A DNA stretch of 64,000 nt from Tubulanus polymorphus (GCF_964204645.1 NC_134034.1:620001-684000), one strand, 5' to 3'; counted from the stretch's first letter, positions 1-64,000 are shown. Made by a program: numbers and translations. The notes: a model not told the origin generated them from the letters alone.

Positions 1-87
1 GATGTGACCCGGATATGGCGGGGCAGACGCGATCCTTGAAACCGGTCGTGGACGATTAACAAAGATGATTCATGGCTTATAAAAAAC

Positions 88-215
88 ATGGCTGCCTCTA
101 TAAATCAACCTATGACGTCATTTATTATCGATATATTTGATGTAGTGGAAAACGAGATCTATTATCTACAGCAATAATTGCGTGATGTCATAGGGGGATT
201 TATAGAGGCAGCCAT
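88..215. mobile_element. Short MITE-like inverted-repeat element
   Basis: ATGGCTGCCTCTATAAATCAACCTATGACGTCA (88-120) is an imperfect reverse complement of TGATGTCATAGGGGGATTTATAGAGGCAGCCAT (183-215). Related half-copies lie near 41365, 19920 and 47705. Confidence 0.6.
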
Positions 216-2024
216 CAATTACAATATCCTCGGGAGTTGATAACGTATTCGGGGATTTTCCACTGCTAGAAGGCGCAAAACCCCGGCTCTATTTTGCCTT
301 TGTATCACTGTAATAGCCCCCCCCCCCGAAACTCAACTCCAATCGCATATAACTGTAATTTCTCAACTGATACTCGAAAAACAATGAGCAATAATTGGTG
401 GAAATATCATTCAAATATTCAAATCGTAACGGAAGAAACTTTCGCTGTATTTTAGCAATTTATATCGTTATTCATGATCGGGATATCGACTGCTACTGTG
501 GCAATTAAGGTTTCTACAATACCGACCGCTAGTCGTGCCATCTGGTGGTATAACTTGTGCGCGCGCCGGTACCCCGGCCCGGGTAGTCCCCGAACATCAT
601 TTAATCATTCAATGATCAAATATATTGTCACTTCATAAAGTATAATTATAGACATCACAATAGTCATAAAATCAGCAAATTATTGAGAAAATAATGATAA
701 TTTTATACGAAATGTTGATTGAACATTGACCATTTTACCGTACATATTCTCTGTATAGTATTACACGCGCTTCCGAATTATTATTCTTCTCGACCGTACA
801 GTGCTGCCACCTACGACGACGATTCGGTTGTAGGAAGCGCTGCGCGATCTTGGAGACACACGAGGCTTTTTAGATTAAAAACTAGATAGGTTCGTTCGGA
901 CGTATTAATCATCTCGCAGATGTCGCAGCACACATTTTTAAAACATATTTTTGATTCCTATCGCCCTCGGCGGAGAGGGTTTACGTCTAATGATGTCCCG
1001 AGAATGATTTTGAGGATTTTTTTAAAGATTTTTTTTCTGAAACCTTTTCTTGGAAGAATTTCGTGTTCTCAGTTAAATCTCAAAATGAAGAATCGGTCTT
1101 TATTTTCAGAACCTGGTTTTAGTCAATGTTAAACATGATATCAGTACCGAATATAGTCTTCACTTCCGGTTTACAGAGACACCTTTCGAGCGTTAAACGC
1201 ACTATATTACTGCCAAAATAGATTCGATGTTTTCCTTATTGAAATGATTTATGATTTGATAATAAGACGTTGGGGTACGGGTTGGGTTTAGGGTGGGGAT
1301 GTGGTGTATTTATTATTATGATTGTTTAAAGATTAGTATTATATGTTATATAATGTATTAGATTTTGTTAGCGTTTATCAATGATTTTTATGAACCCGGT
1401 TTTATAGACTGCACGTCAAAAACTATTTTTGTTGTTGTTATGGTATCAATTTGCGGCCTGGATCGATCTGTACCCCTCAGCCAAGTCTAAACCCTCATTC
1501 CCCAGGTTCCACGAGTGCTCCCAGTACTTCAGTACTTTATTTGAGACATTTTAAATCGAAAATGAACAACAAACAGCAGACATTAGACATTTTATCAGAA
1601 CACACACTTTCAAAAACTGATCCCGACCACACCTAGCACCATGATCTGGTTGAATGTCACGAGGGGTGTAGGTCTCAGGCTGCTGTAGATCTCAGTTGCA
1701 AGAAAGTCGGGTTTAAACGCGATTCAGTCTATACTAAACCGGGTTTTACAACAGTAACTAGAAAAAGTATTAATTACAGATTAGTTTAAATTTACACGTC
1801 ACTGTATTACTGTAAATAGTTCTTTAAATATCGTCCATGACACAGATGAGACGGTAGTGGAAAATCGGTTTGGACACGTTTACTGTGGCAAGTGATGATT
1901 ACACTGTGGCAAGGGAGGATCCACCAGGGGCGCTTCAGTGAAATGTTAGTCTACTACGTGGATCCGAGCAATGTGGTGGTGGGATATCCGTCTTTCCAGG
2001 CAGGTCCATCGACCTACTGCTTTC

Positions 2025-2090
2025 AAATTCGATTCCCTGCTGAGGGAGGATCGTGGTAGAGTCTCACGATGCCACCAGGTTCGAACCCTG
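2025..2090 (+). repeat. Single unit of a B-box-containing (tRNA/SINE-like) repeat
   Basis: TTCGATTCCCTGCTGAGGGAGGATCGTGGTAGAGTCTCACGATGCCACCAGGTTCGAACC is homologous to the reverse complement of the repeated units at 17055-17195. Confidence 0.55.
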
Positions 2091-3117
2091 AAAATGTAGA
2101 TTGTCTGCTTGTCACGGATAAAAGCCTTTCTCGAGTTGTGGTTCGATATGTAAAGAAGCCATAATTTAGTCTTCCATCTGTACACCGACGCCATCTAGCG
2201 GTATAGAAATTGATATTTTCCGGAGTTGCATATATCATTCTATGAATTTTAATAAATTCAAGTATCCTCCAGTTGAACCGCTAGGTGGCGTAACGTTCTA
2301 TAGTATATATACGACAGTTTAGTACAATTAAAATTTCACGTTAAAAGGTTTACAGAAAATGAAATAAAATCATTCCGTGGTAGTCCATCAAGAATTCAGA
2401 CTTTTTCCTTTCCTTTTAAACGTATTTTGTGTCAAGTTGGAAGTATCATCTTGATTTACGTCGTTTCTGGTATCCTATTCGATTTGCCATCACGACGGGA
2501 CCGCACGACCCTTAAAAGTGCCCCGCACACTGTGCGCAGCCAGCAGGACTCGAACCCGTTTGTTACTCATCGAGTGAATGCACAGGATCCCACCTTATCC
2601 AAATGAGCCACAGGGTATTCAATATTACTATGTGTAAGTCATCATTATTTTTGGATGAGTCGTTCATCAATGGTGACTGTGGTATACACAGCGGTCTTAA
2701 TCTCGAAACAGTCAAATTGATTTACTTATATCTACTCAGTCGCCATCTATTAGAATTTTGCTGAACTACGTCATCAACCGGATTGACCCGAGCAAATATG
2801 TACGAGCGGACGGGATATTTCACACATGCGCCATCTACCAAATAAAGAATCGCAGAATAAACATTGGGTGTCATCAGCTTGGACCCCGGTGATTGTAAGT
2901 GGTTCAAATAATTACTATTATAGAGAGGGGCCCGAGATTCAAACCCGCTGATTCCGATTGGTTCATGTGATGACTATACGGTATTATAAGACCACAGGGG
3001 GGGGGGGGCATGATAAATTCAGGATACTGGTTAAAAATAGATGGGATCGGGCGCAAGATCCAGATTTACAGTGGAGAATCGAATATTCCTGACTCAACAG
3101 CATTGATCATTATAGAA

Positions 3118-3757
3118 AGAAACACAAAACACCGGTGGCGGATATCGGAGATTAGAATCTATCCAATAAGAAACACGAAACACCAGTGGCGGATATCGGA
3201 GATTAGAATCTATCCAATAAGAAACACGAAACACCAGTGGCGGATATCGGAGACTAGAATCTATCCAATAAGAAACACGAAACACCAGTGGCGGATATCG
3301 GAGATTAGAATCTATCCAATAAGAAACACGAAACACCAGTGGCGGATATCGGAGATTAGAATCTATCCAATAAGAAACACGAAACACCAGTGGCGGATAT
3401 CGGAGACTAGAATCTATCCAATAAGAAACACGAAACACCAGTGGCGGATATCGGAGATTAGAATCTATCCAATAAGAAACACGAAACACCAGTGGCGGAT
3501 ATCGGAGACTAGAATCTATCCAATAAGAAACACGAAACACCAGTGGCGGATATCGGAGATTAGAATCTATCCAATAAGAAACACGAAACACCAGTGGCGG
3601 ATATCGGAGATTAGAATCTATCCAATAAGAAACACGAAACACCAGTGGCGGATATCGGAGATTAGAATCTATCCAATAAGAAACACGAAACACCAGTGGC
3701 GGATATCGGAGACTAGAATCTATCCAATAAGAAACACGAAACACCAGTGGCGGATAT
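3118..3757. repeat. 51-bp minisatellite, about 12.5 near-identical copies
   Basis: Unit AGAAACACGAAACACCAGTGGCGGATATCGGAGA(T/C)TAGAATCTATCCAATA repeated head-to-tail with no spacers. It produces the spurious ORFs 3010-3867 and 3094-3744. Confidence 0.97.
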
Positions 3758-5229
3758 TGGACATAGTATATTCAATAACTTCTTTATATATAAAAACAAT
3801 ATATCATTCATTTCATTCAGCGATGATAAATATAAGCACTTCATTAAAACATTCTTTCCATATTTAGGGGACTATTCAAATAGTGTATGCACACGTACAA
3901 CAAGGGGAGGGAGGGTCACTTCTACTTTTATACAAGACTTGAAAATAGTATCCCTTCAGGGATGCGTAACACGTGCGCGCACTATCTGAACCGTCCCGGT
4001 CTTACATACATGGCGAAGTTTAAAATAAGAAAATTAAGACATAAACATTTCGCATCCAGTATACCACATGCAGCGGCATCTAGTGGTCACCGGCGAAAAC
4101 ACTTCAATACAACCGCTAGGCGGCGTAACGTTCGATATAATTAAATGAACTACAAGTTCTACAGTTTTTTTGGGGCTGCAGTTGATCAAAAAATGGGGAA
4201 AATTAACGATTGGAAAAATGCTATTACATGTGAATATATGACAATTTGAATTGTATTGTAACCATCATATGGCGGCGTTTTAAGCTGTTCAGCGAAATTT
4301 TGAGCAACTGCAGCTCCTTGACAACACAGTAATTGAATGGACTACATAACAATGTAACTGTAGCCAAATCCGATAAGCAATAAATTCGCTGCAAATGTTC
4401 ATTACATGATAATCTAAATAAAGTTCGTTGTATACAAAAGCTATATGCGTAAAATCTCTACAATGCATACATGCATATAGGCATATGCAACACTTAAAAA
4501 GATTTCTTGGCAGAGGTCACCTTAATCAGGGGCGAACCTGTAAATTTTACACTTATCCTCTCGGAATTGCATCTTTAAGGCTGGTTTCCATCAAAAACTT
4601 ATCTAACCCCTCACTCCGAGAAATGCCTTTACTGTTCTTCTAGATTCCATCCTTCCAATTCTCCCTAGAATCGCCCCCCTTAAACGTTACGAGTGTTTGG
4701 CGCTCGCAGTTTCATTTCCGGAAATGCTACTAACAGAATCAGTATGATATATGAGCTATGGGGGCAGGGGGCGGGGTATTTGTGAACAGCCACCACTGGG
4801 GAGATTTCTAACTAGCGTCATGGACAAGCAACTAGTACAATAATATAAATCACAATATAATTCTCACATTCATGACCATAATTTCAATTAAAATTGATTA
4901 AAATAAATAGATTTTCGAAAAAAATTCATCTGTTTCATACAGATTGCAATATAAGACATCATACAAGTACATGTAAACTCATCTGCCTATAATTTTCATA
5001 TCATGGTTTTTCATATTCTTGCACTTTAAAAACCGAAATACAAAAATGATTCATACTAATTTTGATTAAGAAGCAACACAGACAGCAGCAAATTGTGGAC
5101 CAATTTTATAAATATACCTTTGTTAAAATTGCATTATTCCCTCCCACCTCTAAAAACTTGAATAAAACATTCCAACATGATTAATTTAAATTAACTTTCA
5201 TGGACAACCAACAATATCAGTTCAACTAA

Positions 5230-5390
5230 GGCTAAAAATTGATACGTCGTTTCTCGTGGCCTATCTGCCCTACACATCGCTTATTTCAAAATCATGATCA
5301 AGCTTAACTTTAACAGACCTGGCAGCTAAATTAAACAAACCTTAACGCAGTTTACAAAATGATCCGGCCGATTTGGAGAAACAAGGTCTA
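5230..5390. mobile_element. Degraded copy of the PIF/Harbinger-type MITE at 7361-7581
   Basis: Starts TAA|GGCTAAAAATTGATAC..GTTTCTC and ends ..CCGGCCG..GGAGAAACAAGGT, collinear with 7361-7581. Confidence 0.6.
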
Positions 5391-5759
5391 ATTTCACGTT
5401 TTGTTTTTAAAACACAATAATTTCAGGATCGACAGACAGATTTTCTAACACCAAGGACTCCATTCCAAATAACTCGATAAAGATCTAACTACAGACGTAA
5501 TTCATCGAAAATGATTCAACTCTTTTAGAGTCAAACAGACAATTGTAGAGGAGGGTCCTCATCTGGAATTAGATTCCACCACATCATTAATCACTAAGAA
5601 TTTTCTTCTGTCATACAGTTAAACAGATAAAGCAGATTAATTTAAGTCATATTTGACCAGCACAATTATTAAGACAGTAGCATTTCTAAATCTCTTAAAG
5701 GTGTAAATATATATATTCTCTTCACAATTTCATTTTCACATTCGAATTCATATAAAATT

Positions 5760-6012
5760 ATAATACATGTTACCGTAACATGTACATGTCAACTTACATG
5801 TGACTGTAACATGTTACAGTAATATGTCACCTTACATGTTACTGTAACTAGTTCTCATAACATGTTACCTCTGACACCTACATGTAACATGTCACCTTAG
5901 ATGTTCTAATAACGTGTTACCTTACATGTACATGTACCATGTCAGCTGACCTAGATAACTTACACGTTCATGTATAGAGCATGTCACCTAACCTTCACAT
6001 GTTGATGTAACA
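5760..6012. repeat. Degenerate low-complexity ACATGT(TAC) tandem repeat
   Basis: Many ACATGT, GTAACATG and TTACATG words in series. Confidence 0.6.
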
Positions 6013-6346
6013 TGGCTAAGTTAATAAAAAAATCGATTATACTTTTGCTAGTTTAACTCTGACACCTATGAAATTAAACTCTTATTCTCTTTCATAACAC
6101 AAGTTGAGTTCATTGACCTCAGCATTTAGAAGTTAAAAACTCATCTGATATAATAAAACGCGTGGCCCCCCTTTTGAAAAACCTCACATAATTTCAATCA
6201 GTTCAGAACTCGAATCTCAACGCGTTACACCAAAAATCCAACAACTGATTCTCGACACAATATTCCAATGTTGTTGTTATGAAATTCACCCGGAACCGAG
6301 CACAATTCTGGCAGACGTTGTTTCTACGCACGTCGTTACGAAACGA

Positions 6347-9300
6347 CTAAACGATTGTTTGCGGTGGCAACGTTTCAAACGGTTGGACTAGTTTCTGATC
6401 CGTTGTCGGTAAAGGATTCGATCTGTAGTGTTGCACGAGGTCGATGAGTTCATTGAAAGAACATTCGTCATTCTTTAGTCTCCATTTCGACTTGTCTTGT
6501 ACGATTTCGAATGATTTTACTGGTTCCTTCTCGTCCCTGAAAACACAATTCAACAGCAGGAAAACATTTAGATATTTCACCTACGATAAGCTGCTTCTGC
6601 AGCCCCTGGACCACATTCCTTACCCCCCCCCCCCACCGGCTAAATCCAGTTTATCTTTGAGACCAATCAAATTAATGTGGTTTATGAGAATTCCGGAATT
6701 ACACCTTACAAGTTTTCACTTATTTCTAGATGAACTCTAAATGAGAGAGAGAGAGGAGAAAATGAGGGTTTAGTTCAACCCTGCTTCAGCCACGGCTATA
6801 GCCTGGATACAACCCCCCCATCCCCTCTGGTTGTCTGGTATAATACATAGTTATATATTCAACTTACTCATTCGTTTTCACGTATAACTTGTTCATTTCA
6901 TTTTCTTGATGAATAAAGAATGTACCGACTGGAGCCGGAGCTGAAGTATTCGCATCTTTCAAAATATCCAACTTTTGCGTACAGTCCGTTGTGTAATACC
7001 AGTTACGTTGGTTTTCAAACGCGTTTGGAGGAAGTGGTTCGACTCTGGAATAGAGAGAAGCACGATAATACAAAGAGTGGAATCAATTCCACCAGTTCCA
7101 CGGCGGTGCTGTGATACTGATAACTAAAACTTACCCATTTTCCTTGTCGTCCATCATGACTTTTAGTTCCGTAGGGTCTGCATTATCCTTATCCGCTTTA
7201 TCAACTCCTGCAGATATCAATTTGTAAAACATTACATTTTCTAAAAGCGACTTAATTTGTCCGATTTGAAACCAATGTACACAGGCCACAGCTCTAAGTC
7301 GTCTGATAAGTCGTCACATGACTACACGGTATAAAAAGACCATATGGGGGCCCATGATAAGGCTAAAAAAAATTGATACCTTGTTTCTCCGCTCTGCTGA
7401 GCTTAAATGTTGATCCGGCCGGCCGCCTATCTACCCTATACATTACTTTTTTTTAAATCGTGATCAATTTTACCATAATAGACCCGGCCGCTATAGAAAT
7501 AAACTGTTTATAAATTTTTATCATATTTTACAAAAATGACCCGGCCGCTGCGGAGAAACAAGGTATCATTTTTGTTTAGCCTAAATTAAGGATACTGGTT
7601 AAAAATAGATGGGACCTGACGCAAGATCCAGATTTCCAGATATTGACAATAGCTCTAAAATGATAGTAAAATTTCAACAATTTTGCTGATATGCCGCCCT
7701 AAATTAAGAATATATGCCCTTTTTATTGGTCGACATGGTCACAACATGGCCCTGGATCCGCCCCTGCTCTAAGTCATTTGATAAGTCGTCACATGACCAA
7801 AGTCATCTCTATTTTTGAGTCCCAATTTGTCCGAAGTGTAAGTCATCCTTTGGATAAGTCGTCACCTTTTACTGAAACTGTCTGTATTTTTAAGTTCCTA
7901 TTTGTATTTGCAATTGATTTTAATAATTAAGACGAAAATTAGCCGGATCTTTATAAATACAGATAACGATGCTCTGTGTAATTGTTATATTTACCACCAG
8001 CTGGCGCTGCTTCATCAGCAGATGAACCTTTTTTCCAACACGGCCACAAAGCAACAAATCGCGTTCTCCAATTAGCGCCTGTAAGATTATTAGTGAACGT
8101 ATTTAACTGAAGGAAATTATCGCCTCAGTTCATCAAACGATGGTTGAATTAATTCCATTTACCAGTAGAGGGAGCTGTTTTACAACACGACAACCATTTC
8201 CAATCAATAAAGTGTGTCCAGCATGTCCCATCTGTATGTAAACGCAAACAGTGCATAGATATTCATCGAAAATAACAATCATTTCCAGTTCCACAATCTC
8301 TAATTTACAACTGTGGAACTAAATCCTGAGTTCACAGTTAACTCTAACTCAAGAACTGGATCCTGAGTTCACAGTTAACTCTAACTCATAACTGTAGAAC
8401 TGGATCCCGAGTTCACAGTTAACTCTAACTCACAACTGTGGAACTGGATCCTGAATTTAGAGTTAACTCTTACCTCACAATTGTTAAACTGGATCCTGAG
8501 TTCACAGTAAACTCTTACTAACAACTGTGGAACTGGATCCTGAGTTCACAGTTAACTCTAACTCACACCATTGAACTGGATCCAGAGTTCACAGTTAACT
8601 CTAACTCATAACTGTAGAACTGGATCCTGAGTTCCCAGTTAACTCTAACTCACAAATGTGGAACTGGATTCTGAGTTCACAGTTAACTCTAACTCACAAC
8701 TGTGGAACTGGTTACAGATAACTGACACATAACAGTAATCAATTCACGGTCTGCAGATACTCACAAGTTGGTTTAGAGTTAGCTGGTGGACAAATACCAT
8801 TGTTACCATGCGCATGATATCCATCCACCAGTAATAACAATGATCAACTTTCTAGAGACCGCGGACCCTGTATATAAATACTGATTTAGTACTCACCTTC
8901 TTGCGATCTGTGATATGTTAGAAATCTATAAACGAGGAATGCTAACACGATTATCAATATCACTAAGAAGAGTATACCTATCACTAGACCAGCAGACAAC
9001 CCAGCTAAAAATACAAATACAACCTACAGTATCACACCTGAGTCTAACTGAGTTTCAGAGAAAACAACAGACAAGAGTTTGAATCATATTTACCTGTGCT
9101 CGGGGATGGAATCACATCACCTAAAATGGAAAAATACATTCAAATTTATTGTCAGAAAATTAAATCTGCACAACTGTTACTGGATCCAGTGTGGAACTGT
9201 GGATCATAACTGTGGAACTGGATTCAGAGTCAAATTATACCCGCACAACCGTGGAACTGGGTCCAGAGTCGAATTAAACCCACACAACTGTGGAACTGAA

Positions 9301-11978
9301 TCCAGAGTCGAATAAAACCCACACAACTGTGGAACTGGATCTAAAGACAAATCAAACCCACACAACTGTGAAACTGGACTTGAAGTCAAATTGAACCCAC
9401 ACAACTGTGGAACTGAATCCAGAGTAAAATTGAACCCACACAACTGTGGAACTGGATTCAGGGTCAAATTGAACCCACACAACTGTGGAACTGGATTCAG
9501 GGTCAAATTAAACCCACACAACTGTGGAACTGGGTCCAGAGTCGAATTGAACCCACACAACTGTGGAACTGGGTCCAGAGTCGAATTGAACCCACACAAG
9601 CGCGGAACTGGATCCAGTGTAGAACTGTGGATCACGACTTACCAGAACCGAAGAATTGAAATGTTATCTGTTTGGAACGTTGAGTAGATATGAATGATTT
9701 TCCGATGTTTGCTCCAGTTTCACATTTCACTGGAATCTCTCCGTTAAAATCTGAACCGTTCAAATACACGGTGCTGGAAGTTTTATATCTGGGGAAACCG
9801 TTTACATCCGGTGAACAAGATGAGCTCAAGGCAGACGCATCAGTGTATTCTACATGCTGTGAAAATCAATAGATATTTTTTTCATACATTTACAGGTGGT
9901 ATGTGGTAGGCACTAAAGTAGTTGCTTGTACATGTAGTGGTTTTTAATAAATTCGTCGGTTCAGGTGCCAACTATCGTCCAGCTTGTGGCGCCATCTCTG
10001 CGAGTAGCCAATTATGAGTTTGACAGCTGTGATTTAGATCAGTGTCATTCTCTAGTTTTTCATCGGCCTAATCGGACGATGATCTGCTGAATAAACTATA
10101 TATTTATCAACTAAATATATTTTCTCTTTATTTATCGCAGTCGGTGAGTGACCGCATCGTCAGTCGTTGTATCAAGACAGAACCAAATGACTGACACAGT
10201 TTAAAGAGGAGTCAGCTATCACAGGAATCCTTCCACCAATTTTCCATCGCGGTGGAACGACCTTTTAAAGTATTTTCCATTTAGAAGCAGTTTTGAAGAA
10301 ATCAATTAATCGTAGGGAATCTGAACGTATAAACTATAAATAACTCCACTGACCTTGACGAACCATCTGATATACGGTTGTGTATTCGAGCAGACGGTGT
10401 CGCACGTTACTTCAACTGTTCCATTCTCGTAAACCATCGCTCCGTTCTTCATCGACGCGTCCATCGTTACCGACGCGACCGGATCAACAATCGTAACCGC
10501 GACGACGATACTGTCCGCGTTGACGTTCATATGAAAATGAGGCCGTCCGTCGTTGAACCACGTGTCGGTTTTCAGAGTAAGATTCATCCAACCGCGACGT
10601 CTTCCGGCCGCCCACGCCGACTCCGAGCGTAGAGACCGCGAACACGACACTCCGAACACTCTCGTGTCCATTTTGAATTTATCGAATGCGTACGCGGGAA
10701 ACGCTTCGCATTCGTTATTAAAACGCAGAGTGTCCGGCGATGAGTCCGGCCGACGTTTATAGTCAACCACCTGCCACATGAATGTCCTCGGGAATTCTTT
10801 GACTCCGGGTAGAGCTTCGATCAGTCCCGACAGAGTGAACGTTTCATTGCGTATAACCGTTCGATTGTCGCTAGGATACGCCTTCAGTTTGAACTCTTTC
10901 GGTTCCAAGGCTTAAAAACGAACAAACGCACGAAAATAACAAACGCACGAAAATAACATCGAGGCTCATCATGGAATCCTAGTGAATCAACCTAAACTTT
11001 ACCCTATCCTTAGCTCTAAAACAGACCCTAAACCTAACTCTCTGGTCCCGGTTCCACAGTTCTGAGTTAGAGTTAAATCTGAGTTAAAGTTAGTTCATTT
11101 TCAATTAGTTAACTCAGAGTTAAATCTCAACTCAGAACTGTGGAACTGGACCCTGGTCCTTAAAGGCTACCTAGACCCTAACTCCACCGAAACCCTTACC
11201 CTATAGGCCACAGGGGCTCAACACCGTTTTTAAAGGTGGTACCAAGGATACTGGGTCAAATCTTTGATTTTGGACCCCCGGCTATAGTGACGAGCCCCTG
11301 TGTGTAGGCCTACTATGGAATGAAATAGTTTCTTTTTATATTTTATAAGTATGTAAGCAAATAGCATTTACTGAAATAATGGGGCATCGCAAAATATCAA
11401 CTTTCTTTTTTAAACTTAAAAATATCGCAGTGGATATTATACGGCTGAGTGTTTATATCCGCTATTTTACTCAACATCGCCGCTGATTGGCTGATTTACG
11501 CCGCGCATGCGCACACAGAGGTGCGCGACTTAGAAAATTCAAGGAAACTGTGGAGAACAGAGTTAGAGAAAATAGAGCGGATCGAGCGAGACTCAAACCC
11601 GGGCCAGTAAGTTACTAGCGCAGCATCATACCACTAGACCACCGAGCTCGCTGAAAACCAACCGAATGTTTTTAACTACATATAGCCTCACCTAACCCTT
11701 ATCCTTGAAACGGAACCCTCTGGACCCTCTTCTCACCCTTTCGACACTAAACCCTATCGAAACCCTAAAACCCAATATAATGATTTCATTGTTACTTATA
11801 TGGTAAAATAGCGGAAGTAAATACTTTGCCTATAGGTTAAATATCACCTTCGTAAAAATATTGACAATGACATTTATTAGATTGGATTTGATCATGTTGT
11901 TTGTCACTTACGAGTCACTCGCACAAACAATGACAACAACACCACAATACTGCTGCTGAAATACTTCTTGATAAACAT
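6347..11978 (-). CDS. Type I membrane protein: signal peptide, 2 Ig-like domains, TM helix, cytoplasmic degenerate SH2 domain (498 aa, 9 coding exons)
   Basis: Exons 11978-11912 (MFIKKYFSSSIVVLLSLFVRVTP, signal peptide), 10910-10354, 9856-9643, 9120-9094, 9004-8897 (GLSAGLVIGILFLVILIIVLAFLVYR, TM), 8078-7995, 7207-7135, 7044-6868 and 6536-6347. All introns are GT-AG with matching phases (1,0,1,1,1,1,2,2), total 1497 nt with no internal stop. C2-type Ig signature VTC..SN.QP.IRW...T.S.V.L....NG...VKC. SH2 signatures WY, GTFFI, VKSFEI and F.ELIDLVQHY...PL....L..P. Confidence 0.88.
7361..7581. mobile_element. PIF/Harbinger-type (Tourist-like) MITE, 221 bp
   Basis: TIRs GGCTAAA..TTGATACCTTGTTTCTCCGC and GCGGAGAAACAAGGTATCA..TTTAGCC, flanked by a TAA duplication (7358-7360 and 7582-7584). 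A paralogous empty site CATGATAAATTCAGGATACTGG is present near 3009-3030. Confidence 0.85.
8307..8711. repeat. Intronic minisatellite, about 44-bp unit, about 9-10 copies
   Basis: Unit AACTGTGGAACTGGATCCTGAGTTCACAGTTAACTCTAACTCAC. It shares the ACAACTGTGGAACTGGATC core with the 39-bp arrays. Confidence 0.9.
9170..9632. repeat. Intronic 39-bp minisatellite, about 12 copies (dispersed family)
   Basis: Unit CACAACTGTGGAACTGGATTCAGRGTCAAATTRAACCCA. The same family occurs in reverse orientation at about 13585-13860, 32505-32700 and 52960-53020. Confidence 0.9.
11430..11846. mobile_element. Inverted-repeat element containing a tRNA-derived segment
   Basis: Imperfect terminal inverted repeats (GTGGATATT..TCCGCTATTTTAC and GTAAAATAGCGGA..AATATCAC). 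The minus strand at 11583-11649 carries an A box (TGGTCTAGTGG) and a degenerate B box (GGGTTTGAGTC). Confidence 0.5.
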
Positions 11979-12146
11979 CTGAAAAAACGAAAACGGGCCT
12001 TTTAGAAACGACTCAAAATGTGGCAAAATGACAAGGCAATCGGTGACATTGTCAATTCAATTTCAATTCAATACATAGGCTAGCCTACATAAACGTCAAA
12101 GACGCTTTTTGACGTCATCGATACCAGTATTCAGACACGTAATTAC

Positions 12147-13097
12147 CTTCATTCGATAAATATCCTACTAAATACAATATTCGGGCGTAAAATCATATGT
12201 TTAAAAGCCCCGAAATGGAGCGAACACCCGTTGAACCGGCGAGCCCGTATCAACCCAGTAGTGTTCAGCGGAAGCTTAATAGAACTGGGTGGGGAAATGG
12301 GGAAAACCCGTAAATCCCCACCAATCAAACGCCGACTCAATCATAGACTGGTTACCGGTTTCTATCTTCAACCATATTGAATGGGACAGGCAACCAGTCT
12401 AAATACGAATGCAGGTGGCGCAAAATACGACAGGCAACCAGTCTACAACTATTTTCAATTTATTTGTTTTTCTGATTTACTATTATTATTAGGCTAGGCA
12501 TATATTTCAATACAATTCGAAATTTAATCAAAATTTCGATTTTAATTTCTCATAGACATGACGAGTCTTCGATCCCAACCTAGACATCTTCTTGAGTAGG
12601 TGAGGTATCACAGCTACTCAAAACGGTTAACGTGGGATTCGAACCGCATTATGAACCCAACCAAGCCTCGGCACTCAGTACTACTATATGATATAGAGCG
12701 TTCCCATGGTTAATATTTGATATCGAATTAGCTTTAGAGCGTTTGATCTTCACTTCACTGTTGCCCACACTGTAATTACGATTTATGAATTTAATCAGCC
12801 GACGAATGCGCCATCTTCAGGATAGCGTACGCAACAGTTTATCGACGCGGCTATTATTGATTTCTTGCGCGGGAACTCGCACAGCGGACACACATCAGCA
12901 ACACACACACACACTGCACAAACCACGCATAATAAATTCATCTAATGTGATACATCATTATTTAGCCGCCATCTTGTTTTCTGGTTGTCTTGTAGAACAT
13001 TCCTGACTGGAGACTCGAGCTTTTTCAGCGAGAATCCTTCAATTCGCGTTCGGAAAATAGGATCTGAGTTCGTGCATGGATGTCGAGCAGATAAAAC
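12147..13097. promoter_or_regulatory. Putative bidirectional promoter and 5'-UTR exons of the Ig-TM-SH2 gene and the ankyrin/SOCS-box gene
   Basis: Minus-strand donor AAG|GTAATT at 12146 and plus-strand donor AAC|GTGAGT at 13098, with matching acceptors at 11979 and 13903. CCAAT near 12321 and an exact YY1-type motif GCCGCCATCTTG at 12965-12976. Confidence 0.5.
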
Positions 13098-13584
13098 GTG
13101 AGTAATAATGGAACTGGTAATTGTGATTTGTCTGCAGTATCGTTCCTCACACTGAGCGATCTCTGCAGTCTTTATACTGTCTCAGTAAAAACGGAATCGA
13201 TATTGTCAAACAGTTCAGTGAAATGCAACCCGATTTTTAGACCCCTTCCGAAAATACAATGCAACATCCAGCAATGTTTGAATTTATATAAAAATCGAGT
13301 GATATGTGGTCGTGTTTTAAATCGTCTCCTGTTTTGTTTTTCGATAAATTCTTCTCTGTGATCGATAGGAGAGATAGCAGCAGGTGCGTGTAGACTAGAC
13401 AGCTCAGCAGCAGGTCGAACTATAATGGCCGCTGACGACATCGCACTCGCTACTTCTTCATCCAATTGAGAAATTCAGGGAATTGTAAAAATATCAAATC
13501 ATGAATTCTTGATGCAATTTGATTTGATTCTGGATCTAATGTTCCGCGTTGTGGGTCGGTTCTAACAGGGTTTATTTGTCTCTG

Positions 13585-13860
13585 AACCCAGTTCCACAGT
13601 TATGTGGATTAAATTAGACTCTTGATCCTATACGGATCCAATTCCACAATTGTGTTGGTTTAATTTGACTCTAGATCCAGTTCCACACTTGTGTGGGTTT
13701 AATTTGACTCTGAATCCAGTTAGACACTTGTGTGGATTTAATCTGACTCTGAATCCAGTCCCACCCATGTGTGGGTATAATATATATAACTCTGGATCCA
13801 GTTCCACAGTTGTGCGGATTTCATTTCACTGTGGTGGATCCAATAATTCCACACAGTTGT
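13585..13860. repeat. 39-bp minisatellite family copy in the 5'-UTR intron
   Basis: GATCCAGTTCCACAYTTGTGTGGGTTTAATTTGACTCT units, the reverse complement of the 9170-9632 array. Confidence 0.85.
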
Positions 13861-13951
13861 GATACCCGGTGCTAAATTAGATAATATCGATTTCTCTTTC
13901 TAGTCGTACTAACAGTAAGTGGACAGGTGTACATTGAGCCATCGCTGTACA

Positions 13952-15289
13952 ATGATGAATAATCTACCAGACTGCCGCATGTTGGCCTCGAGCCTTCATC
14001 ACAACAATAACAATCACCTGTTAATGGGAAACGGAAGTGCCAGCTCGGTTGCCTTGGTATTCTACGACGCTATTATCAACAATGAACTGGACACGTTACG
14101 TAAAGTGGTCGAGATTTACAAAATCGACGTAAACGCTAGATTTACGGAGGTCCGTAAACCGAATCACGTCGATCTATGCCCGGTTCACCTGGTCGCCTAT
14201 AAAGGCTACGGGTCTATGTTGCAGTACTTAATCGATTATAAATGTGACGTCACGACAACGACACAAAATTTGAAACGTCAGGCGATCCACTACGCGGCCA
14301 TGGGGCACCAGATGGGCTGTTTGAGGAAACTGCTAAAAGCCCACGCCCAAATGAACTCGAAAGATACGTTTGGTAATTCGCCGTGTCATTACGCGGCCGA
14401 GGACGGGAACTGCGATATCATACGCGAATTACTGGCGCAAGGAGCAGAAGTCGACTCGCAGGACATCACCTGGAAAACACCTCTGATGAAAGCGACGCGG
14501 AACGGTAAAGCGCGCGTGTCTGAGCTGTTACTGAAAGCCGGATGTGACGTCAACATCCGCGACGAATACCTGAACACGGCGCTGCATTTCGCGGCGCGCT
14601 GCGGATCGCTCGAAATCCTCAACAAACTTCTGAAAGCGGGCGCTAAAATCAACGTGCAAAATCACTGGGGTTTGACCCCGTTGATGGAGGCCGTCTGCTA
14701 CAACCAGAAAGCCGTCGTCGGTAAACTGATCGACGAAAAATGCGACCTCTATCGGCGCGAAACGAAAACGGGTGATACGGCTTTGCATATCGCAGTGAAG
14801 AAGAACTATTGCGTAATTTCGGATATGTTGCTAAAAGCCGGTGAGTGGATTCCGTACGTCTATAACTACAACCGTGAATCTCTGCTTCACGACGCCGTCA
14901 TCTACAATCGCCTGGACATTATTCGACTTTTCGTCTATCGGAATTTCGACATCGAAATACCGTGTAAGATCTACCCGGACGGTCGTCGCAAGCATATTGT
15001 ACAGCTGTCGCTGGAGAAGGGTAACATCGAAATATGCAAAATCATCTCTGACGTCACGTGTAGTTCGTGCACGTCGCACGATGACGTCACGCAAGGTCGC
15101 GTACTCGGTAGCCAATCGTCGATGTCGGATTTGACGACGGTGAAGTCGTTGCGTAAGTGGAGCCGTCGAGCGATTCGGCGCTCGCTCGGTTTCGATATCG
15201 AGGATAAGATTAACAATCTACCGGTTCCGCAGGCGATGAAGGATTATATCACATGTCGCGATCTGAACGTTCATCACTGTCTACTGTAA
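13952..15289 (+). CDS. Ankyrin repeat and SOCS box-containing protein (ASB-like), 445 aa, single coding exon
   Basis: About 10 ankyrin repeats (TPLMKA, TALHFAA, TPLMEA, TALHIA). C-terminal SOCS box VKSLRKWSRRAIRRSL...INNLPVPQAMKDYI. First in-frame ATG at 13952 follows a splice acceptor at 13903 and an in-frame TAA. AATAAA signals near 15581 and 15764. Confidence 0.92.
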   Translation: MMNNLPDCRMLASSLHHNNNNHLLMGNGSASSVALVFYDAIINNELDTLRKVVEIYKIDVNARFTEVRKPNHVDLCPVHLVAYKGYGSMLQYLIDYKCDVTTTTQNLKRQAIHYAAMGHQMGCLRKLLKAHAQMNSKDTFGNSPCHYAAEDGNCDIIRELLAQGAEVDSQDITWKTPLMKATRNGKARVSELLLKAGCDVNIRDEYLNTALHFAARCGSLEILNKLLKAGAKINVQNHWGLTPLMEAVCYNQKAVVGKLIDEKCDLYRRETKTGDTALHIAVKKNYCVISDMLLKAGEWIPYVYNYNRESLLHDAVIYNRLDIIRLFVYRNFDIEIPCKIYPDGRRKHIVQLSLEKGNIEICKIISDVTCSSCTSHDDVTQGRVLGSQSSMSDLTTVKSLRKWSRRAIRRSLGFDIEDKINNLPVPQAMKDYITCRDLNVHHCLL

Positions 15290-16064
15290 ATATATACAAC
15301 ACCTCACATCGATAACACACGTTTTCACATTATGTCATAATCGATAATTACAACTATATATATATACATATACAAACATATATCTATATATATCTATATA
15401 ATTAACTAAACATTTGTTCATATCGTGAACAGGGCCTGGGTTTGTGTAGGCTGCGTATCACTCCTTCTGGGCCTGGTTTTTATACGCTGAATCTCAAATA
15501 TCCTGAGCCTGGTCTACCAATGATCCTTGACCAGAGCTTGGGTTTTATTTACAGGCTATCAAGGATTAACCTTAACCTGGAATAAACTGGATATCAAAAT
15601 TATTTCCCTTTAACCAGTGTGCCCAGTTTTGTACACAAGGCCAAATTAATACCATTCGACGGAACAAGGCCCTGCCTTATGAAATTATGTAAAACTGATC
15701 AGGTTTATTATTCAAACATTAACAACATTACCTGTACATGTACAGTAACATATATTTATCATAATAAAAAATGTATATGTAATATAAATAAGATTATAAA
15801 TAAACATGTTAATCTAAAAGGCAATCACAAGAGGGCGTAGGCTGTAGATTGTGACGGGAACCGACTCCCCTCCCCGCTGCAGCCAGCGCCCCCTATAACA
15901 AACACTGGTTAAAACGGGTGAAACTTATTTTGTGATCGATTATTTATTGTAATTACGTCACTGACAAGTACACGTGAACGGTTCCAAAATGCAGTGCGCG
16001 CGTTGCCGCGGCGTTTTGACGATGGAATAGAGGCCTAATAGATATCCCTGTTTCAAATACCCAG

Positions 16065-16284
16065 TTGCACAATCGTGACTTAAATCTAAAATTGGCGTGT
16101 GTCTTAAGACTGGGTCTTAAGTTGTTAGATTGGCTATAGAATCAAATTGAGCTTAGACTGGTTTTAAGTTGTTAGATTAGTTATAGAATAAATTGAGCTT
16201 AGACTGGTTTCTCTAAGTTGTTAGATTGGCTATTGAACCAAAATAGGCTTAAACTGGTCTCAAATCTAAGCCATGATTGTGCAA
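16065..16284. mobile_element. MITE with an internal tandem array of about 46-bp units (TTAGACTGG family)
   Basis: TIRs TTGCACAATCGTGACTTAAAT and ATCTAAGCCATGATTGTGCAA (18 of 21 match). Internal units TTAGACTGGTYTTAAGTTGTTAGATTGGYTATAGAAYCAAATTGAGC. Other copies lie at about 28410-28645, 30930-31020, 33030-33080, 49120-49330, 51410-51540 and 53360-53410. Confidence 0.7.
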
Positions 16285-17054
16285 GAGAAGTTCTGGACTC
16301 CGATCCGCTGTTTTCGTTTAAACGTCTGAGTCTAGGCTTTAGATAGAACTTTGAAGATGAACCAATTCTTACTAGAGTCAACCGTGAACTAACGAACTGG
16401 ATTCAGGGCAGTTTCACAAATGAACATTTTCTTTTCAAAAACCGATCAGTTTTTCTTTCAAAGTAGAAAATGATACAGAACGAGTAAGATTTAAAAAAAA
16501 AAGACTCTATTTCAGAATTTTTAAAATTCTTGTGATAAATTTACTATTAATCATATCATAATATAAACTATTAATTATATATCTAAAAATAAGAATAATA
16601 TATTTATTTAATTCGGCAATAACGAAAATATTAATAATGTTACTAATAATGATAATATCGGCCGCAGTAAAACAATGTGATGTAATTGTGGCATCGGTTG
16701 GGTCGTCGAGACTGGTTGCCGCGCGCGGTTGTGTCTCTATTTTTGAGTGTACCTAAAGCGTGTGTATTTGAAATTTATCATCGATTAAATATTTGTGTCG
16801 AGATGTTATCAGAAAAAAAGATGTTATTTGATGAATAAAAAACACGAAAAATTCAATTTGTTTCTTCTTAGTTGATCGGACGACCAGTAGAGGGCGCTGA
16901 TTACTGAACTGAGTTCACACGGTTTGAATCATCTTCAACCACCAACTGGGAATCGAACTCACCTTGGAGTAATCTCAGACTGATTGAGAGATTGTGAGGC
17001 CCGATGGCTTGTGGAAGCCAGTTCGGGAGCCATACTGGACCCCTGGCAAGCGAA

Positions 17055-17195
17055 CTGAACCTGATGACATCGTGAATCTCTGCCACGTTCCTCCCTCGGC
17101 AGGGATTCGAACCTGATGACATCGCGAGACTCTGCCATGTTCCTCCGTCGGCAGGACTTGAACCCGATGGTATCGTGAGACTGCCGCGTCTGGCG
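17055..17195 (-). repeat. Tandem units of about 52 bp containing a Pol III B-box-like sequence (SINE-like)
   Basis: GAACCTGATGACATCG..TCTGCCAYGTTCCTCC.TCGGCAGG repeated about 2.5 times. The minus strand reads GGTTCGAATCCC. A homologous unit is at 2025-2090. Confidence 0.55.
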
Positions 17196-17742
17196 CGAGA
17201 CTCTGGCAACTATAGTAACTACTATACTAGGATTCAAATCAGATGTCAGCGTCGAGTGAGACCGAGCTTGACTTCCCTTTACCACCCTGTGCCAGACAAA
17301 GCCTCCCAACAACCTAGGAAATGCACGTAACAGAATCATTAACCACAATAATGATTTTAATTTCAAATAGTAATGAAAACAAAATAATGAGGTATCATTT
17401 AAAAGCAATATCCCAGGTGTGGTTGAAAATATTGCAGTTTTAGTCACGATTTTGTGCAAATATTGCGTCTCCGAGACTTTAAAAGAAACCCCAAACACGC
17501 AAGGAGAAACTGTCTTCCAGATGTGCTAGACCGGGTTAGGTACGTACATATTGCTTATTTGAAATTGTATATATATATATATATATATATATCATACATA
17601 AACGTATATATAGATATATATTTCACTTTTTCTCACAATTTCAGAGAAAGTTCCCGAGTTAAAACAGTTGAATATTCTATTCTGTCTGTCAATATTATTC
17701 GGTGCTGTGTCTGTGATTATATTGATCCTGGAAGTATAAACG

Positions 17743-19661
17743 ATGTCAGGTCGTGCTACAGTTACAGTAGGCCTACCACTGTTAACAGTTGTGCTGTTTG
17801 TTCACTTCTCCAGCAGTAAGTGTGACTCTAAAAATGTATATAGTTTATTTACAATATTCAAATTTTAGTCACATATATCTACAAACTATGAACATGTGAT
17901 AGGCCTAAACAGTCGAACTCGGTGCTCGAATTGTCACAGTAGTCGTCTCAATATTTCTGAGTCCTAGATCTATATTCAAGTGTAAGTCGTCTTGTGGATA
18001 CTAAGTTGTCACATAGACTGAAGTCGCCTCTATTTTCTTTAGTTCCGATTTCTATTTTCAATTCAATTTACTAAGTGTAATCCATCATTATTCTACGGAT
18101 GCGACGACATCTGTGTGCAAAACGAATCTGACTGGATAACTTCACTCACAATCTCCATAATTACATGTCTCTCATAACGTGATAGGCCTAACACCTACTA
18201 TTGTTACTATGGAATAACGGTGATAACGATGATAACTCGACTCGATTGCAGTTAATGCGGAAAACGTCTGGGGCGAATGGGGACATTACGGAAGATGTGA
18301 CGCGTGCGGCGATGGCACTAAAACACGGACGAGGAATTGTACGGATGAAGCTGACAACGCGGTTCCGGTATCGGGGTGTCCCGGAGAGAACTTTGAAAGC
18401 GTAGCTTGTAATTACGGAGCTTGCGGTAAGGTTTAAAACGTTACCACTTCCCCCAAACGCCATCCCGATAGTACCAGCTTTACAGCAGGTTTTCATTCTT
18501 GAAGTGCCACGGATTATTAAATCAATATAGTATTTATTGATTATTTCAGTTAATTGTGACGGTTCGGCGACAGACGATCACTGTCCAAGTATGTATAACT
18601 GAATGAATTCAAAGATAACAACTTCATTCATTATCTGAATTTGTATTTCAATCGCAGAGATCTTGAAATAAACATTAACACGTGATTTCCAATCGTAACG
18701 CCACCTATATCCCATGTACAATTGATTTTGTCTTATCGTAAATAGTTTGAGTAGGCTAGTGAATTCGCAACACTAGCGCCCCTAGTGGAACATCGATTGC
18801 CACAGTAGCATTACCATTACCATTTATCCAGTATAGGAGGCTGATCAACGAAATGAAGTTAATTCTTGTTTTATCTGGTCTGGGCATAAACTGATACTTA
18901 ATTAAAATTGTGATAAATCTATCCATGATAACATTTGTTCCAACATAACTGAAATCTTTGGATCTTTTTTTGAAGTTGACGGTAACTGGAGTGACTGGGG
19001 TAATTACGGAAGTTGTAGTGTCACGTGTGGAGAAGGCACTAAAACACGGACGAGGACTTGTACAAACCCGGCCCCGTCGAATGGTGGAGCTGTTTGTGTG
19101 GGTGATAACAGTGAGTCTACAAGTTGTAACGATGGCCCCTGTCCAGGTACGGCGATCAGCAAATTCATATTCGAAATGATAGGAATAGAAATTCATTTTT
19201 TTAACTAAAGAGTTAGATATGATCCATTAGATCTCCCTATGACGCACTATCCTACTAACTCTTGCAATTAAACACTATCCACGCAATCTCGCAATGTTTT
19301 AAAGGATCTACAAATCAATTCAAACCATTCAAAGCCCATTTTATAAAAATGCATTCCTTAAAGAAAAGATACGGAGAAAAAGACACGAAAAGTGGGTTCC
19401 GAACACGTGAGCAGCGTCTTGATGGTAATGCGTATCCCCTAATTCTATTAATTCGCAGTCGATGGAAACTGGAGCAACTGGGAAAGTTGGGGCGACTGCG
19501 ACATAAAGTTGTTCGATTGTGGCGAAAGAACGCGGTCTCGTACTTGTACGAACCCGGCTCCGGCGAACGGTGGCGCTGATTGTGTGGGCGATTCGAAGGG
19601 AGAAAAGGCGTGCAGATGGACGCAGTACGGACGGTGGCCCTGGATGCGTCGATGTGAATAA
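17743..19661 (+). CDS. Small secreted protein with three thrombospondin type-1 (TSP1) repeats, 219 aa, 5 coding exons
   Basis: Exons 17743-17815 (MSGRATVTVGLPLLTVVLFVHFSS, signal peptide), 18252-18425 (WGEWGHYGRCDACGDG..RTR.C), 18550-18588 (NCDGSATDDHCP), 18976-19146 (WSDWGNYGSCSVTCG) and 19459-19661 (WSNWESWGDC...CE, stop). All introns are phase-1 GT-AG, total 660 nt. AATAAA near 19727. Confidence 0.85.
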
Positions 19662-20282
19662 GCCGTTTATTGCAAACACATTGTCTTCAAATGTTGATGA
19701 TAACGTGACGTTTAAAACGTAAATAGAATAAATTTTAATTGATTACGTCAGTAGAATTTCTACCTGTTATTTATGTTTTGAATTTACTCATTGGGAAAAC
19801 ATTGCCGACTGCATCCTGACCACCCAATCACGTCATCAGATTGATTATCATCCGATCTATTTTCCGATCCAAATTAAATCACCTATTGACATCATATTAA
19901 TAGACGAAACGATGCAATAATATGAAATCATGGGGATTTATGGAAGAATATATCATTTCGGAGGAGTCTTCACATCAGATCACTAGTGGCCAATTCGATG
20001 ATGTCATCTTATTGTAGTAGGATCTGTAGGCATTGTATACGACATTGACATCTCGTTTTTCTGGATGGTTCAAACTATGACGTCATCTTCGCTGGATGGA
20101 AGACGATCGGATCATCCGAAAAATATTGAGATTGATACCACGAAATGCCCACACGTGCAGCAGGTTTGCTATATGAATCATTATCATAAACATGTTTGTA
20201 ATTGTTTAATAATACACACGAAATTGTAAGTAAAATGTAATATACCAGGTTTCGTATGAGATGTTATATCTCTGGCCTGAAA

Positions 20283-21227
20283 CACGCAAAGAAAAATTGT
20301 CTCCTCGAAGAGGTAGGTAGCAGTGCGGAATATTCATTTATATATCGGACATGGCTCATCATAGCAAGTTGTTTATGTCAATGTTCAATCTCGCGGAATT
20401 CTAGAGAAACTTTAAAAATTCTTCATATGAGTTCTTATACGTTTAACTGAGTCTGTTGCAGGTAGAGATCTTGAAAACAGGAATGACGAGTTGTCCTACA
20501 GTAAAAGTAGTTCTACTGAAGCTCATAGCTGTGCGGTTTGTTCAGTTTTAAACCAGTGGTGTGTATTCCAAATTTTCCAAATTTTTATAAAATTCTTAGT
20601 CATATTTTCCACAAACTACTTGTATCGTGTAACCGTAGACATAGGCCTACACTCGAACTCGATTCCGTGTAATAATTAGTCGTCAGTTTGATAACGAAAC
20701 ATTGGAGAATATTATAAAAATCCGTCTAATTTCCAGTGAACGCGGAGGACGTCTGGAGCGAATGGGGAAGTTACGGAAGTTGTGACGCGTGCGGCGATGG
20801 CACTAAAACGCGGGCGAGGAATTGCACGGATGATAATGGCAATGTGGTGACGGTATCGCGATGTACCGGAGAGAACTTGTGATAAGCTGAATCAAACCAA
20901 CAGGTTTCGTTCCCGACAGGTGTGTGACTGGTGGGTGCATCAGGGACGCACGAAATAAAGCATACAAATCTAAATCAATTAAAAATGTAGAACAATTCCT
21001 ATTATTTTAAAGACCATTAAAAACTTCCTCACTACCGGATCTGCGACGGCCCCGGTGGTACCAGCTGTTCCACCAGATGACGGGGCGTCATTCGTGAGTA
21101 AGACAGGTTCACGTACCACAAGTGAGCAAGCAATGTAGAATTCTTGAAGTGCTACAGATTATCTAATATAGTTTTTAATTGGTTATTTTAGTTAATTGTG
21201 GCGGTACAGCGACAGATGACTGCGCAA
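20283..21227 (+). pseudogene. Truncated pseudogene duplicate of the 3xTSP1 gene
   Basis: The homologous signal exon (ATG 20483) has an in-frame TAA at 20549. The TSP1 exon from 20737 breaks off at GENL followed by TGA TAA. A homologous micro-exon lies at 21192-21227, and the last two exons are missing. Confidence 0.8.
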
Positions 21228-21399
21228 GTATGACTATAAGATAAATTCATCATATTTCCGCCTATCGAAATCGAGAGTTCAGAATTTGGGTTTTAAATCA
21301 CCACATTCTAAGACTTGCACTACTAACTTTAAAACACGATTACCGACACGAGTGCCAGATATATCGCGATCAGCGTCCATTCCATTTCTTTACGACTAA

Positions 21400-24300
21400 C
21401 TATCGACGACGTTTGTATTTTGCTTGAATGGATTTCAAATCGATCGTCAGTATAGTGTAGAGAATAGGATTGAGGGACGAGTTGATCGGCAAGAAAAGAA
21501 CCGCCAGCCAAGCCGCCACCTGATTCGGTATTTCTACCCGAAATACCGCGCAAAACTGAACAGTGATTATCGGTAGCCAACAAAATAAATTTGAAAGATT
21601 TATCACCAAACTCCTGCGTGCCAAAATCAGTTCAGTAGGATCAATTCTACCCGAGCCGGACCTGCTTCCAGATACGTATCTGTACATCTGCGCATAAGTC
21701 ACCATTATCGTAACAAGTATTGCCGAGTTGGACACGGCAAAAATAGCCAGAGAATATTGCCAGGCGTCGACATCATTGGTCAGTAAATTCATCGGTAAAC
21801 AAACTCCGGTTGTGCCATAGAAATTCGGACCGAAGTACGGCAATTGTGAAAGTGGTAACAGAGAAATCGTACCCAAAATGAGCCAGCAAATACAGCAAAT
21901 ACTGGTGATGAGTCTAGGGGATACAAAAAAACTGTCAGAAAATAGATCGATGATGTTCGAGTATCGATGACGTGTTAGAATAAGCAAGAATGTTAACGAG
22001 CCTTCACAGGAAATGGTTACTAAAATCCCGGCAACGCGACACAATGAACTGCTCGTCCACATTTCAGAATTTAAGAAATAAATGCCTTTGTAAACGTAAT
22101 CAGCTCCTGCTATAAAGAATAGATAAATCGACATCAGGAAATCACAAGCAGCGAGATTCATGATGAGGATATCAGAAGATCTGTTGCGCGTTTCGGATGA
22201 TGGTAGTTGAATGCGCAGTAAAATTACAACGCTGTTGGCGAAGAAACTGAACGCAGCGATGACCCAGATTATAGCTCTGAGGACCGAGTTACCCATCAGG
22301 TCAGAACAGGAGGAAAATTGATCAGCTTCAGGAAGGCAGTTATCAACATTTGGAGCCATGCAGCAAAATTTGTAAGCATCAGACCTTAGGGTCTCTAACG
22401 ATGTCAGGTTGTTGAAAGCGCTTGCTTCTGTAGAAATGAACTTTGAATTATTAGCCAAATCGAGATGTAACAGTTGGCCTAAACTGGAGAAAGCATATTT
22501 TGATATACGGTTGATTCTATTGCTGCTGATATTCAATGAAGTCATTGAGGAAAGACCTTCGAATATATTTGCACCAAGTTCCGAAATGTGCATTCCATGA
22601 AGATCAAACAGTGGAAGTGAATCTAAACCACGAAAGCATCCTTCCTCCATATAGCGAATTGGATTTCCGGTCATGAATAGTTTCTTTAAAGCGCCCAAGC
22701 CATAAAATATATCCGCAGATAAGGATGTTATGTTATTATATGTAAGGTCTAAGGTGTGAAGGTTATGCAGGTGTGAGAACGAATTGGGTACAACGTGCGA
22801 TATTCCATTGGAGGAGATGTTGAGAATACGAAGGTAAACGAATGAAGAAAACGTCGACACATTGAAAATAATTCTGTTATTCGACAACATTAGAATTCGA
22901 CTTGATATCGTGAAGAGGCCACTTATACCGGTGAGACCAACATTTCTACAGTAAACAGAATGACCTTGACACTCACAACGGCTAGGACACGTGACGTTAC
23001 AGAAAGCCTCGTCGTCAGTGGTACTTTTACAATTTACAACACCGTCACAAACTTCAGATTGTGGAATACATCGATTTTCATGGCCACATTTAAACATCCC
23101 CGGACATGAAAATGACTCGCAATTTTGCTCATCTTCTGAATTGGGACAATCTGATTGACCATCGCACACCTGTCTGATCGGTATACAGTACGATGCTGGA
23201 CATTTTACAGTACCAGCTGGACATTCAAATTCTTCACATTTTGATAAGTGCTCGAGATTTCTACAAACGAAGTAACCATTTGTTATCCTTTCAAGAATAC
23301 ATCTGTGACGTCTTGAATAACAATGGGGAGAATCAAAAGAACATCTTTGTTCAACGGATTCTCTGCACAGATTAGTGAAGTTAGTCGTACAGTGGTTCTC
23401 ATTATTGCACTGAATCGTAGGATCCACTGTAACATCAGTATTGTCTACTAATTCGTCTTCTTCAAGGCTCCCTTTGCAATCCACGACACCATCCTGATAC
23501 AACTGAGAACTGATACAGTCTCCATTGTTACACAGAAACCCCTGACACAGTTGAGAGGTGCATCCCATTTCATCGGAGCCATCAATACAACCAGTGACTC
23601 CGTCACATCTTTTAGACCTACCCACACATTGACCATTCTCACAACGAAATTGGTCGGAAAAACATGGGAGATGAAAACACGAGTTCTCATCAGAACCGTC
23701 CAGACAATCTTGAACGAAATCACAGAAACCACTGATTGATATAATCTGACCATCAGAGCAGTGAAACCTGCTGTATAAATTCATATCCGTACAATTGAGT
23801 TCATCTTCACCATGTTGACAGTCGTTTCTGGTATCACATACGCGATGGTTGCTGATACATCTTTGATCGTTACATTCAAACTGCCACGATTTACAACCGC
23901 TTATAGAAGCCAACTCTTCACCAGTGTAGGAACACAATACAGAATGCAGAATTACGTCTTCAGCGGTGACGTCGCTCGTATTAGAAGACCAAACCAGTGA
24001 ATGAATATACGTGATTTCATCCCTGGTTAGTGTTGGCCGTATTGCTCTAAATCTGGTCATTCCATCAATTACTAACACGGCGCCATATTGGTGCTGATAG
24101 TTAAACGTAGTGATTAAGTTACTAACTACTGTGTCCGTCAAAGAAGTAATCGTGCCTATTTCGCAACGGATGTCACGGCACATCTCGGTCGCTGTTTTTA
24201 TATCTAAACCTCGATGGTTGTTCCAGTCTGTCAGTATTTGATAACATCGCCCGGCTACACCTATCCAACCTCGAGTACAGGTTGAGTTGACAGCAAGTAC

Positions 24301-27300
24301 GTCTAGCATTGTATTTATTTTTGTTTCATTTGCAATCGTAGTAGGGCTATTTTCCTGCTTATTATATCGATCCGATTCGCAAACAAAGGTCGTATGGACC
24401 TCTTCGATTAAACACGGGAATCGAACCCAGTTCGCCGATCCTCGTGGATTATTCAGTATCATCGCCGTACACGGCATATTGGCGTCATTTATTGGTTGCG
24501 TTCTAAGAGGAGATATCAATCCTTGAATAACTTCCGGTATAGTTTCGTTACTCGTCGGTTTATACCACTCTGTGTAGCTCAATGGTTTACCGTCACTCCA
24601 CGCATAGTCACCAGTAGTATTCGCCTGTAAAAAACGAACTAAAGCATAGAGGTCAATCAGTATATACGTCTCCACAAGGAGGGGGTAAAATGCATACCAG
24701 TCTTGGCCTCCATCGATTGGAAAAACACTTCGAAAATTTGATTTACCTTCAGTTTTAATCCAATCATCATTATGAGCACTTTTTGTGAATACCCCTCTTG
24801 CAGAAGTTTCGTAGCGAATAATCTTTTAATGGAAATCATTTCTTGTTCTGAGTTGATACTGAGCAGGTGTCCTGTGTACTTCTGTTTACAGTACAATTCA
24901 GCGTTCTCCCAATTCAGACGTTCGTGTTTGATATATTTGACACAAGAAAAGTAACCAGAATCATAGAACCCCGGTTTACATTGAGTATCTTTGGTCGTCG
25001 ATGCTTTTTCTAAAGTATATTGTATTTGGAATTTAGGGACTCGTTGTTTTAACACGAATGAGATGTATTTATCCGTAAGACTGTGGAATACGCTACCGAT
25101 TAATTGATGGTTCGTTGTGCAGATCATCAGATCGGGTTGTTGAAAATTACCAATTGCTTGAATGAAAATGACCGGATCTTTTTCCAATAGAGATGTTTTT
25201 AAGCACGGCGTGTTTTCCATGTATTTTATCACGAATCTGTAATATTTGTGGTCCTCGACACGAGACCCAATCCCTATCGTCAGGGCCTCAAAACTATAGG
25301 TTTGTGGCCGCATCAACATGTCTGTGACTCCCGGATAGTTCGGCGACTGCACTAAGCCACATTCATCTTTTTCCTTGAACATAATTCCGATATGAAATGC
25401 CGAAGGCTTTTTCAAACGTTGACATTTACGACGTAGTTCAACTATAAGTGGATGTTGCCAGAAACCGTGGTCTCTTTTTAAAGTCACGGTGTTTAATACG
25501 AAACCGTTATTGGTGAACTGACTCTTTAAACCCAGGTACCTGCTGCACAGCGTCGTCGGTTGTCGATCGCAACGACCAACTTGATATTCGTGTTTTGACA
25601 ATATTTTAAAGTTCTCGAAGGTCAAGCGTCGGTTCTTAGGTGTAATGACGACACAGTTTGACGTCATATTAATCAGACGTTCTCCCTCTTGCAGTATGTA
25701 CCCCGTACAGTCCGTCAGTTGAAATCGCAGTTCAGTGTTACTTCCCAGTAGTCCGTCCCATTTGTAAGCGTACGCTACTATTGTAACCGCACCACCTGCT
25801 GAAATCAGACTGACGACGTTACGGTCGTATCTATTGGAACTAGGACAATACGGTCCGTAGCGTGTAGCCACCGTCAAATTACCCCCATCGTAGATGTAAA
25901 ATCCGGCTCGCTCGCAGTTCTCCGATAGAATCAACATTCTCATTCCATTATCGTGAATATCGACTTTCGATGTGAATTCTATTTTAAACACTTGGTACTC
26001 AATCGTCGGTTTGTTTCTCGTTGGGAAATATTGGAAAGGTGAGAAACCTGTCGTAAACTGCAGAGAAAAACGATAAAACTCGTGAGATACTCGTATAATC
26101 ATGTTCGATGATAATATTTCTAAAATCGTATTAGTTTACTTACTTGCCACGTTGTCAATTGAACATCTGCCGTCGAAAGCGATTTTATCTTAAAGTATAT
26201 TTTCATTTGAGACTTGGTCAATAGTTCGTCTTTTAATAAAACGCAAATAATGACAAGAAAGCCCTCTGATTCTACGCTAAGCGATTCCAGGTAGTTGTTA
26301 CCGAGTAAAATATCAATTCCTACAATACGTAACCCTTCCATCTTAAAGACACCGATGACATTTTTCGAAGTGACGAGATCTCCAGTCCAGTTGAAGACGA
26401 CGTACTGTAACACCTGCACGGTGATGGACCAGCAGTGTAAGCGTTTTGTTCCTGTTATTACGTGTAAACTGTTGTCGTCTTCGGAAATAAGCACTCCCGA
26501 TTCGTTATTAGAAATCTGAATCAACGGATTAGTCACGTTCCAATCTGATATTTTGTAAATTTGCACTAGTAATTGCGCATGAAATTGGAAATTTTCGTAC
26601 AACAAACCTGCGATTGCGGCCTTGTTGGTTTTTGAATAAAATGTCACCGATGGTAGTCCAGTTTGTGCAGGTATATTGCCAATAGGTGCGCTGCTGGTGT
26701 TCCAACCGTCATATACTCTAACTGAAGCCGTCTCAAAAATGCGGAAAATCTTGAAGCTAACAGCTATAAATGTCAGATTCAGAGCGAAATAATCCGTAAG
26801 TCCAACCCACTCTAAATAGAGATAACACTGTAAATTGCTAATAGCAAATTTGTACCCAATCGATGTTTGTAACTTGCCTAATCTAAGATGATGTCTCCTT
26901 CTACAATTGTTACTTAGATTCAAATGACTTCGTTCATAACGATACGTGATATAAACTCGACTACCCCGCGCACTATCGACGTTACTCCTAAACATCATCG
27001 AGATCGAATCGTTACGGCGGATTTCTCGTCCTCCGTAACCGCAGAGTCTACTATCGGACTCGCCGACGAGAAGGTAGTTATCGCTACAGAATATTGACGG
27101 CTCGATTTCGTAGTATAATTCGACGTTAAAAGTTCCCCCGGGTGAAGAACCGTTGACGAACCAACGACATTCAACACCACGCGTTAACGACGGATAATTC
27201 GGTGAAACGATGTAACCGGACGTAGAATCGACTGGGTACCAAGTGTTGTTACAAGACGAACTGGCCGTCACGGAATCGGACCGATCAGCGTGAACCATCT

Positions 27301-27364
27301 GAACTCGCCAGACGATCAGCGACGCTGTGAACAGCGCACATAAATAATCCATACCGAACAACAT
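21400..27364 (-). CDS. GRL101-like (type C LGR) GPCR with CUB, C-type lectin-like, about 7 LDLa, LRR and 7TM domains; 1918 aa, 3 exons
   Basis: Exons 27364-26144, 26057-24747 and 24624-21400, joined by phase-0 GT-AG introns of 86 and 122 nt (5757 nt). Signal peptide; CUB (SGYIVSPNYP..C.W...CSDNYL...LCG); CTLD split by intron 2 (W.NAELYC..GHLLSINS.QE..IGL / Y.WSDG...Y..W); LDLa repeats (CD...DC.DGSDE); LRRNT CPSRCEC plus LRRs; hinge CC....C.P..DQFSSC.DL; TM7 NSSLNPILY. Confidence 0.93.
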
Positions 27365-27684
27365 ATACACGACCGAATGAACTCACATCATTAAAATTTT
27401 AGATCGGATTACTTTTCGTCAGTCGTAGCTTCACACTTATCACAGTTCATCCAATTAGGGAAATTTTCATGAAATGGATATTTTTCTTCGCTGCTGTAAT
27501 TATTTCTGAAATAGGACATGTATAAACATATATTTCAGAACTTATTTTATATATACCTTTGAAAATATATGAACACGTTGAATCCATAACCGTAATATTA
27601 TGAAAACTAATAATTGCACTACAGAATGGTTGGGATTTGAGTTTGTGGCATTAAAGCCATGTTGGAAATACGCTGACTTATCTA

Positions 27685-27861
27685 CAGTCGAACCTCGTTG
27701 ATTCAATTACGTTAAAGACGAAACCTGTTTATATCGATGATTTTCCGTATGTCCCAATCAAGATATCTATATCAATCATGCAAGGTTTGGATAATACGAA
27801 ACGTGTTTAATAAGATATTTTCTCCTTAGCCCACAAGATCCATCGGAACGAGGTTCCGCTG
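27685..27861. mobile_element. Tc1/mariner (pogo/Tigger-like) MITE
   Basis: TA|CAGTCGAACCTCGTT ... AACGAGGTTCCGCTG|TA, i.e. imperfect TIRs with a TA duplication. Confidence 0.65.
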
Positions 27862-28792
27862 TATCATTCTAGGACGCTCTCATTATGTTCAGAACGGATT
27901 TAGCGTTCCCAATCGCAAAACGTCCGTTCTAATTAGGGTCCGTTCCATCTAAGAACACGATGGAAATTTAATGACGATATCAAGAGAACTCGAATCCAAT
28001 TGAATCGAAGTCAAACATCTTTTTTTTAAATGTCCCTTTTACAAACCCGATACACCTGCCGAAAACGAAACCGGGAATTCGATGTTGAAATCGGAAATCG
28101 AAGTACAGGAGATATAGTTGTGTGGGATCGGCGGTCCAATTTACGGAAGTAGACAATTGGATATCATTCTGTTAAGAAACCTTCGTTCTTTAGTGGGATA
28201 TCGACAGTGCATCTGGCCATTATTTATTGATGATAAAATACTGAAGTCTTTTGTCTCCAAATTGAAGAAAATATCGTGAATGTAGATTCTTTCAACTGCT
28301 CAACGTCTGGTAAGTACACTACACGATGGACATATATTTTTAAGTATGACGATTGTAGGATGGGCAGGTTTGGACCACAAGGTGGCAATTTCGTGGTGCT
28401 ACATTCGCGCTTAGACTGGCCCTAAGTTGTGGGATTGGTTACTGATACAAAGTGAGCTTAAACTGGTCATAAGTTGTTAGATCGTCTGTAGAACCAGGAT
28501 GAGCTGAGACTGGCCTTGAGTTGTAAGATTGGTTATAGAACCCAAATGAGCTTAGACTGGTCATGAAGTTGTCAGATTGGTTATAGAACCAGAATGAGCT
28601 TAGACTGATCTTAAGTTGTACGATTGGTTATAGAACCAAATCTAAACCTTTAGAATGACGGAACTCACAACTGGGTTAAGCGTCACAAAACATGTGGTTT
28701 TGTAAAATCGATTATTTCGCTGTTATTGGATTATCTTTCCCATGTTTTTTTTTCTAGTAATCAAAAGGTTCAATTCGAAGTGACCAACTACA

Positions 28793-31700
28793 ATGTTGGC
28801 AGTTTCACTGTTAGTGACCACGTTACTCGTCGTTTCTGTTACATCAACAAGAGGTAAGCCTTTCACTGGAGAATGATTTAATATCCTACAATAATGAATG
28901 AATGAATTTTATTTCTCAACACATACTATATGGTTTACATAATTACAACATAGAACATTGACCAAATTTTATTCATTGAGAAGACAACCCCAAGTCTAAA
29001 CATTGTACCAAATGATGGGGGTTCCCCAAAAAGAGCAACAGTGAACATACGTGAATACTCAATATGAATGCTCTATAATAGCACATATAATCAATTAGTT
29101 TACAATGAATATTATAAATTGGATGATAACAATGATAGAAAATTTGATAGTGAAAATAATACTGAAAATTATAATCATAATGATCATAACAAAAATAGAA
29201 ATGCGAATGATAAGCAGTAAAAAATGACAAGATCGACAATTATAATGAAATGCATGATAATCCTCAGATGATAATATAAGATATGATAATGCTAGTAATG
29301 ATTTAAACAGAACAAACGACCACCATTGATAAAACACTATATCCGTGTTGTGATGATAACGAGAATCCCACAATAAAGACGAAAAAATAAAGTCCGAAAA
29401 TATTTTCTTGAGATGGAGGTATGTTCGTCGTTGCGACTGTTTAAACTAATAGCACCCTAGCTGGACACGAACCTGCGACCTCCAGCATGCCAGCCGAGCA
29501 CACTAACCACTAGACTACAGATCGGCCATGTCAACGTGTCTGTAAGTTTGTCAGGTCAGTGTGGTGACTATATCAGCTGTGAAGACTGGTGACCAGTCGA
29601 GTGTGGTGACTGAAGACCAGTCAGGTTTGTTGACTGTTAGTAAAAACAACGTCTGCAATAAAAACTCCAAATGCAACTTACAATGAACTCAGATCAATAA
29701 ACGATTAACAATCAGTAAAACGAGACTGCTGTTGATAGTTATAGGTAACGTGTGCAATGTAGCGCACACGCTGGATGTGTGCTTGCGTGCACACGAAGGA
29801 GATTAGATCAGGTGACTTAGTGGAAGTTTGTTGGGAAGTAAGAGGAGCGATTAGTTAATATTATTGAAATATATAAAACTTATATCGGTCGGGTCAGGAG
29901 GGAGTTGAAAGAAAGTAGCAGAGTTTGAACACACTACAAAATAGGAGAATTGTCACAATCAAACGTTGAGAGAAGATGCTACGATAAAAACCCACACTTT
30001 AAAGATTTAAAGTATCAAAAACCGATGATTCAAAAATCAGCTTGAAAATATTGTGATGATTGAATTATGATTTATGATGATTGAATTATGATGAATTATG
30101 TCATTTTAAAATCTTCAGCTCATCCCGGAAATGTCCACGACGCCATATTGAGAATAAATACGCGCGCAGCAGCGGGCGCGGAAACGGTGACCGATGAAAT
30201 CATCGAAATCAACGAGAAAGGTGACTGGAAGATCGGCCAAGTTATTAATCATTAATTATTAGTAATTGATTACTAGATAATGAATTTCTTCAGTATCTAA
30301 TTCATCGATAATTTGAATTTATTTGAATCCAGTTGGGGAGGAGAAATATTTCGTAATTACGGGACTCGAATCGATGCCTAAAATGGCGTACCATAAGGAA
30401 ACATTGTAAGCCCAATACCGTTCAATTTTCTTCGAAATTCAACTAGGCAATGCTACTTTGAATACCCGTGCGAGTAGTTTTCTTTCATAGACATTCGATT
30501 CAAGATTTTCGAAAAGAAAATATAACTAAACTATTGCTAGGAGAAGGGCGTGTATGATAAGGTTACATCATTAGTCCAAGGACCATTCTTTTGAGAATGT
30601 GCAGAAAACCCTTGATCGCATCTTGCACGATTTTCGCTGATATTTTGATGACTTTCTGCGGCAATGATCAATAATTTTTCTTGGACAGAAATGAAGAGCG
30701 AACATGGCGAGAAGATGCCCCCGATAGAGGGCGGAGATATCGCTACTGACCCAAATGCTCCACATCACGCGGGTAACGTCACAAAACGGGCCTCGCAAAT
30801 GGAGAGAGAAAGACTTTGGCCATTGAGAATGATCCCATATGTGTTGGATTCTAGTCTCGCAACAGGTGAGAGAGTTAGGTTTTTGGCTAAGATTTAAGGC
30901 CAGCAAAATATTAATAAGCTATTTTTTGTTATAGCCAATCGAACAACTCATTAAGACCAGTCCAAGCTTATTTTGGATTCTTTATCCAATCTTACAACTT
31001 AAGGCCAGTCTGAGCTCATGTTCAAACCTAATAATGTTTTTTTCTTTTAAATATTTCGACAGCCACAAAAACTCTAATCAGAGATGCAATGGACAGCTAC
31101 GAGGCGAGAACTTGTTTGAAATTTACCAGGAAAAATAACAGCGATAAGAATTGGTTACGGTTTTTTAAAGGAACAGGGTGAGTTTAAGTTATGTTTAAGA
31201 AAGTTCCAGGGGCGGATTCAACATTCATAAAGGCTTTGGCACTGGAGTGCAATTTTTGTCCAACACAGAGGTCATAATTAGCTATTAACCATACACGACG
31301 ATTCTTTTTTTCTTTGTTGGTACTTCAGTTGTTGGTCCTATATAGGACAGCTTTACTACCGACCAGGAAGCCAGGACGTATCGATCGGGAGAGGTTGTGA
31401 AAGCATCGGCATTATTCAACATGAGATAATGCATGCTTTGGGTAAGACTCTCTCCTGGCTCTCCCTCTCCTGGCTCTCCGTCTCCCTCTCCTGGCTCTCC
31501 CTCTCCCTCTCGATGCTCTCCTGGCTCTCCCTCTCCTGGCTCTCCCTCTCCTGGCTCTCCCTCTACCTCTCCTGACTCTCCCTCTCCCTCTCCCGGCATT
31601 CCCTATCCCTCTACCTCTCCTGGCTCTCCATCTCCCTCTCCCGGCATTCCCTCTCCTGGCTCTCCCTCTCCTGGCTCTCCCTCTCCTAGCTCTCCCTCTC

Positions 31701-34700
31701 CCTCTCCTAGCTCTCCCTCTCCTTGCCCTCCCTCTCCCTCTCCTGCCTCTCCCCTCTCAATCTCCTCTCTCTCCATCTCAATCTTCTCTTTTTCTGCAGC
31801 TATTCTTGTTGGATCGTTTTAATGACTCCAATGCTGAGTATAATGTAAAGGACTTTGAATTGTGAATTGCAGGATTTTATCACGAGCAGGCGAGACCGGA
31901 TCGCGATTCACACGTTGAGATCATGTGGGAAAACATTCAAAAAGGTAAAATATAATTTTGCTATTGTGAAATTAATCATAAAAGCTGCACCAGATGGCAA
32001 TACGGTCAGTTATACGAAAAGTGATAGTTTCTGAATACATCATATACACAGTTTATCACTGGAAGTTGATTTACTTCTGAAAAGTTAATTTGAATTGAAT
32101 TGCAAAGAACGATCCTCGCTTGCCAAAGTTACGGTTACATTGTTTGTTGCTAAATTGTTTGATTGTTGAATGTCGTTAGGAAAAGAGCATAATTTCAATC
32201 GCAAGTCGCTAGGAACCGTCGACACTCATGGAACCATTTATGATTACGATAGTCTGATGCATTATGGGACACATGCATTCACCAGTAATGGGAAACCAAC
32301 TATAAACAGCCTCAGCGGAACTCGAATCGGACAACGGGCCGGACTGAGTGATATAGATATTTTAGATGTACTCTCATTCTACTCCTGCAAAAATGGTAGG
32401 TCTCAACCTAAACCAAACATGATCGTTGAATGTACGGCATTCGATCATTTCTTAAACTAAGAATGATGCAAGAACTTCCGACTTCTACATATTTCTTTCA
32501 TCTGACTGTGGATCAAATTCCACAATTGGGTATAGTTATTCTGTGGATCCAATTCCACAATTGGGTATAGTTATTCTGTGGATCCAATTCCACAATTGGG
32601 TATAGTTTTTCTGTGGATCCAATTGCACAATTATGAATTATGTGGGTCTAATTTGATTCTGAATCCAGTTCCAGAGTTGTGTGGGTTTTATTTGACTATG
32701 AACCCATTTATACTTGAATAACGGTTGCACTGCAGAACAGTCTGTTATTACCTGGGTGAATAGATTATATGGAATCATAATAATTTGCCATTCTTTTTAC
32801 AGACAAGAATGATACAATTTCGACGTGGTCAGTTTGGTCATCACCGTGTACTTCACAATGTAAAAAAACACGTCAACGTTTTTGTTTCACTGGCAACTGC
32901 CCAAATACGAACAAATACGACGTCGAATCGGAAACAGTTGCCTGCACACAGGCCGAATGTAACGGTAAATAAAAACACGTTCATCATGGCTCACAACTCG
33001 GGGTCCAGAGTTTGTGCAATCATGGCCTAGATTTAAGACCATTCGTAGCTCATTTCGGGTATAAGCCAATCTAACAACTAAAGATTAATACTTTTGCACT
33101 AGATATCCGTCTAAGATCTTCTACGTGTATTGCGGAATATTGGTATCACAGATTGCTTGATAAGAACCCTTGTTTTGCATATTGGCATGAATTATGAGCG
33201 CTTATTGGCATAATCAATCTTAATTCTAACGAGCTATCTTCGAAATGTTAATTCATGTTAATGCATTTCCTACTTATGAATTAGTTTGTGATCGCGGTAT
33301 CTTTTCACGCAGCGCCAATCGATGGTCATTGGTCAAGGTGGACCACGTGGCCTAAATGCTCTGGCAAGTGCGGCGCATCGGGAACTAGAACACGAACTCG
33401 CAAGTGCAACGAACCGACACCGAAAAATGGTGGCGCTGACTGCAGCGGGGACAAAATACAAACAGTTAACTGTAAATTAGGGAGATGTGAAGTCGGTAAA
33501 TATCCGTATCATAGTCAGGAAATCTGCATCCCGTCAGAGTCAGGAAATCTGCATCCCGTCAGAGTCAGGAATTCTGCATCCCGTCAGAGCCTGAAACTCT
33601 GCATCAGAGTTCTCAATCCATGTTTCATAACAGAGATTCCCTTCGTTTTTGTATTCAGGAATCGGTTCGGAGTTTGAACATGGTAATTATAACTTGTGGT
33701 CAGACGTGGGGACGACGGCTAAATGGATCCTCAAAGACAAAGGAACGCCATCTACTGGCACCGGTGCTAAGGACGACCATACACTTCAGGACAACACGGG
33801 TAAAGTTGCGAATGAAAAATATGCCTGTCTTTATATCAATCACAGGTGGATTCTATTGAAAGAAAGTTTAGACGAAGAACTGATTCAAAGTTAGTAGCCT
33901 ATTGCTCTTATACTGATGAATAGTGAATTCGGATTTATTTCATTCAGGACATTTCATCTACATCGAAGCATCAGATTTGAAGAGAAACGACAGGGCTATT
34001 CTTGAATTGAAGAAAGTGACGTCAAGTGCTACTTGTAAAATGCATCTTTGGTATAACATGCGAGGCGAGACGATCAATACACTGAGCGTAACGGCAAATG
34101 GCAACACTATCTTCACTAAATCCGGCAACCAAGGTGAAGGTTGGAAAGAGGCCATCATGACGGTTCCAGATGGAGAGGATATTACAGTAAGATATGTATT
34201 CATAGCAGGACAAGGAAGAATTAGACCTTGGTTTAACAGTAGTTCTACTGGGTGTTGCTTTCTTCAGATATTCTGATCTTTTTATTCACTTTCAAAAACT
34301 GATCGTCCACACTTTCACTTTGAGACAACTTTGACTAAAAATGAACTGCAAACACCAGACAATAGACATTGAACACGTTCCCAAATGTTTTGATACTTTC
34401 TCAGTTTGTATCAAAAATATTGCCAATTTCTGGTCATTGAGTCCTGAAAAATGATAAATTTACAGCGCAAAATCGTACAAACGTGTCAATTATACTTCTA
34501 AACACTTTATTTGCGGACCAGTTTATGAATTGAGCGTGGGCCATAGAGCGCTATATCCGCCTGTGATCTCGACTTTCAATTTATTACGTAAGCTATTCGT
34601 GAACAAAATGCGGCCGGCGCACAATAGAAACTTCGCTCTATGTATTCTTTCATTACCGCCGACAAAGAGGACCGATATTTCGCAAATTGGATTCGGGAGG

Positions 34701-37700
34701 TTTAAACCTCCCAAGGTCAAATCACTAAAATTGTGACCTTCGTGGAGATTATCTAAAAAGCCGATGGTAATCAAATTTAGCAGAACTTTTTACCCAAACG
34801 TTTAATGGTTTGAAAATCTTTCAATGGCATTCCTAAGTATTTGATGAAAGTTGAGAAATCATAAGATATTCATATAACCATGGACTCTAAAACCTAAATC
34901 GTTTAAGAGTCCCTGGTATAAAAAAAAAACTTTGCATAACGAAGAAGCAAAAATTCGAATCTGATTCATCTGTTTGGAATTGATTCTCATGAAATGGAAA
35001 CAAATGCGTGAGCACTACTCATTGATTCGTTCATTATTGTACAATATGTTTCATTTGTTGACCGTAAGACGTTGACATTATGTCAATTTCATTCAATTTA
35101 CTTTGCGGCTTTACAACGGCTATTTCACTGGTTCTGCGTGATGAGATAATTCTGATTAAAGTTATTGTATTAATTTCTATATGTATATACGTAATGATAC
35201 TCTTTCTGAATAAAGGATGCACGTTATTCGAATCCCCACCATTGTTCTCTACAATGTACGTTAATCAAACTCACGATAAAACCAGAGCCAAAACCATGGA
35301 CTCAAAAACGAAGAATCCGTGGTCAAACATACAATTCTAATTTCCCCGTTAGTTCACTGATGCCGTCAGTTTCTATCGAATGCAAGGATTCTAGCCAATC
35401 AGAGAGGCGCATGCAAACATCCATTGGCATGTAAGTTATAGTACAACTTAGACAATAATCAAGGTGCGAGCCAATGTCAGTAACTAGAATATGTTCTTTC
35501 ATCAAATATAAATAACTCAGCAGTAGTCAGTTAGTTGAGTTTGTTTGACTTGTTTTGTATTTCATCAATAAATCTATTTCATTCTATTTTAAAGTACAAA
35601 CTAAACGCTTGAATTGCTTATAACACGACCAGGTATGAATTAGAATAGATTGGCTTAATATTTCGAATGCAAATTTGGCGATTAAGCAATCGGAAATTCG
35701 AAGTGCTTGAGAAATTTTTCAATACGCCCATTACTTCGAATAGCGATAAGTTCATTGACACATGTGACCATTGTTTTGTTACTTTCTATAGCGATTCGAA
35801 TAAGCTATGCGACAGCTAACGACAGCACAATCGCAATATCAACAGAAGTTCATTTTATCCTACATGATGAGGCTAAATTCAGTGAAATCGATCGTGTTCT
35901 GAAATATATATTTTCCTGGATACATTTTGTTTATTGTAGCTATTCTTTGCGGTTTATACATTAACCTGCTATAACATATTGACCGTTTTCAAGAACCCAA
36001 AAATTACAATTTTCTGGGAATCTGTTTTTTTCCAAAAACAACCCAAACCCGAAATTGTGTACAGTTAGTACGCAGCGTATATAATGTCGGATTAGAGAAT
36101 ATTGAAAAAACTTAGAAAAAGTTCAGTGAAGGAAAATAAGCTCAGCAGTGACAAATTGTCATTTCATCTCCTTCACGTGATTAATTGATGTCCAAATATG
36201 TTCTACCGTGAAAACTCTGCATTTAGCGTCAAACGAATTTTTGTATACGTATCTCAGGATGCATGCTCTTCAAAAAGGTAGCCTATTAGGAAAAAACTTA
36301 TCCGGTAAAATCCTAATTTGTCCTAAACGATATTCCAACTATTATTTTGTTAATTATTCAACTATCATCACTAACTGGGTAAGTTAGTTGAACTTACATA
36401 AAGATATATCATTAGGGACACTTCAATTTCACACCATTCAATATCATAAGGGAACAAAATTCTTTGAAACTTGGTTAATGGTAGTTCTTAAGACTAGGTT
36501 TTGTTTCCGGAATTTACTAAATGTACCAATTCTAATAATTCACTCATTGAAGCTTCTATACATCAGAAGCGAAAGCTCGTGCGTCGAAATAAATAGTTAA
36601 CCTTTAAATATAAGTCTTTATTGATTCTTTTTTTGTTGGAATATGCATAACTTTTTCTGGGCAAATTTCTATATTCTGTCAAGTCATGGACGTTTTAGAG
36701 TCCATGGTCAAGGTATTTTGGCTATAACGAATATAACTAACTCCCTGGGGCAACGATGTGGCTGATGAAATGATCTCTCCCATTGTAATCCCACCATTTA
36801 ATTACTCATTGTATAACAACTCTCACAATTAAGCCTCGGACTCTTCAACGAATTATGAGTGCATGCTTTAGTATAGGCTCTGATATAGAGCATATTGTCT
36901 TTATTTAGAACATGTATGCATAAACTCTAGGCTGCAAAGAAATACGTATTCAGCGGCTCTAATCGAGTTAAATCTTTCGTGATAGATTAACACAGAAAGG
37001 CGGCACCCAATCGCTGCTTATTGACATTAGGCACAAGTCACTGTTATGTTCATTAGTAAAACTAATATAGAATTACAAGTGAGGAGGGAAAATGTATAAA
37101 TTGAATTTATAAATGAATTTATAAGAATTTAGCATGCATCGGAGTGCACTTAAATTGGATTATTACAAAATAACTCACTTCAAAATTTATGATATTGTTT
37201 CATTGATATTTATTACTTTAAAGCGATTCACTTTAAGAACTTTGGTCAACAATAAGTCTGACCTGCAAATCAAATCATCGGGAGACAAAATACTGTTTCA
37301 AAAAATCATATTGCTAATACATTCCTAATCTTAACCTTTCGCCATAAACCTACTGGATTTAGGGCCTGGGGTAAAATCTAGGTAAAATCCTCACTTGGCG
37401 ATTTTTCAAGAACATTTGAAAGCACGATATTTATTCAAACATATTCATCCACAATACAACTGCAATATATTTAACTGTGCATTGATCTCTTTTGATGAAA
37501 TAAATCTTTAAATAAATTCATAGAATAAATGAAATTAATGAACTTTTTATTCATACTATCTTTTCATATTCTTATTCATACTATATTTTAATTCGAACTA
37601 AATAACTCTTTTTAACTTGTGGTATAGTATGCTTATGATATGGATTCGATTTACGTATCAATATTTTCATGTTGACGGGGGCCTGATGATGGCTAATAGC

Positions 37701-40700
37701 ATTAGCCGAAACATTGCTCGTAGAACATTTGATTTTTAGCTGAATTCATTGTGGGATTTGTCTCGTTATTCACCATACACGGATATTGTGTATTTTCTTC
37801 TCATTTTCATGTTGGTTTTGAACAACTTAAATTTTGCGATTCTAATCCCTTATTAACTTTAGATGACAGTAATACCTTCAATTTACATGTAAAATATGAT
37901 CACTGCTGAAAGTGTAATAAGGAATATATATTTACTCCAGTGACAATATATTGATTCAAAGATTTAATTCAATCATCTAGTCCGAGTCTGTATGGTAAAA
38001 CCTCTGGCTAACCAAGAGCTAACCGAATACCGACAATAGAAGGTGGTCGCTTAAAAATTAGTTAATTTACGCAACAGGAATCTATCTTGATTTCAAGGGC
38101 ACTTCAATTAATCGTTTCAATAGTGACCACTGTAAATTAGCCAGTAGTTTCAACGACCGAATTCAATCAACCGATTCATATCCTAAGAATGAGAATTGTA
38201 TCTAACCACAGTAGTAATTCCTCATCAAACGTTCGTTCATCATATTATACATCTATACATCATTACTATCATCTTCAGTTAATAGAAGTGCAATAAAATC
38301 TTGAATCTATGAGTTGAGTTTTTTTGAACATAATAAATTGTGTTGATTTTATGTTAGTTAAATCAAATATTGGGAATATTTTACCGGGGGATTTTTACTT
38401 TGGGGATAATAAGCTAAATTATTTTATATCATCGGTTTTCATTAAGAAAAAAAAACAACTATTAATCTTAACTACACTTATATTCCTTTTGGAACATTAA
38501 GATTCTTTCATTGAATTTAATATGTTATTTCGTACATAGTTCATCACAGTGCGTCATTCACGCTTAAATGTACAAAACTTCTTTACAGAGTTCAAAATAT
38601 AAACCAACAATCTCATCTCAAGCATGTACTAGCGCTGACGCTATGGGATAAAACCAAGTCTCGATTCATTGCCTAAAATGTGGGTACATTCATTCAAATC
38701 AGGACTAAAATACGCTTATATGAATATCTTGCATGATATCATTTTACATTACGGGTGTCTCATAGGCCTGGTTTTACTTGTACATTGTCATCAATTGATT
38801 AAACATCCCAAGTAACTTCTTTATTTACTTATGGCTTAATCACTGGTATTCAATAGCTAGTCGGCTATAGAAAGACTAACCCGATAAAATTCTATTAACC
38901 GTTCGTCCAGAGTCGAACACTCGCGCGTTAATTCGCAACGATTTTAAAGAAAGAAAATGATTGCATGAAATCTACTTTTCGTATCAATCGGCGTCCAATC
39001 TCTTAAACCATCCTAAACACAGTAGTGTAGTAGTTTGTGTCTATTTGCATTTGCTGATGTCATTTAACATAACAATGGAAATGTATTCGTTTATTTGGAA
39101 ATTATATGAAGATATGGAGTAATCATGTGACAAATCAAATTGTTACTGCAAGGCAAAACATAGCGCACTTCAGATATATGATATGGCCTTAAAGACTTTT
39201 CATATATTAACAGTCCAGTTTAACGTCTATTGATATGAATGGTCCAGTTTTGATATGACTGTCGCAACAGTTGGAATAAAACCTATGAAATCTAGGGGCA
39301 TTTATCTCATGAAATTTAGATTTGAGATAATTGTATTGTATTGTATGAGGATTAAACATTTAAATGGCTGGTGATTATTTGTGATGAAGTAATCAGTGAG
39401 ATGGACTGTGATTGAGGCACTCGGGTCAGATAATATTTTTAGATAAAACAGTGCATTTGTTAAAGCAGAACACATGATTTTAAACTATATATAAGTAGCT
39501 AAACCGTTAATTTTCATTCCTAACTTTTCATCACTCCCGATTATCAAAAATAATTCAACAGTTTGATTAACGGATAGTTGCAGTTAACAACATTTCTATC
39601 TGATAGAGAAGGTATACAGGTATACAGAGGAACAAGAAAAGAACATCCAACTAGACACTGAAAAATCTTTATTCGGGTTTTTTACCTGGGGCCTTTACCT
39701 TGGGGTATATTTAACAAGGGGATTTTTACTGAAAGGGACCTTTACGGGGCGAGTTTTTACCCGATCACATCGATTATTGAATGACATGTTCGATAAAATC
39801 ATGACAAAAACTGGTATCACTGGACGTACAATTTGCTAATTTTCGCTGTTCGGGTGGTTCTGTAGACTATTGGCTATACCGTTGGTAACTGACTAGCTAT
39901 TTGTATCACTGATCGGACTGTGAAAATATAGCTTTGACAAAACCACAACGAGAAATGAATCAAATGCAATATTTTACTCGAAAACGAGCTTAACCACGGA
40001 ATCAGTAACGTTTTTTTTACAGTGCATGGCTGAAATGACGCTATTGAAAAAATCAATGAGAAATACTGCCTCCGATTTTTATGACGAAAATATAGGAATG
40101 AATTCTGAACAGAATCAAATCAGGTTGTTCTTATTGGTATTGTGTATACATTTCATTTATTAGATATTTCACGTAATTCGTGTAATTAGGAAAAACTCGA
40201 TCCAATAATTGGTTTTTCTTTCGGTTTTACGTAATTTACAACTTACCAAATATGGACTACATGGTTTGACATTAAAACCAGCGAGCATTATGGTTCAAGT
40301 TCAATCAAAATTGATAACGATCGGCCTTTCGTAGAATCTCCCTGAAGGTCACAATTTTAGTAAATTGACCTTGGGAGGTTTAAACCTCCCGAATCCAATT
40401 AGCAAAATATCGGTCCTCTATGTCGGCGACAATAAAAGTACCCTGCGCGTAACTTTCTATTGTGCGCCTGCCGCGTTTTGGGCACGAGTAGCTTACGTAA
40501 TCTCAATTGAAAGTTGAGATCACAGGCAGATATTGAGGTCTATGGCCCACACATAACATCATAAATTGGTCAGGAAATAAAGTGTTTTGAGGTATAGATG
40601 ACACGTTTGTACGATTTTACACTGTAAATTTATCATTTTTCAGGACTTAAGGACCAAAAATCGGCAATATTTTTGATACAAACTGAGAAAGTATCAAAAC

Positions 40701-43700
40701 ATTTGAGAACGCGTTATTGATGATGATTCCAGGCTCAGAAATCTGAATTGGAAGGCTCCTACTGGTCGGTTCATAAACATTATCATTTCAGATGCAAATT
40801 CACGCCACCAGGGGTCGTGACTATCGAGGTGATATTTGTGTTGATGACGTCGAATTTGTAAATTGTCCCCCAAAAAGTAAGTTCCGGAAATATTCAAGAC
40901 ATCCGGCGTCCTTGAATCGGGCAGTTAAACCCTGTGGCCGAGAAACTCCTAAATAATTACCTTCTTCACTTTTCCAGGAGATGGAGTCTGGACCGATTGG
41001 GGAAATTACGGAAGTTGCAGTGTCACGTGTGGCAATGGCATTAAACATAGGACGAGGACTTGTACGAATCCGTCCCCGCAAAATGGCGGCGCGAACTGTG
41101 TCGGTCCAAACAGGAAAACTACATTTTGTAACGACGGGGTTTGCATCGGTAATGCGACTAAATAATCAAACACATCATCCCTGCTTAACCTGCTGCGCCA
41201 TCTACGGTAGACCTTCTAAAGCTTACAACAATTTCACCGAAACCGAATACAACAAAATGCAATCCAGCTTACGGTAAACCTTCGAAGATGACGCCAATTC
41301 CACATGCGTCCTGCCTGATTGCGGTAAACCCCCTACCCGCTTACGAATGAACTGCCCAGATATAATGGCCGCCTCCATTAATTCCTCCTATGACGTCAGT
41401 AACTCACTCATAGACATCTTCGCTCTACTTGGTCTTTGAAATCGCTGTTTTTTCACTCTTTTACCGTGCATTTCTGCGCGAGAAATATCGTCGTCGCTTC
41501 ACTTTACATTCTACGTTGCGGCGTTATTCATTTTCCTGGTGGGTTCGAATCCTGAAAACGGTAAATATATTTTTTTATAATGTTATTTGAATGACCGTTT
41601 ATCTTTAAATGTGAACTAAACGGAAATAAAAACGGTTGAGCAGTGATGGCCAGTTACGTACGTTCTTGAGTTCTTGATTTCGACCACTTGTTACAACTCG
41701 GGCGCTATCGAGCTGAGTCTTTCTTAACCGCTTTTCATATTCCATAGTTTTTACTCGGCTTCTTATCACAATATTTAAATCATTGTAGTTGACGGTATCT
41801 GGAGTGACTGGGGTAATTACGGAAGTTGTAGTGTCACGTGTGGCAATGGCACTAAAACACGGACGAGGACTTGTACAAACCCGGCTCCGTTGAATGGTGG
41901 AGCTGATTGTGCCGGTAGTGCCAGTCAATCTACAAGTTGTAATGACGGCGCCTGCCCAGGTGATAGGTTTATTTCATTTTATCTCAAGAGGAGATATTTG
42001 CATATATTATGCAAATTATCCATCTATGTTTGTGTAAATGGGCTGTAAGAGTTACGGGTAATTGAGCAAATTCGGAATATCTACATCGTATCAATAAGTT
42101 TATCGATTCATCGTTGCATTCGGAACCCCCCCCCCCCACCTTTCAGGTACAGCCCCGAGGGGTTTGGGTTGTTTTCTTATTTATGTACCTATTTTTTCAT
42201 TTATATCTCAAAAATTATGTTAATAATGTCGTACATACTATAAGTAATCAATTTGTAGTTGTAACCGCTTTTCATATTCCATAGTTTTTACTCGGCTTCT
42301 TATCACAATATTTAAATCATTGTAGTTGACGGTAACTGGAGTGACTGGGGTAATTACGGAAGTTGTAGTATCACGTGTGGAAACGGCACTAAAACACGGA
42401 CGAGGACTTGTACTAACCCGGCCCCGTCGAATGGTGGTGCTAAATGTGTTGGTAAAGCCAATGAGTCTACAAGTTGTAATCATGGCCCTTGTCCAGGTAA
42501 ATAAGTGAATTCAGATTTGAACCATTGCATGAATTATGCAGATGTATATTTGATTCCGATAAGATATCATAAATGATTATCAAACTATTTTGAAAAATCA
42601 TTGAACGGTTTCAGGCGATGGTAACTGGAGCGACTGGGGTAATTACGGAAGTTGTAGTGTCACCTGTGGGGATGGTACTAAAACACGGACGAGGACTTGT
42701 ACAAACCCTGTACCGTCGAATGGCGGAGCGGACTGTGTGGGTAAAGCCAGTGAGTCTGCAAGTTGTAACGACGGCCCTTGTCCAGGTAAGTTATAGATAA
42801 ATCTTCTAGGCGAATTAAGATATTTACATAAATTTTGCAAATCAGCTATTGATAACACATAATCAATTTGTAGTTGATGGTAACTGGAGCGACTGGGGTA
42901 ATTACGGAAGTTGTAGTGTCACGTGCGGAGAAGGCACTAAAACACGGACGAGGACTTGTACAAACCCGGCCCCGTCGAATGGCGGAGCTGACTGTGTTGG
43001 TAAAGCCAGTGAGACTACAAGTTGTAACGATGGCGCTTGTCCAGGTAAGTCTGATTTCAATTCAACCTTGTAAATTTGCATATTTGTATAAACGTTGCTA
43101 ATTATGTAGATTTGGTACACGGCAAAGCAAGCGAATTTCAGATACTTTTATTAATTAAGCAAATAAGATATAAAGGACAGCTTCAATTTGTAGTTGACGG
43201 TAACTGGAGCGACTGGGTTAATTACGGAAGTTGTAGCGTCACATGTGGAGATGGTACTAAAACACGGACGAGGACTTGTACAAACCCTGTACCGTCGAAT
43301 GGTGGCGCTGACTGTGTTGGTAAAGCCAGCCAGTCTATCAGCTGTAATGACGGCGCCTGTCCAGGTATTTATTTCACTGGATAAACGTGAATCTTCTTAA
43401 AGTGACTCGTGAGCAAAACAATTCTACACTTGAATATCACGCCAAACTCGGGGTATGTTTGTTTACAGCCGCTCAGTTGAGTACAGATTTTGAGAATGGC
43501 TTCGATCAATGGGACACTGTGGGTCGCCCTACCTGGAATATCGGGCAAGGTAAAACTCCGTCTTACAGGACTGGTCCCACGTTTGATCACACTCTCAGGT
43601 CATCAGCTGGTAAGTTGTTTCTTATTTGCCATGCTTAAACTAAACGTATTTTAGATATCAATTTTGAGTCTCATCTTTCGAACATCACAATATGTGATGT

Positions 43701-46556
43701 TGGTGATGTCCTGAACACACGTGAAGTGTGGACGGTCAGATCTTTTTAAGCGTGCCGATAAAATGTCTAATGCCAATTGTTTGTAGTTCAGACTCTAATG
43801 AAAATGTCTTCAAGTGAAATTGTGGACACGTGTGAAGCGTGTGTGGACGATCAGCTTTTGAAAGTTTGCTAATGAAATGTCTAATGTCTGGTGTTTGAAG
43901 TTCATTTGCAAATAGGAATATCTCAGATGAAGAACTGAACACATGTTAAGTGTTAAAATTTGAAACAAATTGGAAGAATGTATCAATGTCGAATGACTGA
44001 AGAGGATCATCTCTCCTTCAAAGCGATCATCATATTTCTTGTACGCGTAGTTGAATTATGTGTGTCTATATTTCAAGGTCATTACGCGTTTATGGAAGCC
44101 TCACCGTTGCGCCAAAATCAGAAAATCGTTATGGAAACGACAGAATTTACGAGCAACAACGACCAGTGCCTGAACTTCTACTACCATATGTACGGTACAT
44201 CAATGGGTGAACTATCCGTGTTAGTCGACGGGGAAGAGACATTCGTCAGTCGAGGCAACCTTGGAAATCATTGGGTCGAAGGATCCGCCCCTGTGCCCAG
44301 TGGGTCTAGAATGGTGAGTAGCATCAAGTGCTAAAATCAGTGAAATAGATGAAAACTGAGTGCAATAAAGCGTACAGTGAGATGGAACAGTGTATGGCTT
44401 GTAGTTGGATGCTGACACAGAGGATGAGGTGGGTCGAAGGATCCGCCCTTGTGCCCAGTGGGTCTGGGAAGATGAGTAGTTGGAATTATTGAAAGCTATA
44501 TATTCGAGGAGGACAGAGTGCAATAAAGGGTGCAGTGGGATCGAACAGGGTACATTAGGGTGCAGGATGCCAGTAAGGTTTATTGCAGGATGCAGGCACA
44601 GAGGATGAGGTACCGGGTGCAAGCACGTACAGTTATTTATTTTACCATGTTCTGTTATAGATACGGATCCAAGGCAAGCGAGGACGCAGTTATCAATCTG
44701 ATATGGCTATTGACGATATCAAACTAGAAACCACTTGTAGAATGAAGCCAACAGGTTAGCATCAATCATTTCGTTTCTACCATCGTTCATTATTGTACGC
44801 ATAATGCATCGTCCCCATTGCTTGAAACCTATACATTCTAAACCGGTTCAAGGTTGGTGGACACGTTTGAAGCTATTTTAACGGTCATTTACAGATGATG
44901 TTCCATTTGATAACGGTTTGAGATCTTGGAGAAATGTTGGTAAACTGAACTGGCAAATACACCGCGGGAGAACCCCATCATATCGGACAGGACCGAGCAA
45001 AGATAGAGTCAACAATAAAGGTATCAACCTAATTATCAACGGCGTATTACTTATGACAGTTTTCTCATTCTTATTGACTTCAACGATTCAGCAAAATTAT
45101 GATTAGTTACTAATGACAAACTTCTCATTGTCAAAGACTTCAACGCTTCAGTAAAATTATGATTAGTCGCTATAGACAATTTTAATGTTCTGTAGTTGTT
45201 TCACTTCATCTCTTATAGCCGGAAAGTACGCGTATATGGAGACATCAGGCAAGAGGAAGAGTGATAAGGCTATTTTACGGTTGGAAGGACTGGACTTGGC
45301 CAGCGATGGATGTTTCAATTTCTTCTATCACATGTACGGCAAGGATATGGGAAAACTGATTGTTGAAGTGAACGGCAATGAAGAACTTGAGATTGAAGGT
45401 GATCAGGGCGATAAATGGAAGAACGAAATAGTTCCAATAGCTGCCGGTTCTGATATCAAGGTAAACATATCTCAATTCATCAACAATCTCAGTATTAATT
45501 TTATCTTAAGGATGCGTCAAATTAAAAGCTTTGGGTGAGATCGAAGTTACGCCTTGGGTTCAGTTGCATGGTCGAAGTCGAGGAAGACTGGTCTCAAGTT
45601 AAGAAATTAGCTGCGGCAGGTCGATGGTGGACCGTACAATCTGTGCCAGAAGCCTTAAGGCTTGTGTGCAGATTAATGCAACTGGACATCATGTTTTATG
45701 GTATATTTTCATCGTTTCAATCGATTTTGAGATTGTTTGTTTGAACAGGTTGATATAATAGGAGTAGTTGGTGACTCTTATAAGTCTGATATCGCCATTG
45801 ATGATTTAACATTCACCGACTGTTCAGAGGTTGTACCAGGTAAACAAACATTTTTTTTTTCAAAAACAAAGAATATGTTTAGACTAAGCTGTTTTCAAAA
45901 CTTAGAGAGTAGTGACGTTTAGATTCAATTCTAATCATGATACGTCACTCCTCTCTTAGTCTTATCAGAAATTGAGCCCTTCTTCTTGAACTATGTTATC
46001 GATATTCACCTGGGAATATTCACTTGTGGAAACCAACATTTTGTTGTTGTTGTTTTTTCGCAGTTAACGGGAATTGGGGACCGTGGTCCCCGTACTCGGC
46101 TTGCAGCGTTACTTGTGAAACTGGTCAGAAAACTATAACTCGCAAGTGTAACAACCCAGCACCGAAATACGGAGGTAGTGATTGTTCGGGTAGTGGTTCA
46201 CAAACACAGTCATGTACGATGCCATCTTGTTTCGGTTAGTGTCAATTTGCGGATATCTTTCCTTCCTTGAAGAAGAATCATTTTGTATAAAATCAAGGTA
46301 GAATTCTATTCTCAAATTAAACCTCTGAATAAATGTCGGAATCCACTGTATTTCACAAACTCTTACTATGGATCGTCGAGGATACAGATCTCCAAATTGT
46401 ATATCCGCCTTCTATTGAATAGATTCCGACTTTGAGAAGGGATACAATGGTTGGCAAACGTCCGGGCCGAAAAAGTGGAGACGCTACAGAAAACAAACAC
46501 CTTCTGTTCAGACAGGACCAAGGGGAGATCACACATCTGGATGGGGTGAGCTTTGA

Positions 46557-46630
<74 letters not shown>

Positions 46631-47412
46631 CTTTATGAACTCGCTAGAATTAGGTTCCGTTAAGGTTGATGTATTGTAGCTATTTTTGGTTTAAATTACT
46701 TATTTATTCATGCATATTCGTATTTTTAAACACTTAGAACTACTAAACTGTTGGGATTCGAACCCTGCTCTACTAAGAAACCGTTATTGCTGCTTTGCGG
46801 CTATATTGATTTGTTATGTATTAGCACTGAATGTTACACCGTCCTATGTACAATATCTAGGTTATTACATGTACGTGGAAGCGACCTATAGGAAACAAGG
46901 GGATGTTTTTACAATGTCGAAAACTGCTACGGTCAACTCGGCTGGAAAGTGTCTACAATTCGCCTATCACATGTACGGTTCTAATATGGGCTCGCTGAAA
47001 GTCATGAGGGACTCCGTACAAATTGACAGGATCTCTGGGAACAAGGGCAATAGATGGCGCATCAAAAAATTACCATTACCAACAGGGACATTCACAGTAA
47101 GAACTTTAATTCCAGCAGGCGGGACTGGGACTACATGAATACTAATTAGAAGTAACTTATTTGAATATGCTAATACATGATTTGCATTAGGTAAAGATTA
47201 AGAATACGATAATGGAAAATAGCATTTGATGAATTCGAACCTTCACAATTCACAATTTAAAGATGTTTCATCCATTTTAAGGTAATATCTGTTAAACATG
47301 GCCTCGAATACGATCTCCCAATTTCTCATTCTAGGTAAAATTTGTCGGAATTGTAGGCAGCAGTTTCAAGTCCGACATTGCTGTCGACGATATCAAAATT
47401 ATCGACTGTTAA
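28793..47412 (+). CDS. Secreted astacin-family zinc metalloprotease, copy 1: SP-pro-astacin-TSP1x2-MAM-TSP1x6-MAM-MAM-TSP1-MAM (about 1.4k aa, about 28 coding exons)
   Basis: Signal exon 28793-28853 (MLAVSLLVTTLLVVSVTSTR); prodomain IEGGDI..KR; zinc motif HEIMHAL|GFYHEQARPDRD across the exons starting at 31329 and 31872; Met-turn SLMHY in the exon from 32180; TSP1 exons starting near 32802, 33312, 40977, 41789, 42326, 42616, 42874, 43194 and 46064; four MAM domains (TGP..DH, FYYHMYG, DIA.DD); stop at 47410-47412. Confidence 0.92.
29455..29530 (-). mobile_element. tRNA-derived SINE head or tRNA pseudogene in an astacin intron
   Basis: The minus strand has an A box (TAGTCTAGTGG) and a B-box-like GGTTCGTGTCC. 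A diverged counterpart sits in the paralogous intron at about 49833-49903. Confidence 0.55.
31447..31795. repeat. Polypyrimidine (CTCTCC / CCTGGCTCTCC) simple repeat in an intron
   Basis: About 350 bp of nearly pure C/T directly after the HEIMHAL exon. A shorter version is at 52258-52365 in the paralogue. Confidence 0.9.
34372..40715. mobile_element. 6.3-kb non-autonomous DNA transposon with TIRs of about 400 bp and a 4-bp TSD (ATTG)
   Basis: 34372-34774 aligns with the reverse complement of 40311-40715. ATTG lies directly on both sides (34368-34371 and 40716-40719). The paralogous intron near 55560-55610 lacks the insertion. No long internal ORF. Confidence 0.88.
37675..37721 (+). ncRNA. 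Minimal type-I hammerhead-ribozyme-like motif, probably a Penelope-like element relic
   Basis: GGGC-CTGATGA-T-GGCTAAT-AGC-ATTAGCC-GAAA-CA-TT-GCTC: both catalytic-core boxes, a perfect 7-bp helix II, a 4-bp helix I (one G-U pair) and essentially no helix III. Confidence 0.5.
46560..46628. repeat. (TA)n microsatellite
   Basis: About 34 perfect TA units in an astacin intron. It is not expanded in the paralogue near 61008. Confidence 0.95.
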
Positions 47413-48379
47413 AACTGAGTAAGGTATGTCTTTCTACAGAGATAACGAATCCATTCTGAATACGTGTGTGTATTTTCCTAAAGAGATTAAATAACGAATC
47501 TATACTGAATACTTGTGTATTGTACTATTTTATTTCATTTCCAGTTCGATTCATGAAAGTGATTTACCACACTATGCCTTGAAAATTCAAATCTGACGTG
47601 TTCACCAGATTTAATAATAAAAAATACCATGTTATTTTCTGCAAAAGTTCCTCCTTATCGTTCTGGAAAGGTATATAAATCAAATCATCACTAGTAGAAA
47701 ATATGATGACGTCACAGGCGGGATTTATGGAGACGGACATCTTTTTTTTGAAATGGCACACAAGTATCACAAGTTATACCATTTGATGATGCCATGGTGG
47801 GGGTGGGGGACATGGAGGCAGAGCCATCTCTGTGTAGTAGTCTAGGATCAGCTGGTCGGATAAAATGACGACTTGTTTTTACTGTGAGTATTTCGAAATA
47901 GTATGACGTCATCTTCGCTTTTAAAGTTTCGTATCTTAACCAGAAGTAAAAGGGACGATTGGACCAAAGAGACAGATTATTTACTCATTTGGTAAAGATG
48001 GTAAACACGCAGTGTTAAACACACGTGTAGGTCCGAATACGTGCGAAAACACGCCGCCTCAGATGAAATATATAACAATATGATAATAATAATGATGATA
48101 ATAAAAATCCTCCGTGATTAAACCGAATATTAATCATTTACAAAATAATTCATATCACGACCAAAATCTCCCTCAATAAAGACGCTCGAAATGTCGCTGC
48201 TAAAGTGAATCTTAACACGCAATTTGTTAACCGTTCATTTCTACCGCGCACGTGCTTCTCATTCTACGATACGTATTTCATGTTTACCGCTTTCATTTCG
48301 ACAATATTATAATCGCCAGTAACACGTGACGTATTCACGAGAGATTGATTGGACAATAACGTAGAGTCGTTGTTTCGAC

Positions 48380-48643
48380 TTTATCTCCGCGTACTAACGC
48401 GCAAGAAGAGCTCGTATCGATGGAATATTGAGCGATGAAATCCCGATTTGATTAGAAAAACAACTGGGAAAGTATTATAGGATGTAATGATAAACGATAA
48501 AAGAAAACCCGAATCCAATCCAATATCGCAGGTGCCGTGGCCTGATATGGGTCTATATAAAGAGGATTTCGCACAACAGGGCCTCTGACTATTGCAGTTA
48601 GTGAAACACTGAGCAACGCCAACCACGGCTAATTGCTTATAGA
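48380..48643 (+). promoter_or_regulatory. Putative TATA promoter and non-coding first exon of astacin copy 2
   Basis: TATATAAAG at 48554, tandem CCAAT near 48514-48524, several GATA words upstream, donor AAG|GTTTGT at 48644 and an acceptor at 49494 before ATG 49530. Confidence 0.55.
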
Positions 48644-49529
48644 AGGTTTGTTTGTTTATTTGTTTGTTTGTTTGTTTGTGCTTTATAAGATTGTTTGATA
48701 TTTGGTTTCGAAAGATTATCCCCATTATTGACTCGTTCATTTCTAATTCGCTACGGAAAGGTATCTTTATTCGGGGAATACAACCTAAAATATGAAGAAA
48801 ACTGCAAGAGGAGTTTGACGTTTCAACTAAAAATGCTACGCGTGTACTCTCGGCCATTTTCAAAAAGTTTCTTTAATGGTTTCTAGCATTTGAGTTGATA
48901 CGTCACGATACTCTTTAAGACTTCTATGATTTTTTGTTGTCTAAGCTGTTATTGGATTTTCATTTTGAGGGGTTGATATTCAATTATTTGATTCCGCTTA
49001 TTTGCAGTGTCCCTTTTTCCACCAGTCACACCTGCTGGGCACCGGTCACACCTGCCGGGCACCAGTCATACCTGCCGGGACTGAAACTGAGTGGGTTTGT
49101 TTTAAGCCATAAAAAATCAGACTGGTATATCTAAGTAGTTAGATTTGTTATATAACTAAAATGAGCTTAGACTGGTTTTAAGATGTTAGATTGGTTGTAG
49201 AACCAATATGAACTTAGACTGGCTTTAGTTGTTAGATTGGTTATAAAACCAAAGTGACTTCGACTAGTTTAAGTACGATTAGTTTTAGAACTAAGATGAT
49301 CTCATATTGGTTTAAAATCTAAACCACGACTATGGAATCCGCCCCCATTTTAGCGTTGATGAAAACAATGACTTGCGTTAGAGATTTCTAATAACGCAAT
49401 CGACAGTCAAGCATCACCACAAACGTTTTGGTTTTGCTAATTCAATTTGTTGTCGTTGTTTTATGATTATTTCTTCCATGTTTTTTTTTTGTAGTGATCA
49501 AAAGGATCGATTCGAAGTGACCAACTACA

Positions 49530-52500
49530 ATGTTGGCAGTTTCACTGTTAGTGACTACGTTACTCGTCGTCTCTGTTACATCAACTAGAGGTAAAGGTGT
49601 TACTGTGAGATTTTCACGGCACGATGATTTAAAACCCTACCATCAGAATGAAAAATGAAGTTCGAAATTAGCTAATCGCTTAGTGTGACAGAACTCGAAG
49701 TGTTCAACGGTTATTAATAGACGGCTTTAAACTGTGATTGGCTAAGAATTTCTTTTTTTCTAATATTGCAACAAAAAATGGATATTGTCACCACTCAATC
49801 ATAACCGAAACCCTAGCTCACGATAACCCTAACCCTAGCAGGACTCGAACCTGCCGCCTTGACCATGCCAGCCAAGCGCACTAACCACTAGACCATAGAC
49901 CAGTAGTGGAGGCGATATGTGTAAATTTTTCAGTTGATCGTTGTGACCACATTTGCCGCGGTGATCAGTCAGGTGTGGTGACTTTTAGCAAAAAATACCC
50001 TGTTTATGTATTTCGCAATTAGTTGTCAAATGCTCTATTTTTTGTGACAATGTTCCAGGATAACAATTCCAAACGGTCAAAAAGCGTTTGCGATAAAAAC
50101 ACTTAAAATGCAACTTTAAATAATGCGAGACGGATTGTACTTAAAAACGGTTCATCTATAAATCTTCGTGTCATATTCAATACATGAGGTATCGTTCAAA
50201 CGATGATACATAAGAAAATATATCGATGGATTTCATTTCCCGAATTTCAACTTTTTTCATCACTATTCTTAGCAATCGAACTGTAAAATTTCCATAAAAA
50301 ATACCATTTTTGAACGTGTTACTGAAGAAACTTTTCATGATATAAAACAAAATCTGTTTAAAAATGCTGAAACGAAAAACTATAATTTCCGTTATTTTCG
50401 AATTTTCAGCTCATCCCAAAAATGTTCACGACGCCATATTGAGAATAAATGCGCGCGCAGCCGCGGGTATGGATACGGTGACCGATAAAATCCTCAGCAT
50501 CAACGAAAAAGGTTAAAAAGGAATTTTCTAGAACGACAGAATTATTAATAAACTGATATAGTTATGAATTATTGATATTTGTTAACTGGATAATGAATTT
50601 CCTCAGTGTTTAATTCATCGATCATTTGAATTGATTTAAATCCAGTTGGGGAGGAGAAATAATTTCGTAATTACGGGACTCGAATCGATGCCTAAAATGG
50701 CGTACCATAAGGTAACATTGTAAGCCCAATTCCATTCTGCGGCCAGTTGTTCAAAACTTGGTTTAAGATAATAAGTGGATAAATACCAAACCTACAATAA
50801 GAACTTTTAATTGTCACTACCTATGTCAACTATCAACTGGTTAACTCTAAACCAACTTTTGAGCAACTGACCCTATCAGGGATTAAACTATAAGCAATCG
50901 CACCTTGAATACCCGACCATCATGTGCTCGTGTCATTGTGACGATAGTTTTCGTTTGTATACACCTGATTCAAGATTTTCCTTAACAAACATAACTAAAC
51001 TGTTGCTACGAGAATGGCGTATGATAAGGTAACATGTTAAGTCCATGGACTATACTTTTGAGAATGTGCAGAAAACCCTTGATCGCATCATGCACGATTT
51101 TCGCTGATATTTTGATGACTTGCTGCGGCAATGATCAATAATTTTTATTTTACAGAAAAGAACAGTGAAAATGGCGAGAAGATGCCCCCGATAGAGGGCG
51201 GAGATATCGCTACTGACCCAAATGCTCCACATCACGCGGGTAACGTCACAAAACGGGCCTCGCAAATGGCGAGAGAAAGACTTTGGCCATCGAGAGTTAT
51301 CCCGTACGAGTTGGATTCTAGTCTCGCAACAGGTAACCGAGTCAGGCTTTTGTTGCTTTTGTTAAGAATTGTCTACACTATTATTCTAAAACAATTATCA
51401 TTTTGAATATCTTGGTTCTATAAACAACTTAATAAGACCAGTTGAAGCTCATTTTGGTTCCATAACCAATCTAACAACTATAGACCGGTCTGAACTCATT
51501 TTAGTTCTATAGCCAAACAACTTAAGAATTGTCTGCACTTATTCTAAATAATTATCATTTTGAATATTTCGACAGGTACGAAAACTCTAATCAGAGATGC
51601 AATGGACGGCTACGAGGCGAAAACTTGTTTGAAATTTACCGAGAAAACTGACAGCGATACAAACTGGTTACGGTTCTATAAAGGATCAGGGTGAGTTTAA
51701 ATCATGTTGATCCCAGGGAGGTTCCAGGGCAGCGGCAGATCCAGGTGCACATGAGCCCCCTTCCTAATTTGTGCACCTTCTCCCTGAAATCCTGGATCCG
51801 CCGCGCCGCAGGGACGGGTTCGAGGCGACTCCAGTGGCTTTTGCACTGATTAAGCGCCATTTTTGTCCATGACTGAAGTATTTACTGGATGTGTTTATGA
51901 CAAAATGTTTTAACGCCTGGATTGGATCGTAACAAAATCTCCTCGTGGAAAGCCAACGTGTATCAAAGTGCTTTTTATTATAGCTGTTAGATTAAAACAA
52001 AATATGGAATTTTGTATTTACAACTTAAATCTGTGAATACTTACTTGGACTTCGTTTTGCCAATAATTCTGTATAAAAAGAATGTTTAGTAAATCAGATA
52101 ACATTATTTTTGACATCTTTTTCTTTTTTATACTTCAGTTGTTGGTCCTATATAGGGCAGCTTTACTACCAATCAGGAAGCCAGGACGTATCGATCGGGA
52201 GAGGTTGTGAAAGCATCGGCATTATTCAACATGAGATAATGCATGCTTTGGGTAAGACTCTCTCCTGGCTCTCTCCCTCTCCTGGCTCTCCCTCTACTGG
52301 CTCTCCCTCTCCCTCTCCCTCTCCTGGCTCTCCCTCTCCAGGCCCTCCCTCTCCCACCCCCTCTATCTGAAATTCTTGTTGGATCGTTTTGATAACTCTA
52401 ATGCCGAGTATAATGAAGAGACTCAATTTTGAATTGCAGGATTTTATCACGAGCAGTCGAGACCGGATCGCGATTCACACGTTGAGATCATGTGGGAAAA

Positions 52501-55500
52501 CATCGAGGAAGGTAAAATGAAATTAAGTATTTGTGATTGTTTTGTGGATGAGATTAAAGTGCGACCACCGAATAACCGCTAGTGACTATAGCTGATCCCC
52601 ACTTGCCGCAGTACGGTACTGTCTATTTAAATGATTTTGCTCTTTCACTCATAGGTAAAGAACACAATTTTGATCGCAAATCGCCGGGAACCGTCGACAC
52701 TCATGGAACCATTTATGATTACGATAGTCTGATGCATTACGGCAAATATGCTTTCTCCAGTAATGGGAAACCAACTATAAACAGCCTCAGTGGAGCTACG
52801 ATCGGACAACGAACCGGACTGAGTGATATTGATATTTTAGATGTACTTGCTTTCTACTCCTGCGAAAACGGTAGGTCTTAACCTAAACCAAACATGATCG
52901 TTTCATTTCGAAAACGAAGATACAAGAACTTCAAAGTTCCTGATGCGATTTTATTTGTCTCTGAATCCAATTCCACAATCTTGTGGGTTTAATTTGACTC
53001 AGGATCCAGTCCCAACAGTAGAACTCAATGTATTCAGTTTATTTTAATTAAGCGATATATACTTGGATAACTGTTGAACCGTGGGTTAGTATCTGAGTAT
53101 CTATTTGCGATAATAATTTTCCATTGTTTTACAGACAAGAGTGATCAGCTTTCGACGTGGTCAGTTTGGTCATCACCGTGTACTTCGCAATGTAAAAAAA
53201 CACGTCAACGTTTTTGTTTCACTGGCAACTGTCCAAATACGAACGAATACGACGTCGAATCGGAAACAGTTGCCTGCACGCAGGCCGAATGTAACGGTAA
53301 ATAAAAACACGTTCATCATGGCTCACAACTCGAAGTCCAGAGTTTGTGCAATCACGGCCTAGATTTAAGACCATTCGTAGCTCATTTCGGGTATAAGCCA
53401 ATCTAACATCTAAAGATTAATACTTTTGCACTAGATATCCGTCTAAGATGTTCTACGTGTATTGCGCGGAATGTCCTTCGTGTAGCCATGAATGTATCAC
53501 AGAATACTCGACAGACCCTCGTTTTGCATATTGACACTAATTATAAAGACTTATTTGCATAATTTATCTATCTTTTAAATGTTAATAGATTTCCTACTTA
53601 TGAATTAGTTTGTGATCGCGGTATCTTTTCACGCAGCGCCAATCGACGGGCATTGGTCGAAATGGGCCACGTGGACTGCATGCACCGGTGTGTGCGGTAC
53701 ACCTGGAACTAAAACACGAACTCGTAGCTGTAACGACCCTGCACCGAAAAATAATGGCGCCGACTGCAGCGGTGACAAAACACAAACAGTTGACTGTTTG
53801 ACAGCGCTATGTGAAGTGGGTAAATATCAAACTTAGGTATCTATATCACAGTCTAGAACTGTGTATCTAATGAATACCATCAGAGTCTGGAACTCGCATC
53901 CCATCAGGCTGCACACCTTCAGCCGGAATCCCCATCCTTTTATACAATTGTTACAATTTTTGATCGTCCGTATTATAAAACTGTGGACTCATCATCCTCA
54001 GCCCTTCAGACAGGAGATACTATACTTTATCACCATTGTTCCGAGATACATTTTATCAGAACACTTTCAAAAACTGATCGTCCACACTTCCCATGTGTTC
54101 AGTATTTCACGGGAGACATTTCCAATTGAAAATGAACTACAAACACCAGATATTAGAAATTTTATCAGCACACTTTCAAAAACTAATCGTCTACACTTAT
54201 AATGACATGAACTCCAATTGCGACGCTTTTTGATAAATGAGGTTGCCATCGTGTTTTCCAGGAATCGGTTCGCAGTTTGAACATGGCGATTACGATTTGT
54301 GGTTAGACGTGGGGGGGACGACGGGAGCTACTTGGATCATCAAAAATAAAGGCACGCCATCTAGTTACACCGGTGCTTATGATGACCACACGCTGCAGGA
54401 CAACACGGGTAAAGTTGCGAATGATATCAATCACGTTTAACCTTTCAGTACGTCTACACCGCAGTGCGGTGTATAAATCAGTGATTGACTTTGCTAGTAA
54501 ACAGAATCAGGGTGGATTGATGGAATTAGTAATTGCTTTTTATTCATATTTAAAGATGGCAGCACCTGTTAAACATAGTGAAATATATTAGTAACTAACG
54601 ATACACCGCACCGCGGTGTAGACGCACTATAGTGGTATTCCCGTTATTCAACACACTAGGGTGGAGTTTTTCATAATTTTTAAATCATCTCCAACACTTT
54701 CGGGTATTTATTAGTCAGCACTGTAGGAAACTCGCTTGTTGGCAAATTAAGTACAGAATAATCAGTCCACTGTTCTGATACTGATGTCTACTATCGTCGA
54801 TCAATTTCATGATCACCTCAGCAGCTCTTATCCAACGAAATGCTTTATTGAATCCTGTACTGCTGTGATTTCTTTCAAGGCTGAGCTTAAACCATTTCTT
54901 TTCAGGCATTTTTTTAATTTGTAAATACCATCTAGCTCTGTAGACAGTATACGGAGTATGGTTTATAAGAAATATTGCTAATCGTTATTCATTTATTTTG
55001 TAGAAATGTTATTTGAAACCGTAACGTAAAAACTACGCCATTTTTAACAAGCATATGTATTATATGCATGAATAGTGAATTCGGATTTATTTCATTCAGG
55101 ACATTTCATCTACATCGAGGCATCAGACTTAGAGGAAAACGACGAGGCTATTCTCGAATTGAAGAAAGTGACGTCAAGTGCTACTTGTAAAATGCATCTT
55201 TGGTATAACATGCGAGGCGCGACGATCAATACACTGAGCGTAACGGCAAATGGCAACACTATCTTCACTAAATCCGGCAACCAAGGTGAAGGTTGGAAAG
55301 AGGCCATCATGACGGTTCCAAATGGAGATGATATTACAGTAAGATATGTATTCATAGCAGGGCAAGGAAGAATTAGACCTTGGTTTAACAGTCGGACCAT
55401 GCATCAGTCCACCACCATAGATCTGGTTGTCCTCAGGCAGTCTCTCATCACCTCTTTATCAAATGGACTTCAAACACCAGATAATAAGCATTAACTCTTA

Positions 55501-58500
55501 AAAACTAACCATCGACACTTCATATGTGTTCAGTGCTTCATCTGAGACATTTTTGATTAAAATGAACTACAAACACTTGACGACGATGAGGATGATTTCA
55601 GGCCTAGAGGTCTGGATGGGAAGGGCATGTACGTGACATCGTGAAATAAACATTGACATTAATCATTTCAGATGCAAATTCTCGGCACCAGGGGTCTCGA
55701 CTTTCGAGGTGATATTTGTGTCGATGACATCAAATTTGTAAATTGTCCCCCAAAAAGTAAGTTCCGGAAATATCCAAGGCATCCGGATCGACGTCCTTGA
55801 ATCGGACAGTTAAAAACCCTGATGCTAAATTATTACCTTCTTCACTTTCCCAGGAGATGGAGTCTGGACCGATTGGGGAAATTACGGAAGTTGTAGTGTT
55901 ACGTGCGGCGATGGCACTAAATTGAGGACGAGGACTTGTACGAATCCGTCCCCGCAAAATGGCGGCGCGAACTGTGTCGGTCCAAACAGCGAAACGACAT
56001 CGTGTAACGACGGGGTTTGCGGGGGTAATGCGACTTAACAATCAAACACATCATCCCTGCTTAACCTGCAGCGCCATCTACGGGAGACCTTCTAAAGCTT
56101 ACAACAATTTCACCAAAACCGAATTATACAAAATGCGCTTCAGCTTGCGGTTAACCTTCTAATGATAACAACAATTTCACCGAATAGAATTCCATCAAAA
56201 TTCAGGGGGTGCAGCCATCTTTCGGGTAGGATCAATATCCACTTGCTTCATAAGGTAATCCTTGCGAATTCAGGATAAAATTCATAATCGCGCTGGCGTG
56301 CCTTTCTGCTTTCGTCCATTTCTGCGCGAGAAACATCGTCATCGATTAGCTTACATTCCGCGTTGCGGCGGTATTCATTTTCCTAGCAGGTTCGAATCCT
56401 GAAAACAGGAAATACTCTTCGATGCATTGAATGGCCGGTTAAGAACGTTCTGAAGGTCTTATATTTTCATCACTTGTTATAAACACGCGCGCCATCTAGC
56501 GGAATAGTTCTTAACCGCTTTTTATATTCTTTAGCTTTTACACGGTTTTATTATCACAACATTTAAATCATTGTAGTGGTTGACGGTAAATGGAGCGACT
56601 GGGGTAATTACGGAAGTTGTAGTGTCACTTGTGGAGACGGCACTAAAACACGGACGAGGACTTGTACAAACCCGGCTCCGTCGAATGGTGGCGCCAACTG
56701 TGTGGGTGATGCCAGTGAGTCTACAAGCTGTAATGACGGTGCCTGCCCAGCAGGTAGTGTTATTTATTTCAATTCAACTCCAGATTCAACTGGATATTTA
56801 CACATATTATGCAAATAAAGTTATATTTGGTGTACGTAACTTAAACGATTGGGTAATTGGGAAAAGTAAAGATATTTACATAATGCGTGCAAATTAGCAG
56901 ATATCACGATCAATTTGTAGTTGATGGAGGATGGAGCGACTGGGGTGATTACGGAAGTTGTAGTGTCACGTGTGGAGACGGCACTCAAACACGGACCAGG
57001 ACTTGTACAAACCCGGCTCCGTCGAATGGTGGAGCTGTTTGTGTTGGTGATGCCAGTGAGTCTACAAGCTGTAACGATGGCGCCTGCCCAGGTAGAGTAT
57101 TCTATTTCAATTCAACTCCAGAGGATATCAATGTTTGCTAAATTAATATGGAAAGTATCCATCTACGACACAAGCTATGGTTACATAGAAAATTCATAAT
57201 ATTCAATTGAATCATGAATATCAGCTATTGATGACTAAATTACTTGTAGTTGATGGTGGCTGGAGCGACTGGGGTAATTACGGAAGTTGCAGTGTCTCAT
57301 GTGGTGATGGCACTAAAACACGGACGAGGACTTGTACAAACCCGGCTCCGTCGAATGGTGGAGCTGTTTGTGTTGGTGATGCCAGTGAGTCTACAAGCTG
57401 TAACGATGGCGCCTGCCCAGGTAGAGTATTCTATTTCAATTCAACTCCAGAGGATATCAATGTTTGCTAAATTAATATGGAAAGTATCCATCTACGACAC
57501 AAGCTATGGTTACATAGAAAATTCATAATATTCAATTGAATCATGAATATCAGCTATTGATGACTAAATTACTTGTAGTTGACGGTAAATGGAGCGACTG
57601 GGGAAATTACGGAAGTTGCAGTGTCTCATGTGGTGATGGCACTAAAACACGGACGAGGACTTGTACAAACCCTGCTCCGTCGAATGGTGGAGCTGTTTGT
57701 GTTGGTGATGCCAGTGAGTCTACAAGCTGTAACGATGGCGCCTGCCCAGGTAGTGTTTTTTTATTTCAATTCAACTCCAGAGGATATCAATGTTTGCTAA
57801 ATTAATATGGAAAGTATCCATCTACGACACAAGCTATGGTTACATAGAAAATTCATAATATTCAATTGAATCATGAATACCAGCTATTGATGACTAAATT
57901 ACTTGTAGTTGATGGTGGATGGAGCGACTGGGGTGATTACGGAAGTTGTAGTGTCACGTGTGGAGACGGCACTCAAACACGGACGAGGACTTGTACAAAC
58001 CCGGCTCCGTCGAATGGTGGAGCTGTTTGTGTGGGTGATGCCAGTGAGTCTATCAGTTGTAACGATGGCGCCTGTCCAGGTAAATAAGTTAATTTTAATT
58101 CGAAAATTCTAATATTTGCATACATTATGCTGATTATCTATGTCACTAAGAAAACTAATCTATAAGGGATAAAGCCCAGATGAGTTACAAGCTTGGACCT
58201 AACACTCAAAACAGAGTTCTCCACCGGTTCCAGGGTCAAGAATTCATTTAGAACGACTGATTTCAACTCTATACAAAGATAATGATGTATTGTGGAACTG
58301 ACTTTTCTGGAGGCCATATGCGTGTTAAAATGTAAAACTGTTGAGTGGTATGTTTATTTACAGCCGCTCAGCTGAGTACAGATTTTGAGAATGGCTTCGA
58401 TCAATGGGGCACTGTGGGTAGCCCTACCTGGAATATCGGGCAAGGTACAACTCCGTCTTACAGGACTGGTCCCACGTTTGATCACACTCTCAGGTCACCA

Positions 58501-61500
58501 GACGGTTAGTTATTTTTCATTTGATTTGTATAAGTTAAACTTATTACATGACGCATCAATCTGTAACTTGGAACCTCTATGTTTGGTGTTTCTAGTTCTT
58601 TTTCAATTAAACATATGCCTTGGGCGATGTACCAAATACATCTGAAGTGTGGACGATTAAGATTCGAAAGGAAAAGCCATCATCGAATTCTGTGTACACG
58701 TCATCGAATTCTGTGTACACGTCATCGAATTCTGTGTACACGTAGTTTAATTATGTGCGCCTATATTTCAAGGTCATTACGTTTTTATGGAAGCCTCACC
58801 GTTGCGCAAAAATCAGAAAATCGTTATGGAAACGACAGAATTTACGAGCAACAGCGACCAGTGTCTGAACTTCTACTACCATATGTACGGTACATCAATG
58901 GGTGAACTATCCGTGTTAGTCGACGGGGAAGAAACATTCGTCAGTCGGGGCAACCTTGGAAATCAGTGGGTCTTAGGATCCGCCCCTGTGCCCAGTGGGT
59001 CTGCGAAAGTAAGTAGTTGGAATTATTGTAAGCTATATATTCGAGGAGAGTGGAGTGCAATAAAGGGTGCAGTGGGATCGAACAGGGTACATTAGGGTGC
59101 AGGATGCCAGTAGGGTTTGTGGCAGGATGCAGGCACAGAGGATGAGGTACCGGGTGCAAGCACGTACAGTTATTTATTTTACCATGTTCTGTTATAGATA
59201 CGGATCCAAGGTAAGCGAGGACGCAGTTATCAATCTGATATGGCTATTGATGATATCAAACTAGAAGCAAATTGTAGAATAAAGCCAACAGGTAAGCACC
59301 AATCATTTCGTTTCTACCGTCGTTCACTGTATGTATGCATAATGCATCGTCCCCATCTCTTTAAAACCGATCAATTCGACTCCAGGTTAAAGTCTACTAG
59401 GTTTAAAACTGGTTTTTCGGTTCCGTTACAGACGATGTACCATTTGATACCGGTTTGAGAAATTGGAAAAATGTCGGTAAACTGAACTGGGAAATAATCC
59501 GCGGGAAAACCCCTTCTTATAACACAGGACCAAGTAAAGATAGATTCGGCAATTTAGGTATTTTCCTCGTTATAAACAACGTGTTCAGTTTACTAGTGAC
59601 GACCTTTTCGTTCTCGATGACTTCAACGATTCAGTAAAATTATGTTTAATTTGATTTGTAGCCGGTAAGTACGCGTATATGGAGACATCAGGCAAAAGGA
59701 AGAATGATAAGGCTATTTTACGGCTGGAAGGACTGGACTTGGCCAGCGATGGATGTTTCAATTTCTACTATCACATGTACGGCAAGGATATGGGAAAACT
59801 GATCGTAGAAGTGAACGGCAATGAAGAACTTGAGATTGAAGGTGATCAGGGCGATGAATGGAAGAATGAAATAGTTCCAATAGCTGCCGGTTCTGATATC
59901 ACGGTAAACACGTTAATTAACTATATGTTGAAGATGGATGAATTAATGCTTACAAGTTAAGCCAGTGAATCCAGATCAGATTAAGCCAGTGAATTCACTG
60001 GATCCAGTGAACGTACGGTCAAAATCCAAAAATGTTCATATACTGGTTTCAAGTAATAAGATTGGCTACAGATCAAAAACGCGCTGAGACTGGTCAATCT
60101 GACTAGCTGCGCAGCCCATTAAGACTGCAGTCCAGTCCGGTCCCAGCTCTTCGTTTGTGGTTTGTTTGTTATTGCATTAATCGATTTTGAGTTTATTTGT
60201 TTGAACAGGTTGATATGAAAGGAGTAGTTGGTGACTCTTATAAGTCTGATATCGCCATTGATGATTTAACATTCACCGACTGTTCAGAGGTTGTACCAGG
60301 TAAACAAACATTTTTTTTTCAAAAACAAAGAATATGTTTAGATTAAGCTGTTTTCAAAACTTAGAGAGTAGTGACGTTTAGATTCAATTCTAATCATGAT
60401 ACGTCACTCCTCTCTTAGTCTTATCAGAAATTGTGCCCTTCTTCTTGAACTATGTTATCGATATTCACCTGGTTTGTGGAAACCAACATTTTGTTGTTGT
60501 TGTTTTTTCGCAGTTAACGGGAATTGGGGACCGTGGTCCCCGTACTCGGCTTGCAGCGTTACTTGTGAAACTGGTCAGAAAACTAGAACTCGCAAGTGTA
60601 ACGACCCAGCACCGAAATACGGAGGAAGTGATTGTTCGGGTAGTGACACACAGACTGAGTCGTGTACGATGCCATCTTGTTTCGGTTAGTTTCAACTTGC
60701 GAGTATCTTTTCCTTTCTTGCAAAAGAATCATTTTGTATAAAATCAAGGTAGAATTCTATTCTCAAATTAAACCTCTGAATAAATGTCGGAATCCACTGT
60801 ATTTCACAAACTCTTACTATGGATCGTCGAGGATACAAACTACAAATTGTATATGTGCCTTTTATTGAATAGATTCCGACTTTGAGAAGGGATACAATGG
60901 TTGGCAAACGTCCGGGCCGAAAAAGTGGAGACGCTACAGAAAACCAACACCTTCTGTTCAGACAGGACCAAGGGGAGATCACACATCTGGATGGGGTGAG
61001 CTTTGAATATATTATATCCCGACACTCTGACTATAGTAATAATGATAATGATAGATGTCACAGATAGAATCCTTTAGATTCACGGAATGTTGGGATTCGA
61101 ACCCTGCTTTGCTGAGAAGCCGTTATTGCTGCCTTGCAGCTATATTGATTCGTTATGTCTGATCACTGAATATTAAACTGCCTCATGTACAATATCTAGG
61201 TTATTACATGTACGTGGAAGCGTCCAGTATGAGTCCAGGGGATGTTTTTACAATGTCGAAAACTGCTACCGTCAACTCTGCTGGAAAGTGTCTACAATTC
61301 GCCTATCACATGTACGGTTCTAATATGGGCTCGCTGAAAGTCATGAGGGACTCTGCGGAAATTGAGAGGATCTCCGGAAACCAGGGCAATAGTTGGCACG
61401 AGAAATCGATACCGGTATCGACGGGAACATTCACAGTAAGACCTCTACAAACAGTTTCAAAATGCAATTACTAATTTCAATATGCTTACATTTGAAGATA

Positions 61501-61726
61501 TTCATTTGAATAATGTCAAGGTTCAGAACCTGATTATGAAAAAATGCATCATTTTAACGTATTCTATCCCTTAATATTCAATTTGCTCCACAAGGTAATA
61601 GTTGTTTAACTGGTCCTCGAATACGATCTTCCAATTCTCTCTTTCCAGGTGAAATTTGTCGGAATTGTAGGCAGCAGTTACAGGTCCGACATTGCTGTCG
61701 ATGATATCAAAATTATCGACTGTTAA
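49530..61726 (+). CDS. Secreted astacin-family zinc metalloprotease, copy 2 (same domain architecture as copy 1)
   Basis: Exon-for-exon paralogue of 28793-47412: signal exon from 49530, HEIMHAL|GFYHEQSRPDRD, SLMHY, TSP1 exons starting near 53134, 53636, 55854, 56577, 56921, 57250, 57579, 57909 and 60514, four MAM domains, and stop at 61724-61726. No stops or frameshifts noticed. Confidence 0.92.
50741..50872. mobile_element. MITE present only in the copy 2 intron
   Basis: TIRs GGCCAGTTGTTCAAAACTTGGTTTA and TAAACCAACTTTTGAGCAACTGACC. Absent from the paralogous intron at about 30410-30450. Confidence 0.7.
54446..54629. mobile_element. MITE with TIRs of about 29 bp
   Basis: CAGTACGTCTACACCGCAGTGCGGTGTAT and ATACACCGCACCGCGGTGTAGACGCACTA. 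Absent from the corresponding short intron of copy 1. Confidence 0.7.
56921..58079 (+). repeat. Tandem exon-plus-intron duplication, unit about 329 bp (TSP1 cassette)
   Basis: Units start at 56921, 57250, 57579 and 57909, with near-identical introns (TTCAACTCCAGAGGATATCAATGTTTGCT...). Confidence 0.92.
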
Positions 61727-61959
61727 AATGAGTAAGGTATATTTTCCTAAAGAGATTTAATAACGAATCCATTCTGAATACTTGTATATTGTACTATTTT
61801 ATTTCATTTCCAGTTCGATTCATGATTTACATCATGCTTTGAGAGAAGTTAAATCTGATGTGTCCACTAAATTTGAAAATAAAACACAAATACTTTCTCC
61901 AAAATTACCTCTTTATCGTTCATTTTGGGTTTACGATTGTTGGTAGAAGCTTGGTTGAA

Positions 61960-62018
61960 CCTGATTGGTTCCAAAGAGCTTGGGGCACTAAAACACGGAC
62001 GGGGACTTGCACAACCCA
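61960..62018 (+). pseudogene. Orphan TSP1 exon remnant
   Basis: GGCACTAAAACACGGACGGGGACTTGCACAACCC nearly matches the GTKTRTRTCTNP-coding core of the TSP1 exons but lies downstream of the copy 2 poly(A) signal near 61879. Confidence 0.55.
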
Positions 62019-63021
62019 ATCATCAATGTCGGGTGAAAATTAAAACACCTCGCTTCTCGAGGCTGATGAGAAAATACAGATGATACAATGATGATTAAAG
62101 TCATTTAACAGATTAAAACATCAATAATTGTTAACTCGCAAATAATGCGGAAATGTTTACAAGATGAGGACCCACAAATATCCCGCCAGATGTCGCTTTC
62201 GGTAGTAATTCTTAATTGTTCCATTTGGTTCTCGTAATTGCTTCCAATAGAGGCTCGATTTGAACCTGATGGTTCTCCGAACGTTCACTATGTGACAACA
62301 AACTAATAGCATGGTTCGAACCCAACTAGTCATTTGGATTTCGACGCATCGATAACGGAATGACCCTGTCCCAGTTCGACAGAGCTCAGATGTGACTCTT
62401 TACGTGTGACTCGTGACGTCAAGGCCAGCGTGTGGTCACTATGCGCGTACGTACGCGAAATCGTCAACTATTAATGCTGGGGTTCGAACCTAACCTCTGA
62501 TTGCGAAGTTATCGGAGATATGATATTCAAAGAGAAACCCATTATAGTTGCTGCAATGGAAAAACATCCTGCAATCATCTGATGACAAATACGAATCGCG
62601 TGTTTCAAATTTTATTTGAATAATGATCGCGACGGATGGAAAGCGGTCGAGCGATTTAACACGACAAAACACTAAAAACATCGCATCAATTGCAAAAGCG
62701 TTAAATCAATATTACGGGAATTTTCCTTTTTTTCACATGCATCGAGTAACGAGGAAATCGCGAACAATAATAGCTGTTAGTTAGGGGGTAGTGGCGGTAC
62801 AGACCGCTAGGGGGAGACACCGGGCACGATTTCAGTATCTAGAACGCAGTTGCGCACGAAATTACAAATTTTAAATCCACACAAATTGTTTGAACGAGAT
62901 TGAAATCGAATGACAGTTTGTGTACACACCGCTAGGAGGCGTCACCGGGGATGATCTCAGTATTTTCACGTGTGAAATCTGTTTGTTTTTTACTCGACCA
63001 CTAGGGGGAGTAACCGGCGGT

Positions 63022-64000
63022 CTAAGCAAGTTGGTAATAATCCCAAATGCTTCGTAAGAATTCGTCACTTTTAACGCCGTCCCAGAAGATGAGATCATCG
63101 ATTATAAGCGGGTGTCGTGTGTTAGTTCGCCCGGCAAGAGCTCCAATGGTGCATTGATTTATTGTAGAGATACAATTAGCTGACAGATCACCGTCGTGTG
63201 CAACGTTACCTAAAAGTAGAATAGCCCTGCACTCAAACTTCAAGAATATATAATTTCATATTATCAAATTTAGACGTTTAAGAAATGAAAATATTTTATC
63301 AAGAGTTTAGTATTCGAAATAATAAAAAAAGAAGTAAAAAAAGTAAAAAAAGAAGACACATGAACTCGTTCAAGAGTTCAGGTGTGAAGAAAATAATAAA
63401 AAGTGGGAGGCATCCAGGCTAATCAGTAAATCATTTAGATACTCTTATACATGGTTTCTTAAAAGATTCCAAAATATTTTTGATTAATTCAATGATGAAA
63501 TGATGAAATTATTTTATAAACAAGTTTCTCTCTTGCTCTTTTAAGTATATGTAACACATAGCGGGTCTGAATCTTACTAACGTTACCTAAAGTTCCGTTG
63601 GTGTACAATTGCGCCCCCTGCTGACGATTCCACGTGGCAGTCACGTGCACCCAGCCGATACCGATATGTGTGTGACTAGCGACTCGAATCTGTCTTTGTT
63701 TTCCGTATTTATTGCCGAAACAATGCCGAATACTCATCTGGATATAACCGGCTTGGTGGAATACCGAATAACCGTACGATCCGCTTGTATGGCCGCCATT
63801 ACCAAGATAGAATATCGTGTCACAACTCGAGCATAGCGGATTCTCAAAAATCGGGTTCTCATTCATCACGTACAACCAGAACATCATCGTAAAACCGTCC
63901 GCGCCGCATTCCGTAAAGTTTCCCCCGAAACAACCCAGATGACGAACGTCTCCGAAATTCAAGTATCCAGTATTCCGGATCTGCAGTGCGTGTTCGGAGA
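63022..64000 (-). CDS. 3' end of a gene encoding a C-terminal laminin-G / ConA-like (pentraxin-like) domain; partial
   Basis: The frame is open from the window edge (SEHALQIRNTGYLNFG..CFGGNFTECGADGFTMMFW...WVHVTATW....LYTNG) to a donor at 63586 (or 63576). The last exon 63209-63022 encodes ..IIDDLIFWD....FLRSIW and a stop. The intron is phase 1 at both ends. Confidence 0.8.

What the first reader, a model, noticed from the sequence alone, without database searches (positions are those of the whole stretch)
6347..11978. Hidden Ig-domain cell-surface receptor with its own cytoplasmic SH2 domain
Seen: nine exons splice in frame into signal peptide, V-like Ig, C2-like Ig, Ser/Pro stalk, single TM helix, linker and SH2 domain, ending -QTIV. 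The signal, TM and micro-exons are absent from the ORF track. Established: bilaterian SH2 domains almost always occur in soluble adaptors and enzymes, and TM-plus-SH2 architectures are best known from choanoflagellates. Inference: this is a receptor with a built-in adaptor module, possibly from an undescribed invertebrate recognition or adhesion receptor family.
Basis: partly seen in the sequence, partly recalled or inferred. Interest (0 to 1): 0.85.

Follow-up and report, generated by a model that had tools for sequence, protein, structure and literature searches.

The report
Ribbon-worm Ig receptor with atypical SH2
A ribbon-worm gene encodes a single-pass cell-surface protein with antibody-like outer domains and, unusually for an animal receptor, its own SH2-type docking domain inside the cell, but that domain has lost the residues that normally grip phosphotyrosine.

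Summary
The spliced gene is real. It lies on the minus strand of a Tubulanus polymorphus (nemertean) chromosome and is already in RefSeq as uncharacterized protein XP_074659130.1 (LOC141911924, 523 aa). Every exon translation from the window occurs letter for letter in that protein. It missed a 69-nt in-frame exon (8231-8163) and a 6-nt coding start (12152-12147), so the product is 523 aa, not 498. Spliced contigs of one public run reproduce five introns exactly. The junction from the missed exon to the next one (84-nt intron), which links the TM half to the SH2 half, was not displayed.

The C-terminal domain is a true SH2 fold. Support comes from a PDB sequence hit (PLC-gamma-1, E 1e-4), the ESM Atlas model (TM 0.62-0.71 to SH2 clusters), an AlphaFold model with canonical SH2 topology whose 50 best structural matches are all SH2, and an intron at the same codon and phase as in three canonical SH2 genes of this genome. 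It is atypical: the FLVR arginine is His447 and other phosphate-binding positions are lost.

The second outer domain is a C2-set Ig. The first is only probably Ig-like. No relatives turned up elsewhere; one weak ectodomain paralogue has no detected SH2. It is a new variant of known kinds, and the function is inferred.

The parts
12147..12152 (-). Coding end of the first exon: start codon ATG plus AAG (residues M1, K2), followed by a GTAATT donor. The 5' UTR extends upstream.
   Evidence: Pattern found. It explains the 'MK' prefix of P0001. The X2 contig of 1178 nt has about 201 nt upstream of exon 10910, i.e. 67 nt of the next exon plus about 134 nt.
11912..11978 (-). Exon encoding the signal-peptide-like N-terminus (basic start, hydrophobic core). 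Phase 1 at its 3' end.
   Evidence: Translation found at P0001 residue 3. Splice sites. Hydrophobic window of 1.63 at residues 3-8.
10354..10910 (-). 557-nt exon encoding Ig-like domain 1 (V-like, lacking the canonical Cys pair) and the first half of Ig domain 2 (Cys194, Trp207).
   Evidence: Exact match to P0001 residues 26-210. Joined to the next exon in X2 contig record 13. Language-model features point to Ig clusters, 0.89-0.92. The paralogue on C6 carries the canonical Cys pair.
9643..9856 (-). Exon encoding the second half of Ig domain 2 (C2-set; Cys255 in a D-x-x-G-x-x-x-x-x-C motif) and the start of the stalk.
   Evidence: Exact match to P0001 from residue 211. BLASTP E 2e-7 to a domain on C3 that scores above the Pfam C2-set_2 cut-off.
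9094..9120 (-). 27-nt micro-exon (phase 1-1) encoding the Ser/Pro stalk.
   Evidence: Translation found in P0001 at residue 283. Canonical splice sites. Implied by the length of the first 204-206 nt of X2 contig record 13.
8897..9004 (-). 108-nt exon (phase 1-1) encoding the transmembrane helix and the basic stop-transfer segment.
   Evidence: Kyte-Doolittle 19-residue mean 3.64 at residue 297. The donor at 8897 is used in the X2 joint 8897->8231.
8163..8231 (-). It encodes a Trp/Cys-rich juxtamembrane segment with a Cys-Cys pair (Cys342, Cys343).
   Evidence: Spliced joint 'skips 665' in X2. Present in P0001 at residue 328.
7995..8078 (-). 84-nt exon (phase 1-1) encoding a second Trp/Cys-rich segment and the start of the acidic linker.
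   Evidence: P0001 residue 351. Joint 7995->7207, 'skips 787', in X2. One nonsynonymous variant, A351T, at 8076.
7135..7207 (-). 73-nt exon encoding the acidic linker.
   Evidence: P0001 residue 379. Joints on both sides in one X2 contig, 'skips 787' and 'skips 90'.
6868..7044 (-). Exon encoding the N-terminal half of the SH2 domain (betaA, alphaA, betaB with F-F-I-H in place of F-L-V-R, betaC). It ends in phase 2.
   Evidence: Full-domain alignment to the PLC-gamma-1 C-SH2. AF2 secondary structure. The intron position and phase are identical to three canonical SH2 genes of this genome. Two synonymous variants.
6347..6536 (-). Last coding exon: C-terminal half of the SH2 domain (betaD to betaG, alphaB), a tail ending -Q-T-I-V (class I PDZ-ligand pattern), and the stop codon at 6347-6349.
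   Evidence: Pfam SH2_1 E 0.0017, below the cut-off. 54 of 55 weak PDB hits are SH2 domains. Joint 6868->6536, 'skips 331', in X2.

Best explanation
One expressed gene of the nemertean Tubulanus polymorphus (LOC141911924) encodes a 523-aa type I membrane glycoprotein. From the N-terminus it has a signal peptide, a V-like Ig-like domain without the canonical disulfide, a C2-set Ig domain, a short Ser/Pro stalk and one TM helix. Inside the cell it has two Trp/Cys-rich juxtamembrane segments (likely palmitoylated and membrane-hugging), an acidic linker, an SH2-fold domain, and a C-terminal -T-I-V that fits a class I PDZ ligand.

Shown: the exon structure, most junctions, the TM helix, the SH2 fold, and the loss of the FLVR arginine (His447).

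Inferred: it acts as a two-Ig adhesion or recognition receptor, resembling JAM/CAR-type or SLAM-type receptors in layout. Its SH2-like domain is a permanently membrane-tethered docking module. It probably binds a partner without needing phosphotyrosine, or only weakly through it, much as the His-bearing TYK2/JAK SH2 domains hold receptor tails through an acidic residue. The PDZ ligand would anchor the complex to a cortical scaffold.

The fusion most likely arose by exon shuffling of a canonical SH2 gene onto an Ig receptor, and it looks lineage-restricted.
For: Gene model:
- All exon translations are identical to XP_074659130.1.
- All 10 introns are GT..AG and the frame is open for 523 codons.
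- Spliced X2 contigs give introns of 497, 665, 787, 90 and 331 nt exactly.

Topology:
- There is one strong TM window, and all five N-X-S/T sequons of the outer part lie N-terminal to it.

SH2:
- phmmer against PDB: PLC-gamma-1 tandem SH2, E 9.9e-5, with a full-domain alignment.
- The ESM Atlas's own model of residues 405-520 matches ten SH2 clusters at TM 0.62-0.71.
- The AF2 model built with an alignment has the order betaA-alphaA-betaB-betaC-betaD-betaE-alphaB-betaG.
- The 50 best Foldseek matches and the 50 best exhaustive VIA matches are all SH2 (Z up to 7.8, rmsd 2.8 A over 91 residues).
- The phase-2 intron lies 19 residues after the Gly of G-x-F, exactly as in Grb2-like and PLC-gamma-like SH2 genes of the same genome.

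Degenerate pocket:
- His at the FLVR position in HMMER, hhalign and MAFFT alignments.
- In humans only RIN2 and TYK2 (His) and SH2D5 (Trp) lack this Arg, and JAK-family SH2 domains bind receptor tails without pTyr (PMC7530234).

Ig domain 2:
- BLASTP E 2e-7 to a bona fide C2-set_2 domain.

Constraint:
- Exonic variants among the runs are 3 synonymous to 1 nonsynonymous, and there is none in the 557-nt ectodomain exon of the X1 contig.
Against: - The junction 8163->8078, which links the TM half to the SH2 half, was not among the joints displayed. The Ig/TM contig has lower word depth (135) than the SH2 contigs (281-340).
- Pfam scores are below the curated cut-offs: SH2_1 17.6 bits against 27, SH2 12.6 against 21.
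- hhalign to SH2 profiles is weak: P 0.004 and 0.12.
- The good AF2 model used an alignment of SH2 domains and is only pLDDT 62. Without an alignment it was 43.
- Domain 1 has no Pfam or PDB support.
- No homologue exists for testing conservation.
- Palmitoylation, the PDZ ligand and phospho-independent binding are pattern-based inferences.
Confidence: 0.55

Rival explanations
1. One reading: the SH2 domain is a working phosphotyrosine reader. The receptor would then carry its own adaptor and dock directly onto tyrosine-phosphorylated partners or kinases after ligand engagement.
For: The SH2 fold and the peptide-binding scaffold are kept. Lys468 and His447 could still contact a phosphate. p120RasGAP C-SH2, one of the best structural matches, binds pTyr without using its FLVR Arg (PMC7530234).
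Against: The FLVR Arg is His. The alphaA2 Arg is absent (Thr424). Glu stands at betaB7 and betaD6, and Ser at betaD4, so the pocket is neutral to acidic. SH2 domains without the FLVR Arg are described as unable to bind pTyr through this residue.
Confidence: 0.2
2. The Ig/TM part and the SH2 part are separate transcription units or mutually exclusive isoforms, and the 523-aa model is a chimeric prediction.
For: The 8163->8078 joint is not in the displayed table, and contig word depth differs about twofold between the halves. Retaining the 84-nt intron would bring an in-frame stop, giving a tail-less receptor (read from the sequence).
Against: The same strand, compatible phase 1-1 exons and an 84-nt intron with good sites. 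Exon 8231-8163 must splice onwards, and exon 8078-7995 has no upstream in-frame start of its own. RefSeq joins them. The joints table also omits junctions that are demonstrably present in contig record 13, so absence from it says little.
Confidence: 0.07
3. The C-terminal domain only resembles SH2 by chance or convergence and belongs to another alpha/beta fold.
For: All profile scores are below the curated thresholds. The Pfam SH2 model does not find the locus in a six-frame genome search at E <= 10. The confident AF2 model was guided by SH2 sequences.
Against: The ESM Atlas model, made without my alignment, also matches only SH2 proteins. PDB phmmer gives E 1e-4 over the whole domain. Even the poor single-sequence model ranks Grb2 SH2 first. 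The intron position and phase are shared with canonical SH2 genes.
Confidence: 0.08
4. It is a young, lineage-specific exon-shuffling product whose SH2 module is decaying and has no specific role. The protein works simply as an Ig adhesion molecule with a long tail.
For: No homologues anywhere. The key pocket residues are lost. The only paralogue shows no SH2.
Against: The frame is open through all SH2 exons. Both variants seen in the SH2 exon are synonymous. The core hydrophobic and alphaB motifs are kept. The SH2 exons are expressed at least as well as the rest.
Confidence: 0.1

Closest known systems
SH2 domains lacking the FLVR arginine (TYK2 and RIN2 with His; JAK-family SH2-like domains)
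   Same: SH2 fold with His at betaB5. The best Pfam model is SH2_1 (PF21990). JAK1 and JAK2 FERM-SH2 structures are among the structural matches. The expected mode is phospho-independent, constitutive tail binding (PMC7530234).
   Different: JAK SH2 domains are embedded in a soluble FERM-SH2-kinase protein. Here the domain stands alone at the end of a transmembrane receptor. No sequence relationship closer than to other SH2 domains was found.
PLC-gamma-1 C-terminal SH2 and Grb2-type SH2 domains
   Same: Best sequence match (E 1e-4). Identical intron position and phase in the Tubulanus Grb2-like and PLC-gamma-like genes.
   Different: These are cytosolic proteins with an intact pTyr pocket. Identity is only about 20%.
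Two-Ig (V + C2) junctional adhesion receptors of the CTX/JAM/CAR type
   Same: Signal peptide, membrane-distal V-like domain plus membrane-proximal C2 Ig domain, single TM helix, juxtamembrane Cys pair, C-terminal class I PDZ-ligand pattern (compare CAR's -SIV). This comparison rests on my own knowledge of these families.
   Different: No detectable sequence homology. Those receptors have no folded cytoplasmic domain, and domain 1 here lacks the canonical disulfide.
SLAM-family receptors plus the single-SH2 adaptors SAP/EAT-2
   Same: V + C2 ectodomain with a signalling unit that is a lone SH2 domain. SH2D1B-type clusters are among the language-model neighbours. In concept it is receptor and adaptor in one chain.
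   Different: In SLAM signalling the SH2 is a separate protein that binds T-x-Y-x-x-V/I motifs in the tail. This tail has no such motif (Tyr positions), and the SH2 lacks the Arg that SAP keeps.
Transmembrane adaptor proteins (LAT, PAG, NTAL)
   Same: Membrane-anchored signalling scaffolds with juxtamembrane cysteines.
   Different: They have tiny ectodomains and many tyrosine motifs that are read by SH2 domains.

Membership tests
SH2 domain superfamily (Pfam PF00017 / PF21990) | Profile match above the curated cut-off | tested here: not met
   SH2_1 scores 17.6 bits against a cut-off of 27 (E 0.005). SH2 scores 12.6 bits against 21 (E 0.15). The genome-wide six-frame PF00017 scan does not report the locus.
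SH2 domain superfamily (Pfam PF00017 / PF21990) | Fold: central antiparallel sheet flanked by alphaA and alphaB, in the order betaA-alphaA-betaB-betaC-betaD-(E,F)-alphaB-betaG | tested here: met
   AF2 secondary-structure order. The 50 best Foldseek and the 50 best VIA matches are all SH2. The ESM Atlas model scores TM 0.62-0.71 to SH2 clusters. Caveat: the AF2 alignment consisted of SH2 sequences.
SH2 domain superfamily (Pfam PF00017 / PF21990) | Significant sequence similarity to solved SH2 domains | tested here: met
   PLC-gamma-1 tandem SH2, E 9.9e-5, with the alignment spanning betaA to alphaB.
SH2 domain superfamily (Pfam PF00017 / PF21990) | Invariant FLVR arginine (betaB5) and alphaA2 arginine that bind the phosphate | tested here: not met
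   His447 and Thr424 in three alignment methods. This makes it an atypical member, as with TYK2 and RIN2, rather than excluding it (PMC7530234).
SH2 domain superfamily (Pfam PF00017 / PF21990) | Shared gene structure with canonical SH2 genes (supporting, not defining) | tested here: met
   Phase-2 intron after the 19th residue from the G-x-F glycine, as in loci L025, L026 and L045.
SH2 domain superfamily (Pfam PF00017 / PF21990) | Binding of phosphotyrosine peptides | not testable with these tools
   Needs purified protein and peptide arrays.
Immunoglobulin superfamily, C2-set (domain 2, residues about 170-285) | Cys (B strand), Trp (C strand) and D-x-G-x-x-x-C (F strand) triad, plus similarity to recognised Ig domains | tested here: met
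   Cys194, Trp207 and Cys255 are present. BLASTP E 2e-7 to a C3 domain that scores 34.2 bits against the 21-bit C2-set_2 cut-off. The direct Pfam hit is only C2-set_3, E 0.13.
Immunoglobulin superfamily, V-like (domain 1, residues about 28-165) | Ig sequence profile or fold, and the canonical disulfide | tested here: inconclusive
   No Pfam or PDB hit. Ser and Met stand where the paralogue has the B- and F-strand Cys. The paralogue gives Ig_3 at E 0.042. Language-model neighbours are all Ig clusters at 0.89-0.92, but recognition is below the tool's reliability mark.
CTX/JAM/CAR junctional Ig receptors | Sequence homology of the ectodomain | tested here: not met
   No hits in 1.84 billion representatives or in PDB.
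CTX/JAM/CAR junctional Ig receptors | C-terminal PDZ-binding motif | tested here: met
   The end -Q-T-I-V fits S/T-X-hydrophobic-COOH. This is a pattern only; binding was not tested.
SLAM-family receptors | Cytoplasmic T-x-Y-x-x-V/I switch motifs | tested here: not met
   The only non-SH2 cytoplasmic Tyr is Tyr321, next to the membrane, and it is not in that context.

The most novel reading that the evidence does not exclude
A bilaterian cell-surface Ig receptor has captured an SH2 domain by exon shuffling and uses it as a permanently membrane-tethered, phospho-independent docking module. This would be a receptor architecture not described in Metazoa, and a natural experiment in how 'reader' domains are repurposed once their phosphotyrosine pocket is lost.
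Probability: 0.4. Interest if true: 0.7.

Novelty: new variant of a known kind. Interest (0 to 1): 0.55.

Why it matters
To my knowledge, SH2 domains in animals sit in soluble enzymes and adaptors that are recruited to receptors. A receptor that carries the SH2 fold itself breaks that division of labour. It also adds a rare natural case of an SH2 domain without the FLVR arginine; among human proteins only RIN2, TYK2 and SH2D5 lack it (PMC7530234).

If the domain proves functional, it gives a simple system for asking what an SH2 scaffold does when it cannot read phosphotyrosine, and how exon shuffling builds new receptor types in a little-studied phylum.

If it turns out to be a decaying, species-specific fusion, it is a minor curiosity.

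Tried and rejected
- RNA evidence: no run on record as RNA holds the stretch. Run X2 behaves like RNA (spliced contigs), but the single read-laying run did not list the 8163->8078 joint.
- Single-sequence AlphaFold of residues 395-523 failed (pLDDT 43), and its Foldseek hits were weak, though SH2 came first.
- Exon-wise Pfam found no Ig domain and only a sub-threshold SH2.
- Exon 8 alone gave a weak chance hit to L,D-transpeptidases. I rejected it once the whole domain aligned to SH2.
- hhalign against a six-sequence Tubulanus SH2 profile and a SOCS-dominated profile was weak. The third homologue search returned mostly SOCS proteins, which is a poor diversity base.
- The second hit of the representative search (P0002, 1137 aa, nine repeated 50-aa stretches) is a repetitive acidic protein, and I set it aside as compositional.
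- A profile of domain 1 plus its paralogue found nothing in PDB.
- I could not resolve the tail of the C6 paralogue: no clear TM exon and no SH2 similarity within about 17 kb.
- The look-up of encoding contigs had no record of the protein.
- Earlier notes of the scan held nothing on this place.
Exons were searched by reference, and the whole protein only through the public record P0001, which is identical to them. In scripts exons were concatenated only to check frame, variant effects and intron phase.

Full report
WHAT IS THERE

The window is G000:C10:620001-684000 of a 268-Mb, 77-contig genome. A HMMER pass over 1.84 billion representative proteins with the longest exon (window 10354-10908, minus strand) returned a 523-aa protein, P0001. 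P0001 is NCBI XP_074659130.1, 'uncharacterized protein LOC141911924 [Tubulanus polymorphus]', from a palaeonemertean ribbon worm. Every exon translation I derived from the window occurs letter for letter in P0001. So the gene in the window is that RefSeq model, and P0001 served as a legitimate reference for the whole protein. No typed or concatenated spliced model was sent to any search tool.

GENE STRUCTURE

The coding sequence lies on the minus strand in 11 pieces:
- 12152-12147 (ATG AAG)
- 11978-11912
- 10910-10354
- 9856-9643
- 9120-9094
- 9004-8897
- 8231-8163
- 8078-7995
- 7207-7135
- 7044-6868
- 6536-6347 (includes the stop)

All ten introns are GT..AG, and the frame is open for 523 codons. 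It also missed the six coding bases of the first exon.

No run is on record as RNA. However, run X2 holds spliced contigs:
- A 1178-nt contig joins 10910-10354 directly to 9856-9643.
- The roughly 204 nt of that contig ahead of this join match the summed length of the 27-, 108- and 69-nt exons.
- Joints 'skips 665' (8897->8231), 'skips 787' (7995->7207), 'skips 90' (7135->7044) and 'skips 331' (6868->6536) match my introns to the base.

The 84-nt intron between 8163 and 8078 links the TM half to the SH2 half, and it was not in the displayed part of the joints table. That table also omits junctions that the long contig certainly contains, so this absence says little. The link therefore rests on phase compatibility, on the lack of any other partner for either exon, and on the RefSeq model. 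I put a split-gene reading at about 7%.

THE C-TERMINAL DOMAIN

Exon by exon the signal is weak. Pfam SH2_1 gives E 0.0017 on the last exon. 54 of 55 weak PDB hits of that exon are SH2 domains. The preceding exon alone finds nothing meaningful.

With residues 395-523 of P0001 the picture is clearer:
- phmmer against PDB gives PLC-gamma-1 tandem SH2 at E 9.9e-5, with an alignment from betaA through alphaB.
- The ESM Atlas holds its own model of this protein. Residues about 405-520 of it match ten different SH2-containing clusters at TM 0.62-0.71.
- AlphaFold without an alignment failed (pLDDT 43).
- With 41 SH2 sequences as alignment it gave pLDDT 62 and the canonical element order.
- Its 50 best Foldseek hits and its 50 best hits in an exhaustive VIA comparison are all SH2 domains (best Z 7.8, rmsd 2.8 A over 91 residues). 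That model is biased by its alignment. The Atlas model is not.

Gene structure gives an independent argument. The intron splitting this domain is in phase 2, and it falls after the 19th residue counted from the glycine of the G-x-F-[LF]-[VI]-[RH] strand. Two Grb2-like genes and a PLC-gamma-like SH2 gene of the same genome have the same position and phase. I take the SH2 fold and its descent from canonical SH2 genes as about 90% likely. This is despite Pfam scores below the gathering cut-offs and weak hhalign values.

THE POCKET

All alignments put F-F-I-H on F-L-V-R, so the invariant betaB5 arginine is His447. By the same alignments alphaA2 is Thr424, betaB7 is Glu449, betaD4 is Ser469 and betaD6 is Glu471; the betaD positions are uncertain by one residue. 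In humans only RIN2 and TYK2 (His) and SH2D5 (Trp) lack this arginine. JAK-family SH2 domains bind receptor tails through an acidic residue, without phosphotyrosine (PMC7530234). I rate it at about 20%.

THE REST OF THE PROTEIN

- One very strong hydrophobic window (residues about 291-316) follows a Ser/Pro micro-exon. A weaker N-terminal hydrophobic core follows a basic start.
- All five sequons of the outer part lie before the TM helix.
- Domain 2 has Cys194, Trp207 and Cys255 in a D-x-x-G...C context. It aligns at BLASTP E 2e-7 with a domain on C3 that scores above the Pfam C2-set_2 cut-off.
- Domain 1 (about 135 residues) has no Pfam or PDB support. Its only relative is a paralogue on C6 (27.7% identity), which keeps the canonical B- and F-strand cysteines where this protein has Ser and Met. 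Language-model neighbours are all Ig clusters. I call it probably Ig-like, not shown.
- The cytoplasmic juxtamembrane part holds four cysteines, including a Cys-Cys pair, and many tryptophans in two similar 1-1 exons. An acidic linker follows.
- The chain ends in T-I-V, the class I PDZ-ligand pattern.
- The only tyrosine outside the SH2 domain in the tail is next to the membrane.

CONTEXT AND RELATIVES

- No homologue of the ectodomain exists among 1.84 billion representatives, apart from a repetitive and probably spurious hit.
- Word-seeded searches with the whole protein and with the SH2 part found only the protein itself.
- In its own genome the SH2 exons have no paralogue.
- The C6 paralogue shows no SH2 similarity within about 17 kb, and the Pfam SH2 scan has no hit near it.
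- The neighbours in the window are unrelated: an ankyrin-repeat SOCS-box gene and an LGR-type GPCR.
- Variants among the four runs are 3 synonymous to 1 nonsynonymous in exons, and there is none in the large ectodomain exon of the X1 contig. There is no sign of the hypervariability expected of an allorecognition locus, and there is a small hint of constraint.

HOW IT MOST LIKELY WORKS

Shown: a single-pass, glycosylatable Ig-type surface protein with a tethered SH2 fold that lacks the phosphate-binding arginines.

Inferred: an adhesion or recognition receptor laid out like JAM/CAR or SLAM receptors. It would be held close to the inner leaflet by acylated cysteines and tryptophans. Its SH2-like domain would dock a partner constitutively and largely independently of phosphorylation, and its C-terminus would bind a PDZ scaffold. 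The symmetric phase-1 exons and the shared SH2 intron point to assembly by exon shuffling.

NOVELTY

I found no paper describing a natural animal receptor with an intrinsic SH2 domain. To my own knowledge none of the roughly 110 human SH2 proteins is an integral membrane receptor. On the other hand, the gene model is already public, both domain types are well known, the SH2 is degenerate, and so far it is one gene in one species. I rate it a new variant of known kinds, with interest 0.55.

Noticed in passing
window 8353-8711 and 9208-9617: Two tandem arrays (44-bp unit x 8.2 copies; 39-bp unit x 10.5 copies) sit inside introns of the gene. Both share a core 'AACTGTGGAACTGGATCC'. In the public runs these stretches have k-mer depths of 10^4 to 10^5, so they belong to a very abundant genome-wide repeat family. 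Related copies at 11047-11234 lie in the opposite orientation ('opposite strands' joints).
   Followed up: partly
window 7287-7850: A very high-copy element (word depth about 150,000 in X1 and X2) lies in the 787-nt intron. It has short internal repeats around 'GACCCGGCCGC' and looks like a MITE-type insertion.
   Followed up: no
window 11450-11650: A high-copy stretch whose minus strand reads like a tRNA-derived SINE head (GGTGGTCTAGTGGTATGATGC...). ARAGORN calls no tRNA there.
   Followed up: partly
window 13919-15289 (+): A single 456-aa open frame with ankyrin repeats and a C-terminal SOCS box: an ASB-type ubiquitin-ligase adaptor, apparently intronless.
   Followed up: no
window 21400-24675 (-), with further long frames at 24657-27370: A 1091-aa open frame with four LDL-receptor class A modules, leucine-rich repeats and a rhodopsin-type 7TM domain: an LGR-type GPCR. 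The two adjoining long frames have no Pfam hit.
   Followed up: no
L016 2537-4449 (G000:C6:2238536-2240448, +): The only paralogue of the ectodomain. It has the same split between exons, the canonical Ig cysteine pair is kept in domain 1, and I found no SH2 or clear TM exon downstream.
   Followed up: partly
L018 6426-6725 and 9104-9585 (G000:C3, around 22.91 Mb, -): An array of CD80-like C2-set Ig domains (Pfam C2-set_2, E 2.6e-8 and 6.9e-7). They are weakly similar to domain 2 of this receptor and probably belong to a large multi-Ig adhesion gene.
   Followed up: no
window 3010-3867 (+): A 285-aa frame with low-complexity matches (TCAD3, LT-IIB) with zero significant stretches. This is most likely a repeat artefact, not a toxin gene.
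   Followed up: no
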